NCBI GenBank assembly: GCA_043228905.1
Contig: JBHGNT010000013.1
Location: 17,050,001 to 17,114,000 of the forward strand
Direction of reading: 5' to 3'
DNA length: 64,000 nucleotides
Origin: Azolla caroliniana
Taxonomy: Eukaryota > Plantae > Polypodiophyta
Position numbers and translations under genes: made by a program. Shown in pieces: positions 1 to 64,000 of the stretch. The notes beneath the pieces are model-generated. The model was not told where the DNA came from and searched no databases. It worked only from the letters and a program-made list of their open reading frames with translations. How positions within the stretch are numbered: the first letter of the stretch is position 1; every line of letters starts with the position of its first letter.

Positions 1-616
1 CCTAATACTTGCATGCCTACCCATACACACCTATAGAGTGACCTATCAAACTAAGTGTGCCATGGCAGGAGACGGAGCGATGGCAAATAAGTGAGAGAAA
101 CACATTAGCACAAACCCAAGGATATATACGAAGGTAAGTAGAGGCGCAAACACATTGTATTGGTCGCATCCATGTCCGAGCATGACAACATGTGTGTGCA
201 AGCTCACCAAGGGTTCCATCCAAACCATTGTCAACAACGTCTGTAGTCTTTGGAAGTGCTTATAATATTGTGTGTGTGGTCCTTCATTTACACAACCCAC
301 AAAAAATTACTAGAAAGTGAAAGAAAGAGAAGAAACGTTTGGAGAGAGGGGGGGGGAGGATTGGAACAAATGGAGGTGACACTGAAGTTTTCTTGTTGTA
401 TGCACGAAATGAGGTCGGTCATTCGGCACGACACAGAATTTGTTTCGTATCGCTTTTCTTTTTTCTTTTTTCTTTTTTTTTTTTGCAACTGCCCACAAAA
501 ACCTAGACCCCAAAGTTGGGCCACTTCCCTTCCTCACTCGCCTCGCTCCAACCAGGGAAGGCATGCATAAAGGCGAGGGGGGGTGAGAGATGGGGGAAAC
601 AGAAAGAGTATGAGTG

Positions 617-644
617 TATGTATGTATGTATGTATGTATGTATG
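617..644. repeat. (TATG)n microsatellite
   Basis: About 7 perfect TATG units. Confidence 0.9.
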
Positions 645-1017
645 TGTGAGCAGGAGGAGGAGGCAGGCCGAGGCAGAGGAATTGTCGTCGGATAAGGTAA
701 AAGGGAGAGATGTTTGTTTACTAAGCGCTAGTTTTGTTGGTGTTAGTGTCTGGTGTCTGGTATGGTGTGGTGTGGTCCCAAGAGAGGGGGGGGGGGTGCT
801 TTATGCTTCATTCATTCATTCATTCTATGGAGGAGGAGATCCCATCCTCCTGGGTTCAAAACCTGAGAAGAACATGAAGAGAATGACTTAAGTATTTTGT
901 GTATGCTTTTTCTTGTTTGTGTTTTGTGTTTGTATGTGGAATCATCACAGATCAAAACAGAACAGAAAAAGAGACATGAGACATGTTTAAAGGAAGGGCA
1001 GAGAAACAGAGAAACAG

Positions 1018-1021
<4 letters not shown>

Positions 1022-1058
<37 letters not shown>

Positions 1059-1134
1059 TTGGGTGCTTTGCTTTGCTTGCTTTGGTGTACATACAAGGAT
1101 TGTGACACAGTATATAAAACAAAATACCACCAGA

Positions 1135-1166
<32 letters not shown>

Positions 1167-1182
1167 CAGCAGCAGCAGCAAC
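1022..1182. repeat. Two (GA)n tracts plus a short (CAG)n, upstream of or within the 5' leader of the receptor kinase
   Basis: GA runs at ~1022-1051 and ~1138-1166, then CAGCAGCAGCAGCAA. Confidence 0.9.
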
Positions 1183-1450
1183 AGTAATAAACAAAAAGGA
1201 CAACAACAATTCGCAAATATGAGTGTGGAGGAAAGAGAAAGGAAGAGAAAGAGAGGGGGAGAGGAAAGGAGAAGCAATGGATTTTGATGCCTGTATACAG
1301 AAGGAAAGGCAGCTTTATTTTCCTTTTCTCTCTTTCTCTTTGTTTGTATTCCAGGCACGACGCACCCATTGGAGCTGCAGCAGAGCTGAAAGAATAATAA
1401 TAGTAATAGTAAATACTACTACCCGATGAGAAATCACAAATGAATGACCT

Positions 1451-2345
1451 GTGAGTGCGCTATCTTTTTCTCTTCCTTCACTTTTTTCTTTTTTCTTTTT
1501 TTGCTTCCTCCTCCTCCTCCTCCTTCTTTCCTTCATTTTTTTACTCCTCCCCTACCCTCCATTTTTGATGGGTTCTTGTTTTCCTTTTCTTTATTTTTTT
1601 CTTTCATGGAATTTTGTCTTTAGTTTTTTTCCGCTCCCTGAGGTTTGTTTTCTTTATTTTGGCTGGGTTTTTGTGCGAAATCATTTTTACTTTTTTGGGG
1701 ATTTTTTTTTTTTTTTTTTTTTTTTGTGGGGCATTCATTTTGCTTTCTCTTCTTGTTGGGTGTGGTTTTGATTTCGATTTCTTTTATTTTTTTATTTTTT
1801 AAATTTAAATTATCTAAATTGTTTTTTGGGGTGGGTTCTTACTTACCCTTTGGCACCAGATTTACCTGGTTTGCTTCTTGTTGTCTTTTGATTCCAGTCT
1901 CATCTAATTTTTGGTGAAGAACTTCTTTTGGTTTAATCCTCTAATAAGTTTTTTAACTTTCTGCACGAATCTTCTCTGCCCTCTCTCATTCAAGGGAAAT
2001 CTAATCTAGTAACTAGAGCTTGGCTAATGATCATTCTGTCTGTTCTATCCAGTAAATATCTCAATCTCATAACCATTAATTTTTAGTTCAATTGTCGGTT
2101 TCTTTACATTAGATCTCTGTAGCATAAACAGTTCGAAAAATCATTTTCTGTTTCTCTGATCAATTTGAATGGCGAGTTCGATTGGTGAGGTCAATCAGAG
2201 AGGTGGGGCTCTCATTGTTTATTTTTTCATAATTATTAATTCGATTGTTAACTTGGATTCTCAATGAATCTCCCTCTCATTGCTCCCATCCATCATCAAA
2301 TCTTCAATAATTGATGTGATTCTGAATAAATCTTCACTTTCATAG
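1451..2345 (+). other. Putative 5'-UTR intron of the receptor kinase gene
   Basis: Consensus donor CT|GTGAGT at 1451 followed by a very T-rich tract; candidate acceptor TCTTCACTTTCATAG ending at 2345. The acceptor is uncertain. Confidence 0.45.
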
Positions 2346-2448
2346 TTTTATCATCATCAAATTGAGTAAAAGCTTGATGGATCTTTTTTTATTCTGAATG
2401 ATTCTCCACCTCATTGATCAAATCATCAAAAATGGGTATTAGAAAGTG

Positions 2449-5400
2449 ATGATGAGCCCTATGATCTTTTTCAGCCGAGGTGATGTAGACGTGGGTGTTT
2501 ATTGCAGCTATGGTTATTATGGTTATGCCATTCCTGTTTTGTTACTGTTCTTCTGTATTATCACACAAACTATATATGGTGGCGGGGGTAGCAAGTGGCC
2601 AGGTCATCATGAGGTCTTTTCCAATGATGAGGGTTCATTAAGTGCAGCTCCATCATTCTTAAACTTTAGTGGCAGCAGCACCACCTGGAATGTGTCCACT
2701 GTGGAACAAACAATCCTGGTGAGTTGCGATGCCACAAGACAAAGCCCGCCTGGATTCATAACGACAGTGTTTCTTGCAAATGGAGCATTTGCCTTTGGTT
2801 GTAGCCTGGCACACGTGGAAGCAATCGGCACCGGCTCTGCCACTGGCAGCGCTACGGTGCTTTCCAACAATTATGTCAAGAAGAGGACTTATTTCTTGAG
2901 TGTGGCCATCTCAAGGGCGAACTTTCCAAATGTGCCTATCTGGGTTGCCAATCGTGACCGCCCAGTGAGTGACAATGCCACCCTGGCAGCCAATTCGGTC
3001 GGGGGGATCCTCCTCATCGATGCTGATGGCTCTGTGGCATGGGACTCCCACACTGCAAACATCTCAGGAATCCATCTTGCTCCCAATGGAAACCTCATCT
3101 TCCTTGATGCCCAGGGTTCGATGCTCTGGCAGAGCTTTGATGAGCCAATAGATGTGCTTGTTCCGGGACAATCCCTTAAGCCAAACCGGTCACTCGTGTC
3201 GGGTTTCTCTTCAGTTTCTCAGCCCGTCATTGTTGGAATGCGGCCTCCGACAGGAAATTTCACTGCTGACATGAAGCCTGGTGGCCTTGTTCTATATGAA
3301 CACTCAGGCTCCACACAACCACTTCCTTACTATGCCATCAAGTATCCTTTTGTTCCATCCACACTTGAAGACACCCTATTTAGCCCCTGCAATCATAGCC
3401 AGTTGCTTCTCACCCAAACTAACCTTACCTTGATACAAGTCCAACAAGGCTCATATGATACTCCTTTGCCACCCTACTGTGGTACTCCAATATTGATTAG
3501 TTCTAATGGAGCTGATGGTAATAACACTTCATCTACCTCCACTGTCAATGATAATCCATTTGTCAGTTCTAGTTCTTTGCCAGATAGTGGCATTGCATTT
3601 GTTAGGCTAGATGCAGATGGAAATATCAGGGCATATCATCATGATTTCAAGGCCTCTTTTGATCTGTTCGAATCCACTAGCAAGAAAGGTTTGTGTGGAA
3701 TTCCAAATGCATGTGGACCTTATGGTATCTGCTTTCTCCAGACATCAGGAGAGTCTTTGACAAATGTGCCGGCAGCTGGAATTGCAGGATGCCAATGCCC
3801 TACAAGCAATCAGACTGATGGTACTGGTATGGCATCCATCTTCACAGAAGTGGAAGGCATTAAAGAATACTTGTTGACAACCACCACATGCACATTGAGG
3901 GAGGTAGTTAATATTCAAGCTAGCTACAATGTCTGCACCACCTCTCACAAATTCTTTGATGTGGAGGATGTTGATTACTTTGCCAATGATTACATCAATG
4001 CTTCGCTCATCTGTGATTCTTTTGACATTTGTAAAGCGGCATGTGCAAGCAACTGCACGTGCCGTGCAGCTTTCTATAGGGCAGTGTCACGCCAGTGCTT
4101 TCTGCACGAAAATGTGTTATCGATGATTCATGTTCCAACATTTGGGGCCTATAGGGCGTCCATCAAATATTGGCAAGAGCTCAACAGTGAGGAGCAAAAA
4201 AAATCAGAAACCAGATTAATTGTTGGCATCAGCATATCATCAGTGGCATCAATTGCATTTCTAGTGATATGGCGCATGTATAAGGGACGCCAGCCAAAAT
4301 TGGTCATGGATGCAGCAGGTGACGCCGCAGATCAGGATATGCAGCTCTTGGCATCACTGCCTGGGCAGCCACGGAGGTTCAGCTTCAAAGAACTGAGAGC
4401 AGCAACATGCGAGTTTCGATGCAAACTCGGGGTCGGGGGTTTTGGATCTGTGTATAGAGGAATGCTACATGATGGATCTCTCGTAGCAGTAAAGCAGCTC
4501 GAATTTCATGCTGTCAACAAGACAACTCAGGCTGGGCTAAAGGAATTCCGAAACGAAGTGATTGCGCTGAGCAACATCAACCATCAGAACTTGGTGCACT
4601 TGAGGGGATTCTGTGCTGATGGGCCTCACCGGCTTCTGGTTTATGAATTCATGCTTAATGGCTCCCTTGACACCTGGTTGTTCCATTCATCCCAGCCTGC
4701 TGCTGCTGCCAATGGCAATAACAATCAACTGGAGAAAGTTTCACGTTGGGCTCACCAGAACGACAGAATACTTGATTCCACCAATATAGTTGTTCCCTCA
4801 TCCAACAGCTTCAAAGATCAGCACCAACTAGACTGGAAGACACGGCTATCGATCACCATCCACACAGCCCGTGGCCTCTTCTTTCTGCACGAGCAATGTC
4901 GGAATCCTATCGTGCATCTTGATGTAAAGCCTCAAAACATCCTGCTCGATGACAATTTCGTTGCTAAGCTCTCAGACTTTGGCTTATCCCGCCTAATAAA
5001 TGAAGACCAGAGCAGTGCTGTAACGAGGATGAGGGGTACTCCTGGTTACATGGCACCAGAATGCCTAATCTTGACAGATGCCACCGAAAAGAGTGACGTC
5101 TACAGCTTTGGCATGGTCTTGTTGGAGATTGTAAGTGGGCGAAAGAATGTAGATGTTTCCAGGTTGGTCCTCTACGGTGATGGCGAGGGATGGTATTTTC
5201 CTGCGATGGCTGCCAAAAAATTACAGGAAGGCTGTATCCATGATATTATCGACAAGAATCTACGACAAGGTCATGCTGACAATGTTGTTGATCAGCTCAT
5301 TCTGGAGCAAGCTAAGAGAGTCATGCAGATTGCCTTCTGGTGCATTCAAGATGAGCCAGCTCTAAGGCCAACTATGGGGAAGGTTTTACTGATGCTCGAA

Positions 5401-5706
5401 GGATACACACCTGTTCCGCCACCACCATTGTCAAATTTCAACTTCGGAATGCTTTTCCATCGCTCTATTAACATGCAACATCAACAACACCAACGAAAAG
5501 AAGCTGAGAATAACAATTCTGGCACTTGTGTAACTTCACCTTCCTCAGGATGCTCCTCCACTACTCAATGTACTGCTGACACTTCAAACAAATATCTTGA
5601 TTCTGCTTCCACAAACTTGCATTCTCCTTCTACTCATATGCTTAAAACCCCAGTCTCTGACAACCTGGCTCGAGGCGAATCAGAGTCTGGTGTTGTTTCA
5701 GACTAG
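2449..5706 (+). CDS. G-type lectin S-receptor-like Ser/Thr kinase (SD2-like, non-RD), single coding exon
   Basis: 1085-aa ORF from ATG 2449. It has a hydrophobic N-terminus, B-lectin motifs (WVANRDRPV, LWQSFDEP), an EGF-like motif (CGIPNACGPYGIC..CQCP), a PAN/apple motif (CKAACASNCTCRAAFY), a TM helix, and kinase motifs LGVGGFGSVY, VAVKQL, HLDVKPQNILL, DFG, RGTPGYMAPE and KSDVYSFG. Confidence 0.95.
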   Translation: MMSPMIFFSRGDVDVGVYCSYGYYGYAIPVLLLFFCIITQTIYGGGGSKWPGHHEVFSNDEGSLSAAPSFLNFSGSSTTWNVSTVEQTILVSCDATRQSPPGFITTVFLANGAFAFGCSLAHVEAIGTGSATGSATVLSNNYVKKRTYFLSVAISRANFPNVPIWVANRDRPVSDNATLAANSVGGILLIDADGSVAWDSHTANISGIHLAPNGNLIFLDAQGSMLWQSFDEPIDVLVPGQSLKPNRSLVSGFSSVSQPVIVGMRPPTGNFTADMKPGGLVLYEHSGSTQPLPYYAIKYPFVPSTLEDTLFSPCNHSQLLLTQTNLTLIQVQQGSYDTPLPPYCGTPILISSNGADGNNTSSTSTVNDNPFVSSSSLPDSGIAFVRLDADGNIRAYHHDFKASFDLFESTSKKGLCGIPNACGPYGICFLQTSGESLTNVPAAGIAGCQCPTSNQTDGTGMASIFTEVEGIKEYLLTTTTCTLREVVNIQASYNVCTTSHKFFDVEDVDYFANDYINASLICDSFDICKAACASNCTCRAAFYRAVSRQCFLHENVLSMIHVPTFGAYRASIKYWQELNSEEQKKSETRLIVGISISSVASIAFLVIWRMYKGRQPKLVMDAAGDAADQDMQLLASLPGQPRRFSFKELRAATCEFRCKLGVGGFGSVYRGMLHDGSLVAVKQLEFHAVNKTTQAGLKEFRNEVIALSNINHQNLVHLRGFCADGPHRLLVYEFMLNGSLDTWLFHSSQPAAAANGNNNQLEKVSRWAHQNDRILDSTNIVVPSSNSFKDQHQLDWKTRLSITIHTARGLFFLHEQCRNPIVHLDVKPQNILLDDNFVAKLSDFGLSRLINEDQSSAVTRMRGTPGYMAPECLILTDATEKSDVYSFGMVLLEIVSGRKNVDVSRLVLYGDGEGWYFPAMAAKKLQEGCIHDIIDKNLRQGHADNVVDQLILEQAKRVMQIAFWCIQDEPALRPTMGKVLLMLEGYTPVPPPPLSNFNFGMLFHRSINMQHQQHQRKEAENNNSGTCVTSPSSGCSSTTQCTADTSNKYLDSASTNLHSPSTHMLKTPVSDNLARGESESGVVSD

Positions 5707-6864
5707 AATGTTGTTGCTCCCATTGTTTTCTCATGGACGATTACCTCCCTATGATCAAAACCTCTCTTTACCAACAAGCATTCACTGGCATCTGCACTAA
5801 CAAGTACATAAATAAGGAGGAAAGAAAGAGCGAAAGTCACACACTCATTATTTGGTGCTTGAACCCAGATGCCAATTCTTGCTCTCTATGCCCCCTGATG
5901 TGGGTTAGAGAAGGGACTTGTTCATTAAATCCATTCCCATACATACATCCATCAGACATGAATTCTTTCAACCATGTGATGAACCATCTTTAATATGAAT
6001 CAGAAGTCAGTCATTTCAAAGGATGGCCTCTCTTAAGATTAGTTAGGATTGTCCAAATTGTTGTAATCTCAGACCTAAAAATTAGGAGGATTTCCCAATG
6101 CAGGAGGAGATAGGCACCCAACTGTTTTATTAACAGAAATTTTCATTCCCACAGTTTGCAAGTGACAAAACAGTTAACCAAATACAATGAATCTTTTAAC
6201 GAAACCCCTTAAAAGTGTTCAGCAGTGTCCGAAAGAATGCAAGAAAGAAATCTAAATATTACTGAAATCCAATTCAGAACCACATCCTGAAATACAATGA
6301 CATGCGGGCGTGGGTCTGCATTATCTCCATAGTAGTGGTACCATGGCATCAAAAACATTGCACCACTCCCATTAAAGCATTAGATGGTTGCACCATTGAC
6401 ATACACAAAGAACTTTAGATGATATCAATAGCATATCATGATTGCCTTCATAACAATGGGGTTCTCACTCACTAATGCATTGCCACAATTTGATTCCATC
6501 CTCTTTCTGTAATGCTCACAATTTGTTTTGTTTACATTATATTGATAAAACATCATGTCATGCGAACAAAACAACATTAGTTACTCTCATGGTTTCGAAA
6601 CATACTGCATTGTTCCCCATTTGGACTACTCATGTAGTGGAGGTCCACTTAAGACTTTATATGTCAATACTATAACAAGTTATTGAGAAAAGAGTACTTC
6701 TTTGGTGTTGTCATTGCATAATCATACATCTTATTTTGAGGTACAAGTTATATAGAAATACCTCATGTAATCTACTTAGTACTTAAAACTACACAACTTT
6801 TAATGTCATTATGATATTCTATTATCCTTGTTGAGCAAACCTCACAAGCACAAATCTAATGAAG

Positions 6865-6866
<2 letters not shown>

Positions 6867-6925
<59 letters not shown>
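6867..6925. repeat. Compound (CT)n(AT)n microsatellite
   Basis: Read directly from the sequence. Confidence 0.9.
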
Positions 6926-9900
6926 GATATGATATGTATAGTGTACTAGCTATAGAAACATAGCCAATAGTCCTCAAATAAATGGACAAATGCCACAATC
7001 TCACAATCTTTCTAACAAACAAAGAGTCAAGGTTTCGATGCATTGAACCTTTAGGCTAGTCTAGATGTATACATTTCAATAGATAAAGAGGCCATGCATA
7101 TAATTTTTCTATGTACCGTACATTAGTATGTGTTGTTGTGATTAGGTGAACCATGCTTTCAATGGTGTAGATTTATTTTGTAGAAATATGAGCACTATTA
7201 TCTCTTTCTCTCTTAGAGGAAGAATCAAAATAAAGGATTTCGTAGGAAATAATTTTTTGATGAGGGCATTTGTCTACTAATAACTTATCTTGGTCCCCCA
7301 TATTGGAAGATGATGGGACTTACTTTCAAGCAAGAAAGGGTAGAAACTATGATGGTCATTGTGTCAATAGCTTCTAGAAATGTCCTAGCCTAACCATCTA
7401 AATGGCAAATGTGTGTTGACCTAGTGTGAAAGAGAGGTCTCGAGGCTAGATGCCACTCATTCCTAGAGCCATCACCAGTTGTGAGACTCGTGTGAGATAC
7501 TTGTCACTTTTTTTTTGGTCTCGACTCACAACATAAGGTGTATATTCTAGTGTGGATAGAATTAAACGTAAGCTTCATAGTATATGGGAGTGAGCAATAT
7601 GCTCATCTTGTCGAGGAGAGTGTCACATAATGTCAGTTCTATATTGGTCCTTTAGAGCAAAGTGCAACTTTTGGTTGTGAGATAGAAATTGAAGAATATT
7701 TTGAGAATTTGAAAACTAAGAGGTAGTTGTGAACTTGGTGAGGCATTAGATTTATTTTGGTAAATTTCCATTCTAAAAAATTGATTCGATAGCCAAGTAG
7801 AGAAAAAAGGAAATACAACAATAAAACACATGAACCTACAAGTTGGGGTCACCGTTAGAGATGGAAGTGTCAACAAAGAACAAGTAATGATTCGTAGGAA
7901 ACTATAAAATTGAAATTGTTGGTATGAGTTTGGATAGAGCCATTATTTTGTAAATTTGTATTTGTGAAACACATAAGGTTGTATGAGCATCAATGTGAAA
8001 TTTGTTTTATGTTGTGACAAGCACTTTGATGGCCATAATAGAACTGTTTTGAAATGAACTACATCTCAAAAACTAATAAACCTCACTCTCGCCCAATTTA
8101 CTATAGAAAGTATGTACTTGTAACATGTGTGGTGAGAAATGCAACATTGTTTTTGCATTGAAATGGATTTCGGTGTAGTGTGGTGTATGTTTGCATTGTA
8201 AGTACATGGTTTCTTTTGAGACGCTCTTGTAGGGGATTGTATGATTGTCCACAAGCTAAAGTGCGCACTTTTGGCCTAATTTAATTCTTGAATATTGTTA
8301 TGCATTTGTTTATAAGATTTGTTCCTCACATGCACCATGGTTGCAATTGTAAAGCAACAACAACAATAGTGTGTGCATCCAATATCAGGCAAACTCAACC
8401 TTTTGTCGGAGTTTGAATCCATCAATATATTTTAGGTGTTGCACACTGTGTATTTTTCTCACAGAAAACTCATGACATCCACGAGTTTGGGAACATCGTG
8501 GGAAATCTATTAAAGTAATCAATCATCCAATTTGTATTTCTCTTGATTTTAGGGTTGAAACCCACTCTACATTCATTAGTGAGCGTAATATGATTAGCTT
8601 GTAGAAGGTACCCTCTATGCCTCTTTCCATATCCCATTATTGGTTCACACATTCTCCATCTTTCAGCCTCATGTTGATGAATTCAATTCCAACATTTTGC
8701 TTGATGGCCTACCAGAAAACCTAGTCTCGCGAAGCCCTTATAACCAAAATCACAAACTTGCAAGTTGGTGTCCTATCAAAATGATTACATAAACACTTTT
8801 ATATGTTACATCAAACAGACATTGCAAATGGGAAATTATATATGATAAACGGATGGGAACATGACCATGTCAAATAAGAGTTGTTGTAGTTTGATCAGAG
8901 AAAAACATCAAAACCCAATTACAAGATTTGAAATGTTGTGCTTCACGAATTTTCAATCTCCATTGCGGAAATAATTCAATTCAAGCATATTTAAATTTGT
9001 GGGTTTGTTGAGTTCATATAAGTGGGCTCGACTATTATTAGCTGCCCAACTGTAACAATAACTTTATATGTAATTGATCTATAATTGTTTTTTACTAGTC
9101 TTGTGATGAAAGCTTATGCTTGTGTCACATGGTGAATGGGAAACTCAACCTGCTATTAGAAACCGTCATAAAGAAAAATGGGTACATATTGATATTAGAA
9201 GATGCTTCACCATTTACGCACCTTTGTCTTATAGAAAGAATGAAAAGAAATAGATGTGAAACTACTTTGATGAAGACATGCGATAAGTTTAGCATGTGTC
9301 GACCTAGCACATCTACCCCTTGATCCACATGGCACGGAAACAACAATTGGGTAAACTAGTTTTCTATGTCTTTAAAATTGAGAGCATATCCCAAAAGGAT
9401 ATGTGACACGTTCTTGGTGTCTTTCACTCTCTCTTTCTGTCTAAATGTTCAATATTTATTGAACACTATCTCTTCTCTCCTCACCCCCCTCCCATTCCTT
9501 TTTTCAATAAAGACTACCATACTATGCACAAAAGATATAAATGCAAAAGATCACTTCCAACCATTAAAGATATTGCATATGTTGCAAATGTCACACCAAT
9601 AGATATATATATATATATATATATGTCAGATATTGTGTAGCACTAAATGACAATCATACATTTCTGCAAGTGAATAAATTTCAAGAGACTTCCAAATTGA
9701 GAATTATCATAATCTGAAGACACCACTCAAGCAATGGATGGACATAACAAAGGAACAATTTGTGTGTTTGCTGAATTGGTCCCCCTTGCCCCTTCTCTCT
9801 TGTTGTTGGTTTGGTGGTTTATATAATAACATCAAAGTCATGAAATTAAGAAAACCCCAAGTTTGTCCCTCACCATGGACTAGGCCCCGTTTCATCGATC

Positions 9901-10643
9901 ACAATCAGTCTGGAACAATTGGTCTCTCGTGGACATTAAGAAGATATCTATCTACCTCTCCCCTCTCACATACACATTTTGGCTATGCAATTGCATTACT
10001 AATAGGAAAAGAGTTGGCATGAAACACACACATATAATCGATGGGTATCCATTAATGATATGGATGATTATTGCCTACATTTTTTAATGGATAATAATAT
10101 GGATGATGGATGTAGCAAAGGAAAAGAGACCTTTCTAATCATGTTAGGTCTTGTATGAATTAGTTGTTATTTGATGGGTTTAACAATTTGAAAGTTTACC
10201 TTGATCTCACACACATCAATATGGAACAAGTTAAGCAATTTCGTATCTTAATTTATTTTCCACATTGTATATATATTGAAAGCTATATGTGTTGACGGGC
10301 TTGTCAAACTCGTGATAAATGTAGCTCATCATGCCCAAGCATCTTTTTGTTTTTTTAAAGGTAGATAAATCGAAGAATGCATACATGTAATGCACATGCA
10401 TCTTTTTGGTCTTTTAAAAAGGGTAGACCAAATAATCTAAGAATCATGCAAGTAGTAGTAATACGTTGGCCGTCGATGACGATGACACCATTTATGTATA
10501 TATTTAAACTAAAAGGGGCAAGTGTCTAAAACAATGTCTAGTCATTGAACAAATCCATTGAAATGTTCATTTTTTGATCCTATCTCATGTGCTAATGTGT
10601 GTCCACGTAAGCGCACTCGAACTTTACTTAGAACCCAGAGTTG

Positions 10644-10653
10644 TATATTTAAA
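10644..10653 (+). promoter_or_regulatory. Candidate TATA box of MGL (TATATTTAAA)
   Basis: About 90 bp upstream of ATG 10735. An ACGT-core element (CCACGTAA) lies at ~10603 and a second TATATTTAAA at ~10499. Confidence 0.4.
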
Positions 10654-10734
10654 GCGGAACTCTTACAACCCAAATCTCCATTCCAATATATCAAAACCCC
10701 AAACCAAAAGAACGTCCATACCCACCTAAACAAT

Positions 10735-12147
10735 ATGCATCGCCCAAGTGTAGACACCAAGTATAACAAGTCATATAAGAGGCTTTGTGTGGTGGATGAG
10801 GAAGGGGGCGAGGACGAAGACGTGGACGTGGCGGTGTCCAAGAATGGAGGGATGTCCGCGGCGGGGGCCAAAACCACGACGAAGCCGGTTTCAAATGTGC
10901 ATGACCCTGTCCATAGATTGGCCATGGCGCGGCACGAGTTCGGTGAGCACGGGGGTGTGAACATGTCGATCGAGGCATCGGCCACATTCACAGTGATGGA
11001 GCCTGAGACGCTCGGGAAGCTCTTCACGGGCGAGCTGGGGCCGGACATGGACTTTTACATATATAGCCGACACTTCAACCCAACGGTGCTCAATCTGGGC
11101 CGACAGATCGCGGCCATCGAAGGGACGGAGGCCGCGTATTGTACGTCGAGCGGCATGTCGGCCATCGCGTGCGTGTTGCTCCAGCTATGCGGCCACGGGG
11201 ACCACATCGTGGCATCGAACCGGCTCTACGGGGGAACCTATGCGCTCCTCGGACACTTCTTGCCGCGTGCATGCGGGATCACGACAACCTTCGTAGACAC
11301 GGACTGCGGCACCCCCGATGAGGTGGCGGAGAGGGTGAGGATGGCGATCGCCTCGGCCCCTACGAAGATCCTCTACCTTGAATCCGTGTCGAACCCGACA
11401 TTGTGTGTCGCGGACATCCCACGCCTCTCGGCTATTGCGCATGGTCACCCCGGTGGTCGTCATGTCACCGTCGTGGTCGACAACACTTTTGCACCCATGG
11501 TCTTGTCGCCCATCCGCCTCGGTGCCGATGTCGTGGTCCACAGCGTCACCAAGTACATGAGCGGGTGCGCCGACATACTCGCCGGGGCCGTGTGCGGCCC
11601 CGCTTCGCTCATTGATGACATGATGGGCCTTCAACAAGGCGCGCTCATGCTTCTCGGCCCCACGATGAACCCCAAAGTCGCATTCGAGCTGTCCGAGAGG
11701 CTCCCCCACCTCGCACTCCGCATGAAGGAGCACTGTCGCAGGGCGATGACTTATGCCACGAGGCTACGAGGCCTCGGATTGAATGTGATCTACCCCGGGC
11801 TCCATGACCACCCGCAACACGAGCTTTTAAAGAGTCTCGCGAACCCGGGGTATGGCTTTGGTGGCATTTTGGGCCTTGATTTGTGCACCAAGGAGAAAGC
11901 CAACAAGTTGATCCATTATCTGCAAAACAATGTCCAGTTCGGGTTTATAGCCGTAAGCCTGGGCTACTACGAGACACTTATGTCTTGTCCAGGTTCGAGC
12001 ACTAGTAGTGAGATGAATGAGGAAGAGCAAGAGAAATCTGGCATTTCCCCGGGTCTTATTCGAATGTCTATCGGATATTCAGGTACTCTAGAACAACGAT
12101 GGAACCAATTACTTGACGCCCTTATCACCCTCAAGCTTGTCCATTAG
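10735..12147 (+). CDS. MGL: Methionine gamma-lyase (PLP-dependent Cys/Met metabolism family), intronless
   Basis: Plant MGL signature stretches RHEFGEHGGVNMSIEASATFTVMEP, YSRHFNPTVLNL, VVVDNTFAPMVLSP, HSVTKY (PLP lysine), AVSLGYYETLMSC and GISPGLIRMSIGY. The first in-frame ATG is 10735; the ORF track starts at an upstream TTG. Confidence 0.95.
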   Translation: MHRPSVDTKYNKSYKRLCVVDEEGGEDEDVDVAVSKNGGMSAAGAKTTTKPVSNVHDPVHRLAMARHEFGEHGGVNMSIEASATFTVMEPETLGKLFTGELGPDMDFYIYSRHFNPTVLNLGRQIAAIEGTEAAYCTSSGMSAIACVLLQLCGHGDHIVASNRLYGGTYALLGHFLPRACGITTTFVDTDCGTPDEVAERVRMAIASAPTKILYLESVSNPTLCVADIPRLSAIAHGHPGGRHVTVVVDNTFAPMVLSPIRLGADVVVHSVTKYMSGCADILAGAVCGPASLIDDMMGLQQGALMLLGPTMNPKVAFELSERLPHLALRMKEHCRRAMTYATRLRGLGLNVIYPGLHDHPQHELLKSLANPGYGFGGILGLDLCTKEKANKLIHYLQNNVQFGFIAVSLGYYETLMSCPGSSTSSEMNEEEQEKSGISPGLIRMSIGYSGTLEQRWNQLLDALITLKLVH

Positions 12148-12871
12148 GTAAAACACCATGATGAGAACATAATGTTCATATATCACTAATTTCCCCCTCT
12201 GTTCTCCACGTGATTATCATTATTTAACAATTATGTACATATGGCATATTTCTTGCATGACACTATAAAATTGTTGTATATTGTTTGTTGCATGTTTTAT
12301 TTGTTGTCTTCTCAGCCCCTATAATGAGTTCGATGGAAGGTGTAGCTCTAATGTATATGTGTATAGCAATAACTGCAATTGCTAATTGTTACATTATGCA
12401 CCTGTTACTTTGGCCTTATTATCATTGCAACATAATCTCAAAATGGTCTTTGTTAACTACATCTCGCACAATTACTCCTTTAAATTGATTCAAATGGTAG
12501 CATGCCATAAAATGATGTATTTTATCTAGAGGTTTCTTCACATTGTAACACAATTGATACAAGAACAACCCCAACGAAAAATGATGGAAGGTATTTTTCA
12601 ATACAACTACATATATTAGGCATTATATCCTTGGTATAATATTAACATGAAAATAATATAATTTCGTGTTTTGGTTCAGAAAGGATCCATCCAATGCTAG
12701 TCTCGAACTACAAGAGTAGGACCTTATCTTATGAGGCCAATGTCCTTGTAAATATATTCAGTTCCGAAAATTACGTTATTTTTTAAGTTGATTTTAGTTT
12801 GTCTTTTTATGCAGCCACATAAAAAACCATGTTGAATGAAACTCTCATTGTTTGTGTAGTTTATTAGAAAC

Positions 12872-15800
12872 TTATAATCTGCTTCTTTTGTTTTGTGCTT
12901 CAATAACACGTGATCTTAAGTCTTTTCTGAGCACTTTATTGGTTGCTGTACGTGGGAGTTCAGAAGCAATGATCACAGAGCTTACCTATAAGATACAGAA
13001 TCAAAAGCTTAGAAAATGTGGAAAAAACTTTTTTTTACTGATGTACAAAATAGGTTACATTGGAATTGAGAGGCTATGTATGTCTATGATCACTATCATT
13101 GAACTGTTTTGTTACCTTGAAAAGAGGATTGAGCTGAGATTGCAATCCTTTTGTAAACTCCGAAGATAAGTTCAGCTTTTCAGCATCACCATTATCAAGG
13201 ACAGCGAAGATCACTAATTCATCTGGTCCACCACCATATGGTGGAACTGCAACAGCAGCTGTCTCAATGATATGGTTATTCACTTGATTGCAAACCCTCT
13301 CAATCTCCACAGCACTAACCTGCACACACACATACACAAAGCTAGATGTCTTTTTTGGGGTCAGGGAAACGAAATTAAACAGACTCATTGATCTCTTACT
13401 TAAACTAGATCATTGTGAATGATACTACATCAATCCATTAACCATTTTCTGACTTTAACATTTGAACTTGTCCTTGTAACTACACATCAGTGTATATATT
13501 TATTCTATCTGGAGTATTCTATGGGTACACATGCAGAACGATGAATTGGGGTGCCCAATTCATCTTATTCACACAACCCTAATCATTTATTTCTTCAGTT
13601 ATCATGCTGATTTCGGCAGGTGCACTGGTGGTTCTATTCGCCCAAAAAACCATGAAATAAAATTTAGGAATGAGAAACCTTAATGCCTCCAAGATTCATA
13701 GTATCATCAGCTCGACCATGTGATTTATAAAATCCACCAACAGTTCGTTCAAAAACATCCCCATGTCTCCTCAATATCTATACACAGAAACACAGTTTTA
13801 ATTCCCCATGTCAGCTCAGTGCTTTGTTATTAGAAATCAAAGAACTGTTTTTCTAACCAGTAAATTTTGTTTGTACACGTACCACTCCTTCATGGATAGG
13901 CATCCCACTATAATATATCTTGTTGTGATCCGCATTTAGCAATTTATGTGATGCTCCTAGCATTGGCTTCAAGGCAATCTCTCCAATACATGGTTCCTCA
14001 TCAGCCTTGTTGGAGGAAAAATAAGCTTAAAAAAATATACCCTCTCTCTCAAACCTTCAAAAAGAATCATTCAGTATTTGATTTCCTAGTTTCATTGATA
14101 TCTGCATCGAAACTATAATTATTGCGACATGTCTGTATTAATTATCGTGATTAAAACCTTCATTTTCCATAACATCTGCATTTGCTTGTTCAAGATTCAG
14201 GAATGTGTTTTCTAAATTTCTATGTGGCCAAGTCATGAATTTGTTGTAAATCTGGCTATTACTGAACCCCGATACTCAAGAAAATTGTCTACTGAGACAA
14301 TAATCATCGAAATAGAAATAAATGGAAGAAGGTGGAAATTTTACATATGGTTGTCCTTGTTCATTGAGGATAACAAAAGAAGTTGTCATGCTGGGGGTGC
14401 TGAAGTGAGCAAAAGCTTGTGGCTGCAAGGATGATCCCAGAAGAAAGGCTGATGCAAGCTCAGTCCCCCCACATGCTTCTAGTATTGGTTTATATGATGC
14501 CCGAGCACTAAGCCATAAGTCATCATCAACACTGGATGCTTCACCTGTAGAGCAGAAGGTTCTAAACCCACATGAAAAGAAGGAATATCATCATTCTTGT
14601 ACGATAACCATTTATATGCATATGTGTGGTAGTCTCAGTAAATGAAAACAATACTTCAGTTACTGAAATCTATCAATGAACAATACACCCTAGGAAACAT
14701 ATTAATATTCAGTCTTGAGCATAAAAAAAACTGACACAAAATACTCCATATTGAGAACTTATCACCTTATTGTTGACCAATCAAGCCCATCCATGCAGCT
14801 ACTTTTCCTCCAAGTCTTCACAATCGTTGGCACGGTACCTAATATCGTAACTTGTGCATCCTGATAAAGGGAACACCATGATCAATCAAGACAAATCAAT
14901 GAATCTGTTACTCTAATCCTAGTTCCATCAATCTAATGGCTGCTGTCTGGGTTTAAGATTTAGGATTCAGCATGCCTGTACAAATTCCCCAAATCCTCGA
15001 TGCAGTGGTGACCCATTATAAAGACCAATTGTTGCTCCATTAAGAAAGCTTGCATACAGCACCATTGGCCCAACCATCCATCCGAGGTTTGTCGGCCAAA
15101 CAAACACATCACCAACTTTGACATCCATGTGTGCCCACGACTCTGCTCCTAGCCTTATAGGCTCTAGATGTGAATAAGGTATGGCCTTTGGTTCCCCTTC
15201 ATAAAGTGCAAAGGCTGATTTAATTCCAAACTTTATTCAAAAAACATCCTATCACAATAACTGCTATAACAATCACCTGAAGTTCCTGATGAAAACAAGA
15301 TGTTTGTATGTGATTCTATCTGCTGTGGCACAGCCTCATATTTAAACGATCTAATAAAAAACCATCCTACTCTCAGCATATTCTATGATATTACAATGTA
15401 TCTCAGACAACTCCATAGACGAATTATAATGCAGATTAACATTTTCCTGCACACAAATTATGAAGCAGATTCCCTTTCCTATACCATTGTGTAACAGGCA
15501 AATAGGATCTTGTATCAAATGTATGAAACAGACCCAGAAAACATCTCGCAGATTTGCAAAACAAAATAAAAAATGTCAATTTGTTTTAGGAAAGATTGAA
15601 TACCCAATTGATAACAAACTTAGTGGAGCAAAATGCTTGCATGCAGCCATGAAAAAACGTCATAAATAAACCATAGATTGAATTACACCAATCGAGTAAC
15701 CCACACGACAAGATTGCTTGAAGACATCAGCCTGCAGAGACTACAATTTTTTGGCTCCTTTGTATGCATAAAGAAGACAGAGCTGTGGGAAACCACTCGC

Positions 15801-18359
15801 AATAAATGTGGAGTAACAAAGTGAAAATGCATAACTTTGTCAACCCCATACAGAAAATAAACACATGGAGGTTCAATTGCAAGCATCCACAAAAGGTACT
15901 CCAATACCCGAGAAAGCCCATCACTCAGCATAGTGCCCTTTGAAAACTCCAGTCCAGCTTATCATACTCCTCAAGATCCAAAAGCGAAGTCGAAAAAAGA
16001 TTATGGGAAACATGGGCATTATAAAATGAGTGGTGGCCCTGATACATGTGAATCATATGCTGTATTCATAATCTTAAGACATTGTAACAAGGTTGGCGAT
16101 GCCCCTTTAGTACTATAATGATGTTTTTCAAGAAACAAAATCAGACCAGGAGTGTGCATTTTACAGATATTGACTCACATATCCAGTACGAAACAAGCAA
16201 TGAGTCTTTAATCAATTGCTAGTATATTAACCACATTAAAATTATCATATTCAGAATTTATTAACATAAAACCATCATGCAAACCACATGAAAAAATTAT
16301 GCTAGAGAGGTCATGAAAAGTAGATGTACCCAGATTCATTTCCTGCCAAATTTAAAAAAGTTCTCCATGAGATATCGCCACCCCTGAGTGTCATCGTGAG
16401 ACTGTTTTCATTTGCAGGCAAAACAATAGCCATAGGAGACTGGGCTTCAAGTACTCGGCTATAAGAGGAAATTTGTGAATGGGTATTTTCATTTTATTGC
16501 TGGAAAATAACCCAAAAAAACATTTCTTAGCATAAAAAAAATGATCCTTTTATTTTTATACCTGTAGAGTGGAATCGTTTTCCCACCTCTGAAAATGACA
16601 TCCTAGAAAATAAATATAAAAGAAGCCAATGTCATATGTTACCAGACATGTTTTATTACCTTATCAAACAGTGTATAGAAACAAATTTCCATATTACCTG
16701 AGTGAAGATAGCTTTGGCATTTGATACTCGTAGGCGCATAGCTATCTCTGGAGGAGCAAAGCTGTCAGCAATACTGGCTACAACATAGCCAGCCAAAATG
16801 ATTGCCAAATATATAATAACACTGTTACAGTGCATTGGCATGGCTATTGCAAAAACATCTCCCTTCTGAAATCCTAGTGTATCAAGTGCTGTAGCGACCC
16901 GACTACACATGCAATCGATTCAATTAGAAGAAACTTGATATGACTTTATGAATTGAAACAGTCTTTTGTCCAATGAGATGGAAAAGTGAAATAATGAGAT
17001 TATTATTAACTTGACAATTGTACGGAGTTCCCCATAGGTCATGCTATATAAGGATGTCTGGCCTTCATTCCTCCATATGATTGCTCTACTCAAATCTGTC
17101 TTCCCTCTGCTTGGCTTGGGCAAGAGACAGCATTCTGCAGCATTTATAACTGCTTCTGGAAGCCACGTGCCACCTGGCCGTAATTTGTTGGGAGCACGAA
17201 ATACACACTCATATGGAGCATGAAAATGAACGCTGATCTCATTGAGCACAAGAGGCCAATAAACCTGTAAAGCAGAAAGAGACTATTAATCCATCAAAAT
17301 ACATTAGCATATGCGTGCACACTTTTTTTTCGTTTTTCGTCATGCCAATAAATAATATCTGGAAATGAAACTCTTGTCCAGACAATGAATAAGAACATGA
17401 TAAGTGTTAAAAGCTCCTAAAAGATTAGCACTGAAGAAAGAGGATATGCAACGTCGAGAGCATGAATGGACACAGATCAAGTGTTAACAAAATCTTAATT
17501 TTAGTAAAACCAGAACTTCACATCATCTGAAGTATCTAATACGACATTCAATGTGCATAGCTATCAAGCATTCAGAGATCAAGAAGAACCTATGTCCCTC
17601 AGAAGAATTTGTGCCTAACACATGAAAGAATGAACTGATATAAGAAAACCAGGCAAGAAATAGAGCAAACCAAAAAACTCACTTCCGGATGGTCCGCTGA
17701 GAATTTAAGAAAAGCATTGAAGCTCTCAATAGGATTACTGTAGGATATACCTAACAGCTCTTTACCCTTGGCCTCCATCAGCTTACCCAGATTCGTTTCA
17801 TTTGCTATCTCCCTGATCCATGACAGCAATGAATTCAATCCCAAAAGGTCAGATTAGTTTGCATGCTTTTTTTGTGGGGGGGGGGAATCAAATACACATC
17901 CCTGGATGAAGCATTCTCATATTTCGAGTTCAATGTACAAATCTCTCTTTTAAAACCATTACCAAAGCAAAGAGGAGGGGATCCATTCTAAATTTCTATC
18001 CAAGTATCTAATTTTGCCATCACTTGGGAAAGGTATAGGGGAGAGGTAACTTACATGGTAGGAATCCAAGCAAGAGGAGGGCCCATGTTCTTGGCATCCC
18101 AATTCTTGTAGATGGAGCAATACATCAGCCTGTGGAGAGAGTGAGGATGAGTAGGTTTGAGGAGCTCCGTAGAGACCCTGCTCCATATCGAAGGGGGGGA
18201 GGTGCCGCTCCGCGAGACGGCTTCCGCGAGGCCTTCGGCGAAAGCATGGGCTTCCGATGGTGAGATGCCAGCAGAAAGGAGGTGATGGGGGGTGAGCTGG
18301 TGGAGTGAAGGGTACTGTTGGTCTGCTTCAGAGGGGTGAGGGGTGAGGGGTGAGGCCAT
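12872..18359 (-). CDS. AAE17/18: Peroxisomal acyl-activating enzyme, AAE17/AAE18 clade (AMP-binding superfamily), 14 exons
   Basis: Exons read by hand (approximate): 18359-18055, 17813-17683, 17264-17011, 16902-16698, 16602-16562, 16458-16330, 15350-15277, 15196-14976, 14860-14766, 14561-14345, 14005-13883, 13777-13679, 13319-13116, 12985-12872. Motifs include [44 protein letters not shown] and LPRTATNKV, with C-terminal PTS1 -SRL*. Confidence 0.93.
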
Positions 18360-18626
18360 TGCAAAGAGTTTGGGTTTGAGTCGCGAAACCGGTACACAAA
18401 AAACCTGTTTGTGTGTCAGGGGACTCCAAAAGAAAAAGAAAAGAAAAGACTGAATGAAGAAGAAGAAGAAAGAGCACGTATTGATGATACATATATCGCA
18501 TAAAAACGTGATAAATGTGTTCGTGCAAAGCATTCAAACGTTTGAATACGTTTGATTAAAACGAACGCGTTTGAAAAGAAGAAAAAGAAGAAGAAGAAGA
18601 AGGAAAAACGCGTGCTCCTTTGAACT

Positions 18627-18667
18627 TTCTTCTTCTTCTTCTTCTTCTTCTTCTTCTTCTTCTTCTT
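18627..18667. repeat. (CTT)n microsatellite upstream of AAE17/18
   Basis: About 13 CTT units, next to (GAA)n runs at ~18455-18470 and ~18575-18600. Confidence 0.9.
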
Positions 18668-18734
18668 TTCTTTCATTTTTTTCACTTTTTATTATATCAT
18701 TTTTTTTCATAGATTGATTGTCATGCTTCTGCTG

Positions 18735-19005
18735 TCTAATGTTCTTGGGTTCAATTCTCGATTTTCTCGTATCAATGTCTCTTTTGTCTTGTTTTTTGGT
18801 TCTTTATTAATAGAAATTAGCTCAACCTAGTTGTAAAGTTGTCTTGCTACTATTATTGCCTATGTCTTGGGGTTCAATTCCCAATTTTCTCATATCCTCT
18901 CATTAGTGTCGTGTCCGTGGCAAAAATTTATGTTGAAGTGTCATGTTCCTTTTTTTCTTTCTTTCTTTGTTATTAGGAATTAGCTCACCCTACTGGTAAA
19001 TTGTT
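18735..19005 (+). repeat. Degenerate tandem tRNA-derived SINE-like units
   Basis: A-box-like TAGCTCAACCTAG (~18818) and TAGCTCACCCTAC (~18981); B-box-like GGTTCAATTCT (~18748) and GGTTCAATTCC (~18871), each followed by ATTTTCTC. Confidence 0.35.
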
Positions 19006-19859
19006 TTTTTTTTCCCAAAAAAAAAACTACTTCCATTAGTTAAGGCAATGTACAAGGGATAATTTACAACTCATATCTTACAAGCCCTCTTGCATGTCAA
19101 AAGAAAATAATATGTGTAGATGAAACAACAAAAGAACAACTCCAAAACACCACAACATTCGATGTGCATAGCATTACCCGAACGCATACTCTACAAAACA
19201 GAATTCAGCATTCTAATGGCAATTTGTTATGCTACTAGTGCCCTATGTCATGTTTTCTTCATATTCTCGAATATACATTTTATGGGTTTTTGAACGTTTG
19301 ATTATAATTTATACATGACATATTTTGATTCAATCTCTACAGTTCATACTCTTCTTTTTTTTGTAAACTTCTAAAGTGAGGAGGGTAGAGATGTCTTGAT
19401 TCTTAAGAAGCATCCCCCAAAGGTATGCATCTAAAGATTCTAAATTTGATTCTTTGTGGCATCAAACTTTCCAACCTTCGAGCTCCCTCCCTCTAGAGTC
19501 GTGTAGTCCCCTTAGGGGCTTCTTGTGTGTAATGAGCCAATCGTTGATGTGTGCGACAACATGGCAATCGTCTTCAAGTGATTAAGCTCCCATGTCATCT
19601 AAACCATTTCCCTTTCATCAAATATTGATTAATGTACTACTAGTCTTCTTCTCTTATGCATGGTTTTGCTTAACTCCAAGCGAACCTTGTTGACTCTTCC
19701 TAAGTTTATTGTTCTTAACACATTGTAGAAGAACTTATCACTCAGATACCACGAGTTGGAGTTAGACAACCTAAAGTTTAGCCTAATCTCTACACCACAA
19801 GTACAAAAAAAGTCAATCAATGGTAAGATTAGGCTAATGATGTACAATGTATGGCAAAT

Positions 19860-20592
19860 TTTTGTTTCACAATGTTAGGTATGGTAGCCTCACTATTAAC
19901 ATTGGACGCAAACCACAAAGAAAACGTTTCTCTCATCCGGTTGGGTAATTCGCATCAAAAAATGTTTCAAAAGATGAGGCGTGGAAGATCTCTTAGAGTT
20001 TTCAAGTGATGCTCGGAAATATGTAGTTATTGAGGATAGATTAATGGAACCCCTAAGGAAGAAGTGGAAAGATGTTGAAAGGACAAATTTAGAATATTAC
20101 ATTGCAAACATCAATATTGAATGTTAGGTTCAATATAAGGCAAGAAGGCATATTGATTGTATGCAACCTTACCTCATTACTAACATGAGTATTAACTCTC
20201 ATAGAGCCCGAATACTCCTTCACAGTTGATCACACAACCTAGGTATTGAAATTGCTTTATGGCATCAAAATTGGACAAATTTAAAGGCACGTAAGGTATG
20301 CAAGGAAGGGCTAGTCCAAGGATTAATATCACTTGCTTTTACATGCATATAGTGCAATTCGTGAAAGCTATGATGATATGTTAAGAGGGACCGATGACTT
20401 GAATGTCATATTAAAGAGAACACCTAAAAGGTTGAGCCCATGTGTGTGTGCCTTATTCACACATCGAGACTTGGTGCTTTGAAGTATGAATATCCCTTCT
20501 TAGGAAGAAGACACGCATCGAGAAAACTTTTGTACTTAGGTCCCATGGGTCAATATTAGCCTCCATCTATCTATATATCAAACTATCTATCT
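19860..20592 (+). mobile_element. 5'-truncated, degenerate RTE-X-like LINE (3' end)
   Basis: Decayed C-terminal zinc-finger region (SHNLGIE..KVCKEGLV..YH..AIRE.Y), 3' UTR palindrome and (CTAT)n tail. Similar to 21860-21994 plus 45869-46160. Confidence 0.75.
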
Positions 20593-21603
20593 CCAGACTC
20601 CCCCCACAAAGATGACAAGCATAAAAAAGATCAAACCTTTGTGGAGCGTTTACACTAGGATGGTTCAATTAACCTCTTTTCCCTTGTGTCTCATAAATGG
20701 AAAGAAACCTTAGAATATAAATAATAGTGCCACTTTACACTCACTTTTGTGAGTGGTGTAAATAATAGTGCATTTGTGTAAAATTTAAAGGCGTACTGTG
20801 TACATGTATCTTTGGTTAAAATGTCCACCAAACTCAAAGTCACATATATACATGAGACTATATATGAATACATATGAAAGAATCTCCCTTAATATGGGGG
20901 TTGGAATTGGGAACAAAATGAACAAAGACAATGATATTCTCTCAAACATTCTTAACTCTTCTACATCTATCAAATTTGAAAATTAGTAGTGTGATAAGGT
21001 ACCAGTAAATCTATAAAAGCACTATATCAATCATTATATACCAAAAAGAAGTCCCATGATACTAGGAAAATGGGCCAACATAATATAGTGTTATATTCGT
21101 CAACAATAATCATCCAATGTTTTAGTATCCATCATGTACCACATCTCTCACATATCATGAGCTATGTTACTTGGTAGGTGTGGTTAATAGTAAAGGTGCC
21201 TCCATCCTTTAAAGGAAATAAGAAAAAATGAAAATGACTAATGGATATTACTATTTTAATTTCTATGTTTACTTTCAACTATCCTTTGCTAAAACAGCAC
21301 TGAATAAAACTTTGTTAAGTCACATCAGTCACATCATTGATGTCAATTATTAGCAAAGTGAAATGTGTGCAAATAAATACGAGTAAATTGAGAAGGAGAG
21401 AAAAATAAAGAAAGTAATAGAGCATGCATGGAATCCGTGAAGGTATGAAACAATAAAAATCAACACATCAAATCAATGAGAGAGAGTCTGTGTGTGTAGG
21501 CTGGTGAGTGGGTGTGAGAGAGCTTTCTTAGTATCTAGAAATGAACCGAAATACCCTAATGTTTACAAAATTCCCAAAATACCCATTATATTTCCAAAAT
21601 CGC

Positions 21604-21609
21604 TCTCTT

Positions 21610-21651
<42 letters not shown>

Positions 21652-21739
21652 CATAATATTAATATGTATGTATGTAGCTTGAGATTCTAATAATAGGATT
21701 GTATTCAACCTTACCACATTATTAGCTTCAGTATTAGAA

Positions 21740-21770
<31 letters not shown>

Positions 21771-21859
21771 GTATATATATATATATACATAATATGTATG
21801 TATGTATATTGATTGATTATATTCAACCTTACCACATTATTAGCTTGAGTATTAGAATA
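21604..21859. repeat. Tandem duplication of a ~120-135 bp (CT)n(AT)n-containing unit
   Basis: Two copies of (CT)n(AT)n-CATAAT..ATGTATGTATGTA..ATTCAACCTTACCACATTATTAGCTT(C/G)AGTATTAGAAT at 21604-21740 and 21741-21859. Confidence 0.85.
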
Positions 21860-21994
21860 TTAAATTGCAAACATCTGTCCTGAATGTTTGGTTCTATATA
21901 AGGCAAACATTCGATCACACAACCTAGGTATTGCAGTTGCATTATGGCTCAAAATCAACCAAATGTAAATGCATGTAAGGTATGCAAGGAACGG
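21860..21994 (+). mobile_element. Left part of a truncated RTE-X LINE split by nest 1
   Basis: Aligns to ~20095-20310 (GATCACACAACCTAGGTATTG...GTAAGGTATGCAAGGA) and ends in the TSD ACGG. Confidence 0.8.
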
Positions 21995-23567
21995 TCTCGT
22001 GATGTGGCGTGCTCGAGTGTGGGAAAAACCGGCGAAAGGGGGATCAAAATGTGCATGTGCAATGTGTGTCCACACAAAGGCAATTAATTGTGCACATGCA
22101 AAAGAAAAGGTAAAAGAAAGGTGGAAAGAAGGTATAGAAGCTTGTGTAAAAAGTAAGAGAGAGGAGGGATAAAAAGTATAGAGGAGACACGTTATGAATT
22201 TGTAGATATAGAATTATATATTATATAAGAGAGAGGTAATGGACTACTTGATAGTCACATTAACTTCTAGCTAAAAGGTGCACGGTTCAAATTTGGTCTT
22301 ACAATGTAGCGCAATTTAAGGAATTTTATTCCTTTTGCATTGAAGACAAAATTGGCGACTCCCCTTCCTTTTTTCCTATAAAAGGAGGTCAATGGGGGCT
22401 CATTTGGGAGGACATTTTAGGAGGAGGAGACTATCGCCATTTTTCCTTCGGAGCTCTTCATCTTCATCTTCACCATTTCTCTTCATCTTATACCCCTTCA
22501 TCCCCTCATCGCCATGTGCTCGTCTTCTTTGCGTTTGCACTCAAAGTGCTTATGAGCCCAAGCTTCGTTGGTTCGACATTGGTTCGCCCCCGTTCGTCGT
22601 TGCGAGCCCGTGTGCTCCCCTCCCCGTTTCGGTGGTCGTGGTTCATTGGGGTCGGCCTTTTGGTAGTGCTCGTTTGTTCGTTTTCTTTGTGTTTGTGCTC
22701 CGTGTTCGGATTTGCTTTTGTCTCGAAGGGCATTTAGTATTTATGTTTTGTTGAGCTTGTGGTTAACTAGAAGTTGCCACATTGTAATCAAACCCTATTT
22801 TGTAAAGGGCCCTCTTGTGTTGGAATCGAACACATATTTATTTATTTAGCCAATATCATTCGTGTTTTTTTTTTTCTTTGTTCTCATCCCCTTGTACGTT
22901 CGACCGTCTTGTGACGAGGGAGCGTTTCGGGCGTGCCCATGCACCTCTCCTCCTCATAAAGGCGTACAAGCATTTTGTGCGTGTGTTTGTGTCTTCCTTG
23001 TACGTTCGACCGTCTTGTGACGAGGGAGCGTTTCGGGCGTGTCCATGCACCTCTGCTCCTCATAAAGACGTACGAGCATTTGTGCGTGTGTTTGTGTCTT
23101 CCTTGTACGTTCGGTCGTCTTGTGACAAGGGAGCGTTCGGGCTTGCCCATGCACCTTTCCTCCTCATAAAGGCGTATGAGCATTTGTGCGTGTGTTTTGT
23201 GTCTTCCTTGTACGCCGTCTTGTGACAAGGGAGCGTTCGGGCGTGCCCATGCACCTCTCCTCCTCATAAAGACGTTCGTGCATTCGTGTTTGTGTTATCG
23301 TTCCATTGTGCGTTCATCTTGCGTGCTCATCTTTGCTTGTACTCGTTTGATCACTTGGCTTGTGCGGCGATCTCGAAAACTCGACGAGTTGTGATCAACG
23401 AAAGCCACTAGCCCCACAAAGGGGGCAACGAGCCCTTGCTCGAGGAGGGGTCGGGAAGTAGTATTGTCGTAAAGCAAACCTCGGGTCTTCTCTATCCCTT
23501 CATACTCCCTAGTCCAAGAACCCCGTGGTCCCGCCCAAGTAACACACACGCGTGAAATTTTGCGACA
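21995..23567 (+). mobile_element. 5' LTR (~1.57 kb) of Gypsy element A
   Basis: Starts T(C)TCGTGATGTGG (TG decayed) and ends GCGACA; TATA-like CCTATAAAAGG at ~22376; collinear with the solo LTR at 49486-51232. Confidence 0.9.
22891..23280 (+). repeat. ~105-bp tandem array (~3.7 units) inside LTR A
   Basis: CTTGTACG unit starts at 22891, 22997, 23102 and 23207. Confidence 0.92.
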
Positions 23568-23571
23568 TAAT

Positions 23572-23589
23572 TGGTGAACCTGACGTGAA
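23572..23589 (+). promoter_or_regulatory. tRNA-Trp primer binding site of element A
   Basis: TGGTGAACCTGACGTGAA, one mismatch to the complement of the plant tRNA-Trp 3' end (..TTCACGTCGGGTTCACCA, from recall). Confidence 0.8.
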
Positions 23590-23611
23590 AGGGCGACAAG
23601 GGAGATCCAAG

Positions 23612-26600
23612 ATGCGAGGAGGAGAACTCACTGAAGCGATGGTGACGACGGTGGAACGCTTGGTAAATGCCCAAGAAGGCATCACCGGCCTAGACCGGGC
23701 CATAGAGACGGTGGTTAGCACAACGGGTCGGTTCAACGGAAGAGATACGTTGAGCTACTTGGATGCCTATAAGGCCGAAATGCTTATGCGAAATGTCCCC
23801 GAAGATAGGTGGCTAACCGGATTTGCTAGAGTGGTAACGCCGAGTATCCATGCAGAGGTACTCAAGATCCAAGCAGACTGTTGCAATTGGGAGGAGTTCG
23901 AAGAAAGACTCCTCGAGGAATACGGCCTTGATGACGCACTTTGAATTTCGAAAAGGGATCTAATGGAGTGGGTTGAGCTTCCCGGTAAGGGGAGAAATAC
24001 TATGGCACTTCCACAAGAATTTGAGAAGCGCTTCGTGCGACTCTTGGCTCTCGATAGGATGGTGCTTGACACAAGCAAGGTCCTACTATTCATAAAAGTT
24101 GTTGATGCATGAGACCGAGAGAAGGTGGGGCTCCTCCTCAAAACTGATGATGGGCTCACGACGGATTGGGCTATGGTAAAACAGGTTTGTAGTCGCTTCG
24201 ATAAGAGAAGGGAATGGAACGACGGGTCTCCGTTGAGCGGCCAAACATCCATAGGCTCCATTAGTGAGACACACGAACCCAGGGGTGGTAGAGCACCTCA
24301 AGAAAGAGAGTGTAGAAAGTAGCGTGCGGAAGCAAGTATGAAGACCGAACAGAAGGAAGGAAACTTAGGTTCAATGGAGAGCTTAAGCTTACACGGTATA
24401 CGCAGGAGAGACAGAGAGAGAAACACAAAAAACTATATTCAGCAATAATACTCAGTCTGTACATAAGACGTGCTCAGTAAACACTTTTATACAAGTCCTA
24501 GAAGGACTGACCGAAGTACTGACAGTACTTCAATGCTCATTAAGAGCTCCTACACTAACTCCCAAATATATTCCTCACGGAATATCTTTCCTAACGACCT
24601 CTCGGTTTACGCACTCGGCCTAACCGATTGGTCCCAACCGATCCGGTCCTCGGCTTCTTCAGCCGATCCGGCCGATGTTGAGCTTGTCTCTCAACACTCC
24701 CCCTCAAGCTCAACTTGAGGCTCTTCGGGATCTTCACAACATCGGTTCCTCCTGGCTCCACGCCTCGCTCGCGCTCCTCGACCTGTTCGACTCCGCGCGC
24801 TTCGACCCTTCTGGTCGGCTTGTCTGCTCATGCGGCCCTTATCAGCTCTTTTGCTATTGCGGTGTTGACGCTTCTCCTGCTGCCTTTTCTTCCGCTTGGG
24901 CCTCGGTTGATTCAACGTGTCTGAATCAAACATCCGAACCGACTTGGCTACCTCCGATCGGTCTTCGCTCTCGTCCGAGTTGGTTGTCTCCAACTCGTCT
25001 TCGGTCTTCTCGCCCTCAATGGCGTTATCTTCCCCATGCATGGTTGGCTTCGGCTCTCTCCTTTGGTTGCTCCCCTTCTGTCCGCTTCCGGATTTTTTCG
25101 CGGGTCCGCCCTCGGCTTCTTCAGCCGATCCGAAGTCGAACTTGACAACCGAGTCAACCGAATCAACCGACTTGGTGGTGTCGCGGTCTCCGCTCCTTTC
25201 CTGCTGCCTTGCTTGGTGGACTGTTCTCCCCCTCAAGTTTGGCACATTGAGGTGACGCAATCCGAGCGCACCTGAGAATTGCCGCAACTTGTCCAGACCA
25301 AGAGGCTTGGTGAAGATGTCGGCAGTCTGTCGATCCGTCGGAACGTACTGAAGTTCGACTTCACCGGAAAGGACACGCTCACGGACGAAATGGTAGTGCA
25401 CCTCAATGTGCTTGGTCCGTGCGTGGAAGACAGGGTTCTTCGCGAGTTGGATGCTGCTGAGTTTGTCGTAGTAGATCGTCGTTAGATCGGACACCTCCTC
25501 TCGCAGGTCCTTAAGTAGCCGCTTCAACCATATGGCTTCGCATGTCGCGACAGCCGCTCCTCGGTACTCAGCTTCGGTGCTCGACAGTGCAACTGTCGGT
25601 TGCTTCTTACTGCTCCACGTCATCGCGGCACTCCCGAGGGAGAACGCGTATCCGGAAGTGGATCGGCAATCGGCGGCGTTGCCAGCCCAATCAGCATCGG
25701 TGTAGCCGACTAATTGTGCAGCTGCACCGGTCCGATATAATAGTCCTCGGTCCTTAGTGCCACTTACGTACCGCAGTACGCGTTGCGCACACTGAAGGTG
25801 CTCCTCGATAGGTCGCGCCATGAACTGACTGATCACCCCGACCGGATAACTGAGGTCGGGTCGGGTGATGGTCAAGTATATGAGGCTTCCGACAATTTGT
25901 CGGAACCTCGTCGGGTCGCATACCTTTCCCGTATTGGGACGAAGCTTGACGATTCTGTCAAGAGGAGTCGAGACGGACTTACAGTCGGCCATCCCGAGTT
26001 TGAAGAGCATACTCAGCACGTAATGACGTTGGCTGATCAATATGCCTTCGGGGGTACGGATCACTTCGATCCCGAGGAAGTAATGAAGGTCCCCCAGATC
26101 CTTCATGTCGAACGATGCCGCAAGCTGGAGCTTCACGCGGTCGATTTCACCTAGGTCGGCGCTGGTGATGACCAAGTCATCAACATATAGTAAAATACTA
26201 ACCGGTCCGAGTCGACCTTTCCGGATGAACAGGGAAGAGTCCGATTTTGACGTGACGAAGCCCATCCGACGCAGTTGTTGCGTGATCTTCGCGTTCCAGG
26301 CACGCGGGGCTTGCTTCAGTCCGTAAAGGGACTTCTTCAGTCGGCATACTGCCGAGGAGTTCGTACCAGAGTGAAATCTAGGGGGCTGTACCATGTACAC
26401 CTGTTCCTCAAGGTCACCTTGCAGGAACGCATTCTTTACATCCATCTGATGTAAGTGCCACCCCTTCGCCGCAGCTACTGCGAGCAAGACACGGACGGTC
26501 GTCATTTTCGCGACCGGCGCAAACGTCTCATCGTAGTCGATGCCGTGTTTCTGTGCGTAGCCCTTTGCCATTAGCCGAGCCTTGTACCGGTTGACCGAGC

Positions 26601-29600
26601 CATCGGTGTTGTACTTGACCTTGTACACCCACCTACACCCGATCGGTTTTACCCCCTTCGGTGCGTCAACCAGGTCCCAGGTCTCATTCTCCGCCAATGC
26701 GTGCATCTCTTCCTCCATCGTGGCACGCCAATTCGCGTCTTTAGCCGCTTCTGCGTAGCTCTCCGGCTCACGCACTTCCGCTACACGGGTCATGTACGCA
26801 TAATGATGCGCCATGTACTCGTTGTATCCGAACCGCACAATTGGGTTCTTCTGGCGGGTAGATCGGCGTAATCTCACATTAGCCGATGTCAAGGCCTTCT
26901 CGGTCGACGCGGTCTTCACCTTTAAAGACCCGTCACCGGTTCCCTCGGAGTCGGACTCGCGTTGGTCTGACTCGTTCCTTTCCGTGCCGGAATCCGACAC
27001 CTTCTTCTTCCCTTTCTCTTTGCGCATAAGCCGACTCCTCGGCTTCCTGCGCGGGGAATGCACGACTGAGTCTCCACTACTCGCCGGCTCTTCATCGGAC
27101 TAGTCGTACCGACTCAGTCGTCCAATCGGTCCACTTAAACAGAGTGAAATCGGACTCTCTTCGCGGGTCTCGATTTTGGGCTCATCCGGAGGCATCTCGG
27201 CCTCGCTGACCTCATCGTCAGAGCTTGGATTGGAGTCGAGGTTCGTAGTCGGGGGCAGGTACCAGGACGCAGACTCGTCAAACACAACGTCGCGGCTGAC
27301 ACGCGCTTGTTTGGTGCGAGGGTTATAGCACTTATAACCCTTTTACTCGTCCGAGTAACTGACCAAGATGCATTTCTCGGCCTTTGCGTCCAGCTTCCTC
27401 CTTTTCTCCTTCGGTATATGCACATACGCAATGCTACCGAACACCCTCAAGTGTCGCAAGTTCGGCTTTGTTTCGAAATATAGCTCATGCGCCGACACTT
27501 TGTCTCCAATCCGGTTCTGGATGTATACCGTGGTCCTTACCGCCTCGGCCCAGTAGAACTTGGGCAAGCTCTTCTCCTCCAGCATTGCCCGTGCCGCTTC
27601 CACAACGGACCGATTCTTTCTCTCGGCCACGCCGTTCTGCTCTGGCGTGTATCTACAACTGAATTCACGACGAATTCCCATTTGTTGTAGGTAACCGTTG
27701 AATTGACCGGAAAAGTACTCTTTCCCGCCATCCGACCACAGGCACTTGATCTTTCATCCCGTTTCCGTTTCCACGAACCCTTTGAGGTCCCGAAAACAGT
27801 CGAAGACTTCGCTCTTCCTCTCAATGAGGTAGATCCACGTGTGCCGCGTGTGGTCGTCGGTGAAGGAGACGGAATATCGGCTCCCGCCAAGACTAACGTT
27901 TTGTGCCGGCCCCCATACATCGGAGTGTATAAGGTCGAGCTTGTTCCGGCTCCGGTTTCGCTCGTTGGGGAAGGGAAGTCGATGTTGCTTCCCGAGTTGG
28001 CAGGCTTCACAAATTTGTGCCTTGCGGCCACTAAATTTGGGCAATCCGAACACTACCTGTTTCGATTGCAGATCTTGAAGCCGTTGGTGGTTGACGTGGC
28101 CTATCCACTTGTGCCACAAGTTGATGTCCGACTCGGTCTTTTGTCCCTTCGCAAACATTGCGGTGCCGCCGTCAGTGGAGTCGAGGATGAACATCCTCCC
28201 GTCTCTGCGCCCTTGCGCAATCACACGACCTTCTTCCTCAATGAAGCACTCGAGGTGTGTAAACCGAACCTCCATCCCTTGGTCGACGATCTGTCCGACC
28301 GAGACCAAGTTTTTCGTGATTGTCGGGACGTGCAACACGTTCATGAGTTTCCCTTTCTGCCCGACATGGCTAAGGGGAACTTCTCCGACATTCGCGATCG
28401 GATGCGGAGTGTCATCTTCAGTTGCGACTACTCCAGGTTGGATCGGTTTTTCAAGGTACGAGAACCACTCCTTATGGCTCGTCATGTGGTTTGACGCGCC
28501 GGAGTCTAAGTACCACACCTCATCCGATCTCGGGGTGCTCTGTTTCATTGAGTTTGCTTCATGTCTCGACACGAAGGCAGACCCTTCTCCGGCTCTCCCA
28601 GAGTCTTCGGCGTAGTGCGATTGCTGCCGATTTCCCTTGTCGGTATTTCTGGAGCCATTTCTCTCCGAATTGGGGCGCTTCTTCCAGCACTCACTTTCCT
28701 TGTGGCCTTTCTTGCCACAGTACCAGCATGCCGCGATGGACTTCCCTTGCCGGTTCTCATCGCTTCGACTCCCCCTGTTTCCGGAGGGTCTGGAGTTGCT
28801 GTCGGCATCACTTCGGTGCCTTCTTTCTTGATCTCGTCGGCCGCCTCCATTGCGTGCCGACTCGCCTCGTCTTCCACGTCCACGGGGCCTATCTCCCTCC
28901 GTGTACAACATTCTGCTGTCGGTGTGCGTGCTTGTAGACGCACCTGCGTGGTTCTCCTCTACCAGGAGCATCGACTGTAAGTCGAAAAAGGACGGCGTAT
29001 TCTCCCGGGTACACACAGCCGTTCGAAACGCTCTGAACTTCGACGCCAATCCTCTGAGACAAATCTGGACCATCTCGCTCTCCTCGATGTTCACCTCTAT
29101 GGAGGCGAGGGAGTCGCAGATATCCTTGATCTTCGAGGTATAGTCCGCCACCGACAAGTCGCGTTGTCGTAGGTTGCTCAACTCTTGTCGGAGCTGAAGC
29201 TTCCTGGCTGTGGTGCTCGTGCCGAAAATCTTTTTCAGATTTTCCCACGCACCCTTCGGCGTCTTTGCATCCCGAACATAGCTCAATAGCTGTTCGCCCA
29301 CACACGATGCGAAGCAGTACAATACCCTGCTCGCCGATTGCTCCCACGACGGGAAGTCTCTGTGTGTCGATTCGGGTGCCGCGTCATTAGCTCTTTCGAC
29401 ATAACTCCAGTAGCCATGCCCGAGCAGGTACTGGTGCATCTTGTAGGACCAAGATGCGTAGTTGGTCCTGTCGAGCTTCTCTGTTGGAAGCGAGCTCGCC
29501 ATGCCTCTATCCATCGTTCTTCTCGTTCTTCTTCATCAAGCTGTGTCGGCTGCAGAGAGGTTCTCAACCCTCACGCTCTGATACCATGTAGAAAGTAGCG

Positions 29601-30336
29601 TGCGGAAGCAAGTATGAAGACCGAACAGAAGGAAGGAAACTCAGGTTCAATGGAGAGCTTAAGCTTACACGGTATACGCAGGAGAGACAGAGAGAGAAAC
29701 ACAAAAAACTATATTCAGCAATAATACTCAGTCTGTACATAAGACGTGCTTAGTAAACACTTTTATACAAGTCCTAGAAGGACTGATCGAAGTACTGACA
29801 GTACTTCAATGCTCATTAAGAGCTCCCACACCAACTCCCAAATATATTCCTCACGGAATATCTTTCCTAACGACCTCTCGGTTTACGCACGCGGCCTAAC
29901 CGATCGGTCCCAACTGATCCGGTCCTCGGCTTCTTCAGCCGATCCGGCCGATGTTGAGCTTGTCTCTCAACAGAGAGCAAGCAAATGCAAGGTTTGTCCC
30001 CGAGAGAAATGTGGTTGAAGCACCGTCTGGAGGGTTGGCACTAGACGAGCTCACAAAGATGGTGCAAGATCTCCAACTAGAGCAAGCTAGGAGAGAGAGT
30101 GGCGGCCCTCAAGATCGACGTCCCTCGTTTGCGCAAAGATGTATGTGGTGCGACAATCCCGACCACCTATGAAGGGAGTGTGGAGACTTTCAAGAGGCCC
30201 TAAGAAGGGATATTGTCTATCTTTGGAACAATAGGGTCTATTCGATGGAGACAAGGCGCCCCTTGGGATTGAATCAAGGCCGAGGGGGCATGAGAAGGCT
30301 AATGGAGGAGGCCGAAGCATGACATGTTGAAGCCGT
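23612..30336 (+). pseudogene. Disrupted gag of Gypsy A (23612-24310 plus 29973-30336), interrupted by Copia C and cut by Gypsy B
   Basis: Homologous to the gag of element B (RFNGRD..YKAEMLMR; RCMWCD..H zinc knuckle); in-frame stops. Confidence 0.85.
24311..29972 (-). mobile_element. Full-length Ty1/Copia element C (386-bp LTRs at 24311-24696 and 29587-29972)
   Basis: TG..CA LTRs with about 8 differences by eye; TSD GAGAG; PBS TGGTATCAGAGC (tRNA-iMet); PPT GAGGGGGAG. Domains: gag, CCHC (CWYCGKKGHKESEC), PR (LDSGAS), INT (HSDVWGP, QNGVAER), RT (YVDD), RNase H (HARTKHIEVHYHFVRE). Pol is broken by a few frameshifts and stops. Confidence 0.95.
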
Positions 30337-33300
30337 TGTCGAGGTATTCCTCGCGGATGCGTGGAATGAGGCGGGACCTCGGGGGTCTTGTATCGAAGAG
30401 CAATAGGGAAAGGAGAAGGGAAGGGACTCACTACATGCGGGCGTAGATCCACAGGGACACGGCCCTTCGACACGAAGACGCGAGCGTGGAAACCAACACA
30501 AAGAGGCACAACGGTATGTAAGTGTATATTAACAGAGACAAACAACAAAACACGAAGTCGGTTACAACCGAACAGGCCGACGAACAGATGCCGATGCCTG
30601 TTCGTAAACGCACAGAAAGGAAAGAGTAGGTTGGAGGTGCTGCCGGAAGCACTCGAGCATTCCTCAGAGCAGCGCGAGCCTCCCGAAACCTACACAGCAA
30701 GAAGCTACGAAGTTTGCGAGCCAGAGAGAGAGAGAAGCCTTCACCCACAAACTGACAGCACTTCGTCCTCGACTCTCCGCGATCCCTTTCCTCCTCCTCG
30801 TCTCCCTCCTTTTATAGGCAAGAAGGGAGCCGTTTCCTATTAACTTCGCACCTACCGAATCTACCTACCTAGGATCTTCCATGTCCCTAATTCTCTCTTA
30901 TGTACAACATAAGGCGTACGTGTATGAAGAGCCGGTTCCTATGCTCCGGTGCACCGATTCCGCTCGTGGACGGTTTTCTTCACGACATCCGCCCCCACCT
31001 AACCGCGCATCCACCGGCATGCGCCAAATTGAGTTGGGACGGAGAAAACCGGTCCAGCCTTTATTCCTCGCCCGTCGGTTCTTCTTCGGTTTCAGATCGT
31101 TCGTCGTCCCGGTCCAGGTTATCCGGATCCAGCTCGTCGTCGTGACGCTTCTTGAACGCTTTGATCCGCTTCCCAGCTACCGGTATCGCCATTCTCATGC
31201 CGTCGAGTTCCGCCAGATGGTACGTCCCGTTGTCGTTGGCGCTTTGTACCACGTAAGGCCCGAACCACCTTCTTGCGAACTTCCGTGTCGCTCGGTGCTG
31301 GTTGTCGAGGCTGCTGTCGTAGACTAGCACCCAGTCGCCTTCCTCGATCTTCTTCGGTCGGAGCCGGTGCGTCCGGTCGAACCAGGCTTTGTTCCTCGTC
31401 CTTGCCACCCGAAGCTTTTCCGCAGCCTGCTCCACGTCCTCCGGTCTTCGCTCGAGCTGCCGTATACGCGCCACCAGTAGTTCCTCCCGGCTCATCTCGT
31501 CTCTCCAGTCCACGGTTGCCCACGAGGAGATCGTACGTTCCATCGGCATGACCGGCTTCTGCCCAAACATGAGCTCTGCCGGCATGAATCCGGTTACCGA
31601 ACTGTGCGTAGTTCGGTCAGCTCACAACGCGTAAGGCAGTAGCCGCGGCCAGTTCCCGACTTGCCCCCCGCATGCCCGTACTAACGCCTTGACGATCGGT
31701 CCGTGTCCGCGCTCCACCTTCCCATTCGGCTCCGGATTGTACGCAGTGGTAAGCGAGAGCTTGACTCCTAGCCGGTCGAACAGCTCCTCGGCCTCTTCGG
31801 CGTCCAACTCCCCGCGATTAGCCACGATCTTCCCGACGCACCCGTACCGGCATATCACGTCCTCGACCAGGAACCGACATACGGCCACGGTCGTTTTGTT
31901 CTGAAGGGTCGGCCTTCCACCTGGTTCGTCAGATCTTCCCGAGCCAGGACCAGATACCGCATCTGTCCTACGCCCATCGGCATCGTCACTAGATCTACCA
32001 TCCATTTGAAGTGGATGGTCGGAGGGTACGTAGGGTGAAGCTCGTCCCGATGCCGAACTATGGAGTGCATCTGACAGCTCTCGCAAGTTGTCACGAACTG
32101 ATGCACGTCCCGGTACAGTCCCGGCCACCAGTACTTCCCCTTTATCTTCTCGAACGTGGCCCACGTTCCACGGTGTCCGGCCCAAGGGCTGTCGTGGTAG
32201 GCCGTCAGCAGCTCCTCCTGTTCTTCCTTCATCGCCACCACCCTGAGCGGGACGCCGTTCCTCTTCTTCGGGTGCTTCCATAAGTATCCGTCCCGGAGAA
32301 AGAACCGGTATGCTTTCTTCCGGATCCGGTTGGTCTCGTCCCTCGTCCACGATGCATCCGGTGTCATTGTCCTCAGGAAACCACCGATCTGCAGCCACTC
32401 GCCGTCGTACTTGCTCTCGTCGAAGCCGTTAAGTGCCGGAGTGCTCGTCCCATCGGTCGTTGCGTACGCCGCCTTGAAGAAGTCCACGCCGACTTCTTCG
32501 TCCTCCGAAACCATGCCGCCCTCGTCATCAAACCTCGCCCTCGAAAGCATGTCGGCCATGGCGTTGTCCTTTCCGGAAATGTGCCGTATTTCCGGGTCCA
32601 GGGACTTGATGTATGCTATCCACCTGAGCATCGCCAGGTCCGGTGTCGCGCATCCGGAAACCATGCCGAGAATTGGCAGGCAATCCGTCTCGATAATCAC
32701 TTCTGTCCTGATCAGGTAGTCTTTGTCGGCCTTTACTACCGAAACGATACCCCAGAGTTCGCGTTTAACCTGGGCGTACCCTCGCTGTCGCTCACTGAGG
32801 ACCTTCGCGCCGAATCGGATCGGGAACCGTATGCCGTCCTCATCTTCTTGGTTGACGACCCATCCGATCCCGGTCGGACTCGTATCCACTGTTATGTATA
32901 CCGGGGTACCCTTCTCGTAGTCAGCCTTCCAGAGCGCCGGTGCTGCCGCAAGAGCTTCCTTCAGCTTCCGGACCGACTCCGTGTGCTCGTCTTGCCACTC
33001 GAATTTTCGCCCTTTCTTCAGCAACCCGTATAGTGGCTCCGCAACGTGGGCGTAATGTGGGATCCATATGTGGTAGAACGCGCATGCCCCCAGGAACCTC
33101 CGAACTTTCGTAACCGAGCTACAATCGGTCTTCATCGCGGAGATGGCTTCTACTTTTGCCGGAGACGGCTTCCGGCCATACGGTCCGCACAGGTGTCCGA
33201 CCACTAGGATTTCTGATTGCCCGAAGGCCGATTTCTCCCCGGAGAAGGTGAGCCTCGCATCCTCTAGCCTTTGTAGCACCTTCTCGCAGTCGTCGATGTG

Positions 33301-36300
33301 TCTTGCCACGAATCGCCGGCATCCGTCCGGCCCGACTGTCTCGTCCTTCTCTTCCACCGGGCACCCCTTTATCGGGATGTCGTCCAGAAATGGCATGGTG
33401 ATGTCCGGGATGCAATCCCTCAGTACCTTGTTCATTGCATTCACCATGTGGGCCACCGAGTTGGTCCCTCCTTGTGGCAGGGTACACATTCGCACTAGGC
33501 CGAGGGGAGTTCGCATCGTCGTAATGTCTCTGCTCTCCACGGCTAGCTGGAACTGGTCGTACCCCGAGTACAGATCACCGACCGAGTAAATCGACCTTCC
33601 GGCGAAGGCCTCCGCGAACTCGTCTATGGTCGGTCCGATTCCTGCGTTCCGAATGGTCACTCTGTTGACTGGCTGCAGGTCCTGAATGAAGTGCAATGTT
33701 CCGTTTTTCTTTGGTACGGTAAACCATCGGTTCGAGTATGGCGCGCTCGACGGTTCGAGAATACCCATATCGACTTTCTGCCTCAGTAGCTCCATCAACT
33801 CCGGGATGTGAGCTCTTGGTACCGGAATCGGCTTGAGATTCCACGGCACATGCGGTACCATGAATATCACCATCGGCTCCACGATTGTCGGGTCTACGCA
33901 CTCAATCTCTTCCGGCGAGAATGCGAAGGCTTTCCCGTGCCTTCCGAGCATTCTCTGAAACCGGTCTTCCTCCGCCGGCAGTAGGAACCCGCCCCCACCG
34001 ATCTTGAGCTCCCGGAGCGTCCCGTCGGTGAAGGTGTGTCCTATGCAGGCCGGATCTCGTAAACTGGGGTCCGACGCAACCCCTCTGATTCGGGACTCGC
34101 TGCCCTCCGATAAGGGTGCCGCGACTGGCCTTACCTTCCGGTCCACAGTCTTGTACTTCGTGCTAACTCGGGCTGTCCGATCTGACCGGAGTCCCTGGCT
34201 GAAGTTCGTGATGACTTCGTACATCTCTTCGGAACATACCGGTATCGTCCGGTCTTCGTTAAGGTCTTCTCCGACTACCTTCCTCAGCATCCCCAAGGTG
34301 TCGTCGAAGGAGACCGCCTCCACGGCCCCGCTGATTTCCTCGTCCGGGCCGAGAACTCCGCACGCTCGAAGTTGCTCCTCCGCCCTTGCCCTTTCTCGAC
34401 CAACGATGCCGACTATTATACACCCTCCGTTGTTGGAGAAGCAAAATTTTCTACCCATCGTACAAGGTTTCTTCGGTTTCGGTTCTATCGTACAGCTGTG
34501 GGGTCTTTCCCGAGTGTCCGGACTGTCTCGGCCCCACGCCTTGGCAGCCCTCTCTAAAAATCCTCACGGTTCTCGCCACCGAGGGATTCTCAGTTTCGCT
34601 CGTGGTTCGGTCGCACCGTCAGAAATTGGACCGAATGGCGCCCGTCCTGGCTTTTGACCCTCGCGTAGGCCGAACCGTTGTCTAGCACCTTGGTCTCCAT
34701 CCGCGCCGCCGTGATGTATGGTTCCCCTAATATGACCGGGTGCGAGGACGTCTCTTGTACGAAGAAGTGCTAGTCAATCTCGACGTCGCCAATCTTGACT
34801 CGCACGTTCGGGCAGGCCCCGTGCAGTTCCTCGGTGGCGCGCGTCGCCGCTCGTATCTTCCACCCGTGCTTGGTGTTGATCGGCCACTTTCCCTTCTTAT
34901 AGAAGTCCATGGACATCAGGTTTATTTCCGAACCGTGGTCCACCAATGCCACCACCGGTTCCTGAACGTCTCCGATCTTTACCGGGGTCTCCGTGGTTGC
35001 TCGGGCCCAGTGCGGCCTTGAATAGTGGCTCTCCGCCCACTCATCTTCCAGCGCCATGTCGTCAATGCGCGTTGTCCGCACCTCCACCGGTCTTTCCGGT
35101 TCCGTCTCCGTCGACAGCCTCTTCCGTTTCACCAGGTCCACAATGGAGTCGTGGAACTCCTTCTTGGCGATCCCTAGCACCTCTCGCAATGACAACTCCA
35201 CTTTGCTATCGAGGATCCGTTCTTCTAGGACCTTTCGTAGGTCCGTAGTCCTTTCTATTTCCGTCCCTAGTCGGTATCCGCCCTTCCTGGGGTTATCTTG
35301 CGAGCTGGACCCACCGGCATCGTTCCGTCGTTGCCCGAATCGGGTCTCGTACCGTTGTGAGGGCCCGGCCGCTCCGGCTTTCCCCACTCGTTTGTCTTCT
35401 ACCAGAGCCTCGTAGTTCCGGTAGGCGGCTTCTACGAAGCCTGTCTTCTCCTCGACCGGATCGCTCCACCCGGTTATTTCCCGGACCAGTCTCTCAGCGC
35501 TGTCCGTTTCATCTTTCCTTAGTCGTGCGCTGGCAAGACCTTCCAGCATTGCCGACCAGAATCCGTCTTTGCCCTCCTTTCGGGCCTCGCTGCCCCCGAC
35601 CCGAATGCCGGCCGACGCCGAGTAGTGGATGGCCTCCACGTGTCGGGCCGCTGCCTCTTCCATCAGTCTCTTCATTTCTCCTCGCCCGTCGTTTCGGTTT
35701 AGGGCCCTTCTGGTGTCGCCGACGTGCACTCGGCCTTCCTACAGGTACACCACCCGGTTCCTCAACGCTTCTGCGAAATCGCCGCAGTCCTTTCAGATAT
35801 GGCCGACCTCGTCGCACCACATGCACCTTTTCCCTGCTACCGGCCGTCGGTCACGAGCCGGTTCGCCGCCTTCCCTTCGAGTCTGGGCGATCTGGAGATC
35901 CTTTATCGCCCGCGTCAACTCCTCCAGCGCTGCTCCTCCGGACGAGCCACTGACCATGCCGGTCGAAGCCGGACTGGTTTCGAGCCATTCCCGGGTTTCT
36001 TCCCTTCGCCCTTGTGGTGCCGGTTCAAGCCTCCTTGCTGTGACAGAGCCTGCACCAGCCGCCCCGTTGTCAGCCCATTCTCGCCGTTTGTCGAAACGGC
36101 CACAGACTCTCTTAACCGCAGCCCAGGCGGTCGTCAGCCCGTCTTCGGTTTCCAGTAAGGAGCCGACTTGATCCCGGTCCCACTCGTCCACCGACTTGAC
36201 GAACAGTAGGAACCGGCTCGTATCCAGAAAGGTTCGGTCAAGCGCCGAAAGCCGCGCAAAGCGTTCTTCGAACTCCCGGAGGAGTGCCGACGCATTTCTT

Positions 36301-37374
36301 CCCTTGCCGGGGGACTCCACCCACTCCATGAAGTCCCGTTTCGAAAGCCGGAGCGTGTCGTCCAACCCGTATTTTTCTAGGAGTCGACCTTCGAACTCCT
36401 CCTAGGTACGGCTCTCCGCCCGCACCTCGAGCACCTCCGCATGGATGCTCGGCATCGCCACTCGAGGGAACCCGGCAAGACGCCTCTCTTCCGGAATGTC
36501 CCGCATCAGCATTTCTGCCCCGTAGGACGCCAAATACTTCGTGGCGTCCTTTCTGCTGAACCGGCCGATCGTACCGACGATCGCCTCAATGGTTCTATCG
36601 AGGGCGCCGGTGCCCTCGCGGGCGCTCAATATCCGATCCACTACCGAAGCCATGGCCTCCGCAAGATCCGACCCCTTCATCTTCTGCTCTTCTGCCGCCT
36701 CCTTCACGTCGGGTTCACCAAGATGTCGAGGTATTCCTCGCGGATGCGTGGAATGAGGCGGGACTTCGGGGGTCTTGTACCGAAGAGCAATAGGGAAAGG
36801 AGAAGGGAAGGGACCCACTAGGTGCGGGCGTAGATCCACAGGGACACGGCCCTTCGACACGAAGATGCGAGCGTGGAAACCAACACAGAGAGGCACAACG
36901 GTATGTAAGTGTATATTAACAGAGACAAACAACAAAACACGAAGTCGGTTACAACCGAACAGGCCAGCGAACAGATGCCGATGCCTGTTCGTAAACGCAC
37001 AAAAAGGAAAGAGTAGCTTGGAGGTGCTGCCGGAAGCACTCGGGCATTCCTCAGAGCAGCGCGAGCCTCCCGAAACCTGCAGAGCAAGAAGCTACGAAGT
37101 TTGCGAGCTAGAGAGAGAGAGAAGCCTTCGCCCACAAACCGACAGCACTTCGTCCTCGACTCTCCGCGATCCCCTTCCCCCTCCTCGTCTCCCTCCTTTT
37201 ATAGGCAAGGAAGGAGCCGTTTCCTATTAACTTCCTACCTACCGAATCTACCTACCTAGGATCTTCTATGTCCCTAATTCTCTCTTATGTACAACGTAAG
37301 GCGTACGCGCATGAAGAGCCGGTTCCTATGCTCCGGCGCACCGATTCCGCTCGTGGACGGTTTTCTTCACGACA
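30337..37374 (-). mobile_element. Ty3/Gypsy element B, non-chromovirus, Phygy/Selgy-like (651-bp LTRs at 30337-30987 and 36724-37374)
   Basis: PBS at 36703-36720 is the complement of tRNA-Trp; PPT AGGTGGGGGCGGA. Domains: gag, PR (LVDHGSEIN), RT (FLDD), RNase H, INT (HHCC, GPY); no chromodomain. The LTRs differ at roughly 25-30 sites and the flanks do not form a TSD. Confidence 0.92.
34498..34563 (-). promoter_or_regulatory. Putative -1 ribosomal frameshift signal (G GAU UUU plus H-type pseudoknot)
   Basis: The Gag-PR frame ends GAG GAT TTT TAG, and the -1 frame is open straight into the 867-aa RT-RH-INT ORF. Stems are GGGCTG/CAGTCC and GTGGGG/CCCCAC. Confidence 0.75.
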
Positions 37375-39125
37375 AAGTGCTTGGCATTCGAAGATAACGC
37401 AATATCTTCATCAAATCGGCTTCCGTATGTCAAAATCGAACAACTCCCACTACATACGAAGCAATTCCGCAAGTCCGATCGTCATCATGTTATATGTGGA
37501 TGACCTAATCGTTGGAGTTGAGCATCTCGTCGAAATCAATAAGGTCAAATCCCTCCTTTCCGACAAGTTCGAGATGACGGACATGAAGGAGCTCCACTAC
37601 TTCCTCGGCATCGAGGTAATTCGGACTCCGGTCGGGATCATGATCTCTCAACGGCAATACATCCTCAACTTGTTATACAAGTTCGGTATGGCTGAGTGCA
37701 AATCCGTGGCAACCCCGCTCGATCGCAATCTCAAACTAGATGCGAACTCCGACACCGAAGCGCGTGAGCCGACTCAGTATCAGCAACTGATCGGGAGTTT
37801 AATTTACCTCACGATCACACGACCCGATCTTAGTTATCCGGTCGGTCTCCTTAGCCAATTCATGCAAACACCGCGTGATACTCACTTGGATTGCGCTACG
37901 CAAGTTCTATGATACGTGAGCAACACAATGGATTGCGGCATCCTCTACAAGACCGCGATGCCAATACGACTCGAGGGGTACACAGACGCCGATTGTGCCG
38001 GCTACAAAGCTGATAGAAGATCAACCTCCGGATTTGTTTTCTCCCTCGGCAGCGGAGCAATATCCTGGAGCAGCAAAAAGTAACCAATCGTTGTTCTTTT
38101 GAGCACAGAGGTGGAATATAGGGGTGCGGCAATGGCCGCATGTGAAGTCGTATGGCTCAAAAGGATACTCAAGGATCTGGCCGTAGCCATCAAGGATCTG
38201 ACTTCCCTTTACTGCGACAACATGAGCAGTATCTATCTGGCTCGGAACCCGGTGTTCCACGCTCGGACAAAGCACATCGAAGTGCACTATCACTTCATCC
38301 GAGAGCACGTTCTAGCTGGCGATGTCGACCTACAACACATTAGCACAAATCTTCAAACGGCCAACATCTTCACTAAAGCCTTAGGCGTTGACAAGCTCTG
38401 GCAATTCATGACCGATCTCGGATTGACAATCCTTGACTTGCCAAGCTTGAGGGGGAGTTTTGAAGACACTACGGAATGACGCGTGGATTCCGCAACCGCG
38501 CAACGAAGCTACAATAACGTGTGGATTCCGCAACCGCGCAACACAGCCGTGCAGAACCGATCTACCGCGCAAAGCCGTGAAGAAAGACTCAAGCCGAAGC
38601 ACAAACTTTGCAACTACGCATAACGCAAGCTGGAGCACGGATTCTGCAACTCTGCATAAATGCGAGTCAACGCGGACTCCGGAACGCGAGTCGAAGCGGA
38701 TTTCGGACACCGTATGAAACCGGCCCAAGTTGAGCTTGAGGGGGGGTGTTGAGAATCAAGCTCAACTTGGTCTAGTGTGTGAACTCACCTTGAGAGTGAA
38801 TAGACACTCCAACAGTCAACAGTCACCATTTTGTATTCTAGCATTTAGTATGAGTCATAGAATCATATTCTATGACACATAACTTATGAGCTTTCACATT
38901 CCCTTTGCTCCATGAGCCTTGTAGTTAATGAAGAGAGAGGGTGACTATATAAAGCACTCTCCTCCGACCTTGTATAATGTTGAGTCTTTCTCCTTTGTTA
39001 ATATACTTTTACCTTGCGTATTCTCTGTGTATTATTCCTTGTCTCTCTCACTCACACTCTCTCTCTCATCACACACATAACTCACATCTCTTCCGCTTCA
39101 CAAGAATCATATCCGATTCTTTACA
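37375..39125 (+). mobile_element. 3' half of Copia element D (RT end, RNase H, PPT, 3' LTR 38747-39125)
   Basis: LYVDDL, RPDLSYPVG and HARTKHIEVHYHF motifs; GAGGGGGGG then TGTTGAG...TTTACA. Confidence 0.88.
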
Positions 39126-40953
39126 GTTTCGGATAACGAGGAAGTCGGCGTGGACTTCTTCGAGGCGGCTTACATAACAACACGAAAGGGGAGCACTCCG
39201 GCGCTTAACGGATTCAACGAGAGCAAGTATGACGGGGAGTGGCTCTAGATCGGCGGGTTCCTAAAGACAATGACACCGGACGCGGCGTGGACGAAGGAAG
39301 AGACCAACTGGATTCGGAAGAAAGCGTATTGATTCTTCCTATGGGATGGGAGCATATGGAAGCACCCAAAGAAGAAAAACGATATCCCGATCCGAGTGGT
39401 CGCGAAGAAAGATGAATAAGAGGAATTGCTTACGGCATACCACGAGAGTCCCTGGGCCGGACACCGCGGGATGTGGGCCACATTTGAGAAGCTAAAGGGG
39501 ATGTACTGGTGGCCGGGGCTATACCGGGACGTGCATCGGTTCGTGACGACTTGTGAAAGCTGTCAGGTGCACTTCATAGTCCGACATCGGGACGAGCTTC
39601 ACCCGACCTACCCTCCGTCCGTCCACTTCAAGTGGATGGTGGATCTGGTGACGATGCCGATGGGGGTAGGGGTGCAGTATCTGGTGCTGGCTTGGGAAGA
39701 CCTGACGAACCAGGTAGAAAGCCGAGCGTTGCAGAACAAAATGACCGCGGCCGTGTGCCGATTTCTAATCGAAGAAGTGGTATGCCGGAAGAGCTGTTTG
39801 ACCGCCTAGGGATTAAACTCTCGCTCACCACAACGTACAATCCGGAGGCTAACGTGAAGGTGGAACGCGGACACGGGATGATCGTCAAAGTGTTAGTACG
39901 GGTGTGTGGAGGCTGATTGTCAAAGTGTTAGTATCGAAGAAGATCAAGGAAGACAATTGGGTGCTGGTTTACGACAGCAGCCTCGACAACTAGCACAAGG
40001 AGACCCGCAAATTCGCGAGGAGATGGTTTGGGCCCTACACGGTGACGAGCACGAACGACAACGATACGTACCATCTTGGGGAGCTTGACGGGACATGATT
40101 GGCGGTGCCGGTAGCCGGGAACCGGATTAAAGTGTTCAAGAAGTGGTACGAAGACAAGCCAGAGCGGGGGAGCGATAACGATGACGATCGGTTCGGGGAC
40201 ACCGATAATTCGGAGAGCGACGAGTGAACGCCAACCGATTTTCTCCGGTATATATCCCTCTCCGGCGCATACCGGTGGATGCGCAGTTTGGTGGGGGTGG
40301 ATGTCGTGAAGAAAACCGGCCAGAAGCGGAATCAACGAAACAAAGCGCATGAACCGGCCCTACACTTTTCCATACCAATTAATACCTTGTACATAACTGG
40401 GAGTAGGACAGTGGGTGTAAATAGACTAGATGTGATGCATTGAATGTCTAGGAAATTAAAGAGTATCTTTGTCCGAAAGGACAAGGAATACATTGATGAA
40501 AAAGAGGGTGCAACGGCTTGCCTCGACGACCTATAAAAGGGAAGGAAGAAGGCGGATGAAGGGATCGCGTTTTGGGGGAGTGAGGACAAAGTGCTGTCGG
40601 ACTAGGACCGAGCTCTCTCCTCGATTGTTCGTCATTCTCTGCGGGATTTTGGACTGAGTTAGCTCTACTTCATGGACAACCCGTGTGCTTCCGGTAGAGG
40701 CTCCATAGTGCAGTCGGGGCTGTGTGCGTGCGTGAGCATCGTGTGTGTGTGTGTGTTCGCTTGAGTTGGGTCCGTTGCCGGCTTGCCGGTTGTAATCGTT
40801 ATTGATTTTGTAATTAAGACTTGTTCTCTCTTTCTCCATTTGTGTTCCTGCAAATTGCTCTCTCTCTCTCTCTCTCTTCTTTCTCACGCTCCTTGGTTCA
40901 AGGCCCCTGCGGTCCCGCCACTTTCCACACGCGAAGAGCGTAACAACTCGACA
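39126..40953 (+). mobile_element. 3' part of Gypsy element E, related to B (internally deleted INT, PPT, LTR 40302-40953)
   Basis: Homology to B pol (EEVGVDFF, HESPWAGHRG, CESCQ); PPT GGTGGGGGTGGA; LTR TGTCGTGAAGAAAACC...CTCGACA. Confidence 0.88.
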
Positions 40954-41423
40954 TCGTGTTAGCTGCGAAAATCTTTTTGAGATTTTCCCACACTTGCTTT
41001 GGCGTTTTTCCTCTCGAATGTAGCCAAGCATGTGATCATGAACGCATGATGCAAGGCAATACAGCACACGGCTTGCGGCCTGCTCCCAAGCGGGATAGTC
41101 AGTGTGTGTTGGGTTGGGGTGTGATTCGTGAGCTCCTTTGATGTAGCTCCAGTAGCCTTGTCCGACAAGATATTGATGCATCTTGTATTCCCATGATGCA
41201 AAGTTCGTTCTGTCGAGCTTCTCGGTAGGAAGAGCGCTTCCCATTTGAGTATTCACGGTGATTTCTTCTCAGTCAATGGGCCGGTTCTGTTGATCGTCGA
41301 CGTACAACACAACACAGTCGAAAATGCTTGATCAGGCAACCACACGCTCTGATACCATGTTAAGAAATGGGAAGGCAAGAGTGGTTGCAATGCAGCGGAA
41401 GGTGAGTGTATGTGTGTGTGACA

Positions 41424-41465
<42 letters not shown>

Positions 41466-41657
41466 CAAGAGATGGACAAAATTGTATATGATATTAACAA
41501 AACGAAATACATCCAACAATGACTAAATTACAATGAGTTGGTTTATATACCAACTAAGCTAGGGCAAGCGCCCTTTCTACTATTTACAAAACTAGCATGG
41601 AATGTCCATGAGCTAGTGTGAAACCTATCTATGGGAAGTTGAGTTTGATTCTCAACA
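40954..41657 (-). mobile_element. 5' part of Copia element F (5' LTR 41358-41657, tRNA-iMet PBS, gag start)
   Basis: GCTCTGATACCA at 41346-41357; gag LPTEKLDRTNFASWEYKMHQYL is homologous to C. Confidence 0.88.
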
Positions 41658-44600
41658 GAGCTTTAATGGAAAGCTTCTTCTAACTTCGTCCTTTCTCAGA
41701 GATACGATACTCTGCTGGTCATCATTCATTACAATGTTAGGTATTCGCTTATATACTAAGCCCTAACTTATTAACGAGTTCACACTCGGACGGATACAAT
41801 TTGGATGGAGTCAGCCTTTTATGCCAACAAACTCCCCCGTAAAAGGACTACTCTTTCTTGCATGTACAAGTGCTTGGGGTTATCTCCCCCGTAAACCTAG
41901 ATTACAAATTTAACTAGATCTTATGTTACAAGTCTGTCGGCAAGTAGCCGAGCCGGGAGAGGTATAGTATGAGTGACGGTCAACTCTTACCTTTTGCTCC
42001 TCCTTTGGCTTTCTTTTGCTCGGTCGCTTGTCGTAACCCCATCTTCGTCCTTAGCGTTCTGAAGCGTTGATTTGGGAGTGGCTTTGTCAGGCAATCAACG
42101 ATGTTCACCTCAGTGTTGATCTTTCGGACTTCGAGTTTCTTCTTGGTCACGACCTCCCGTAAATGATGATACTGCACCTCAATGTGCTTCTTCTTCGCAT
42201 GGTAGACCGTATTGTTGATGAGGTGTATTGCGCTCTGTGAGTCGCAATAGATAGTTGGCACTAGTCGGTCTATACGGTTTGTAGTTCTGAAGTCGGCAGT
42301 CAGTCGGTGCAGCCAGATCGCTTCCTTCCCTGCTTCCGATGCTGCTATATACTCGGCTTCTGTGGTAGACAGAGCCGTGCAGTCTTGAAGTTTCGACCTC
42401 CATGATATCGCACCACCACCATAGGTGAAGATGTAGCCATATGTCGATTTCCGATTGTCCGTGTTCTCAGCATAGTCGGAGTTGGTGTAGCCTTTGATTT
42501 CGGCTGAGATTGTCAGTCTGAAAGTCAGCTGTGCATCCATGGTTACTTTTACATACCTTAGGATGTGCTTGACGGCCTCACAGTGCTTCTTTCCTAGGTT
42601 TGACATGTACCGGCTGACCACCCCTACGGCATAGGCTAGGTCGGGTCGGGTTGCCACCATTGCGTACATGATACTTCCAACTGCCGATGCATAGGGTATC
42701 TTTCTATTAAGCTCTCTCTCCTTGTCCGTTGCAGGAGAGTCTCTATCCGATAGTCTGATTGACGTTGGAAGCGATGTCGGGGTTGGCTTCGCGTTCTCCA
42801 TGTTGAAGCGCATCAACACCTTGTAGATGTATTCGGATTGGGAGAGTCGGAGAGTTTTGGTCGTCCGATTTCGCTCTATCCTCATGCCGTGTATGTGTCG
42901 GGCTTGTCCGAGTTCCTTCATCGCGAACTTTGTGTGAAGGCTCCGCTTCAGCTTACTGATCTCTGCTTGATTGCTCCCTGCAAGCAACATGTCGTCGACA
43001 TATAGGATCAGATAGATCCTTGACTTGTTGGCCAGTTGTCGAACATACATGCATGGGTCGAAGTCTGATTTGTTGTATCCAAGCTACCATATGTAGGAGT
43101 CAAACTTCTGGTACCACATTCTCGACGCTTGTTTTAGGCCATATAGACTTTTGTTTAGTCTACATACGAGGTGACTGTCCTCCCTCGTCGCCGTGAAGCC
43201 TGCCGGTTGAGACATGTATATGTCTTCTTCCAGATCTCTATGTAGGAATGTTATCTTTACGCCCATCTGATTGAGCTCTAGATCTTTTGTCGCCACGACT
43301 CCTAGTAGGAGTCGGAGGGTGGTTATCTTGACTACTGGTGAGAATATCTCGTCGTAGTCAACCCTGTATTCCTGTTTGAATCCTTTCGCGACAAGCCGAG
43401 CTTTGTACTTGGGTTTCTCTGAGTCGGATACATACTTGTATCAGAACATCCATTTGCAAGGTAGTGGCTTTCTTCCTGCTGGTAGTTCGACCAGCTCCCA
43501 TGTCTGATTCTGATGAATCGAGTCCATTTCGGATTTCATGGTCTGCAGCCATGTTTTGGCATCTGGTGCGGCCATAGTTTCGTCATACATGTGTGGTTCG
43601 CCTGCATCCGTGTAGTGGACATAGTCGACGCCCGGTTGATAAAACTCTGTTTGCCTTCGAGCTCGTCCAGATCTCCTGGGTGCTGTAATATCTGGTTTGG
43701 ATTCTTCGATTAGTTCAGATTGACGATCGGTATTTGTTGAACCAGTTGTGTCAGGAGTCTTGTTAGGTGTCCCACCCTCGGTTTGGGATTTCGGCGGTGT
43801 CTGGTTGTTCTCCCCTGTGGTTGTTGTCGACTCGGTTCTGACTGTCCTCTTGGCGACTCTGCCTTTGTCGACTCTTGTCGATTCGGTTGTGTCTTTGATT
43901 GCTTGGTCTTTGAGTTCGACGTTAGGACTTGTTGCCGATTCGGTGTTGGCAGGGAAGTTGGAAGTTTGTTGGAGTTCGACTGTTTGTCGAATCTCCGATT
44001 CAGCCCGTTGGGTTGATCCTTCTATGACACTGCTGTCATCTTTGAAGGATACCTTCTTACCAACTGTTTTCTGTTGGTTCCGTTGAGAGAAGGTAGAGTT
44101 CTCATTGAAGACTACGTCGCTGCTCCGGATCAATTTCCGGTTCTCAGGGTCCCATAGCCGGTAGCCGAAGTCCCCATCGGTTCCATAACCGAGAAATATG
44201 CACTTTGTTGCATGGGGTGCCAACTTCGTCCTTTTGTCGCTGGGGATGAACGCGTAGGCTTCACATCCGAATATATGGAGCCTATTGTAGGTCGATTGTT
44301 TGCCTAACCATAGTGCATGTGGCACTTCGAGCCTGATTTCCCTTGACGGCACCAGATTTATCAGGTACACTGCCGTCTGCAATGCCTCGACCCAGAATTC
44401 CAGCTTCAGTCCGGCTTGCTGGAGCATTGCCGTCACCCTCTCCTGGATCGTTCGGTTGATCCGTTCAGCCACCCCATTCTGCATGGGTGTGTAAGGAACG
44501 ATCTTTTGATGCCGGATCCCTTTTTCGGACAAGTACTGTTCGGATCACCTTCGTTGTCAGATCAGAGTGTCTTCACTCTGTGTCCCGACCGGTTCTCCAC

Positions 44601-45824
44601 TTCAGATATCCATCGAGTGAAGACCTCGAGTGCTTCATCTTTGGACTTGATGGAGTATGCCCAAACTTTCTGTGTACAGTCATCTACGAATGTGATGAAG
44701 TGTCGGGAGCCTCCTAGTGATCGTTCATTCTCGACTTCAACCGTTGTCGGTCACCCCTTGTTTTCGATCGGCTGTAGTGTCGACCGATTCTATCGGCTTG
44801 TTCTTTCGTTCGACTCTTTCGGTCGAATGACTCGGTAGAGTGATGGGCTTCTGCTGACTCATCGATGGTTAGTCCCATTGATTTTCGCCTGATGTCCTCT
44901 ATGAGGACTTGGTCGGTTGTTTTGTCTAGATTTAGGATCGGTCGGCTATTGGCGTAAGTCGTACAGAATACCTCCCAACTCGTTGGCAAGCTCGATAGGA
45001 GGGCAAGGGCTTTCACTTCTTCTTCGAAGTTGATCCCTTGTGATGAGAACTCTGACAACACCCGACTGAAGGTGTTGATGTGGGAGGTTGCCGAATCAGT
45101 CTCTTTCATCTTCATGTTGAACAATTGTTTGATCAATATCAGTTTCGAAGATGAGGACTTCTTCTCATAGACGGCCTTTAACTTCTCCCACAATGAGAAC
45201 GCTATTGTCTCTTTCGCCATGTTGAAATAGACGTTTTCGGCCAGGTGCATTCAGATGGTGGAGCGTGCGATTTCGTCCGTTGATCTCCACTCCTCGACTG
45301 TCATTGAAGCAGCTTTTTCGCTGTGCTGAATGGCTTCGACCTGTCTTCGAATGATCAGCATATCCTGCATCATCTCCTTCCACAAGGCAAAGTTTTGGCC
45401 GTCGAATTTTCTGATTTCAACTCTTGTTCCAGATGTTGAAGCCATATTCTGTTTGTGAACTTGAGATTTATGACATGGTCTTTTCTTTCAGCTTCTTTTG
45501 TTGTCTGTTGTCGCCGAACAGCAAAGATTCGGCTCGGATACCAGTTGTGAGTACGAGTGCTATGTGCGGAAACGTGTATGGATATGTAGTCAGTACTGGA
45601 CAACAAACAACACATATAGAAAATAGAATAGGCGTGGAGACTTACACAGATGGAGCTTTAATGGAAAGCTTCTTATTACTTCGTTCTTTCTCAGAGATAC
45701 GATACTCTGCTTGTCATCATTCATTACAATGTTAGGTATTTGCTTATATACTAAGCCCTAACTTATTAATGAGTTCACACTTGGACGGATACAATTTGGA
45801 AGGCGTCGGCCTTTTATGCCAACA
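41658..45824 (-). mobile_element. Copia element G, Tnt1-like (5' LTR 45546-45824; truncated 3' LTR 41658-41829); protease region deleted
   Basis: gag KFDGQNFALWK; INT QNGVAERINRT; RT LYVDDML; RNase H. PBS TGGTATCCGAGC. The LTR copies match, and gag joins INT directly at ~44714. Confidence 0.9.
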
Positions 45825-45868
45825 CGTGGTCCCGCCCAAGTAACACACACGCGCGAAACTGCGCGACA
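45825..45868 (+). mobile_element. Terminal 44 bp of the 3' LTR of Gypsy A
   Basis: CGTGGTCCCGCCCAAGTAACACACACGCGCGAAACTGCGCGACA matches 23524-23567 and is followed by the TSD ACGG. Confidence 0.9.
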
Positions 45869-46160
45869 ACGGTTAGTCGAGGATGAGTATCACTTGCTTT
45901 CTACATGCTCTACATATAGTGCAATTCGTGAAAGCTATGATGATATATTAAGAGGTGATGACTTGAGTGTCATATTAAAGAGAACACCAAGAAGGTTTAG
46001 CTCATATGTATATAACTTATTCACACATCGAGACTTGGTGCTTTGAAGTATGAACATACCTTCTTAGGAAGGAGATACACATAAAGAAAACTTTTGTACT
46101 TAGGTGTCATGGATCAATATTGACCCCTTTATGGACACTAGAAATATCTATCTATCTATC
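45869..46160 (+). mobile_element. Right part of the split RTE-X LINE
   Basis: LVEDEYHLLSTCSTYSAIRESY zinc-finger half, 3' UTR and (TATC)n tail; it continues 21994 exactly when compared with 20300-20592. Confidence 0.88.
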
Positions 46161-46199
46161 TTACCAAATATAAGTGCATGTGCTGAAAATAATAATAAG

Positions 46200-46730
46200 A
46201 GAGCTTATGGATGAACCAACTTTTGATAATAACATAGCATCACCGATCATCTTGTCACCCTTTGAGTATTAATGAAGGTAAGTCATATCGTTGCTTCATA
46301 GACTTTAAGAAAGCTTTTGATATGGTATCTTGTGAGCAACTTTGGAGGTGAATAAAGAACTCATGGTGCCAAGTGAATATTTGTTTGCAATTTCCCGAAT
46401 CTATGAGAAGGTTATATGTTGTGTGCATTTGAGCAATGAAATTTCAAGTTTTTTTATAACAACATTGTTGTTATGCAAGGATGCCCATTCTCATCAACTC
46501 TATTTTGTCTATGCATTGATGAATTAGAACAAACAACTGCCAAGTTTGAAAAGGAATAAGGTGTTGAAGAAGTTTCCATTGGTAATGTAGTTATCATGCT
46601 TTTGTTATATGCAGATAGTGTGTATAAGCTTTTGTTATATGCTTTTGTTACTTTAGAAGATGTGCAAAAGCTTATGGGCATTGGAAGAATTTTGTATGTA
46701 TAGTAAGTTAAGTGTCAACAACTCTAAAAA
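46200..46730 (+). pseudogene. Degenerate RTE-X-type reverse transcriptase fragment
   Basis: Remnant motifs TDH, DFKKAFD, QGCP, IDEL and LLYAD. Confidence 0.7.
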
Positions 46731-46740
46731 AAAAATTATT

Positions 46741-48712
46741 TGAATTGATTTGAGAACACTTGTATGTTTCTATTTATAGGTTCTTATAGAATAGCCTAGA
46801 GATTTCTATAATGTTCTAGAATATTCTAAGATGTTCTAGGATATTCTAGAATGTCCCACAATTTTTACAATAATCAATATATTACAAAAGCTAGCTTTCT
46901 TAAGTTCAAGTCTAGCTGACGCCATGATGTTCATGATAGTATCCCTCCTTCGAGAATGACGAGTGGAAGTCGACGTTAATAATGTAGGGCTGAGTTTGTT
47001 TGGATCGCAGCGATGAAAGTTGTCGACAAGATCTTGAGCATTACAAACATTATTGACTGGTTCCCAAGTGCGATCACTCGGAGGATAGCGTACCCAATCA
47101 ACCAGATAATAGAGCTTATCATGCACAATCTTAGAATTAAGAATAACAGCTACCTCGTATTCAGGGTCGTTTGCAAGTTCGAGAGAAGGCGGAGTTGGCA
47201 CAACACAATTAGGAATTTAAGAGGTGTGGCAAGGTTCCAAAAGATACCTATGAAAGGCAGGGTGAATGCGTAGGTGTGTTGAGAAAAGGGCCTAAGCGCC
47301 GATAATCGAGCTTAGCACATGGTCAAATAGTCTTGATGTGATTACGAAGCAACCATACTCGCTCACCAATCTTAAAAGGAGACTTAAGACGATGCCGATC
47401 CATTGGTCTTATGTTGTGCTTGAGCTTTCTAAAGATGTGAAGATAACTTTAACTAGATTTGTTATAGTCGGTGGCGATGATGCTCCGCACTAAGGTTGCG
47501 GGAGACCACAAGAAGATTCAAGCCATGAACACATGACCATTATGGTGTCACCCGGACTTGAACCTCGAACCTTGTAATCCATAATTGAAAACCTCAACCA
47601 TTAAGATAGCTTATTGTCATATAAGAGGATAAAAACTACTTTACTACTTTTTGTATTACATTGATTATTGTAAAAACTCTAGATCATTCTAGAATGTTCT
47701 AGAATGTCCTAGAACATTCTAGAACATTATAAAAATCTCTAAGCTATTCTATAGGAACCTATAAATAAAGGCATACATGTATTCTCAAATAAATTCGAAT
47801 CAACACCAGTCTTTAGCTCTCATTACATATCTTGTATCCATTCTCTTTCTTTCTCTATCTTAATACACCTATTCTTCTCTTAGCATTTCGTTCCTTTCTT
47901 CTCATGTTCTCTTATATCCTTCTTCCATCACTCTATCTTTTATTCTTGGTTCTGACAGATGGTTTCCGTTGTAGGCAAAGAAAGGTGTAACCGTGGTAGA
48001 AGAGTGTACCGCATTATTGTATGCAAACTCAGCAATATGTAAAATATCACTCCAATCATCTCGTTGATAACTGATGAAGCATCGACGATATTGCTCGAAC
48101 ATTTGATTTGTGTGCTTTGTTTGTCTGTTAGTTTGTGGATGATAAGTCGAAGAGAGTTTGCAGGAGATTTTGAGGCCTTCCCATAGGTGCTTCCAAAAGT
48201 GTGAGATAAATTGAGGACCTCGATCGCTAATAATATCTTTTGGGAGACCATGATGGCGAAACACCTCACGCATAATGAGATCTGTAGTTTCTTCACTACT
48301 AATGGTCTTTACACACGGTACAAAATGTGCCATCTTGGTAAAATGATCCACTACTGTTAAAATAGTATCTTGAAGCCTTTTGACGGTGGTACATCTGTAA
48401 TGAAATCAATAGAAATAGATTGTCATGGCTTGCTTGGAGGCGAAAATGGTTGTAACAAGCCTTAAGGATGATGCCTAGGTATTTTGGCTCGACAACAAGT
48501 GTCACATGTGCGAACGTAATATTTGACAAAGTTTTGCAAGTGAGGACACCAAAATGAGCGCTATACCAACTCCATGGTCTTGGCATTACCAAAATGTCTA
48601 GTCATAGGGGCATCATGACAGTGCTCTAACACTCGAAGGCGGGGTGATCCATCAGGGACATAAAGGAGATTCTTGTAGAAGATTAAGCCAACTTACCACT
48701 TGAATTCTTGAT
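46741..48712 (-). mobile_element. Degenerate Tcn1-like chromovirus H (partial LTR ~46741-46938, chromodomain, integrase)
   Basis: Chromodomain EYEVAVILNSK..YYLVDWVRYPPSDRTWEP; INT DHFTKMAHFVPC, ISDRGPQF and YHPQT. Confidence 0.85.
47521..47957 (+). mobile_element. Solo LTR related to the H family, in opposite orientation inside H
   Basis: Inverted similarity to 46741-46938 (TTCTAGAA-rich repeats, CCTATAAATA); ends CTGACA. The left boundary is approximate. Confidence 0.7.
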
Positions 48713-51482
48713 TGTGCAGAATAGGGCTCGGCCACAACCGAGTCTCGATAAAAAACAACAAAATAGAAATAAAGATTAATGCACTTATACAGAATGAGAC
48801 GACATAGTATGTTTACGTGGAAAACCTCAAGAGGCAAAACCACGAGAGTTCGCCGACTCCAAACAGGATGACTATAGGGTAGAGGTACTACAACGTGAGA
48901 CTTAGAGGCAACGACCTCGAGCTCTGTTTTCAACCGACGGTTATAACAAAAAAGCTTTCTGTATCTCTCTCTCTCCCTCTCTATACAACAAGAATGATAA
49001 TAGCAACAACTACAAAAACAACATAATAAACATTGTTGCCCTAGTTATATTTGTACTTATATAACTTTAAGACTATTTACAAATATGACCTAAAACAGTC
49101 ACATCTGAACATATACATAAGCTAATGTTTGGTCGGATACCAATCGGATCCATCCGATCCGGTTTCCAGATATCTTCCGGATCCATGTGGTCCGGTTCTT
49201 TCCTTCGGCTCGTCCGATATGGCTTGTCCGATTCTCATCCGGATCCCATCCAGAGGGACCGAATTCCCAACAAACTCCCCATTCACTCCAACATGGGATG
49301 TCTTGTCAATCCTATTAGTTTCTGGCACACGTCCAACTTCTCAGCTAACAACACCTTGGTCAGCATGTCCGACCTTGTCTCCTCCGTGTGGATCTTCGTC
49401 AGCAAAAACTCTTTATCTTTTACTTTCTCCCAGAGTCAATGGTATCTCCTCTGGATGTGCTTGTTCCGGGAATGGTAGGCCACGTTGTCGCGAAGTTTCG
49501 CGCGCGCGTGTTACTTGGGCGGGACCACGGGGGTCTCGGACTAGGGAGTACTCAAGGGATAGAGAAGACCCGAGGTTTTCTTTATGACAATACTACTTCC
49601 CCACCCCTTCCCGAGCAAGGTCTCGTTCCCCTTTTGTTTTGTGAGGCCGGTGGCTCTCGTTGATCATGACTCGTCGACCTTCCGAGATCACCGTACGAGC
49701 CAAGTGACCAAACGAGTACAAGCAAGATGAGCACACAACATGAACGCACAAGGGGACGATAACACAAACACGAATGTCCGTACGGCTTTATGAGGAGGAG
49801 AGGTGCATGGGCGCGCCCGAACGCTCCCTCGTGACAAGACGTCGAACGTACGAGGAAGACACAAAACACACACACAAAATGCTCGTATGCCTTTATGAGG
49901 AGGAGAGGTGCATGGGCAAGCCCGAACGGTCCCCTCATCACAAGACGGTCGAACGTACGAGGAAGACACAAACACACACACAAATGCTCGTACGCCTTTA
50001 TGAGGAGGAGAGGTGCATGGGCAAGCCCGAACGGTCCCCTCGTCACAAGACAACCAAACGTACAAGGAAGACACAAACACACACACAAAATGTTCGTACG
50101 CCTTTATGAGGAGGAGAGGTGCATGGGCAAGCTCGAACGGTCCCCTCGTCACAAGACGGCCGAACGTACAAGGAAGACACAAACACACATACAAATGCTC
50201 GTATGCCTTTATGAGGAGGAGAGGTGCATGGGCAAGCCCGAACGGTCCCCTCGTCACAAGACGGCCGAACGTACAAGGAAGACACAAACACACATATAAA
50301 TGTTCGTACGCCTTTATGAGGAGGAGAGGTGCATGGGCAAGCCCGAACGGTCCCCTCGTCACAAGATGGCCAAACCTACAAGAAAGACACGAATAAAGAA
50401 AGAAGGAGAGAAAGAAACACGAACGATATTGACCAAAGAGTTAAATACGTGTTCGATTCTAATGCAACAGGACCCTTTATAAAATAGGGTTTTGTTTACA
50501 ATGGCAACTTATAGTTAACCACAAGCTCAATCAAAACATAAATATTAAATGCCCTTAGAGACAAGGCATAACCGAACACGGCGAAGACAAACACACGAGC
50601 ACCACCAAAATGCCAATCCCAACGAACCACGACCACCCGAACGGCAAGCACACGGGCTCGCAACGACGAACGGGGCGGAGCAACGTCGAACCAACGAAGC
50701 TTGGGCTCACGAGCACGTGGCGATGGGGGGATGAAGGGGTATGAGATGAAGAAAAGTGGTGAGATGAAAAGCTTCGAAGGAAAATTGGCGATAGTCTCCT
50801 CCTCCCAAAACGTCCTTCCAAATGAGCCCTCCTCGACCTCCTTTTATAGGAAAAAAAGAAGGGGGGGTCGCCAAATTTGTCTTCAATGAAAAAGGAATAA
50901 AATTCTTTAAATCACACTACACTGTAAGACTAGATTTGAATTGTGCACCTCTATTTAGTAGTCAATATAACTATCCACTAACCCACTAACTCTTTCTTAT
51001 ATAATATGTAATTCTATCTCTATAAATTTATAGCTTGTCTCCCCTCTACCCTTTATCTCACCTCTCTCTTACTTTTTGCACGAGCTTCTATACCTCCCTT
51101 TTACCCTTTCTTTTCCTTTTTATTTTGCATATGCACAATTAATCGCTTTTGTGTGCACACACATTGCACATACACATTTTTGACCCCCTTTTCGCCGGTT
51201 TTTCCCACCCTCGAGCATGCCACATCACGACAACGTTCTTCGTGAGGTGGATGCCACTTTCACTGTCACAGTAGAGCTAGAACTCCTCCTTCCACATCTC
51301 TAGTTCTCCGATGAAGTCCTTCATCCAGATTACCTCTTTGTTGGCTTCTACAACCATCATGTATTCCACTTCCGTTGTTGACAATGCAATGGACTTTTGC
51401 AGCCTCGACTATCACGATACGGCTCCCCATACACATGTCATGACATATCCGGATATAGAGCAGCTGGTGTCTGCATCAGCTG
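48713..51482 (-). mobile_element. 3' end of Copia element I (3' LTR 48713-49272, RNase H), interrupted by a solo LTR of family A
   Basis: TGTGCAGA...CCCAACA with a PPT; the RNase H remnant is collinear with 60500-60960. Confidence 0.82.
49486..51232 (-). mobile_element. Solo LTR of Gypsy family A (~1.75 kb) with a ~6-unit 105-bp array (~49770-50390)
   Basis: TG..CA termini; 4-bp TSD ACGT (49482-85 and 51233-36); collinear with 21995-23567. Confidence 0.93.
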
Positions 51483-53991
51483 TGTAAAAGAATACGTGCA
51501 GAAGCTTAACAGACACAACCGGGTAACAACAAACAAAAGAAAAGAGACAAGGAAGGTTTAATGGTAAGCTTAATCAACACAACATACGCAGGAGAGACAG
51601 AGAGAGTAGAACACAGAAAACTCTATTACACAACAATACTATAAAACTTTGTACACAGGATGTGCTCAGAGAGCACTTTTATACAAGTCCATATGGACTG
51701 ACAAAAGTACTGATTCGTACTTCAATGCTCATTTATGAGCCCCTACACTAGCTCCCAAAATATATTCCTCTACGGAATATCTATCCAACGGCCTCCTAGT
51801 TTACGCACCGCTACAATATCTCGTTGCGCACCCGGTTTATGCACTGGTTTACGCACCCAATGTTGAGCTTGTATCTCAACACTCCCCCTCAAGCTTAACT
51901 TGAGGTTCCGCTTGCTCTTCTGGATCTTCGCTCCGGCTTCGCCTGGCTTCACACCTTGCTCACGCTCCTCGACCCATTCGATTCCCCGCGCCTCGACCCT
52001 TTCGGTTGACTTGTCTGCTCGTGTTGTCACGGTGTTGGCGCCTCTTTTGCTAACCTTTCCTCCGCTTGTCCTTCAGTTGATTCGACGTCTCTGAGCCGAA
52101 CATTCGAACTGAATCGGTTGTGTCCGATTCGTTTCCACTCTTTCTTGAATTGGTTGTCTCCAATTCGTCTTCTGTCTTCAGGCCCTTAACCACATCGACC
52201 ATGTCTTGGTCTTGGCCTTCTCGCCCTTCTTGGCTTCATCTTCCCCTTGTTCAACTGACTCTGGCTCTTCCCTTTGGTTGTTGCCCTTGTTTCCGCCTTC
52301 GGTTTCTTCAGTCGACCTAAAATCAAATTCTTCATCCGACTCGGCTTCGCGGTCATTTCCATTCCCTTCCTGCTCCCTTTCCTGATCTTTTTTCCCCCTC
52401 AAGTTCGGCATGTTGAGGTGCTACAAACCAAGCGCACCCGAGAATTGCTACAACTTGTCGAGACCAAGGGGCTAGGTGAAGATCCATCAGAACATATACT
52501 AGTTCGACTTCACCGGAGAGGACACGCTCGCAGACAAAATGGTAGTGCACCTCAATGTGCTCGGTCCAGGCATGGAAGACGGGGTTCTTCGCAAGTTGGA
52601 TGATGTTGAGGTTGTCGCAGTAGATCGTCGTCGGATCGGACACCTCCACCTGTAGATCCTTGAGTAGCCTCTTGAGCCAAATGGTTTCACATGTAGTGAC
52701 ATCTGCTCCTCGATAGTGCAAATGTCGGTTACTTCTTGTTGCTCCAGGCGATCGCGACGCTCCCAAGCGAGAAAGCGAACCCAAATGTGGATCTACGATC
52801 ACCAACGTTTCTGTCCCAATCAACATCCGAGTAGCCGACGAGTTGTCTAGCAATATTGGTCTGATATAGTAGCACCCTATCCTTAGTGTCGCGTGTCAAG
52901 AATCGTGACCGGCCACAACCGACTTCTCGTTCGGATGTTTGGGTGCAGGGAATGTAAAGTAGAATGCACTCAGACAGGGAGTATCATGAATCTGATTATT
53001 CTAATGGGTCATGTATTGATTACTCATAGTTCAGGGGTGCAATGGAATCTCCTTTACGAAAACAGAAATAGCACAAGAGATAGAGACACTTGATTTTAAC
53101 GTGGAAACCCGAAATGGGAAAAACCACAGGGGTCCACAAACCCTGAGAAACAGAATCACTATGCTAAAAGGAGGAGTACAACTAGAAGCTCCGAGGCAAC
53201 GACCTCGAGATTCTATTTCGTCAACAGACGGCTACAGAGTTACACACGCTCTCACTCTCACTCACTTACTGTTACACAGTTACAGAGGCAACGACCTTCT
53301 AAGTAACATTTTCAACAATAACTCATCATCATCATTTTGGGTTATTTACACAGTTACTAGTACACCTTTTGGGTTATTTACAAGTGTAGCCCATCAGGGC
53401 ATATTTAGACTATTTACAAGTATAGTCTTCTGAGTTGGCTGTCTACACGATTTCGGTTTCGGCCACGGTTGAGTTTCTCATTAACTTGGCTCCTCTCTTC
53501 CCATCTGGAGGGACCTGTTTCCTAACACTGCGGACATAACGCAGTATCCTTTGCGTGCATTGAAGGTGTTTGGTTGTGGGCTGCGACATAAATTGACTGA
53601 TTAGGCCGATCGGGTAACTAAGATCCGGCTGAGTGATCGTCAAATAAATTAGGCTTCCGACAATCTGTCGGGTCACACAGCTTTCCCGAATCTCGGCAAA
53701 GCTTGACGCTTCTGTTCAAAGGAGTGGAGATGGACTTATAGTCTACCATCCCGAATTTGAAGAGCATACTCAACACGTAATGTCGTTGGCTGATCAGTAT
53801 GCCTTCGAGGGTGCGGATCACCTCGATCCCTAGGAAGTAATGAAGGTCCCCTAGGTCCTTCATGTCGAAAGATGCCGCGAGCTGGGACTTTATGTGGCCA
53901 ATTTCATCTAGATCGGTGCCGGCGATGACTAAATCATCAACATAAAGTAAAATACTAACCAGTCCATGTCGACCTTGCTGGACGAACAATG
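51483..53991 (-). mobile_element. 3' part of Copia element J, related to C (3' LTR 51483-51881, RNase H, RT)
   Basis: LTR and RT/RH similar to C (SILLYVDDL, MKDLGDLHYFLGIEVIRT). Confidence 0.85.
52894..53527 (-). mobile_element. Solo LTR K (Copia, related to I/L/N) inside J
   Basis: TGTCAAG...CCTAACA; decayed TSD TCGCG/CTGCG; J coding resumes across it. Confidence 0.82.
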
Positions 53992-54610
53992 TGTGCAAAA
54001 ATAACGCTCGACCACAACCGAGTCTTAAAACAACGAATGGAAGAGAACAAACTCAAGCAGAGATGACACATGATATTTCCGTGGAAAACCCTAATAGGGA
54101 AAAAAAAACCATGGGAGTCCACGGACTCCAAACTATCACTATATAAGAAAGGTACAATCAGAAACTCGGAGGCAATGACCTCGAGCTCTATATCTTCGCC
54201 AAGCAACGGTTACGATAGAGTATCGCTCTGTATGTCTCTCTCTCTCTCTCTCTAGTCTCCTCTCTAAATCAATCAAATTCATCTTTCTCCTCTCTCTCTC
54301 TCTCTCTCTCTCTCTAGTCTCTAGTCTCTTCCTTCCCATGTTCCTCTCTGTGTAACGACTCTTTCCGCCGTTGTTGTCGCCGTTTATTGTCGTCACCGTC
54401 GTTGTCGCCGTCGTCTGCATCCGCTGTCTGCTACCGACTGTTGCTGTCGTCATCTGACGACTACCGCTGTCTGCTACCATCTGCAGCCGTCTTCTGCCGT
54501 CTGCAACCGTCGCCGTCTGCGCCGTTTATTGTCGTCGCCGTCGTCTGCAGCCGTCGTCTGCAGTCGACTGTTGTTGTCGTCGTCTAACAACTACCGTTGT
54601 CTGTTGCCGT

Positions 54611-54757
54611 CGCCGTCTGCTACCGTCTGCAACCGTCTTATGCCGTCTGCAACCGTCTTATGCCGTCTTATGCCGTCTGCAACCGTCTTATGCCGTCTAC
54701 AACCGTCTTATGCCGTCTGCTACCGTCTTATGCCGTCTGCTACCGTCTTATGCCGTC
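54611..54757 (+). repeat. 10-bp-period minisatellite (nnCCGTCTnn) in the LINE 5' UTR
   Basis: Alternating TGCCGTCTGC / AACCGTCTTA units, about 14-15 decamers. Confidence 0.9.
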
Positions 54758-55072
54758 GTCTGCCGTCTGTTGCCATCGTTTGACGATTGCCACCGTTGCC
54801 GTCGCCGTCGTTGTCGCGAGGTGTTTCTTCTCCGTTTTCTCTTGACGTTGCGAAGTGCCATTTTCTTGACGAGTTCGTGGGTGGGTTCTTTTGGTGTGCT
54901 CGTCGCGTGCTACAAAATGTCGATGTGATTGCGACATACACACAAACTCAGCTAAGTCTCGAACCCATTTATTTTACCTTTTTTTCTTATTGACACCACA
55001 ATTACGTCTAAACGAACTAAGGAACATAGGGATATACAAGACGAGGCTATAAGTAAGGAGGACTTTTTAGAT

Positions 55073-55813
55073 ATGTTTAATCGTTTAACAAAAATAGAGA
55101 TGGATATGAAAAAATGGGTGAAAGACGCTGAAACCCACAAGAAAAAAGATAGAGAGGAAAAAGACGCCCTCAAGGCCGAAATAGAACAACTTAAAGTAGA
55201 AAACACCGACCTTAAAAAACAACTTAAGGACATCGAGGTATCTCGAGAAGACGGTGAAATATCCTCTATAGAGGATATAAAGGACAAAATTAAAAAAGTT
55301 AAAGAGGAAGTTAATAATAACATAGAGTTAGCTAAAACGGGTTGGGTAGATGTGGTTAAAAGAAACATTAAAAAAGAAATAAAAGATGAAAATATTGTTA
55401 ATACCACCCTTGAAGAAGAGAAAATGCGTCAGGCCCGACACTTAAATGTACATGTCACTGGGCTCAAGGAAGGTGCAACCCCAAATGAGGATGCACAAAC
55501 ACTTGGGAAAATGTTAGGGTACACAGAGGCCCTACCTATCACCAAAGCATGGAGGGTCGGGCGTGACACAACTAGGAAGAGAGCCTTAGTCCTTCAATTT
55601 AAAGACTTAGACTCTAGAATCACTTTCTTTAAGAAGAGACCAATCCTTTGAGGAATGGGTGGGGACCCCATCTATCTCGATGAAGACCTCACTAAGATGC
55701 AAATTGAGCATCGCAAGAGTTGTATGCCACGAGTTATGCAAGCTCACAAAGAAGGCCATCACGCCTTTTACCGAGGCGGGCGAGTGATCATAAATGATCG
55801 CACTACTAATTGA
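55073..55813 (+). pseudogene. LINE ORF1 (coiled coil plus RRM/CTD-like), one in-frame TGA at 55649
   Basis: Coiled-coil-like N-terminus, then VTGLKE, AWRVGR and IYLDEDLT. Confidence 0.8.
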
Positions 55814-55849
55814 CGGCGTGTGGCCCATGTGACAGAAAATGCACTTAGG

Positions 55850-58800
55850 ATGACCTTATGGAATTGTAACGTCGCACTTTGGGCACACCCCGGCCGCCTA
55901 GAGGAGATACTAAAGGTATCTGATATACTTTTCTTGGTAGAAACACATCAGAGCCCAAATAGAGGACTCCCACGGGTCGAAGGATTCTGTTGGGAGTCCG
56001 CTTTTAGACAAACCTCACGTCGACACACTACTAGGGGATCTGGAGGTGTCGCGATATTGTTTCGTAGAGAGCTACATAATAGGATAGAAATAATGAAGAT
56101 AGACCTAGAAGCTCGTTTTATGTGGGTGAAAGTCTCCACAAGCAAAGACCAGGCAATATTTTTCTCCATTTGTTACTTTCCCCCAAAAGGAATGCCACAT
56201 GGGCCTTCTCCATACGAACCCCTATCGGATGACATAATCCGATATTCTTCCCAAGGAGAAGTATTTCTTGTAGGAGACTTCAATGCGAGAACCCAATCCT
56301 GACAATGCACAGTATTTCAGATGAATAGAAACCTAGAAATGGTAAATGTTGATCCTTTAGGCATAAGCACCACACGTAGATCAAAGGATCAAGGTGCGGA
56401 CGCCATGAGCTTTGGCCATCATCTGCTCGAACTTGGCAGTCGGCACCGGATGGTCATATATAATGGTTTAGCTAAGTGGCCGGTCTCGGAAGAGCTCACA
56501 TGTTTCCTACATGGAGGAGGGGAAAGCACAGTTGATTATCTAATAGGACGCCCTGAAGCTACCCACATGATTAACTCCTTCCGAGTGGCCCCATGCCCTA
56601 TTGGCGCAGACCATAGTTTCTTATACTTCGAGCTAAAATGTGATATCTCTAAGGTCACCAAGTCTAGTCAACCATGCCATCACACCACAATACATTTCAC
56701 ACATGAGCTCTCTGACATATACTCTCAACATGTTCAGGCCCATCTCCCCTCCCTTGATCCCTCCCTACCGTTAGAAAGCCTTAGTACGAAACTCACACAC
56801 ATCCTTCACTCTGCAGCAGCTAGCAGTTTCCCATATACAAAACACTCAAATCAAGGTAAATCAGGATCAATGCCACAAAATAAATGGTATGATGAGGATT
56901 GTAGGGACTTACATAGACAACTTACAGTATCGCAACTCAATGGTAGTATTACCTCCATACAAGCTCGCAAAGAAATGCGCAAGATGACACGTCGTAAGAG
57001 ACGAGCGTGGGAGGCATCCCAATATTGGGAACTCTACCATATGCTCAGGAGTAGCGATTGCGCCATGGCATGGAAGAGACTACGGGAGCCAAGACCACAA
57101 ACACCCATCGAAGATCCCGAAACTTGGCACACATATACAGAGAGACTTTACCAAATCCCAAACCAACCACCCATTCCAATGCCTTCCACACCCCGGCCTA
57201 CCACGGGGACACTTTTCACGACCTCTAGGGTCGTGAAGGTCATAAAGAAATTACAACATAGGAAGTCCATGGACCACACAGGATTGCGAGCAGAACACAT
57301 TATATATGCGAGAGAGTGCCTATCTCCCTTGCTAACTCTAATCTTCAATCGTGCCCTTGCGGAGGGTTTTCCACCATAGTGGACTATGAATACAATGGCC
57401 CCCATACATAAAGGGGGGGACCCCATGGACCCAAATACATATAGGACCATTATGATAGGCCATACCCTTGCTAAGTTATATGGTGCAGTAATGGAAGCAG
57501 AGCTTAGCGACTATATGGAGACCCTAAACCTTCGTGCACCTGAACAAGCTGGCTTTAGACGAGCCTTCTCCACTATTGATCATATCTTCACACTTAGATG
57601 CCTAATTGACCAAACTAAGGCTCGCAAGAAGAAATTATATTGTTGTTTTGTGGACTTCCGCAAAGCCTTTGACACAGTCCCTAGAGAGCGGTTGTTTGAT
57701 AGACTTAAAAGCTTGAGGATACCGGATGATATGGTATGGGCCATCTACACACTATATGAACAAGTGTCCGGGTGTGTCCGATGCCCAGGTGGACTATCTA
57801 ATCGTTTCACTAGCACTATTGGTGTAAAACAAGGTTGCCCCCTATCACCGACGCTTTTTGGGATCTACATTGATGAGATCACAGATTTTATTGCTCGTGA
57901 GGGAGGCGCCAGAGTGGTCCTTGGGGATACGCAAGTTCATATCTTGCTCTATGCGGATGACATAGTTTTGCTCTCTGAATCCAAACATGACCTACAAAGG
58001 CACCTTAATGCCTTAGATGACTTTTGTGTACAACGAGGATTGGTAGTGAATCTAGGGAAAACGAAAGTCCTTATCTTCCACACATCGGCCCAAGTTAGAG
58101 CTAAGTGTCACCTAACTATCTCCCATAGCCCAATCGAGGTGTTGGATCATACGTCTATCTCGGAGTCACTTTTAGTGCCCGCTTAGGTAAATTTTCGATG
58201 ACACAGGCAGCAAAGGATAGACTCACGAGAGGACATGCATCCCTCTCACTCCTAGAGAGACAATGCCACCAAGCACACTTTCAAGAACCACGGACTAAAG
58301 GGTGGCTCTTTGACTCATTAGTGACCCCCTCCCTCATGTATGCATCAGAGGTTTGGGCTCCAGGATTACCATCTTTCATGTGGACGCAATTAGAGAGACC
58401 ATTGGCGATGATGCTATCACGCCAACTCCGAAGCAAATCGACTGTACCACATGACATTATTAGGGTTGAGTTCACGTTACCCCCAATGTTAGTAGAGGCA
58501 CTTTTTCAACTTGTAGTCTTCATTCACAGGATACATAGCCAACCACATGATAGAATATCTCATCAAGCCTTTAAGGCCTCTCGATCATTGTATGAGTCCG
58601 GCTATACTAGCTCATGGTATGGCATGATGGTGAGTTGGCTTCTTGCAAATGGTCTAGACATTAATAACCTACCTCCCCTTAGGTACAACCACACGAGTGA
58701 TAACACTTTAATCTCTCATGAGGACCGCAATAAAGTAATACGCCAAGAAATATGGCAAATTTACACTCGGTGTAAATGGATCACCCCACTAGAGCCACTC

Positions 58801-59517
58801 CCATCTAAAATGTTGTACTATAAGAAACACATCATGCACTTCTCTAAGTTAGGTTTTATCACGCAGCCAAAATATCTAGATGTATTCTTACCACATGCAC
58901 TAAGGGTTGCCATTGGACAACTTAGAATATCATCTCACCAACTTGAGATTGAGAATGGCCGTACTAGTGGAGTCCCTAGGGAGGAAAGGATATGTAGGTT
59001 ATGTCACATAGAGATAGAGGATGAGTACCACTTTACATGCAAATGTCCAACCTATGCCGAGATAAGGGCAAAATACCAAGACATACTTGGTTCGTCTCCC
59101 ACCCTCCCCAAACTATTAGATACTCTAGATATAAAGAAATTAGGCAAATACATTCTAAAGCTAAAACAACACAGAGAGAATAAGTTACAAAATGTTGACA
59201 ATAATGTTGCTAATGATCACGAACATGTAACAAATGAAGTTTTTCAGGAACAGGGGGAGACAACGAATGCCGACACACTTGCACCACTCGGCCTTTCCAT
59301 TGATGAGGCAGAAAACCAGAGAAGAACCAGACGTCCTCGGGTGCCGGGTTTCAAAGCAACTCGACGTGATGTGGAAGCAATATTGAAAATAAGGGAACGT
59401 GAGCTACACCGCCTAGAAGCCATGGCCAGGGCACTCTCTACATTGGAACCACAGATCACACCCACATCAAGACCCTTTGACCCCCCACTTCTTTTCGAGA
59501 GGCTTAGGTGGAAATAA
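55850..59517 (+). pseudogene. LINE ORF2 (AP endonuclease, RT, C-terminal CCHC); stops at 56300 and 57377, frameshift near 58143
   Basis: APE motifs WNC, ET, SGGVA, GDFNAR and ADH; RT motifs QAGFR, DFRKAFD, QGCPLSP and YADD; LRISSHQLEIENGR..CRLC..EDEYHFTCKC. Confidence 0.9.
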
Positions 59518-59816
59518 AATTAGGCTTAGTGTATAGTCACTTTCGAGTATACTACGTATTGTACACTACTAGAACTCTTTTAGTTTAAGTTCTATTTTTT
59601 ACTTTATTTTATTTTAGTTATGATGATTGGATAAATACTCTTTTGTTGTAAACCAATTGTCTCATGGGCCAAATTTGGCCTTAGAAGACGTTAATATATC
59701 TTTCTTTCTTCTTTCTCTCTCTCTCTCTCTCTCTCTCTATACAACAGTTATGCACATACAACAATATGACAACGCCCACTTCTATGATTGCCCCATGTCA
59801 TATTTATACTCATATG

Positions 59817-60392
59817 TGATAGGATACTTGTCTCCAACTATCCTCAGCCACAATCGAGACATCGGATCAGTCACAGAAAATAGGGATGTGGAGAGATGTA
59901 TCTACGCACGAAACAGTAAAGAAGAGAGTGCACAGGATGTTAACGTGGAAAAACCAAATATGGGAAAAACCACAGTAGCCCTAAGACTGCAAAATATCAC
60001 TATATCAAGATTACAACAATGGGGCACAGACGCAACAACCTCTTGCTCCCTCGCTTCGCCACCAGGCGGTTACAACAAAGGCAACAACCTCTGTATATCG
60101 CTCTCTCTACCTCTCTTACGCACTGTACAGAAGTTACACCAATAACTCTATCATCGTCTATTAAGTTTCCCCTAGGTCATATTTATACTAATATGACTTT
60201 CGGGCTATTTACACATATAGCCCTAGTGGGCTCTCTGGAACATATTTACATATATGTCCCTTCCATCCGATGAGAGGTTCTCACCGGGCCTGCAACATCC
60301 AGTTCTCACCGGGTCTTCTGTTGCCGGGTACGCCACATCCGGATTCGACCGAGGCCAATATCTTCCCATCCGGAGGGACCTGTTTCCTAACA
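59817..60392 (-). mobile_element. Solo LTR N inserted in LTR L
   Basis: TGATAGG...CCTAACA with a perfect TSD ATATG (59812-16 and 60393-97); the host LTR resumes as in the copy at ~63866. Confidence 0.88.
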
Positions 60393-63300
60393 ATATGAAC
60401 TTAGGGCTATTTACAAATGTGTCTTCTCTTCCAGTTCTCACCGGGTCCTCTTCATTCATAACCGAATCCCATCCGGAGGGACGGACTTCCCAACAATCTC
60501 CCCCTTCACTCCGTCATGGGATGTCTCGTAAACCCGATCCGCTTTCGGCACGCGACCAGCTTTTTGGTTTTCAACACCTTGGTTAACATATCCGACCATT
60601 CTCCTCCGTGTGGATCTTCGTTAGGATGAACTCTTGATCTTCTACTCTCTCCCGGATCCAGTGGTACCTCTGTTGGATATGTTTCATCCGGGAATGGTAG
60701 GCCACATTCCTCGCAAAGTGGATGGCACTTTGATTGTCGCAGTAGAGCTGGTATTCCTCCTATTGGATCCCTATCTCTCTGATGAAGTCCTTCATCCAGA
60801 TTATCTCCTTCGCGGCTTCCACAGTTGCCATGTACTCCGCCTCCGTGTTTGATAACGCAACCGTCTTCTGCAGCCTCGACTGCCACGAAACAACTCCCCC
60901 TGCATAAGTCATGACATATCCGGATGTAGACCAGCTGGTATCCGCATCAACCGACATATCCGAATCGATGAAGCCTTCCAAGAGCGGTTTACCAGAGCCA
61001 AATCGGAGGCACATACTCGAGGTGCCTTTCAAATACCGGAGTACCCACTTTACCGTGTTCCAATGCTCTCTTCCGGGATTGCTCATGAGCCAGCTCACCA
61101 CTCCGATTGCATATCCGATATCCGGCTGGGTACTTACCATCGCGTACATCAAGCTCCCGACGGCAGAAGCATATGGTATCTTCATCATATCCGTCTTCTC
61201 TGCCTTTGTCCTCGGGCTTTGTTTTCTAAATAGCTTGCAGTTTGCCGGAAGTGTCGATCCGACCGGTTTTGCCTCCGACATGTTGAACTGTTGAAGCACC
61301 TTTGTCACGTACTTCTCCTGTGACAACCACAACAGCTTCTTCGACTAAACTCAGATGATGTGCATTCCCAATATTTGTCTTGCCGGACCCAAGTCTTTCA
61401 TTGAGAAGGTTTCGTTCAGAGCCTTCTTCAGCACCCGAATCTTGCCTTGGTCTGATCCGACAATCAACATATCATCCACATATAGGAGGAGTATCAGGAA
61501 ATCTCCTCCATCAAATTTCTTCACAAACATGTAGTGATTGGCCTGCGTCTTGTGGTACCCTTGGTCGGTCATAAAGGAGTCGAACTTCTGGTACCATTAC
61601 CGGGGAGCTTGCTTCAGTCCTTATAAGGTCTTCTTCAGCCGGCACACCAGGTGCTCCTTCCCTTTCTTCTCAAATCCTTCTGGTTGATGCATGTAGATCT
61701 CTTCTTCGAGGTCGCCATGTAGAAATGTCGTCTTGACGTCCAATTACTCTACCTCGAGGTCCATGCTTGCCGTTATGCTCAATACCGTCTGGATGGATGC
61801 CATCTTTACAACCAAGGCAAAGATCTCATTGAAATCCACACATTTCTTCTATTGCAAACCCTTCACAACTATCTGGGCTTGGGAATCCATCTCGTCCTAC
61901 ATGGCACTCAACCACTTGTGGCTGTGGGTGTCTTTCTTTGCTTCTTTGAATCTTTCCGGCTCCACCTCATCGGTCAGCAATACGTGCTCTGCAGTCGGAA
62001 ATCTCCGAGGGGCTCTTCTCTCCCTAAGAGGGTATCTCCGTCTTTGGTCTTCGGCAATCGGTTGCTCCGTCTGTTCCTCCTCCGAATCCGATTCAGGATC
62101 TTGTTCGGTTCTAGTGTCTTCTTCCTCTACTTCTTCGGTCGGTTCAGTTTCTTGTCCGAATCCGACCGGTTCGTCGAGTGTCATCCGGTTACCGACTAAC
62201 ATCCGGTTTTCAACCGGGTAAGTCCTCAAACTGCCCCCGGTATTCTCCTCCGTTATCTACTTGAACCACTTTCAGCTTCCGGCCGGTTTCTCTTTCCACT
62301 CTCGCATGGAGTTCCTTGAAGACGCATAGCACCTTATCCTTTGTCTTTAGCGGTGAGACCCACAACTTCCGGTTGTTGTCATCTAGGAACATCACGAAGT
62401 ACTACGATCCGGCGTGTGACTTCGTGTCCACTTGACACACATCAGTATGCACCAGCTCCAGTGGTGCATTCCGTCTCATTGGTGGTCTTGACCGAAAGGA
62501 GGTTCGGTTTTGCTTGTCGGCCAAGCAATCGGTTCACTTCTCAAGATGCACATCTTTCACCTCCGGAATGAGGTTATCTTCGGCAAGTCTTCTCGTCCCC
62601 TTCTGGCTCATATGACACAGTCTCTTCTGCCACAGATCACTAGCAATGTCAGATTCTATGTTTACTTCTTCCCAACATATCCGTGCATGGATCAAATACA
62701 ATGTGTTGATCTTCCGGGCTCGAGCCACAATCAGGCTTCCTTTGCTGAATATCATGACTTCGTTCCGAATGCTACCCGTGTGACCTTCATCATCTAACCG
62801 ACCGGTTGATATCAGGTTCAGTCGAACCTCCGGAACGTGTCGAACATCCTTCAATAGCAACTTGCATCCAATTGCTGTCGTCAACAACACATCTCCTATG
62901 CCGACGATTCGACATGTCCCTTCATTCCCCATCCGGATACAACCGTGATCTCCGACTGTGTACGATGAGAAGCATCTCTGGTCCGGTGTCAGGTGGAACG
63001 ACACTCCAGAATCGACAACCCACGTTGTCTCGTCTTCGACAAGGTTTAACTCATTCTCCTCGGTAATGAGCATCAGTTCTTCTTCACTTGCCATGATTGC
63101 CGATGTTCCCTTCCAATCCGAACCTTTCCGATCTGAACCCTTCTTCCAATCGGATTGTCGGTTCCTTTCTCTTTCCGGAAATGCCGACAGTTCTTCTAGA
63201 AGTGCCCCAACTTCCCGCAATAGAAGCAAGTAGGCCTCCCCCTAGACTTCGACCTTGTCCCTGATTTGTCCCGGTTTTGGGGGCTCCGATACCAGCCTCT

Positions 63301-63916
63301 TCCCCGGTTGTGGTCATCTTCCGTAACCAACGCCTTTGGATCGGTTTTGGACTCCCGGTCCTTTCGGTGAGCTTCTTCATCTAGAAAGCTTGATTTTACC
63401 CTTGCTAGGGAAAACTTCTTTCCTTTCGGCCCGACATTGCCCAACAAGACAACTAGCATCTCCCAACTATCTAGGAGGGAACCGAGCAAGAGTAATGCAA
63501 GTACCTCATTGGCGAGAGGTACTTCCAACGAGGTTGCTTGGTTTATCAGTCCCTGGAAGGCATTCATGTGCTCTGCCATACTGGAGCCATCCTGGTACCG
63601 GAGCCTCACTAGCTGACACATGATGTTTACGTGGAAAACCCTAATAGGGAAATAAAAACCACGGGAGCCCACAGACTCCAAACTATCACTATATAAGAAA
63701 GGTACAATCAAAGACTCAGAGGCAACGACCTCAAGCTCTATATCTTCACCAAGTGGCAGTTACGACAAAGTATCGCTCTGTATCTCTCTCTCTATACAAC
63801 AATTATGCACATACAACAATATGACAACACCCACTTCTGTGATTGCCCTAGGTCATATTTATACTCATATGAACTTAGGGCTATTTACAAATATTTACAA
63901 ATGTGTCTTCTCTTCC

Positions 63917-63995
63917 TACTCCCACTAGCTCCTTGGTCTGAGATCCCAGTGGTCCCGCCCCACTTCGACACATACCCGCAGAAAACCACGCATCA
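63917..63995 (+). mobile_element. 3'-terminal fragment of an A-related Gypsy LTR
   Basis: TACTCCC..GTGGTCCCGCCC resembles 23503-23567. Confidence 0.55.
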
Positions 63996-64000
63996 TTCGT

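Follow-up and report, generated by a model that had tools for sequence, protein, structure and literature searches.

A conserved junction between Gag-protease and a −1 RT frame in a Phygy-like Gypsy lineage: likely programmed ribosomal frameshifting at G GAU UUY

Introduction

The DNA analysed here, termed the window, is a 64,000-nucleotide stretch from Azolla caroliniana whose minus strand carries a dead tRNA-Trp-primed Gypsy element between two 651-bp LTRs. The Gag-protease (Gag-PR) frame of this element terminates GAG GAT TTT TAG, and the RT frame is displaced by −1 relative to it. We consider the locus (probability roughly 0.9) to be a conserved junction of a Phygy-like Gypsy lineage, between Gag-PR and a −1 RT-RNase H-integrase frame, that likely directs programmed −1 ribosomal frameshifting at G GAU UUY, with a predicted pseudoknot downstream as the likely stimulator. 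The frame offset, heptamer phase, adjoining stop, 6-nt spacer and covarying stems are found lineage-wide.

Layout and state of the element

The features of the element, in window coordinates, are as follows:

36724..37374, minus strand: 5′ LTR, 651 bp, TG...CA; 28 differences from the 3′ LTR, 24 of them transitions
36703..36720, minus strand: primer-binding site, tRNA-Trp type, 3 nt past the 5′ LTR
34554..36680, minus strand: Gag-protease frame, 708 codons plus stop
34725..34985, minus strand: aspartic protease domain, DHG motif; PF13650 (E 0.004) and PF13975 (E 0.011), both matches below the curated cut-offs
31855..34563, minus strand: Pol frame (−1), with a linker of ~130 codons, RT, RNase H and the start of integrase
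31061..31906, minus strand: remaining integrase, following a frame change near 31900; stop at 31624
30988..31004, minus strand: polypurine tract-like run, judged from sequence only
30337..30987, minus strand: 3′ LTR, followed by ACGG; the 5′ end lacks a matching target-site duplication

The element is 7.0 kb long, and its interior is taken up by Gag-PR and Pol, without an extra ORF. We take its primer site to be the complement of tRNA-Trp; a motif of this type also occurs in 32 of the 56 junction-bearing sequences described below, many of the others ending short of that region. Gag-PR of intact relatives measures 671–803 aa counted from the first Met (nine loci). The same two protease families were matched in one of three intact relatives, and a PDB sequence search with the protease region of one relative gave no meaningful match. 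A Pfam search of seven frames detected no chromodomain and no archaeal-type RNase H. In these elements Gag closes with PF13352 (DUF4100), and the linker of ~130 codons ahead of RT (Pol frame, 34170–34400) is conserved across the lineage without a Pfam match.

The Gag-PR frame is interrupted by five stops, at 36404, 35795, 35741, 34772 and 34592. The first-pass annotation of this DNA had called the copy dead from stops near 34590, 34770 and 36402; all three were found, and the integrase is broken as well. The −1 frame comprises 902 open codons from 34563 and holds RT, RNase H and an integrase zinc finger (Pfam). It had been described as an open RT-RNase H-integrase frame, which is true of RT and RNase H. 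The frame change near 31900 and the stop at 31624 leave only part of the integrase within it. The copy is dead, yet its junction signal is intact.

The flanks look rearranged: ACGG on the 3′ side fits the 4-bp NCGN duplication of Phygy, and ACTT on the 5′ side does not match it. These flanks (30333–30336 and 37375–37378) adjoin copia RT sequence at one end of the element and, at the other end, a lineage-related Gag fragment (30011–30304, plus strand), which suggests recombination between the LTRs of two insertions. Other fragments of the lineage, two Gag pieces and an integrase piece, lie at 23612–24307, 30011–30304 and 39126–40191, none of which includes the junction. The two Gag pieces (23612–24307 and 30011–30304) are possibly one copy, split by a copia element at 24311–29972.

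The junction signal in the window copy

The first-pass annotation had placed a heptamer, a stop, a spacer and two stems on the minus strand, and each was recovered at its position:

34557..34563, minus strand: slippery heptamer G GAU UUU, in phase with Gag-PR
34551..34556, minus strand: spacer of 6 nt, opening with the Gag-PR stop TAG (34556-54); from sequence
34543..34550, minus strand: stem 1, 5′ arm, starting GGGCTG (34550-45); from covariation in relatives
34520..34527, minus strand: stem 1, 3′ arm, ending CAGTCC (34525-20); from covariation and run variants
34532..34537, minus strand: stem 2, 5′ arm, GTGGGG, inside the loop of stem 1; from partner comparison among relatives
34498..34503, minus strand: stem 2, 3′ arm, CCCCAC, 16 nt past stem 1; from partner comparison among relatives

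A −1 downstream ORF, an in-phase heptamer and a putative stimulator within 5–9 nt are all present by sequence. Stem 1 had been given as GGGCTG/CAGTCC. That pairing is present, but the stem extends over eight positions (34550-43/34527-20) with one C.A mismatch, and spans 31 nt. The structure had also been called a classic H-type pseudoknot. Its predicted topology is indeed H-type, and comparison among relatives indicates that the loop of stem 1 pairs with the 3′ segment, if weakly in five of 28 representatives. The compact classic form, with 0–1 nt between stems, does not describe the window copy, in which 4 nt (34531-28) separate the 5′ arm of stem 2 from the 3′ arm of stem 1, or 6 nt if stem 1 is taken as 6 bp. 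Nested folding of the window junction yields either stem by itself.

Within the window, the motif on its own is not beyond chance: a loose heptamer-plus-stem pattern gave three matches against 1.76 expected. The case for the signal rests on conservation among relatives rather than on the motif of a single copy. Rfam returned no matches in five loci and in window 34300–34800.

Conservation among relatives

Relatives were collected as DNA through an alignment of 69 Pol proteins. The resulting set of 83 loci comprises 80 of 322 matching metagenome loci, the other 242 lying outside it, and three contigs from prokaryote assemblies; viral contigs yielded no matches. The three contigs (L081–L083) are plant-type retroelement sequences filed under a cyanobacterial and a Streptomyces assembly, a placement that is likely due to contamination. 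Counts leave out 28 of the 83 loci, mostly short contigs, in which there was no protease match upstream of RT or no RT match; one of these, L057, has unrelated sequence upstream. The 55 loci with a protease upstream of RT and the window constitute the junction set (n = 56). The loci are not independent, as most trace to some twelve assemblies with similar numbers and represent collapsed repeat families. Junction-bearing elements span 64–95% RT identity.

Relative to Gag-PR, RT is in the −1 frame in 54 of the 56, in the −2/+1 frame in two and in frame in none. Using a pattern that allows slippery forms, an in-phase slippery heptamer was located in all 56: 46 GGATTTT, five GGATTTC, two GGTTTTT, and one each of GAATTTT, AAATTTT and GGGTTTT. 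The slip sites GAAUUUU, AAAUUUU and GGGUUUU (L043, 1461–1548; L044, 523–610; L047, 1563–1650) accompany unrelated stem sequences in the same geometry. For L036 and L038, the second of two heptamer matches, beside the stop, was picked by hand; L036 (2748–2847) has two in-phase GGATTTC sites 12 nt apart ahead of its stop. A stop codon directly follows the heptamer in 49/56 (21 TAG, 18 TAA and 10 TGA), and the spacer before stem 1 is 6 nt. Across 28 representatives, the codon ahead of the heptamer takes 14 forms for 12 amino acids, yet its last base is G in 27, versus 28% third-position G in the protease, which argues that the constraint acts on the nucleotides, or RNA. From the slip site to RT, the Pol frame is open in 55/56 over 116–153 codons, and the other frames hold 2–24 stops; the exception is L035, whose Pol frame is interrupted by a stop after the slip site.

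These counts bear out the −1 arrangement after the protease that the first-pass annotation had proposed for the lineage; that ribosomes shift there, we infer. The annotation would have given up its reading had most copies held PR and RT in one frame, a state found in none.

Contigs of four sequencing runs (three organism labels) were aligned to window 34380–34720. No 1- or 2-nt indel occurred there at a share of at least 3%, and the only indel was one of 6 nt at 34480. In the 40 rows listed out of 98, the heptamer, stop and stem 2 showed no variant.

Covariation of the stems

Stem 1 was evaluated using 45 distinct junctions. Overall, 88.6% of 405 cells were paired, against 22–42% in slid controls. 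Seven of nine pairs changed on both sides, with 50 two-sided changes, and the covariation score exceeded those of 500/500 shuffles; the number of pairs changed on both sides was not significant by itself (137/500 shuffles). In 26 of 28 representatives, 7–8 of eight fixed positions were paired. Within the four sequencing runs, variants at the two partners 34545 and 34525 occur in comparable proportions (46/39, 47/45, 64/47 and 9.5/9.0%), and a run variant at 34544 would pair with 34526.

Because the loop varies in length, MAFFT alignment misplaces stem 2, which was therefore tested free of alignment. Specifically, the loop of each of the 28 representatives was paired with its own and with the others' downstream windows. 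The energy was −10.9 kcal/mol for the own partner, −8.3 for others' partners, and −5.1 and −4.5 for farther windows. The preference for the own partner was matched in 0 of 20,000 permutations, a test without control for relatedness or base composition. The own partner was better in 23/28 representatives and no better than others' in 5/28. Stem 2 has at least 5 bp in 27/28, and its 3′ arm lies 10–16 nt past stem 1 in 23/28. Matched arms include GCGAGA/TCTCGC (L030), GCAGGA/TCCTGC (L078), ACAGGG/CCCTGT (L026) and ATGAGGGT/ACCCTCAT (L034). Both stems covary, and the heptamer reads GGATTTY in 51/56 junctions; conservation of these features was what the first-pass annotation had proposed to check.

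Taxonomic range

The search for Gag-PR proteins was restricted to 394–1257 aa, a range that excludes long fused forms. It gave 120 matches, among which 93 of 94 contig-called proteins stop just past the protease, 67 in DF. Named relatives were from Physcomitrium patens, Adiantum nelumboides and Riccia, each with elements that end Gag-PR as the window element does. The P. patens proteins, at 48–67% over the protease region, were among the best Gag-PR matches. Three of them end DFGE(V/I)PL and others contain RDYGGT; both peptides are also encoded by the stem region of L030, read in the 0 and the −1 frame. This correspondence suggests that the moss elements likely share the junction. Models joining PR to downstream sequence are frequent in these species (14/18 in P. 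patens, 2/5 in Adiantum and 18 long models in Riccia), with join points that differ by model. Read from the protein models alone, these joins look like predicted introns. Among cluster representatives, 17/67 run on past the protease.

The tree was built by a quick method and omits six P. patens RT pieces that were too short. A 40-row clade (SH-aLRT 97) contains all 28 representatives, and fused PR-RT proteins at 32–47% RT identity, including those of Tilletia and Coprinellus, fall outside it. As these distant fungal-type relatives are fused and outside the clade, the split seems to characterize the plant clade, on a midpoint-rooted tree in which long branches meet. A single protein within the clade, P0115, has protease and RT fused in frame, and is a candidate reversion or an indel in one assembly. 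It has the peptide GFF at the expected position of the slip site (protein only).

Alternative explanations and proposed mechanism

An indel confined to this dead copy or introduced in assembly, together with chance stems, would be in keeping with the state of the window copy and with the chance rate of the loose motif in the window. However, the offset, heptamer and stems are common to elements at 64–95% RT identity and no junction of the 56 is in frame, so this explanation was rejected, its likelihood being negligible. Transcriptional slippage, in which some transcripts gain a base on a T run, was likewise rejected as next to impossible: such a run does sit at the junction, but it is just 3–5 T long in most elements, reads GGATTTC in 5/56, and leaves no role for a downstream knot at ribosome spacing. 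A slight chance attaches to Ogre-like splicing, whereby an intron across the Gag-PR stop would be removed from some transcripts to join PR to RT, the stems guiding splicing. Ogre does so at the same position, according to the available text of PMC6317226. Moss, liverwort and fern gene models fuse PR with Pol sequence, and many P. patens models exit the frame at the same peptide, KDFGE/K, a possible real donor. Nonetheless, acceptors are scattered among the gene models, no donor is conserved (the best GT position is common to 10/28 representatives), and the Pol frame reads through the putative intron without a stop in 55/56. Moreover, splicing has no need for a slippery heptamer that is in phase and keeps a constant distance of 6 nt to a stem. 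We hold it just as improbable that Pol is synthesized separately, by reinitiation or internal initiation past the Gag-PR stop, with the structure as an entry or packaging signal. The stop does adjoin the structure, and the window copy has an ATG at 35 codons into its Pol frame. Across the 56, however, the first Met falls anywhere from codon 3 to 111 in a frame that is open back to the heptamer in 55, and the heptamer and fixed −1 offset are left unexplained.

Under programmed −1 frameshifting, the reading that we prefer, ribosomes would meet the knot at their entry channel on arriving at GAU UUY. The majority would terminate, releasing Gag-PR ending Asp-Phe. A minority would pause there, GAU occupying the P site and UUY the A site, then re-pair on GGA and UUU, and produce Gag-PR-linker-RT-RNase H-integrase. 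With the shift placed after the protease, protease would be made one-to-one with Gag, and RT and integrase would be rationed. Frameshifting would also explain the inconsistent introns patched into the moss, liverwort and fern gene models at this position.

A branch with a −2 offset

The two elements with RT at −2/+1, L034 and L077, are 77.5% alike and form a clade (support 100, quick tree) among −1 elements. Three changes set both apart: Pol has moved to the −2/+1 frame, the slip site reads AG GUU UUU instead of G GAU UUU, and the spacer is 5 nt. Both stems are kept (junction regions L034, 2830–2917, and L077, 2492–2579). In L077, both frames are open, over 761 and 1106 codons. With GUU UUU, the A-site tRNA can re-pair once a −2 shift has taken place; GAU UUU would not allow this. 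The members listed from two protein clusters of the L034/L077 type were 15/35 and 4/4; of the listed members, all eight that extend to the C-terminus close with QVFD or QVFY, and eight listed Pol members start in the matching frame. Repeated assembly of the same families may account for these members. Another, distant Gag-PR (P0419) ends KVFY.

From these sequences, we think it somewhat probable that L034 and L077 form a branch with RNA-stimulated −2 frameshifting. With similar, modestly favourable odds, a non-seed-plant lineage would ration RT and integrase by a pseudoknot-driven frameshift after the protease, and L034/L077 would have switched to −2 through linked changes in spacer, heptamer and frame. 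A +1 shift, or a shared defect, is a candidate in place of the −2 shift. In vitro, a spacer shorter by 1–2 nt favours −2 (PMC3458567, available text), and the 5-nt spacer of L034/L077 agrees with that rule. If true, the −2 reading would mean that a plant mobile element naturally uses RNA structure to drive a −2 frameshift, and would offer a convenient way of testing the spacer-tension model.

Comparison with known systems

Phygy, a group of non-chromovirus Gypsy elements, in the available text of Neumann 2019 (PMC6317226) has a tRNA-Trp primer site (81%) and a length of 7.7–10.0 kb, and its ORF organisation is listed as not determined. The window element resembles it in its tRNA-Trp primer site, in a coding region that fills the interior and in having no extra ORF; in addition, P. 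patens proteins show the same junction peptides in both frames. It differs in its 7.0 kb and its lack of a matching target-site duplication. The affinity with Phygy suggested by the first-pass annotation thus fits the primer site and the P. patens relatives.

The same annotation had regarded a break after the protease as atypical of plant Gypsy elements, which overstated its rarity. In the portion of PMC6317226 available, PR/RT breaks are given for Ogre (35% spaced and 14% stop, by intron, at the same position) and for Retand (GAG-PROT:stop:RT, 49%). The overlaps of Tcn1, Selgy and SIRE lie before the protease, and that portion lists no lineage with overlapping frames after it. Such a break is therefore common among plant elements; it is the overlapping −1 mechanism that stands out. 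The Tat-clade elements Ogre and Retand share the position of the break, but Ogre has an intron and Retand an in-frame stop, where the window lineage has an overlapping −1 frame. Membership in Ogre/Retand was rejected on 0/56 junctions in frame, no conserved donor and a Trp-type rather than Arg/Lys primer site, and membership in Selgy because Selgy has a tRNA-Ala primer and an overlap before PR.

No prior report of the junction was found in the literature, subscription papers and repeat databases being outside the search; the accessible parts of PMC11963269 and PMC12885004 make no mention of it. A 2003 survey of gag-pol junctions, as relayed by the available text of Atkins 2016 (PMC5009743), gives plant cases as +1 only. 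The junction would add a −1 example that combines a slippery site proven in plant viruses with a predicted pseudoknot backed by covariation, and the junction set contains dozens of naturally occurring versions of a single putative stimulator for plant ribosomes.

Cases of −2 frameshifting named in the same excerpt are phage Mu, arteriviruses and Trichomonas virus 1 (PMC5009743). The arterivirus nsp2 −2/−1 site, GG_GUU_UUU, works without RNA structure and needs proteins (PMC4937337, available text). L034/L077 resemble it in AG_GUU_UUU and in the −2 shift required, and differ in keeping both stems, with a 5-nt spacer.

As the first-pass annotation had noted for dianthoviruses and umbraviruses, GGAUUUU is functional: the heptamer G GAU UUU of pea enation mosaic virus (PEMV) works in wheat germ extract (PMC4737148, available text). 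From the same source, the PEMV heptamer accepts any stop behind it, and shifting drops by 72% when a sense codon stands there; the interchange of TAG, TAA and TGA behind the heptamer here matches this behaviour. Umbraviruses and dianthoviruses (PEMV RNA2) and the window lineage have in common G GAU UUU, a stop at or 3 nt behind it, a 5–6-nt spacer and plant ribosomes. The viral structure is a bulged hairpin that pairs with a site kilobases away, whereas here the second stem is local, 10–16 nt past stem 1, in a retroelement. The alpharetrovirus Rous sarcoma virus has its protease at the end of Gag. Its gag-pol junction is like this one in a −1 shift with a pseudoknot ahead of RT, but it belongs to another family and has another heptamer, so the two are convergent at best.
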